Shown: one piece after another, positions 1 through 7,664 of the stretch
How the letters are laid out: every line of letters starts with the position of its first letter
How positions within the stretch are numbered: position 1 is the stretch's first letter
DNA from: a virus
Taxonomy: Duplodnaviria; Heunggongvirae; Uroviricota; Caudoviricetes
Direction: 5' to 3' (one strand)
DNA length: 7,664 nucleotides
Virus record (IMG/VR): IMGVR_UViG_2537562019_000010
The notes under the pieces: generated by a model
Seen by the model: the letters and a program-made list of their open reading frames with translations, nothing else
Database searches by the model: none
What the model was told of the DNA's origin: nothing
Translations under genes and position numbers: made by a program

Positions 1-141
1 CGACTGTTCAACGACTGTCGCTGTTTTTTTCGCATCACTTTCCGTACCGGAAAAATGACGCCTGACTCTGGCCATCTGCTCGTCAAATCTGGCCGCATCC
101 AGACTCAAATCAACGACCAGATCGCCTACCGGTTCAGCCAT
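1..141 (-). CDS. H: Tail tape-measure protein H, N-terminal fragment (gene continues past window start)
   Basis: Minus-strand translation from ATG at 139-141 reads MAEPVGDLVVDLSLDAARFDEQMARVRRHFSGTESDAKKTATVVEQS, which matches my recollection of the lambda gpH N-terminus. The start overlaps the T stop (ATGGCTGA), as in lambda. Too short in-window to appear in the ORF track. Confidence 0.78.
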   Translation of the reverse strand, partial: MAEPVGDLVVDLSLDAARFDEQMARVRRHFSGTESDAKKTATVVEQS

Positions 142-568
142 ACCGGACTCCTCCTGCGATCCCTTCTGATACTGTCATCAGCATTACGTCATCCTCCGTC
201 ATGTCCGCCACATCCGGGGAAGCGGGGATAACTTCATTCCCGTCCGGGCCAAAGCGGACGCCTCCGGCAAGCCCTGCCGCTTTCTGCATCAGCACATCAT
301 CTTCAGGCTCTTCGTCAGCCTCGCGCCGGTTCAGCAGACTGAAATCCAGCGGATGCATATCCGGATCGCTGAAAAACAGGCTGAGTACGGTGTACGTCAG
401 CCCGGAAAAGTGCATATCCAGCAGAACATCATGAAAATAATGGGTACTGTAAAAGCGGTGCCAGTCGGCATACTCCGTGGATGACATCCCGGCAAGCATG
501 GCACGCCAGTCGGGTCGCCCCATCTCACGCGCCAGTTTCAGGGCAAAACTCAGCTCACCATCGAACAC
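134..568 (-). CDS. T: Tail assembly chaperone T reading frame (normally made only as a G-T fusion by -1 ribosomal frameshift)
   Basis: ORF track 134..568 (144 aa), MFDGELSFALKLAREMGRPDWRAMLAGMSSTEYADWHRFY..., near-identical to recalled lambda gpT. The apparent GTG 'start' at 566-568 is simply the first codon after the slippery site, not an independent initiation site. Confidence 0.85.
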   Translation of the reverse strand: MFDGELSFALKLAREMGRPDWRAMLAGMSSTEYADWHRFYSTHYFHDVLLDMHFSGLTYTVLSLFFSDPDMHPLDFSLLNRREADEEPEDDVLMQKAAGLAGGVRFGPDGNEVIPASPDVADMTEDDVMLMTVSEGIAGGVRYG

Positions 569-970
569 TTTCCCGCAGAAACAGGCTCTGCAGGCCCGGC
601 GTCCTCTGCCTGTTCAGGAGCATCATTCACAACAAACTCAGACATACCGGACAGACGCACACCACATTTTCAGCATGAGAAATTGCCTCCGTGGGCCAGG
701 TGGTAAGCACTTCCTGCTCAATCTGTTTAACGGCTTCATTCATGGAAGGCAGCTTTGTCTTCTGCGGATGGTTATGCCACAGGGACATCGCCACCAGAAA
801 AGCACCGGTTCTGACGAGTCTTCCACACTAAACTTCCGGTTGCTGTCTGACTCCGCCTGTTCTGCCTGCCGTTTCATCAGGGCGAGATGCTCAATACGCT
901 GCAGGGCTGACAGTTCAGAAAGCGTGACGGTCACACCGTTATGTTCAAATGATTCGGTTTTCAGGAACAT
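550..970 (-). pseudogene. G: Tail assembly chaperone G, apparently disrupted by two 1-bp deletions
   Basis: ORF track 740..970 (76 aa) begins MFLKTESFEHNGVTVTLSELSALQRIEHLALMKRQAEQAESDSNRKF (lambda gpG N-terminus), then diverges and stops at 740. The recognisable gpG sequence continues in a second frame (RTGAFLVAMSLWHNHPQK...AISHAENVV) and then a third (RLSGM.EFVVN.APEQ.EDAGPAEPVSAGK) to a stop at 550. G start to T start is 402 nt (same frame), where the G/T architecture needs 404 nt (T in the -1 frame). Confidence 0.72.
568..574 (-). promoter_or_regulatory. Programmed -1 ribosomal frameshift slippery heptamer GGGAAAG (G to G-T)
   Basis: Minus-strand sequence reads ...GCG GGA AAG TGT TCG..., with GGGAAAG immediately 5' of the first T-frame codon. 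This is the classic lambda G/T slippery site and position. Confidence 0.6.
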
Positions 971-985
971 CGCTGACTCTCCGGA

Positions 986-1726
986 TTAACTGGCGGTGAC
1001 GTTGATTTCTGCAACCGCAGCAAGTTCACCATTACCGGATACGACCGGAATGTTGACCTTGCCTGCAGCAACACCTTTCACGGTGATGGTCATACCACTG
1101 ACCGACACGGTGGCTTTTGTTTTATCCGCAGACACCGCACGGAAGCTCTTGTCGGTTGCGCCTTCCGGCTGGAATGCCACGGTCAGCGTGGTGCTCTGCC
1201 CTTTCACCACCGAAGTGCTGGCAGGCGTCACGGTCATGCCGGTTGCCGCTGTTACCGTGCTGCGATCTTCTGCCATCGACGGACGTCCCACGTTGGTGAC
1301 TTTCACCGTGCGGGTGATCACTTCCTTCGCCGTCACCGCCTTACCGATACTGCTGACCCAGCCGCGGAACACATCGACCGTGCCGTTCGGGAAGCGGATT
1401 TTATAGGCACGGGTATCCCCTTCATTAAACCACGCCAGCAGCGCCTGCTGCCCCTGCTCTCCGGGCATCCACGCCAGCGTGAAGCTGGTATCTCCGGCAG
1501 ATTTCTGCCCCTGCCCGGTCGCAGTCCAGTCCGCATCTTCATCATCGAGATAGCTGTCGTCATAGGACTCAGCGGTCAGTTCGCCGGGCGTCAGGTCTTT
1601 AACCTTTGCCAGACGCGACCAGTCAACGTCTGAAAGCGGGTTCGCATAAGGGTCACCGCTCCCGTTATAAACCCACAGTGTGGTCCCGGCCCCTTTCACC
1701 GGTGCCAGAGGATTTGGTGTTGGCAT
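986..1726 (-). CDS. V: Major tail tube protein V (246 aa) with C-terminal Ig-like domain
   Basis: ORF track 986..1756. Lambda gpV homology begins at [20 protein letters not shown]..., so the start is placed at the ATG at 1724-1726, preceded by GAGGA. Length is 246 aa as in lambda. The C-terminal ~90 aa look like the Ig-like domain ([52 protein letters not shown]). Confidence 0.9.
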
Positions 1727-1733
1727 ATCGTCC

Positions 1734-2129
1734 TCACATTTCATAGGTAATGACATAAGTCAGATCGGCTGAACTCCACAGGCCCGCATCATCGTCGCGC
1801 CGGTAGTCATAGCCACTGGCCACCATACTGGTGATCAAATCTGACAGTGCCGGGATATCGCTCATCACCGGATAAATCCGGGACTCCATCCACGAATCCA
1901 GCTCTGAATCCGGCACCTGAGCAGGCAGGAAAACTTCAATATGCAGCTCCGCCTGCCAGGTATCGCTGTCCAGCTCTTCGCCCGTGTATTCAGCGCCGGT
2001 GAGATAAACGGCAATTGCCGGAAAATCTTCCTCATCAAAAACAGCGGGGCGACCATCAAAAAGCGTCGCCCCGGTGTCATGCTTCTCCAGTGCATCCAGT
2101 ACGGCTGCACGGAGTTCAGTATGTTTCAT
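1734..2129 (-). CDS. U: Tail tube terminator protein U
   Basis: ORF track 1734..2129 (131 aa), [22 protein letters not shown]...LTYVITYEM, lambda gpU length and sequence. The start ATG overlaps the Z stop (ATGA at 2126-2129). Confidence 0.9.
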
Positions 2130-2704
2130 CGCTTTATTACCATTCTCAGTTGATGCTGCAGCGCATAGCCCAGCTCTTTCGGAAGACGTTCACGCCGTAT
2201 CCGTTCAATATTCTGTTTAAACGCCGTGGTAAGCGGCACCGCCATCGGGATTTTCACCACATCAATGGGGTAACGGTTTTTCCCGGCCACACGCTGCATG
2301 ACATGCCACCGGCCATTTTTCAGTTGCTGAATAAACGCGCCGGGAATACGACGGTTTCCCACCACAAGCACGCTGCCGCCACCTTTCAGGGATGAACGCT
2401 GCCCCTTTTTACGACGTCTGCGGCGGGAAAGGACAACCCGCGCGTTACCCAGCCTGATTACGGGCAAATCCCCCCGGTTAACCCTGATTCTGGCCTGCGG
2501 ATTTTTGACCGTGGCCCTTTTCAGCCTGGCCCTTTCCTTTACCAGTTTCCGGCGTACCTTTGTCTCACGGGCAACCTGTGCCGCCGACTGCGATATCGCG
2601 GATGAAGCAACGCGGTTAATGGCCATTGCTGACGCACCGGGCACCGCCGTTCTGCTGATACGGCTGAGGTTTTCAACAGCCTGCTCAAGACCTTTTATGG
2701 CCAT
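2126..2704 (-). CDS. Z: Tail completion protein Z
   Basis: ORF track 2126..2704 (192 aa), MAIKGLEQAVENLSRISRTAVPGA...[10 protein letters not shown], matches lambda gpZ in length and sequence. Confidence 0.9.
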   Translation of the reverse strand: MAIKGLEQAVENLSRISRTAVPGASAMAINRVASSAISQSAAQVARETKVRRKLVKERARLKRATVKNPQARIRVNRGDLPVIRLGNARVVLSRRRRRKKGQRSSLKGGGSVLVVGNRRIPGAFIQQLKNGRWHVMQRVAGKNRYPIDVVKIPMAVPLTTAFKQNIERIRRERLPKELGYALQHQLRMVIKR

Positions 2705-2715
2705 ACATCCCCCTT

Positions 2716-3069
2716 TCAGCGGCGACGGTTAACGGCAGGCGGTACGCCCCGTCCAAGCCAGAGATGACAGCTTCCGCCATCATCCGGCGTAACCCGGTCC
2801 ACCCAGAAGTTTTCCTCGCCGATGGTCAGTGTGTCTCCACGCCGCAGCTGCCGCACATCATCAGTCCGGACAAACAGGGACGGGCTGGAGCCTTCAACGC
2901 GCACCCCCTGTCCGGCATAGCTGATATTTTCAGGGTCATCAAAAACACCACGTATCACAGCACCGGACAGCTCACCGGATGTCATGGTGGCTGACGTTCC
3001 CATGTACCCGCGTATCGTTTCATCGGCGCGGGCAATGGCAGCATCGAACAGGTTATCGGAATCAGCCAC
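2716..3069 (-). CDS. FII: Head-tail joining protein FII
   Basis: ORF track 2716..3069 (117 aa), MADSDNLFDAAIARADETIRGYMGTSAT...HLWLGRGVPPAVNRRR, lambda gpFII length and sequence. Confidence 0.9.
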   Translation of the reverse strand: MADSDNLFDAAIARADETIRGYMGTSATMTSGELSGAVIRGVFDDPENISYAGQGVRVEGSSPSLFVRTDDVRQLRRGDTLTIGEENFWVDRVTPDDGGSCHLWLGRGVPPAVNRRR

Positions 3070-3080
3070 AGCGCCTCCCG

Positions 3081-3479
3081 TTATTGCATTCTGGCCAGGC
3101 CACGTTCTGTCATTTCGGCTGCCACACCGGCAGAGACACGAAACGCCGTTCCCGGCAGCACAAATGCCACAGGTTTATCCCGCGTGGCGTGAAGTGCATC
3201 AGTATGCAGCGTCACCAGTGCCACGACCGTGACCAGTTCAGCCGTATCCTGAATCACGGTATCCGGCTGCGCTGATATCACCTCATTTTCATGCCCGGTC
3301 AGCACATTTTCCCGGCTGAGAGGGGTGTCCTGACCGGCAGTTTCATCCGTGTCATCAAGCTCTTCTTCCAGCTCTGCCACACGAAGCGCCAGTTCTTCTT
3401 TCGTTCCCGTCAAACTGATATCGCGGTTCAGTTGCTCACCCAGCTCCTGAAGACGGGCAATCAGTTCATCTTTCGTCAT
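3081..3479 (-). CDS. FI: DNA packaging / head assembly protein FI
   Basis: ORF track 3081..3518, trimmed to the internal ATG (MTKDELIARLQELGEQLNRD...) that matches the lambda gpFI start (132 aa) and is preceded by a strong GGAGGAG RBS. The longer upstream start would lie inside the E/FI hairpin. Confidence 0.86.
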   Translation of the reverse strand: MTKDELIARLQELGEQLNRDISLTGTKEELALRVAELEEELDDTDETAGQDTPLSRENVLTGHENEVISAQPDTVIQDTAELVTVVALVTLHTDALHATRDKPVAFVLPGTAFRVSAGVAAEMTERGLARMQ

Positions 3480-3500
3480 GAACTCCTCCACAGAGAGAAA

Positions 3501-3518
3501 ATGGCCCCGAAGGGCCAT
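3501..3518 (-). terminator. Intergenic stem-loop (7-bp GC-rich stem, UUCG tetraloop on the transcript) just 3' of E, followed by a U/C-rich tract
   Basis: Plus-strand ATGGCCC-CGAA-GGGCCAT is a perfect inverted repeat. On the minus-strand transcript it is AUGGCCC-UUCG-GGGCCAU followed by UUUCUCUCUG and then the FI RBS. Function (partial terminator, RNA stabiliser or attenuator) is inferred. Confidence 0.4.
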
Positions 3519-3520
3519 GA

Positions 3521-4546
3521 TTACGCCAGTTGAACGGACACGAACTCATCAGGATCAGCCAGCAGCATCAGCGGTGCTGACTGAATCATGGTGAACTCAC
3601 GCGCCGGATCGCCGGTGGTCACCCAGTTTTTCGGGTAACGGGCAGAGGCGTTAATGCCTTCGCGCTGTGCGTCCGCATCCTGAATGCAGCCATAGGTGCG
3701 CAGACCGCGAGCCTGAGTGTTCCCCAGCACCATCGTGTTGTCCGGCAGGAAGTTCTTTTTGACGCCGTTTTCCACGTACTGTCCGGAATACACGACGATG
3801 GCCACATCGCCATACATTCCCTTATAGGACACCGCTTTGCCCAGGTCTTTTACCGCTGTCTCCAGCTCGGAATGAGAGCCGCGACGGGTATCCAGCTTCT
3901 CCTTGACGGCTTTGAAGGAACGGAACAGCGCCCAGCCTTTCGGATCAAACACGATGATATTCACCACACCGCTGGCGTTCAGCGCGTAGGCTTCGATATC
4001 GTCGGTCGGGTCATACGTGGACTTGTCGCGCTTGCTCCACCCCGTGCCGCCGGACTGCGTGATGTTATTCGCCGCACTGCGGCCCATATCCACCTCAACC
4101 GGATCGAAGGCTTCACCGGTCATGGTGTATTTGCCCTTAAGCACGGCAGAAACTGCCTGCATCTCTTCGACCTGGGCAATCGCCAGATTTTCGTCACGCA
4201 TGTTCTGCAGGATAATACGGCGACGACGGTAAGCCGGGTCCGCCAGATTCTGCGGATCTTCATCCGGCAGGCGACGCAGGGTCATCTGCGGATTCACCTC
4301 ATGCTTGGGTTTGACATATCCCGGCGTAAATTCAGAGGTGGAGCCGCCACGGGAACGGATAACCTCACCGGAAACAATCGGCGAAACGTACAGCGCCATG
4401 TTTACCAGTCCAGGAATTTGTGAGAGATAGACTTTCTCCGTGGTGAAAGGATAGGTTTCACGGAAAAACAGGCGCAGAAACAGCGGATCGAACTTAAAGT
4501 GATGCTGGGTCGATGCCAGTAATTCTGCAGTTGTATATACAGACAT
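3521..4546 (-). CDS. E: Major capsid protein E (HK97 fold family)
   Basis: ORF track 3521..4546 (341 aa), MSVYTTAELLASTQHHFKFDPLFLRLFFRETYPFTTEKVYLSQIPGLVNMALYVSPIVSGE...DEFVSVQLA, lambda gpE length and near-identical sequence. Confidence 0.95.
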   Translation of the reverse strand: MSVYTTAELLASTQHHFKFDPLFLRLFFRETYPFTTEKVYLSQIPGLVNMALYVSPIVSGEVIRSRGGSTSEFTPGYVKPKHEVNPQMTLRRLPDEDPQNLADPAYRRRRIILQNMRDENLAIAQVEEMQAVSAVLKGKYTMTGEAFDPVEVDMGRSAANNITQSGGTGWSKRDKSTYDPTDDIEAYALNASGVVNIIVFDPKGWALFRSFKAVKEKLDTRRGSHSELETAVKDLGKAVSYKGMYGDVAIVVYSGQYVENGVKKNFLPDNTMVLGNTQARGLRTYGCIQDADAQREGINASARYPKNWVTTGDPAREFTMIQSAPLMLLADPDEFVSVQLA

Positions 4547-4555
4547 AAATTATTT

Positions 4556-4583
4556 CCATAAAAAAAGCCGCACAGGCGGCCTT
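4556..4583 (-). terminator. Intergenic hairpin plus T-run between D stop and E start (intrinsic-terminator-like)
   Basis: Minus-strand reads AAAGGCCGC-CUGU-GCGGC followed by a run of at least 7 U, then the E start region. A GC stem plus U-tract is intrinsic-terminator-like. Coordinates approximate. Confidence 0.4.
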
Positions 4584-4601
4584 TGTTGATGAAGGGGAAG
4601 A

Positions 4602-4934
4602 TTAAACGATGCTGATTGCCGTTCCGGCAAACGCGGTCCGTTTTTTCGTCTCGTCGCTGGCAGCCTCCGGCCAGAGCACATCCTCATAACGGAACGTGCC
4701 GGACTTGTAGAACGTCAGTGTGGTGCTGGTCTGGTCAGCAGCAACTGCAAGAATGCCAACGGCAGCACCGTCGGTGGTGCCATCCCACGCAACCAGCTTA
4801 CGGGTGGAGGTGTCCAGCATCAGCGGGGTCATTGCAGGCGCTTTCGCACTCAACCCGCCGGGCGCGGTTGCGGTATGAGCCGGGTCACTGTTGCCCAGCG
4901 GCTGGTAATGGGTAAAGGTTTCTTTGCTCGTCAT
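4602..4934 (-). CDS. D: Head decoration protein D
   Basis: ORF track 4602..4940. Lambda gpD homology begins at the second Met ([27 protein letters not shown]...AGTAISIV, 110 aa), with AAGGGA upstream. Confidence 0.9.
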
Positions 4935-4943
4935 AAACATCCC

Positions 4944-5549
4944 TTACACTGGTGTGTTCAGCAAATCGTTAACGGCATCAGATGCCGGGTTACCTGCAGC
5001 CAGCGGTGCCGGTGTACCCTGCATCAGACGATCCAGCGCAGTGTCACTGCGCGCCTGTGCACTCTGTGGTGCTGCAGCCAGAATGCGGCGGGCCGTTTCC
5101 ACGGTCATTCCGGGGGTTTCTGCCAGAACGCGCGCCTGTTCTTCGCGTCCGTGAGCCTCCTCACAGTTGAGGATCCCCATAATGCGGCTGTTTTCTGCCG
5201 CAACCGCAGCGGTGATCTGCGCGTTCACGTCCGGCTGCGCCGCGCTGGCGTTTTCGCCCTCCGTCGCTGGCACCACGTCAGTAACGTCAGCCTGCGAAGC
5301 AGTGGCTGAAACAGTTGTTGATTGAGTCTCTTTGGTCATTCGCCCTCCTGAGAGACGGGATTTATGTGCATCCAGTGCATCACGCATGACGGTGATCGCA
5401 TCGGTGCTGTTAACAAGTTCATCAGCCAGTCCGGCATCAATGGCCTCCTGACCGCTGTACACTGCAGCCTCGGTATCCAGCACAGCCTGCACAGACAGGC
5501 CGGTATATGCCGACACCTTCTGCGCAAACATCCGGCGGGTTGCGTCCAT
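4944..5549 (-). CDS. Nu3: Capsid scaffolding protein Nu3 (in-frame internal start within C; shares the C-terminal 201 aa)
   Basis: Internal Met in the C frame (MDATRRMFAQKVSAYTGLSVQ...) gives a 201-aa product, the same nested arrangement and length as lambda Nu3. Coordinates derived by frame arithmetic from the C stop. Confidence 0.72.
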   Translation of the reverse strand: MDATRRMFAQKVSAYTGLSVQAVLDTEAAVYSGQEAIDAGLADELVNSTDAITVMRDALDAHKSRLSGGRMTKETQSTTVSATASQADVTDVVPATEGENASAAQPDVNAQITAAVAAENSRIMGILNCEEAHGREEQARVLAETPGMTVETARRILAAAPQSAQARSDTALDRLMQGTPAPLAAGNPASDAVNDLLNTPV

Positions 5550-6263
5550 CCGGGACTGCAGTGTCTCCCGGACGTCATCCGGAAGATGGCTGTAAGGATT
5601 GCCATCCACCTTATGGCTGCCGCTGTAAATCAGCGTGATTTCCACGCCCTGTTTCTCCAGGGCAGCACCGTAATTACTGTGAGCCATCATGACGCCGATG
5701 GAGCCTGTCCGGGCGGTCTGCGTGACCAGACGCCGGGAGGCGGCGCTGGCAAGCAGCTGACCTGCACTGCAGTTCATGTCGTTGGCCAGCGCCCATACCG
5801 GTTTTATGTCTCGCACACGGGCGATGATGTCAGCACAGTCAAATGCTCCCGCCACCATCCCGCCCGGTGTGTCCATATCCAGCAGAATGCCGTCCACCAT
5901 CGGATCGCTGGCAGCCTGTTGCAGACGGGCGATAATGCCGTTGTAACCGGTCATCCCCGAATACGGCTGCAGCGCCCGCGTCCGGCTGACCAGCGTGCCG
6001 GACACCGGCAGCACGGCGATGCCGTTCATGACCTGATAACTGCGGGCCTGTCGTGGTCCGTCATCATCACCGGATAACGCCAGCGGCGCGGGTGCCTCTC
6101 CGGCAGTCAGGCTGTCGCCGGACACCGCATCCGTCAGGCGGCTGATCCCAAGCTGGCCTGCAAGCGCACAAAAGAAAACCCGCGCATAGGCGGGTTCAAG
6201 CATCAGCGGCTCATTAAAGGCCATGCTGGCAATATGCGGGAGATTACGCAGCTCTGCTGTCAC
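4944..6263 (-). CDS. C: Capsid assembly / prohead protease C (S49 family)
   Basis: ORF track 4944..6398 is a long open frame. Lambda gpC homology (TAELRNLPHIASMAFNEPLMLEPAYARVFF...) begins at a GTG at 6261-6263, preceded by GGAGGAG, giving 439 aa as in lambda. The extra upstream codons are out-of-frame read-through of the B 3' end. The C start overlaps the B stop by 20 nt, as in lambda. Confidence 0.85.
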   Translation of the reverse strand: MTAELRNLPHIASMAFNEPLMLEPAYARVFFCALAGQLGISRLTDAVSGDSLTAGEAPAPLALSGDDDGPRQARSYQVMNGIAVLPVSGTLVSRTRALQPYSGMTGYNGIIARLQQAASDPMVDGILLDMDTPGGMVAGAFDCADIIARVRDIKPVWALANDMNCSAGQLLASAASRRLVTQTARTGSIGVMMAHSNYGAALEKQGVEITLIYSGSHKVDGNPYSHLPDDVRETLQSRMDATRRMFAQKVSAYTGLSVQAVLDTEAAVYSGQEAIDAGLADELVNSTDAITVMRDALDAHKSRLSGGRMTKETQSTTVSATASQADVTDVVPATEGENASAAQPDVNAQITAAVAAENSRIMGILNCEEAHGREEQARVLAETPGMTVETARRILAAAPQSAQARSDTALDRLMQGTPAPLAAGNPASDAVNDLLNTPV

Positions 6264-7664
6264 TCTTCTCCTCCTCTGTTGATTGTCGCAGTCCGGATTC
6301 AAATGTCGCTGCCGCCCAGGCGGGCGGTTTAAGACCGGCTGCGCGGCGCTCCATCGTTTCACGGACCTGCTGGGCAAAAATTTCCTGATAGTCGTCACCG
6401 CGTTTTGCGCACTCTTTCTCGTAGGTACTCAGTCCGGCTTCTATCAGCATCACCGCTTCCTGTACTTCTTTCAGACCATCGATGGCCATACGACCGGAGC
6501 CTATCCAGTCGCAGTTCCCCCAGGCACTGCGGGCTTCCTGAAAACTGAAGCGCGCTTTTGAAGGTAACGTCACCACGCGGCGAACGATGGCCTCTTCCAG
6601 CCAGCACAGAAACATCTGGCTCGCCTGACGGGATGCGACGAATTTTCGCCGCCCCATAAAGTACGCCCAGACTCGTTCGCACTGGCCCGTGCCGTGGAGT
6701 AGCTCATCTGGGCGTAATTCCGGGAAAGCTGCTCATACGAGACACCCAGCCCGGCAGCGATATACCGCAACAGTGACTGCTCAAACACGGAGTAGCCGTT
6801 ATCCGTGTCCTGAGCCGTCTGCAGGTTCAGTGAGTCCCCCGGCATCAGGTGCGGCACTTTTGCGCCTCCCAGCGGACCGGTGCGCGGCGTAATACGCGGC
6901 AATTTCACCAATCCAGCCGGTCAGCTTGTCCCGCTGCTCCTGACTGTTCGCGCCCAGAATAAAATCCATCGCTGACTGCGTATCCAGCTCACTTTCAATG
7001 GTGGCGGCATACATCGCCTTCACAATGGCGCTCTGCAGCTGCGTGTTCTGCAGCGTGTCGAGCATCTTCATCTGCTCCATCACGCTGTAAAACACATTTG
7101 CACCGCGAGTCTGCCCGTCCTCCACGGGTTCAAAAACGTGAATGAACGAGGCGCGCCCGCCGGGTAACTCACGGGGTATCCATGTCCATTTCTGCGGCAT
7201 CCAGCCAGGATACCCGTCCTCGCTGACGTAATATCCCAGCGCCGCGCCGCTGTCATTAATCTGCACACCGGCACGGCAGTTCCGGCTGTCGCCGGTATTG
7301 TTCGGGTTGCTGATGCGCTTCGGGCTGACCATCCGGAACTGTGTCCGGAACAGCCGCGACGAACTGGTATCCCAGGTGGCCTGAACGAACAGTTCACCGT
7401 TAAAGGCGTGCATGGCCACACCTTCCCGAATCATCATGGTAAACGTGCGTTTTCGCTCAACGTCAATGCAGCAGCAGTCATCCTCGGCAAACTCTTTCCA
7501 TGCCGCTTCAACCTCGCGGGAAAAGGCACGGGCGTCTTCCTCCCCGATGCCCAGATAGCGCCAGCTTGGACGATGACTGAGCCGGAAAAAAGACCCGACG
7601 ATATGATCCTGATGCAGCTGGATGGCGTTGGCGGCATAGCCGTTATTGCGTACCAGATCGTCTG
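6244..7664 (-). pseudogene. B: Portal protein B, 3' ~1.4 kb (5' end beyond window), apparently interrupted by two compensating frameshifts
   Basis: Three consecutive ORF-track pieces together match recalled lambda gpB in order. 6799..7664 (open to the window edge; FRLSHRPSWRYLG...IPRELPGGRASFIHVFEPVEDGQTRGANVFYSVMEQMKMLDTLQNTQLQSAIVKAMYAATIESELDT...) stops at 6799. 6570..6911 is in a second frame (...GGAKVPHLMPGDSLNLQTAQDTDNGYSVFEQSLLRYIAAGLGVSYEQLSR...ARASANES). 6244..6657 is back in the first frame (MGRRKFVASRQASQMFLCWLEE...MAIDGLKEVQEAVMLIEAGLSTYEKE...). Confidence 0.8.

What the first reader, a model, noticed from the sequence alone, without database searches (positions are those of the whole stretch)
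550..970. Tail chaperone G carries two apparent 1-bp deletions, so G now starts in the same frame as T and the G/G-T frameshift architecture is broken
In lambda, T lies in the -1 frame relative to G and gpG-T is made by slippage at GGGAAAG, with a fixed G:GT ratio needed for tail assembly. Here the G ATG (968-970) and the T frame (566-568) are 402 nt apart, so in the same frame, and the G entry frame stops at 740 after 76 aa. The gpG-like sequence continues in two further frames, with shifts near 810-830 and 650-665. The slippery site and T frame are intact but ribosomes starting at G cannot reach them in the right frame. The upstream site does not look like a homopolymer, which argues somewhat against a trivial sequencing error.
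Basis: partly seen in the sequence, partly recalled or inferred. Interest (0 to 1): 0.55.

Follow-up and report, generated by a model that had tools for sequence, protein, structure and literature searches.

The report
Assembly-error frameshifts in prophage tail chaperone
The lambda-type tail-chaperone gene G in this sequence does lack two single bases, which breaks the G/G-T frameshift set-up, but the lesions exist only in this one short draft contig and are most likely consensus errors from assembling a multi-copy prophage region, so the finding is ordinary.

Summary
On the minus strand, lambda-type G (ATG 970-968) lacks one base at 818/817 and one at 659/658. It stops after 76 codons at 742-740. 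Its start is now in the same frame as T, and the intact slippery site GGGAAAG (574-568) cannot be reached in the right phase.

The biological reading is doubtful. The window is the whole 7,664-bp contig APXB01000065.1 of ETEC strain 179550, built from Illumina 100-bp reads with the Celera Assembler. The same contig has three more single-base deletions in the portal gene (6884/6883, 6873/6872, 6670/6669).

- None of the five deletions occurs in 57-139 natural homologues, 120 IMG/VR matches or the listed GenBank phage and complete E. coli hits.
- The truncated G product is a singleton among about 15 billion proteins.
- The contig has only 3 private substitutions against 5 private deletions.
- None of the five sites is a homopolymer run of three or more bases, and they fall in two tight clusters (P about 9e-4).
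- Seven of the nine intact genes encode proteins also found elsewhere.
- Related strains carry 2-3 copies of this region about 96.5% identical.

Best explanation: consensus error in a collapsed prophage repeat (about 0.8). Alternative: a really defective prophage (about 0.17). Mapping the reads SRR446711 would settle it.

The parts
740..970 (-). G entry-frame ORF: ATG 970-968, 76 codons, stop 742-740. Only the first ~50 residues are gpG-like.
   Evidence: Pfam PF06894 matches residues 1-52 only.
817..818 (-). G deletion 1: one C of a CC pair is missing (natural allele GAA GAC CTC GTC AGA = E D L V R). It lies inside a short patch of divergent-class alleles (828-815).
   Evidence: 0 of 57 natural G genes share it.
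658..659 (-). G deletion 2: one T of a TT pair is missing (natural allele GTG GTG TTG CGT CTG = V V L R L). It lies inside a second divergent-allele patch (666-631).
   Evidence: 0 of 57 natural G genes share it.
550..970 (-). Whole G gene remnant, 421 nt instead of 423. Inserting one base at each site gives a 140-aa lambda-type tail assembly chaperone.
568..574 (-). Slippery heptamer GGGAAAG of the programmed -1 frameshift. The sequence is intact but sits in phase 0 instead of phase 2 relative to the G ATG.
134..568 (-). T reading frame (144 codons, PF06223), intact. This exact protein is seen on >=1000 contigs elsewhere.
6883..6884 (-). Portal (B) deletion 1, codon 320: natural GCCGC[A/C]GCACC.
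   Evidence: 0 of 139 natural sequences share it.
6872..6873 (-). Portal deletion 2, codon 324: natural GTCCG[T/G]CTGG.
6669..6670 (-). Portal deletion 3, codon 392: natural GAGTC[G]TGGG.
   Evidence: 0 of 136 natural sequences share it.
6244..7664 (-). Portal gene B, cut at its 5' end by the contig end (starts at portal nt 179) and split into pieces by the three deletions: 7662-6799, the middle frame, and 6657-6244.
986..1726 (-). Major tail protein V (246 aa, intact), upstream neighbour of G.
1..141 (-). Start of tape measure gene H (ATG 141), cut by the other contig end.

Best explanation
The locus is an ordinary lambda-type V-G-T-H tail module. The two missing bases in G, and three more in the portal gene, are most likely not in the bacterium's DNA. 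They are probably consensus errors made when 100-bp Illumina reads from two or three co-resident lambdoid prophages, a few per cent diverged, were merged by the Celera Assembler into one short contig. Where reads of different copies disagree, the multiple alignment can place the alternative bases in separate half-gapped columns, and the consensus then drops a base. Shown here: the contig's provenance and assembly method, that the lesions are private, their number, type and clustering, and that related strains carry this region in several copies. Inferred: that strain 179550 itself carries several copies, and the exact consensus mechanism.
For: (1) The window is the complete 7,664-bp contig APXB01000065.1 of draft assembly GCA_000356365.2. 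The strain is ETEC 179550 with reads SRR446711, sequenced as Illumina HiSeq 100-bp reads and assembled with the Celera Assembler. Both contig ends fall inside conserved phage genes, portal nt 179 and H codon 47.
(2) The region is multi-copy. E. coli genomes that have it carry a median of 2 and up to 9 places. The best whole-window hit, ETEC O114:H49 strain 90-9280 from Bangladesh, has 3 places. Two of them were fetched and differ at 266 of 7,681 columns, i.e. 96.5% identity.
(3) The lesions are private. The 76-aa product is a singleton among about 15 billion proteins. No natural sequence shares any of the five deletions: 0/57 for G and 0/136-139 for the portal. All 120 IMG/VR portal matches and both IMG/VR G-site matches carry the extra base.
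(4) The spectrum is wrong for evolution. There are 5 private 1-bp deletions against only 3 private substitutions at a median panel depth of 93. Of 38 distinct natural full-length homologues, 37 have no private frame-breaking indel. Seven of the nine intact genes encode proteins also found on other contigs, from 2-3 (V) to >=1000 (U, D, T).
(5) None of the five sites is a homopolymer run of three or more bases. The natural frameshifts found in homologues are all in runs: T6, CCC, A6, G6.
(6) The five sites fall into two tight groups of 214 nt and 160 nt, P about 9e-4. The G sites sit in the middle of two short patches carrying alleles of a divergent G class. Two portal deletions fall exactly on columns that differ between the two 90-9280 copies.
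(7) Merging of near-identical repeat copies, with reads of different copies co-assembled at the positions where they differ, is a documented error class (PMC2397507).
Against: I could not see the reads, so the multi-copy state of strain 179550 and the mixed columns are inferred. Illumina reads rarely carry indels, and high-coverage consensus is usually accurate. Really defective lambdoid prophages do exist in the same data: portal nonsense in L140, stops in L121, and frameshifts in L022, L133 and L069. The third portal deletion is at a column that is invariant in 136 natural sequences, so it is not at a known difference between copies. The window's fine A/B mosaic is not evidence for chimerism, because natural prophages score as equally or more mosaic in the same test. 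Adjacency of the deletions to substitution columns is only modestly significant (P 0.02-0.05). No copy in 90-9280 reproduces the window's G alleles.
Confidence: 0.8

Rival explanations
1. The deletions are real. Strain 179550 carries a recently inactivated lambda-like prophage whose portal gene and tail chaperone gene G are both frameshifted. Ribosomes starting at the G ATG stop after 76 codons, so neither gpG nor the gpG-T fusion is made. The tape measure protein would then not be chaperoned and no tails would assemble, and without a portal no heads would form either.
For: Taken at face value, the sequence encodes exactly this. Defective lambdoid prophages with broken portal or G genes occur at a few per cent in the natural panel: 3 of 80 portals and 1 of 47 G genes, plus the L140 portal nonsense mutation. 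Illumina data rarely produce indel errors.
Against: The lesions appear in no other assembly. Five single-base deletions sit alongside only 3 private substitutions, with no nonsense change, IS element or larger deletion. None of the five sites is a homopolymer run of three or more bases, unlike every natural frameshift seen in homologues. The sites are strongly clustered. Seven of the nine intact genes encode proteins also found elsewhere, so there is no sign of relaxed selection.
Confidence: 0.17
2. The deletions are real and tolerated because expression bypasses them, for example by two extra recoding events, transcriptional slippage, or internal starts that rebuild G and G-T activity from fragments.
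For: None found. The slippery site and the T frame are intact.
Against: GACTCGTC and GTGTGCGTC are not slippery or run sequences. Four stop codons lie in the entry frame before T. The portal gene is broken as well. No relative shares this arrangement.
Confidence: 0.01
3. The contig is a consensus over a mixed DNA sample (two strains or a contaminant) rather than over paralogous prophage copies within one genome. The resulting error type would be the same.
For: The same sequence features as for the best explanation apply. I cannot tell mixed copies from mixed strains without the reads.
Against: This is not needed. Related ETEC genomes already carry 2-3 diverged copies per genome.
Confidence: 0.02

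Closest known systems
Phage lambda G / G-T tail assembly chaperone with programmed -1 ribosomal frameshift (Levin, Hendrix and Casjens 1993; Xu, Hendrix and Duda 2004, 2013; cited from my own knowledge). Annotated examples: phage 434 CPT_434_14/15, and gpG/T in E. coli prophages.
   Same: It has the same position between V and H and the same families (PF06894 and PF06223). The slippery heptamer G GGA AAG is identical and the T frame is intact. The region is 96-97% identical in DNA to phage 434 and to many prophages.
   Different: As deposited, the G ORF is 2 nt short, stops after 76 codons, and is in phase with T instead of T lying at -1. No natural homologue examined has this spacing.
Collapsed near-identical repeat with incorrect consensus in a draft assembly (Phillippy, Schatz and Pop 2008, PMC2397507).
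   Same: It is a short contig made only of a multi-copy element and bounded inside conserved repeat sequence. It was made by an overlap-consensus assembler, and its errors are private to that assembly.
   Different: The defining read-level signatures could not be inspected: excess depth, and positions where the co-assembled reads disagree consistently ('correlated SNPs').
Genuinely defective lambdoid prophages, e.g. L140 portal W393*, and the L022, L133 and L069 homopolymer frameshifts.
   Same: Structural genes are broken in an otherwise lambda-like head-tail module.
   Different: Those carry one or two lesions of the usual kinds: a nonsense change, or slippage in runs of 3-6 bases. This window has five deletions, none in a run of three or more bases, in two clusters.

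Membership tests
Lambda-type tail assembly chaperone G/G-T (programmed -1 frameshift) | Gene pair located between the major tail protein gene (V) and the tape measure gene (H) | tested here: met
   Gene order V (1726-986), G (970-550), T (568-134), H (from 141). The order is the same in annotated relatives.
Lambda-type tail assembly chaperone G/G-T (programmed -1 frameshift) | G domain homology (Pfam PF06894 Phage_TAC_2) and T domain homology (PF06223 Phage_tail_T) | tested here: met
   Repaired G: PF06894 positions 1-125 of 126, E = 1.2e-57. The 76-aa product matches only positions 1-52. T: PF06223, E = 2.1e-14.
Lambda-type tail assembly chaperone G/G-T (programmed -1 frameshift) | Slippery heptamer X XXY YYZ (G GGA AAG) near the 3' end of G, read in the G frame | tested here: not met
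   The heptamer is present at 574-568, but it is offset 396 nt from the ATG (phase 0) instead of 398 nt (phase 2), and it lies behind four stop codons.
Lambda-type tail assembly chaperone G/G-T (programmed -1 frameshift) | Uninterrupted ~140-codon G ORF whose 3' end overlaps T in the -1 frame | tested here: not met
   The ORF stops at codon 77, and G and T are 402 nt apart, i.e. in phase. Relatives show 404 nt. The feature is met only after inserting one base at each of the two sites.
Lambda-type tail assembly chaperone G/G-T (programmed -1 frameshift) | Production of G and G-T at a fixed ratio | not testable with these tools
   This needs proteomics or a frameshift reporter assay.
Collapsed-repeat consensus artefact | The sequence is present in several diverged copies in the sequenced genome | tested here: inconclusive
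   Relatives have 2-3 copies, and two copies in 90-9280 are 96.5% identical. The E. coli median is 2. Strain 179550 itself could not be examined.
Collapsed-repeat consensus artefact | Excess read depth, and positions where the underlying reads disagree consistently (correlated SNPs) | not testable with these tools
   This needs the reads SRR446711.
Collapsed-repeat consensus artefact | Errors are private to the assembly and absent from independent assemblies | tested here: met
   The product is a singleton. 0 of 57-139 natural homologues share any deletion. The only other carrier of the 137-aa portal fragment owes it to a nonsense mutation.
Collapsed-repeat consensus artefact | Made by an assembler that merges reads differing by a few per cent, giving a short contig that ends inside the repeat | tested here: met
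   Celera Assembler on 100-bp reads. The contig is 7,664 bp and ends inside the portal gene and H. That its default overlap error limits tolerate a few per cent mismatch is from my own knowledge.
Prophage pseudogene (real decay) | The lesion is reproducible in independent data or in clonal relatives | tested here: not met
Prophage pseudogene (real decay) | A mutation spectrum typical of neutral decay: substitutions far outnumber indels, and indels fall mainly in runs | tested here: not met
   3 private substitutions against 5 private deletions, none in a run of three or more bases. Natural frameshifts in homologues are in runs.

The most novel reading that the evidence does not exclude
The five deletions are real and arose together. 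One possibility is error-prone gene conversion between co-resident lambdoid prophages, importing short divergent patches and losing single bases within them. That would knock out the portal and the tail chaperone of one prophage at a stroke, and would be an unusual mutational route to prophage domestication.
Probability: 0.05. Interest if true: 0.35.

Novelty: not a real feature. Interest (0 to 1): 0.06.

Why it matters
If real, this would be one more defective lambdoid prophage unable to make gpG, gpG-T or a portal, which is common and well understood. The practical value is a caution. Frameshifts in prophage structural genes taken from short contigs of older short-read draft assemblies should not be read as biology until the reads are checked, and a non-homopolymer context does not protect against consensus errors over merged repeat copies.

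Tried and rejected
I built the natural panel from DNA pattern scans and exact-protein look-ups instead.

(2) I looked for an independent assembly of the same strain (Logan, SRR446711) through the exact products of G, V, FII, Z and the 137-aa portal fragment. None surfaced. It is unknown whether that run is in the collection, so this is no evidence either way.

(3) The identical 137-aa portal fragment in Logan SRR28032547 looked like independent support for portal deletion 3. It is caused by a TGG>TAG nonsense change instead.

(4) The exact repaired G protein is not in the collection and the nearest cluster representative is 94% identical. G is so mosaic that this does not discriminate between the explanations.

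(5) I tested the idea that the window is visibly a chimera of the two prophage copies of relative 90-9280. The window matches copy A or B at 264 of 266 differing columns, in 31 blocks. A control showed that natural prophages give 32-74 blocks in the same test, so I rejected this as evidence.

(6) Permutation tests for adjacency of the deletions to substitution columns gave only P = 0.02-0.05, and I treat that as weak.

(7) The flanks beyond the contig ends in relatives show no divergence jump, which is uninformative.

(8) No complete E. coli genome holds a near-identical prophage. The best matches are 98.0% over the whole window, 98.9% for Z-FII and 97.3% for G.

Full report
**Observation.** The window's genes lie on the minus strand and form a lambda-type head-tail module. 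The order is portal B (cut by the window end), C, D, E, FI, FII, Z, U, V, G, T and the start of H.

G starts at ATG 970-968. Its entry frame stops at 742-740 after 76 codons. The gpG-like sequence then continues in a second frame and a third frame, ending at the normal stop 552-550. ATG to stop is 421 nt. It is 423 nt in 46 of 47 natural homologues (the other has 432) and in all listed phage and E. coli hits. 970-568 = 402, so the G start is in phase with T, whereas annotated relatives show 404 nt with T in the -1 frame. The slippery heptamer GGGAAAG (574-568) and the 144-codon T frame are intact.

**The exact lesions.** Base-level alignment places the missing bases at 818/817 and 659/658. The substitutions beside them are not new mutations. 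Natural G alleles read GAA GAC CTC GTC AGA (E-D-L-V-R) and GTG GTG TTG CGT CTG (V-V-L-R-L). 'VEDLVRTGA' occurs in 54 of the cluster representatives examined and 'VVLRLSGMSE' in 5.

So the window carries two short patches, 828-815 and 666-631, of alleles typical of a divergent G class inside a lambda-like backbone. In the middle of each patch one base of a two-base run is missing, CC to C and TT to T. Restoring the two bases gives a 140-aa protein that matches PF06894 end to end (E = 1.2e-57) and a complete G-T fusion through the slippery site.

**G is not alone.** Compared with close relatives the window has exactly five private single-base deletions. The other three are in the portal gene at 6884/6883, 6873/6872 and 6670/6669 (codons 320, 324 and 392), and they split that essential gene as well. 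All other length differences among relatives are in-frame polymorphisms of 3, 9 or 12 nt.

**Provenance.** The window is the entire contig APXB01000065.1 (7,664 bp) of draft assembly GCA_000356365.2, E. coli 179550. This is a CS7 enterotoxigenic isolate from Bangladesh with reads SRR446711 (PMC5469772 Table S1; PMC6301781). The project used Illumina HiSeq 2000 100-bp reads assembled with the Celera Assembler.

The contig begins at portal nt 179 and ends at H codon 47, so both ends fall inside conserved phage genes. This region is multi-copy in E. coli, with a median of 2 and up to 9 places per genome. The best whole-window hit, ETEC O114:H49 strain 90-9280 from Bangladesh, has 3 places. I fetched two of its copies and they differ at 266 of 7,681 columns, i.e. 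96.5% identity. As far as I know, reads that similar are merged by an overlap-consensus assembler at its usual error tolerances.

**Are the lesions seen anywhere else?** They are not.
- The 76-aa product is a singleton among about 15 billion proteins, while the T protein next to it is on at least 1000 contigs.
- In IMG/VR, the only matches to the two G sites carry the extra base, and all 120 matches to the portal pattern carry both extra bases.
- In a panel of about 150 natural loci (median depth 93), 0 of 57 G genes and 0 of 136-139 portal genes share any of the five deletions.
- Two Logan contigs from other samples that encode the identical V protein have intact 140-aa G genes.
- One Logan contig (SRR28032547) encodes the same 137-aa portal C-terminal fragment, but because of a TGG>TAG nonsense change, not the deletion.

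**Does the pattern look like evolution?** It does not.
- Against the panel the window has only 3 private substitutions (4041, 2678, 18) but 5 private deletions.
- Among 38 distinct natural full-length homologues, 37 have no private frame-breaking indel. The one exception (L069) has two, both in homopolymers (A6, G6). The other natural portal frameshifts are T6 to T5 and CCC to CC.
- The window's deletions remove single unrepeated bases or one base of a two-base run.
- The five sites fall into two groups spanning 214 nt and 160 nt, P about 9e-4 under random placement.
- Of the nine intact genes, seven encode proteins found on other contigs (U, D and T on at least 1000, FI on 337, Z on 37, FII on 17, V on 2-3). 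Only E and C are singletons. There is no sign of relaxed selection.

**Checks that weakened or failed to add support.**
- The window equals copy A or copy B of strain 90-9280 at 264 of the 266 columns where they differ. The two exceptions are portal deletions 1 and 2, and the window alternates between A and B in 31 blocks. A control showed that ordinary natural prophages give 32-74 blocks in the same test, so the mosaic is not evidence of chimerism.
- Adjacency of the deletions to substitution columns is only modestly significant (P 0.02-0.05).
- Portal deletion 3 is at a column invariant in 136 sequences.
- No copy in 90-9280 carries the window's G alleles.
- I could not find an independent assembly of this strain's reads.

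**Most likely mechanism.** This is a consensus error over a merged repeat. Reads from two or three co-resident lambdoid prophages were layered into one contig. Where the copies disagree, the alignment can split the alternative bases into half-gapped columns, and the consensus drops a base. This fits several things: the lesions are private, all are deletions, none is at a homopolymer run of three or more bases, and they cluster in patches where the contig switches allele type. The rest of the contig also looks healthy. Merging of near-identical repeats, with reads of different copies co-assembled at the positions where they differ, is a documented error class (PMC2397507). The multi-copy state of strain 179550 and the column-level mechanism are inferred, not shown. 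I put this at about 0.8.

**Main rival.** The deletions could be real, in a doubly defective prophage, at about 0.17. In that case translation from the G ATG ends after 76 codons and neither gpG nor gpG-T is made. From established knowledge of lambda (Levin et al. 1993; Xu et al. 2004, 2013; cited from memory), the tape measure protein would then not be chaperoned and tails would not assemble, and the broken portal would also block head assembly. Recoding that bypasses the lesions is very unlikely. There are no slippery sequences at the sites, four stops lie before T, and the portal is broken too.

**Comparison with what is known, and verdict.** By position, Pfam families and slippery site the locus is a member of the lambda G/G-T chaperone family. 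As deposited it fails the two defining features of an open G frame and a -1 relation to T, and meets them only after two single-base repairs. Nothing here is a new kind of system. The finding is best filed as not a real feature, with a small chance of being an ordinary defective prophage. Interest is low (0.06). Mapping SRR446711 to the contig would settle it in minutes.

Noticed in passing
window 6669-6884 (portal gene B, minus strand): Three further private single-base deletions (6884/6883, 6873/6872, 6670/6669) split the portal gene. They total -3 nt, so the last 137 codons are back in the original frame, but a stop at 6799-6801 ends translation before that.
   Followed up: yes
window 3521-4546 (E) and 4944-6263 (C); positions 4041, 2678, 18: The major capsid protein E and the protease/scaffold C of this contig are singletons in the ~15-billion protein collection. 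Positions 4041, 2678 and 18 are the only substitutions not seen in any of ~50-94 natural homologues. They could be further consensus errors or real private SNPs.
   Followed up: partly
L140 (Logan SRR28032547) 3972-5573: An unrelated isolate has a lambdoid portal gene broken by a TGG>TAG nonsense change at codon 393, giving the same 137-aa downstream ORF as this window. This is a genuine-looking defective prophage whose other genes, including G and T, are intact.
   Followed up: partly
L022, L133, L069 (IMG/VR prophage contigs): Natural or database frameshifts in homologous portal and nearby genes all lie in homopolymer runs (T6>T5, CCC>CC, A6>A5, G6>G5), in contrast to the window's sites.
   Followed up: partly
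L010 1775-9552; also L013, L015, L018: Contigs that share this window's exact FII protein have a lambdoid tail module preceded by a truncated E gene (254 aa) and a DUF2971 gene. In L010 an upstream island encodes a D5_N/DUF5906 primase, SSB, its own E-like capsid protein (346 aa) and D-like decoration protein (113 aa), AlpA and a Nu1-like small terminase. It looks like a capsid-encoding phage satellite abutting or replacing the head module.
   Followed up: no
NZ_CP024240.1 157,882-165,950 and 4,451,405-4,464,305 (L003, L151): ETEC O114:H49 strain 90-9280 carries at least two full lambdoid head-tail modules, 96.5% identical. The G and T proteins are identical in both copies. The second copy's portal, C and D proteins match those of ETEC-2264 exactly.
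   Followed up: partly
window 4949 and 3249-3251: These are in-frame length polymorphisms among natural alleles. Some relatives have a 12-nt insertion at the 3' end of C, and many relatives lack a 3-nt segment of FI that the window has.
   Followed up: no

Follow-up and report, generated by a model that had tools for sequence, protein, structure and literature searches.

Gene content of the window

The window, that is, the whole 7,664-nt stretch of DNA analyzed here, is the entire contig APXB01000065.1 (7,664 bp) of assembly GCA_000356365.2 from the ETEC strain E. coli 179550. On its minus strand it carries the lambda module B–C/Nu3–D–E–FI–FII–Z–U–V–G–T–H′ (H being cut), with the contig termini falling inside B and H. 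Compared to lambda (J02459, 3014–10682), coverage was 100% and nucleotide identity 96.8% over the whole window; collinear gene order, high identity, and the agreement of gene calls with Pfam families mark the region as a lambda-like (Lambdavirus-type) module. Order, lengths, overlaps, and the G/T slippery site are all as in the lambda head–tail module, and the 241 substitutions between the two are of the ordinary lambdoid mosaic type. What sets the window apart from lambda are five deletions of 1 nt each, located in B and G and common to no relative. The genes and the frameshift signal are as follows (basis of the assignment in brackets where recorded):

1–141, minus strand: H, tape-measure gene, 5′ end with start; cut by the contig end (gene call, lambda annotation)
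134–568, minus strand: T, open frame of 144 aa, intact; extends G in the −1 frame to give gpGT (gene call, lambda annotation)
568–574, minus strand: slippery heptamer GGGAAAG of the G/T programmed −1 frameshift, intact (sequence read directly)
550–970, minus strand: G, tail assembly chaperone, 421 nt vs. 423 expected; as written, a 76-aa product (740–970)
986–1726, minus strand: V, major tail protein, 246 aa, intact (lambda annotation, gene call)
1734–2129, minus strand: U, 131 aa, intact (lambda annotation, gene call)
2126–2704, minus strand: Z, 192 aa, intact (lambda annotation, gene call)
2716–3069, minus strand: FII, 117 aa, intact (lambda annotation, gene call)
3081–3479, minus strand: FI, 132 aa, intact (lambda annotation, gene call)
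3521–4546, minus strand: E, major capsid protein, 341 aa, intact (gene call)
4602–4934, minus strand: D, head decoration protein, 110 aa, intact (lambda annotation, gene call)
4944–6263, minus strand: C, protease/scaffold gene, 439 aa, intact, with Nu3 nested at 4944–5549 (lambda annotation, gene call)
6244–7664, minus strand: B, portal gene, its first 178 nt beyond the contig end; interrupted by three 1-nt deletions

Gene calls set against the lambda annotation bore out the first-pass observation that all genes other than B and G keep lambda-like lengths: C, D, E, FI, FII, Z, U, V, and T have the amino acid lengths of their lambda counterparts, and the start of H is present. The heptamer GGGAAAG, which we take from established knowledge of lambda G/GT to be the G/T slippery site, is followed by an open T frame. 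The exact T protein occurs on >1000 contigs, the exact C protein on no other contig in the collection, and E carries one private non-synonymous change at position 4041 (codon 169, GAG to GGG).

Single-nucleotide deletions in B and G

Three comparisons, namely global alignment with lambda (J02459) and PhiR11_1, BLAST maps covering 85 relatives, and a 43-sequence multiple alignment, agreed on five private 1-nt deletions and zero insertions, two in G and three in B (no strand assigned):

656–660: deletion number 2 in G, placement ambiguous (alignment)
814–818: deletion number 1 in G, placement ambiguous (alignment)
6669–6670: deletion in B; the lost C is invariant across all relatives (alignment)
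6872–6873: deletion in B, A/C polymorphic column; the two copies of the finished genome 90-9280 differ here (L005 C, L006 A)
6883–6884: deletion in B, T/G polymorphic column; the 90-9280 copies differ here (L005 G, L006 T)

Read from its ATG at 970, G has 51 correct codons before the frame shifts, and a stop at 740–742 terminates its product at 76 aa. In B, the frame runs open from the contig end to a stop at 6799–6801, and its third deletion brings back the original frame (net −3), leaving a 137-aa ORF at 6244–6657. The first-pass annotation had located four indels in these two genes; the genes are right, the number is not, and the count of four probably came from reading two B deletions 11 nt apart as one event. 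Its remark that the clustering exceeds uniform expectation held up in simulation, with P = 0.024 for five events in at most two genes and, under uniform placement, P = 0.0016 for at most two clusters spanning ≤220 nt.

None of the five sites lies in a homopolymer (0/5), and models of homopolymer or methylation-motif error were rejected on this basis. The private indels of four other sequences (L044, L012, L078, and L015) are in homopolymers, unlike those of the window.

Position of the deletions relative to copy differences

Compared to the 85 relatives, the window holds only two private substitutions (positions 18 and 4041) alongside its five deletions, a ratio with P = 1.8e-4 if indels make up 10% of mutations; the proportionate excess of private substitutions that would accompany indels in neutral decay was thus not seen. 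Four of the five deletions fall on polymorphic columns (minor allele seen at least twice in the panel; 9.3% of columns; P = 3.5e-4), and lesion positions are therefore not independent of paralog polymorphism, as they would be in a pseudogene.

Both G deletions lie in multi-SNP clusters. At 656–660, the h0 haplotype is GCATTACC, the main haplotype GGTACACC, and the window reads GCACACC; at 814–818, the corresponding sequences are ACGAGATC, ATGGCGTC, and ACGAGTC. Around both sites, h0-specific and non-h0 alleles alternate every 1–9 nt, including the adjacent bases 827 and 828. In B, 6872 and 6883 are exact L005-vs.-L006 difference sites near the edges of a copy-2-like patch, and the 6669/6670 deletion sits 17 nt inside an edge of this patch (6652–6919). 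Lesions at copy differences combined with haplotype switches are what a mixture of paralogs predicts, with 6669 as the exception.

Two further patterns were considered and set aside. Mosaicism as a sign of chimerism is not usable as evidence: the window resolves into 46 donor segments, which is ordinary for natural modules, as leave-one-out analysis of 43 of them gave 2–82 segments with all donors and 21–83 with near-identical donors excluded. Segments shorter than 10 nt were modestly enriched, at six each in the window and in L031 vs. a median of 1–2. The 1/2 pattern of alleles relative to L005 and L006, taken alone, is partly trivial at biallelic sites and is informative only when combined with the deletion positions and the almost complete lack of private alleles.

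Module copies in finished genomes and sequence collections

Lambda-like modules occupy a median of two places per E. coli genome, and up to nine. The finished genome of the Bangladeshi ETEC 90-9280 (CS7-type) has three places matching the module, and both copies fetched from it (L005 and L006, from NZ_CP024240.1) are fully intact and without deletions. Judged from this relative, two or three prophages of the lambda type are probably present in strain 179550. The window, a contig of a short-read draft, would then derive from a region with several diverged copies per genome, as paralog mixing presupposes.

The deletions recur in none of >3,000 complete E. coli genomes, a 41-mer spanning 6872 and 6883 had no exact match in the genome_contigs, viral_contigs, and metagenome_contigs collections, and a search of 153 billion gene positions placed the truncated G protein (ENA72299.1) on this contig alone. 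Whether compared by protein, genome, or collection, the lesions were not reproduced in independent sequence as those of a defective prophage would be. Neither the truncated G nor the unique C protein turned up anywhere but on the NCBI contig, an independent Logan assembly of the same reads included; this carries little weight as fragmented Logan contigs would lack full genes. A third haplotype supplying the contig's G and Z/FII alleles was found in no genome of the lineage searched; a search for a third copy with window positions 2150–2830 reached at best 98.7% identity among 5,426 genomes.

Recurrent lesions in sister drafts

Strain 179550, a CS7 ETEC from Bangladesh (run SRR446711), was sequenced on a HiSeq 2000 with 100-bp reads and assembled with Celera Assembler (PMC5469772). 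The draft assembly dates to 2013.

In three drafts of the same study (strains 2875000, 2850750, and 2853500), the module shows 5, 13, and 33 small deletions, respectively. Columns at which L005 and L006 differ, 3.3% of the total, coincide exactly with 4/5, 10/13, and 23/33 of these events (P = 6e-6, 5e-13, and 8e-27). The drafts are hit at differing subsets of sites: at 3059, for example, the base is dropped in two drafts and called in the third. In 2875000, three deletions form an exact haplotype junction (111-DDD-222), while 7 of the 33 events in 2853500 lie >1 nt from any copy-difference site. The same class of lesion hence recurs at varying sites in drafts from one pipeline and is missing from the finished genome 90-9280. 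A frameshifted FI is common to the three sister assemblies, which, taken alone, could also be compatible with inheritance. The window's non-L005/L006 alleles were absent from the sister drafts, and no IMG/VR contig of strain 2875000 matched an h0-type 29-mer.

Origin of the deletions

Taken together, these sequence comparisons point to the frameshifts in B and G being consensus errors of the draft assembly, arising from mixed reads of paralogous prophages, rather than gene inactivation (estimated probability, roughly 0.88). The co-resident prophages of 179550 would have head–tail modules 96–98% identical to one another, and 100-bp reads from several copies would have piled into a single overlap-layout-consensus contig. 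Where copies differ, the consensus step would sometimes output no base rather than either allele, so that 1-nt deletions would arise at columns heterozygous between paralogs, with haplotypes flipping from one column to the next nearby; the software step that drops the base is one that we infer. Evidence against this reading comes from the third haplotype, which was located in no genome of the lineage searched, and from the 6669 deletion, whose column is invariant in all relatives; events away from copy-difference sites are, however, also found in sister draft 2853500 (7 of 33).

Known collapsed or mixed repeats in short-read drafts resemble the window in yielding short contigs bounded inside repeated prophage genes, in placing lesions at paralog differences amid flipping haplotypes, and in recurring in sister drafts while the finished genome is free of them. 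The window departs from the usual errors of this kind in that a base is dropped at a two-allele column instead of being wrong or ambiguous, and we know of no description of such behavior.

Ordinary local error or thin coverage with no link to paralogous copies, such as random base-call or indel errors in a poorly covered stretch, could produce the 6669 deletion at its invariant column, could likewise underlie the private substitutions at 18 and 4041, and would suit deletion clusters that span ≤220 nt. Non-homopolymer indels are, however, rare in Illumina reads, and all five deletions are of this type; moreover, random errors would show no enrichment at polymorphic or copy-difference columns, neither in the window nor in the three sister drafts, making this account very unlikely. 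The first-pass suggestion of locally poor sequence quality was thus correct in placing the error in the sequence, but plain low quality does not appear to be its cause, which would instead be the mixed reads of two or three co-resident prophages.

That five 1-nt deletions recently cost a single lambdoid prophage of 179550 its portal (B) and chaperone (G) genes and left it defective must be regarded as highly improbable; recent inactivation of the prophage was one of the two readings offered by the first-pass annotation. The deletions do stand in the deposited sequence and truncate both genes, E. coli often harbors defective lambdoid prophages, and an unrelated sample (L004) has an apparently genuine nonsense codon in its portal gene. 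Yet genuine decay fits neither the scarcity of private substitutions (2 vs. 5 deletions) nor the position of four of the five lesions on polymorphic or copy-difference columns, and it leaves aside the three sister drafts with the same lesion class at varying sites and extreme copy-difference enrichment, the intact copies in finished 90-9280, and a truncated G that has no second occurrence in the gene collection. The cryptic prophages DLP12, Rac, and Qin of K-12 are alike insofar as their lambdoid structural genes seem interrupted. True cryptic prophages, however, bear large deletions, IS insertions, and accumulated substitutions, whereas in the window 10 of 12 genes are intact, private substitutions number two, and lesions track paralog differences.

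Scarcely credible, finally, are real deletions made at mismatched heteroduplex positions as one co-resident prophage recombines with another (gene conversion): this would account for the coincidence with copy-difference sites and haplotype junctions and, if true, would make gene conversion between diverged prophages itself mutagenic and pseudogenizing, but we know of no mechanism deleting single bases at heteroduplex mismatches this often, sister strains of the same study are hit at differing sites, the finished genome has none, and in the sister with 33 events nearly every gene would be destroyed without private substitutions having accumulated.

If the deletions are consensus output at columns where prophage copies differ, both B and G are in all likelihood intact in the underlying prophage. 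The further first-pass inference, made on the condition that the indels are real, of an element unable to build virions of its own consequently lacks support, for it presumes deletions that read as a consensus artefact.

Implications

The module itself would be an ordinary lambda-like one, and the interruptions of B and G biologically of no consequence. Their relevance would rather lie in the public record: at least four GenBank drafts of one 94-genome ETEC project appear to contain false frameshifts in multi-copy prophage genes, and the deposited "truncated" proteins ENA72299.1, ENA72308.1, EMV41644.1, and EMV41647.1 would be products of this process. Survey work relying on such drafts, whether on the intactness of prophages, pseudogene load, or the diversity of phage proteins, would therefore overcount defective prophages and unique protein variants.

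Origin and gene content of the contig

Over its full length the window aligned to phage lambda (J02459, 3014–10682) at 96.8% identity in reverse orientation. It displayed all features tested for membership of the lambda morphogenesis module, of whose family it is an ordinary member. The sequence is the entire contig APXB01000065.1 (7,664 bp; NCBI assembly GCA_000356365.2) of Escherichia coli 179550, with the truncated G corresponding to ENA72299.1. According to Table S1 of Sahl et al. 2017 (PMC5469772), 179550 is a Bangladeshi enterotoxigenic (ETEC) isolate of type CS7 (APXB00000000; run SRR446711), and the methods section of that paper describes 100-bp HiSeq 2000 reads and assembly with Celera Assembler. 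In the Table S1 rows covered, MLST is 'untypable' for all seven CS7 isolates (179550, 180200, 2850750, 2851500, 2853500, 2872800, 2875000; PMC5469772), a result that could stem from a new sequence type or from housekeeping genes affected by assembly errors.

Features of the window
Minus strand: B (5′-truncated by the window end), C/Nu3, D, E, FI, FII, Z, U, V, G, T, start of H
568–574, minus strand: G/T slippery heptamer, intact
~657 and ~817: 1-nt deletions in G
740–742: stop reached by the shifted G frame
6244–6657: 137-aa ORF in the original B frame
6669/70, 6872/3 and 6883/4: 1-nt deletions in B
6799–6801: stop of the B frame, which runs open inward from the contig end

When aligned globally to lambda and the best phage hit, the window showed five single-base deletions and zero insertions. 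The first-pass annotation had counted four indels, two each in B and G; the two genes were correctly named, but B holds three deletions, two of which, 11 nt apart, were probably read as a single event. G encodes 51 correct codons before the frame shift, yielding a 76-aa product, and in B the original frame returns after the third deletion. All genes other than B and G retain lambda lengths, as previously described, and the clustering proposed earlier indeed exceeds chance under uniform placement (P = 0.024 for at most two genes; P = 0.0016 for at most two clusters spanning ≤220 nt).

Private changes relative to related modules

The comparison panel comprised 85 relatives: 80 IMG/VR loci retrieved through the E protein, lambda, PhiR11_1, a Logan locus, and two prophage copies, L005 (copy 1) and L006 (copy 2), from the finished genome of the Bangladeshi ETEC strain O114:H49 90-9280 (NZ_CP024240.1). 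Three places in that genome match the window; L005 and L006, the two that were retrieved, have no broken genes. All five deletions were private to the window (BLAST maps to the 85 relatives; 43-sequence MSA), accompanied by only two private substitutions. One, at position 18, hits the first base of codon 42 in H, and the other, at 4041, replaces Glu with Gly (GAG to GGG) at codon 169 of E, the major capsid gene; each may be genuine or one more error of the consensus. If indels constitute about a tenth of spontaneous mutations, at least five of them in a total of seven private events have a probability of 1.8e-4, and neutral decay of a dead prophage therefore fits poorly.

Matches of the G and B segments in >3,000 complete E. 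coli genomes all contained the two or three bases missing from the window, and a 41-mer across two B deletions had no match in GTDB species genomes, IMG/VR or JGI metagenomes. By exact-protein look-up, the 76-aa G product formed a singleton cluster from a single contig. The 137-aa B fragment was also present in an unrelated Logan sample, where it is produced by another kind of lesion, namely a nonsense change of TGG to TAG. In that locus (SRR28032547_203), the lambda-like portal gene carries this one in-frame change at 5148–5150 (W393*) and the remainder of the module, G included, is intact; W393* may be a true loss of the portal or one more error.

Elsewhere in the panel, private indels were of homopolymer type, unlike those of the window. 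The 1–2 nt indels of the IMG/VR relatives L044 (window positions 23, 2501), L012 (2215, 2276), L078 (7089, 7585) and L015 (2709) all lie in homopolymers of T, A or C, and this signature of error or slippage differs from that of the window. Private multi-base deletions comprised 19 nt in L082 (window ~5961–5982) and 5 nt in L021 (~5756), both frameshifting C, and an in-frame 9-nt deletion in G of L029 (~848–858).

Most deletions lie at polymorphic or copy-difference columns

Polymorphism among relatives (minor allele at least 2; MSA) was seen at four of the five deleted columns; such columns represent 9.3% of the alignment (P = 3.5e-4). Positions 6872 (C/A) and 6883 (G/T) are exact columns of difference between the co-resident 90-9280 copies. 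The three deletions in B all reside within a copy-2-like patch (6652–6919), near its edges, in copy-1-like surroundings, the rest of the B background being a clean natural haplotype. Both G deletions fall within multi-SNP clusters distinguishing the PhiR11_1-type haplotype (h0) from the common one. Near them, the contig alternates between h0-only (666, 815, 828) and non-h0 alleles (659/660, 675, 818, 827, 830) at a spacing of 1–9 nt, and even the adjacent bases 827/828 differ in haplotype. The closest natural G, among 104 panel sequences and ~6,700 places in complete genomes, was 11–12 mismatches in 451 nt away. Such column-wise haplotype flipping is a product of majority consensus over mixed reads and is not expected from homologous recombination.

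Gene C (4944–6263) encodes an intact 439-aa protein whose exact sequence occurs on no other contig in a 153-billion-gene index; the mixed consensus probably joined alleles here into a spurious combination. At 560–828 and 2189–2790, ~39 alleles are unlike L005, L006 and sister drafts of the same study. Among complete E. coli genomes, the best match to 2150–2830 reached 98.7% and the source of these alleles was not found. The G and Z/FII alleles seem to include contributions of a third haplotype, which is probably that of a third copy of the prophage.

The window looks patched together from alleles like those of L005 and L006, with frequent switching between the two, and 46 donor segments from the panel were needed to build it. 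As natural lambdoid modules required 2–82 segments in leave-one-out controls with all donors, or 21–83 with near-identical donors excluded, this fragmentation is normal and was rejected as an argument for chimerism. Very short segments (<10 nt) were enriched only modestly in the window and in the sister draft L031.

Sister drafts carry the same signature

L031, from the CS7 ETEC isolate 2875000 of the same study, harbors five private 1-nt deletions (three in FII/FI, two in C; MSA), three of which mark the exact junction of copy-1-like and copy-2-like runs (111-DDD-222). Its flanks are 100% identical to L006, and its module contains almost no allele outside the L005 and L006 set. The frameshifted FI protein recurs in drafts 2850750 (AQDO01000075.1; C, FI, FII, V and H fragmented) and 2853500 (AQDM01000075.1; W, B, C, E, FI, FII, V and G fragmented).

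Small deletion events in the module common to the drafts and their position on L005-versus-L006 columns (3.3% of columns)
2875000: 5 events; 4–5 of 5 on such columns; P = 6e-6 (for 4/5)
2850750: 13 events; 10 of 13; P = 5e-13
2853500: 33 events; 23 of 33; P = 8e-27

Hit sites vary by strain, e.g. site 3059 is missing in two drafts and normally called in the third, and taken as real, the 2853500 events would break almost all structural genes. Since the alleles of these drafts are almost entirely those of L005 and L006, yet the deletion sets differ, real mutations are implausible here; differing sets of them cannot plausibly have arisen at exactly the copy-difference sites. The artefact is systematic across the assemblies of the ETEC project. 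As seven of the 33 events in 2853500 lie >1 nt from any copy-difference site, the odd deletion of the window, at 6669, is within its behaviour.

Interpretation

We attribute the five deletions, with a probability of about 0.88, to an assembly artefact in which reads of co-resident lambda-like prophages were merged and bases lost where the copies disagree. Reads from two or three such prophages would merge into one contig terminating inside the repeated genes, and the consensus step would stochastically drop single bases at two-allele columns, a process that explains the sister-draft pattern in full. Every testable property of a paralog-mixing consensus artefact was found, and the deletions are not a real biological feature. 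Judged from sequence comparison, strain 179550 most likely has intact copies of B and G.

Poor sequence quality had been suggested before; as error independent of paralogs it is unlikely, since it would not be enriched at polymorphic columns or those at which copies differ. Recent pseudogenisation, the other earlier suggestion, is more doubtful still: the lesions were not reproduced in other sequence data, too few substitutions accompany them, and their positions depend on paralog polymorphism. Real recombination-associated deletions at mismatches, the sole novel reading not strictly contradicted by the data, are the least probable. The practical lesson is a warning about these public drafts of the ETEC study, whose multi-copy prophage regions hold false frameshifts and proteins that are only spuriously unique.

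What the first reader, a model, noticed from the sequence alone, without database searches (positions are those of the whole stretch)
6244..7664. Portal gene B is split across three frames by two compensating indels; the main frame hits a stop at 6799
The portal is essential for prohead assembly and DNA packaging. Here the lambda-like portal sequence runs in one frame from the window edge to about 6895, switches frame for about 75 codons (about 6895 to 6670), then returns to the original frame to the stop at 6244. By eye, the upstream event looks like a 1-bp insertion in a GCCGCGCACC stretch and the downstream one a 1-bp deletion near GAGTCT(T)GGGCG. Translation in the entry frame terminates at 6799. 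A +1/-1 pair about 225 bp apart is unusual: it may be genuine pseudogenisation of a cryptic prophage or a pair of sequencing or assembly errors. Either way the annotation consequence is large.
Basis: partly seen in the sequence, partly recalled or inferred. Interest (0 to 1): 0.55.

Follow-up and report, generated by a model that had tools for sequence, protein, structure and literature searches.

The report
Portal gene frame breaks, likely assembly errors
A lambda-type phage portal gene looks broken in this sequence because three single bases are missing, but the gaps are unique to one short contig of a 2013 draft E. coli assembly and most likely come from how the contig was built, so the finding is ordinary.

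Summary
The frame pattern is real in the sequence. The lambda-like portal gene B (minus strand, 7664-6244) leaves its frame near 6884, hits TAA at 6801-6799, and is back in frame from 6669 to its stop at 6244. The cause is not a +1/-1 pair. It is three 1-bp deletions, at 6884/6883, 6873/6872 and 6670/6669, net -3. Putting back A, T and G gives an uninterrupted portal (residues 61-533) that differs from lambda gpB at 4 residues.

The window is the whole 7,664-bp contig APXB01000065.1 of ETEC strain 179550, built from 100-bp Illumina reads with Celera Assembler. None of 3,168 complete E. coli genomes has any of the gaps, and 197 are otherwise identical over 301 nt. So are 61 IMG/VR portal alleles. 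Exact scans of three collections for the deletion-bearing sequences found nothing.

Two more private 1-bp deletions break tail gene G. Four of the five missing bases lie on sites where natural alleles differ. Two of them lie on differences between the two module copies that sit together in related Bangladeshi ETEC genomes.

Best reading (about 0.7): consensus artefacts from mixed prophage copies. A real pseudogene (about 0.2) needs the reads (SRR446711) to exclude. Low interest.

The parts
6244..7664 (-). Partial lambda-family portal gene B (gpB residues 61-533 plus stop), as assembled broken into three frames
   Evidence: 98.6-99.0% nucleotide identity to lambda and other portal genes. Pfam PF05136 hits lie in two different frames. 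After re-inserting 3 bases it is a continuous ORF with 4 aa differences from lambda gpB.
6883..6884 (-). Deletion 1: the base between 6884 and 6883 is missing (third position of codon 320; A in most alleles, C or T in a few)
   Evidence: The site differs (A vs C) between the two co-resident module copies of ETEC-2264.
6872..6873 (-). Deletion 2: the base between 6873 and 6872 is missing (third position of codon 324; T or G in natural alleles)
   Evidence: The site differs (T vs G) between the two ETEC-2264 copies.
6799..6801 (-). TAA stop reached by the entry frame, 27 out-of-frame codons after deletion 1
6669..6670 (-). Deletion 3: the G between 6670 and 6669 is missing (third position of codon 392, invariant G in all panels). 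The frame returns to the original from here.
6244..6657 (-). 137-aa ORF that is the true C-terminus of the portal (residues 397-533), called as a separate gene in the deposited annotation (ENA72308.1)
550..970 (-). Tail assembly chaperone gene G, broken by two further private 1-bp deletions near 818/817 and 658/657. The G-T slippery site GGGAAAG at 574-568 is intact.
   Evidence: The deposited gene calls are 76-aa and 38-aa fragments.
1..7664 (.). The whole of contig APXB01000065.1 (E. coli 179550, GCA_000356365.2). It starts inside B and ends inside the tape-measure gene H.

Best explanation
The portal gene of this prophage is most probably intact in the bacterium. The three missing bases in B, and the two in G, are consensus errors in a draft contig.

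Shown:
- The contig is a 7.66-kb piece of the conserved lambda-type head-tail module.
- The module is present in two or more near-identical copies in related ETEC genomes.
- The assembly was made from 100-bp Illumina reads with Celera Assembler, an overlap-layout-consensus program that calls each base from a column of a read multi-alignment.

Inferred:
- Reads from different module copies were piled into one contig.
- Where the copies differ, a mismatch was represented as two staggered gap columns, each was outvoted, and the base was dropped.
- This would leave 1-bp deletions at or next to inter-copy SNPs, and a per-SNP patchwork of alleles around them.
For: 1. Provenance. The window equals the whole contig APXB01000065.1 of GCA_000356365.2. 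The strain is E. coli 179550, a CS7 ETEC from Bangladesh, with reads in SRR446711. It was sequenced as HiSeq 100-bp reads and assembled with Celera Assembler (PMC5469772, PMC6301781).

2. Privacy.
- In 3,168 complete E. coli genomes covering the 301-nt stretch, the best identity is 99.0%, which is exactly the three gaps. 197 genomes are otherwise identical.
- 80 IMG/VR portals (61 alleles) are all 1,599 nt with no indel.
- Scans for the deletion-bearing sequences gave 0 hits in viral, GTDB-genome and metagenome contigs, against at least 120 viral hits for the intact version.
- The 76-aa G fragment exists only on this contig. The 137-aa B fragment exists only here and on one contig with a different lesion.

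3. Pattern.
- There are five private 1-bp deletions and no insertion, in two clusters (P about 0.002 for the clustering). The other 37 full-length haplotypes carry 0-2 rare small indels each (Poisson P about 8e-7 for five).
- 4 of 5 deleted columns are polymorphic among natural haplotypes, against 12.5% of all columns (P about 1e-3). All three in B are third codon positions.
- None lies in a homopolymer run of 3 or more.

4. Copy mixing.
- ETEC-2264 and 90-9280, both Bangladeshi ETEC and the closest complete genomes, each hold two full copies of this module.
- Deletions 1 and 2 fall exactly on two of the three sites where those copies differ within 13 nt, at a switch from B-type to A-type.
- Around both G deletions the window alternates SNP by SNP between the two commonest G alleles. 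No such local haplotype occurs in 235 held loci, and the site-4 version occurs nowhere in IMG/VR.

5. Mutational load. In B there are 3 indels and 0 substitutions against a common allele over 301 nt. Window-wide there are only about 2-4 private substitutions against 5 private indels.
Against: - No reads or coverage could be inspected, so copy mixing in this particular assembly is inferred, not shown.
- The two copies are documented in related strains, not in 179550 itself.
- Deletion 3 is on a base that is invariant in every panel. It lies between two SNPs 19 nt apart, not on one.
- A haplotype-painting test did not single out the window as more mosaic than natural haplotypes: 23 switches plus 22 mismatches, within the natural range.
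- 41 informative sites match neither ETEC-2264 copy, so a third allele source has to be assumed.
- Real frame-breaking lesions do occur in this module. Examples are a 2-bp deletion in Z of the complete ATCC 8739 genome and an amber codon in B on a Logan contig.
Confidence: 0.7

Rival explanations
1. The deletions are real. One lambdoid prophage of strain 179550 is a decaying, cryptic element whose portal gene (three 1-bp deletions) and tail chaperone gene G (two 1-bp deletions) have been inactivated. It would make a truncated portal (residues 1-320 plus 27 foreign residues) and no phage particles.
For: - Frame-breaking lesions occur naturally in this module. Z is annotated as frameshifted in the complete ATCC 8739 genome. 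There is a TGG>TAG amber at portal codon 393 in an unrelated Logan contig. One or two rare 1-bp deletions occur in 3 of 37 panel haplotypes.
- The window's overall mosaicism is not abnormal.
- High-coverage Illumina data rarely give consensus indels at a unique locus (own knowledge).
Against: - Five indels against about 2-4 private substitutions. With the roughly 1:10 indel-to-substitution ratio seen in E. coli mutation-accumulation studies (own knowledge), P is about 2e-4 to 3e-3.
- None of the deletions is in a homopolymer run, where spontaneous indels concentrate.
- 4 of 5 lie on allele-differing sites and all three in B are third codon positions. Mutation has no reason to prefer these.
- All nine other genes are intact.
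- No other assembly carries the same fragments, including the other CS7 isolates of the same study such as 180200.
- The local SNP-by-SNP allele patchwork at the G deletions is unknown elsewhere.
Confidence: 0.2
2. Plain sequencing or consensus error unrelated to copy number: locally poor or thin read coverage in two spots of a single-copy prophage produced miscalled gaps.
For: - The deletions cluster in two short stretches, about 215 nt and 160 nt.
- The B stretch is GC-rich.
- This is a draft-quality 2013 assembly.
Against: - It does not explain why the gaps fall on allele-differing sites, or why the flanks at the G sites are a patchwork of two alleles.
- Illumina reads have very few indel errors outside homopolymers (own knowledge).
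- A 7.66-kb contig that begins and ends inside genes of a module present a median of 2 times per E. coli genome looks like a repeat contig.
Confidence: 0.08
3. The frame pattern is functional: programmed frameshifting or another recoding event yields a full-length portal from a split gene.
For: Only the fact that the frame returns to the original after the third deletion.
Against: - No homolog among more than 3,000 E. coli prophages, 85 phage records and at least 596 IMG/VR contigs has the pattern.
- The entry frame meets a stop 27 codons after the first lesion.
- There is no slippery heptamer at GCCGCGCACC or GAGTCTGGGCG (direct reading).
- Three separate shifts would be required.
Confidence: 0.01

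Closest known systems
Bacteriophage lambda portal protein gpB (NP_040583.1; Pfam PF05136 Phage_portal_2)
   Same: - 98.6% nucleotide identity over the window's 1,465 nt.
- Same gene order: B, C/Nu3, D, E, FI, FII, Z, U, V, G, T, H.
- After restoring three bases, the protein differs from gpB at 4 of 473 residues.
   Different: As deposited, the gene lacks three bases and reads in three frames. The annotated products are a 287-aa N-terminal piece and a 137-aa C-terminal piece.
Genuine frameshift pseudogenes in lambdoid prophage head-tail modules (for example Z of the E. coli ATCC 8739 prophage, annotated 'frameshifted')
   Same: A small deletion breaks a structural gene in an otherwise intact-looking module.
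   Different: - That case is a single 2-bp event in a finished genome.
- Here there are five 1-bp events in a short draft contig.
- Four of them lie on allele-differing sites, with patchwork flanks.
Consensus errors in collapsed near-identical repeats of short-read overlap-layout-consensus assemblies (general class, own knowledge)
   Same: - A short contig ending inside genes of a multi-copy element.
- Made with Celera Assembler from 100-bp reads.
- Errors are located where the copies differ.
   Different: - Not demonstrated with reads for this contig.
- One of the five gaps is not on a known inter-copy difference.

Membership tests
Lambda-family portal protein (gpB, PF05136) | Significant match to the PF05136 profile | tested here: met
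   Entry-frame piece: E = 2e-59, profile positions 32-257. Middle-frame piece: E = 4.8e-22, profile positions 278-349. Both are above the gathering score of 32.9.
Lambda-family portal protein (gpB, PF05136) | Position between W and the C/Nu3 protease-scaffold gene in a lambda-type head module | tested here: met
   C (S49 peptidase), D, E and FI follow immediately downstream. W lies beyond the contig end, but precedes B in every homologous locus fetched.
Lambda-family portal protein (gpB, PF05136) | Single uninterrupted ORF of about 533 codons | tested here: not met
   As assembled the gene is split by three 1-bp deletions, with a stop at 6801-6799. It is continuous once the 3 bases are restored.
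Genuine prophage pseudogene | The same lesion seen in reads or in independent assemblies of the strain or lineage | tested here: not met
   - No other contig in the 15-billion-protein collection encodes the G fragment.
- The 137-aa B fragment recurs only on a contig with a different lesion.
- No matches to the deletion-bearing sequences in three collections.
- The reads themselves could not be examined.
Genuine prophage pseudogene | Indels accompanied by a proportionate load of private substitutions | tested here: not met
   0 substitutions against 3 indels over 301 nt in B. About 2-4 private substitutions against 5 indels window-wide.
Programmed frameshift / recoding | Frame pattern conserved among homologs, with a slippery site at the shift | tested here: not met
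   All homologs are continuous. There is no slippery heptamer at the junctions. By contrast, the known G-T slippery site GGGAAAG is present at 574-568.
Collapsed-repeat consensus artefact | Sequence comes from a draft contig built by column-wise consensus of short reads | tested here: met
   Whole contig APXB01000065.1. HiSeq 100-bp reads, Celera Assembler.
Collapsed-repeat consensus artefact | The element is present in two or more near-identical copies in the same genome | tested here: inconclusive
   - Two full copies exist in each of the closest complete genomes, ETEC-2264 and 90-9280.
- The median is 2 places per E. coli genome.
- Copy number in 179550 itself is not testable here.
Collapsed-repeat consensus artefact | Errors coincide with positions where the copies differ | tested here: met
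   - 4 of 5 deleted columns are polymorphic (P about 1e-3).
- Deletions 1 and 2 lie on A/B-differing sites.
- Deletion 3 does not lie on such a site.
Collapsed-repeat consensus artefact | Raised read depth and mixed alleles in the reads over the contig | not testable with these tools
   Needs SRR446711 mapped to the contig.

The most novel reading that the evidence does not exclude
The five deletions are real and were made in the cell. Recombination between two co-resident, about 97% identical prophage modules produced heteroduplex DNA. Error-prone processing of the mismatches then removed single bases exactly at SNP sites, leaving a recombination scar that also inactivated B and G.
Probability: 0.03. 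Interest if true: 0.4.

Novelty: not a real feature. Interest (0 to 1): 0.06.

Why it matters
The practical consequence is for annotation. The deposited record splits the portal into 'putative portal Head protein Gp4' fragments and G into two fragments. These fragments have propagated into RefSeq and UniRef-type collections as singleton proteins. A scan that counts this prophage as defective, or these fragments as new small proteins, would be misled.

If the lesions were real, the prophage could not assemble proheads or tails. That is an everyday outcome for cryptic prophages and would not be surprising either.

Tried and rejected
1. Looked for an independent assembly of the same reads in Logan, through exact-protein look-ups of V, FII and Z. 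Only unrelated samples came back, at most 98.2% identical and all with intact B and/or G. No contig of SRR446711 surfaced.

2. Haplotype painting of the window against 36 other full-length haplotypes, to prove chimerism. The window's 23 switches plus 22 mismatches sit inside the natural range, so the test is inconclusive. I do not use it as support.

3. Tried to find a third module copy in ETEC-2264 or 90-9280 that would explain the 41 'neither A nor B' sites. The tool lists only the best place per record and these genomes did not reach the listed rows. This is unresolved.

4. Searched for the window's Z-region haplotype in complete genomes. The best identity was 98.8%. This is suggestive of an unusual combination of alleles, but the Z protein itself is natural (37 contigs).

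5. Literature search by accession found nothing. The strain number did lead to the source papers.

It was replaced by a search of the 235 held loci.

7. Considered 454-type homopolymer error. Rejected because no deletion is in a run of 3 or more and the platform was Illumina.

Full report
**What is there.** The window is the reverse strand of a lambda-type head-tail module: B (partial), C/Nu3, D, E, FI, FII, Z, U, V, G, T and the start of H. The portal part (7664-6244) is 98.6-99.0% identical in DNA to lambda B and to thousands of E. coli prophage portals.

**The observation.**
- The entry frame has its first full codon at 7662-7660, which is gpB residue 61.
- It runs to TAA at 6801-6799.
- Portal homology continues in a second frame, inside ORF 6570..6911.
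- It returns to the entry frame in ORF 6244..6657.
- Pfam PF05136 matches the entry-frame piece at profile positions 32-257 and the middle-frame piece at 278-349.
- The three-frame layout and the stop at 6799 are therefore confirmed.

**The lesions.** Alignments to lambda, PhiR11_1 and several E. coli prophages show three single-base deletions and no insertion.

| Deletion | Context | Position | Codon (third position) |
|---|---|---|---|
| 1 | GCCGC[A]GCACC | between 6884 and 6883 | 320 |
| 2 | GGTCCG[T/G]CTGG | between 6873 and 6872 | 324 |
| 3 | GAGTC[G]TGGGCG | between 6670 and 6669 | 392 |

- Three -1 events always restore the frame, so nothing is being 'compensated'. The stop at 6799 would truncate the product in any case, giving residues 1-320 plus 27 foreign residues.
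- Re-inserting A, T and G gives a continuous ORF for residues 61-533. It has four amino-acid differences from lambda gpB and four from the ATCC 8739 portal.

**The rest of the window.** A whole-window alignment to four references found exactly five window-private 1-bp deletions and no insertion. Three are in B. The other two are in the tail chaperone gene G, near 818/817 and 658/657. G is therefore also in pieces. C, D, E, FI, FII, Z, U, V and T are full length.

**Are the deletions seen anywhere else? No.**
- Over a 301-nt query spanning all three B sites, 3,168 complete E. coli genomes have the region. The best identity is 99.0%, which is exactly the three gaps. 197 records are otherwise identical, for example ATCC 8739.
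- Eighty IMG/VR portal genes (61 distinct alleles) are all 1,599 nt without indels or stops.
- Exact scans for the deletion-bearing sequences gave 0 hits in IMG/VR, the GTDB species genomes and JGI metagenome contigs. A control pattern for the intact sequence hit at least 120 viral contigs.
- In a collection of 15 billion proteins, the 76-aa G fragment exists only on this contig.
- The 137-aa C-terminal portal fragment exists only here and on one Logan contig. That contig has a different lesion, TGG>TAG at codon 393, in the same frame.

**Provenance.**
- The window is the entire contig APXB01000065.1 (7,664 bp) of GCA_000356365.2.
- The proteins are annotated as Escherichia coli 179550.
- Table S1 of Sahl et al. 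2017 (PMC5469772) lists 179550 as a CS7 ETEC from Bangladesh, accession APXB00000000, reads SRR446711.
- The methods state HiSeq 2000 100-bp reads assembled with Celera Assembler.
- PMC6301781 also lists it among CS7 ETEC isolates.
- The contig starts inside B and ends inside H. It lies in a module that occurs a median of two times per E. coli genome.

**Evidence that separates artefact from real mutation.**
- *Number.* Among 37 other full-length haplotypes, 32 have no rare small indel and the rest have one or two. Five in one sequence has Poisson P of about 8e-7. Both hypotheses would predict an outlier, so this alone does not decide.
- *Clustering.* The five sites fall in two clusters, P about 0.002.
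- *Position.* Four of the five deleted columns are polymorphic among natural haplotypes, against 12.5% of all columns (P about 1e-3). All three B sites are third codon positions. Spontaneous mutation has no reason to choose sites where alleles differ. A consensus built from mixed alleles does.
- *Co-resident copies.* The closest complete genomes are two Bangladeshi ETEC, 90-9280 (O114:H49) and ETEC-2264, and each carries two full copies of the module. In ETEC-2264 the copies differ at 266 sites over the window span. Deletions 1 and 2 fall on two of the three differences that lie within 13 nt, exactly where the window switches from the B-type to the A-type copy.
- *Patchwork in G.* Around both G deletions the window alternates SNP by SNP between the two commonest G alleles. 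Only 3-4 local haplotypes exist among 50-61 natural sequences I hold, and neither patchwork is among them. The site-4 patchwork with an intact frame is also absent from IMG/VR.
- *Mutational load.* In B there are three indels and no substitution against a common allele. Window-wide, 25-mer novelty leaves only about 2-4 private substitutions next to the five indels. With an indel share of about one tenth of spontaneous mutations in E. coli (own knowledge of mutation-accumulation work), that split has P of about 2e-4 to 3e-3.
- *Sequence context.* None of the deletions lies in a homopolymer run of three or more.

**What does not fit, or could not be shown.**
- I could not see reads or depth, so mixing of copies in this assembly is inferred.
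- Deletion 3 removes a base that is invariant in all panels. It lies between two SNPs 19 nt apart.
- A haplotype-painting test did not mark the window as more mosaic than natural haplotypes. I draw no support from the A/B alternation as such.
- Forty-one informative sites match neither ETEC-2264 copy. Some are natural alleles seen elsewhere, so a third source must be assumed.
- Real lesions do occur in this module: Z of ATCC 8739 and the amber codon on the Logan contig.

**Mechanism proposed.**
- Shown: this is a draft contig from an overlap-layout-consensus assembler. The module is multi-copy in relatives. The gaps lie on or beside inter-copy differences.
- Inferred: reads from two or three copies were stacked together. 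Some mismatches were laid out as staggered gap columns and lost the vote. This produced 1-bp deletions and a mixed-allele consensus.
- A de Bruijn contig could not contain k-mers that are absent from the reads, which is why the assembler type matters.

**Comparison with known things.** The gene is an ordinary member of the lambda gpB / PF05136 family in every respect except continuity of the ORF as deposited. No natural family carries this frame pattern, and programmed recoding is excluded for practical purposes.

**Verdict.** The frame breaks exist in the sequence, but they are most probably not a biological feature (confidence about 0.7). A genuine, strain-specific pseudogene remains possible (about 0.2), and mapping SRR446711 would settle it in minutes. 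Either way the finding is routine, so interest is low.

Noticed in passing
window 550-970 (- strand): Tail assembly chaperone gene G carries two further private 1-bp deletions (near 818/817 and 658/657) and is annotated as 76-aa and 38-aa fragments. The local sequence at both sites is a SNP-by-SNP mix of the two common G alleles. The G-T slippery site GGGAAAG (574-568) and T are intact.
   Followed up: yes
L008:3972-5573 (Logan SRR28032547_203): An unrelated contig has the portal split into 392 aa plus 137 aa in the same frame by a TGG>TAG amber codon at residue W393, two bases from the window's deletion 3. It could be a natural nonsense mutation or a laboratory B-amber phage. The sample was not identified.
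   Followed up: partly
L226:5161-5737 (E. coli ATCC 8739, NZ_CP022959.1): The tail gene Z of this finished genome's prophage is annotated 'frameshifted' and shows a private 2-bp deletion. This is a bona fide example of a frame-breaking lesion in the same module.
   Followed up: partly
L004, L225 (90-9280) versus L005, L093 (ETEC-2264): The two co-resident module copies in these two related ETEC genomes are reciprocal recombinants of each other. The portal-C-D half of one copy is joined to the FI-V half of the other, with the crossover in or near E. Each needs one switch and 0 mismatches when painted from the others. This is either real exchange between prophages in one genome or a mis-join in one 'complete' assembly.
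   Followed up: partly
window 4944-6263 (C), 3521-4546 (E), 986-1726 (V): The exact C and E protein sequences occur on no other contig in a collection of 15 billion proteins. V occurs on only two other, unrelated contigs. Single private substitutions sit at 4041 (in E) and 2678 (in Z). These may be further consensus mixtures or errors, or rare alleles.
   Followed up: partly
L187 (IMG/VR contig): Another draft-derived copy of this module contains 24 N characters. Two of them are at the T/C polymorphic sites 12 nt upstream and 7 nt downstream of the window's deletion 3. This shows that mixed-copy ambiguity at these positions occurs in other assemblies.
   Followed up: no
window 1-141 and 7487-7664: The contig begins at portal codon 61 and ends 47 codons into the tape-measure gene H. 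Both ends are therefore inside conserved genes rather than at prophage or repeat boundaries.
   Followed up: no
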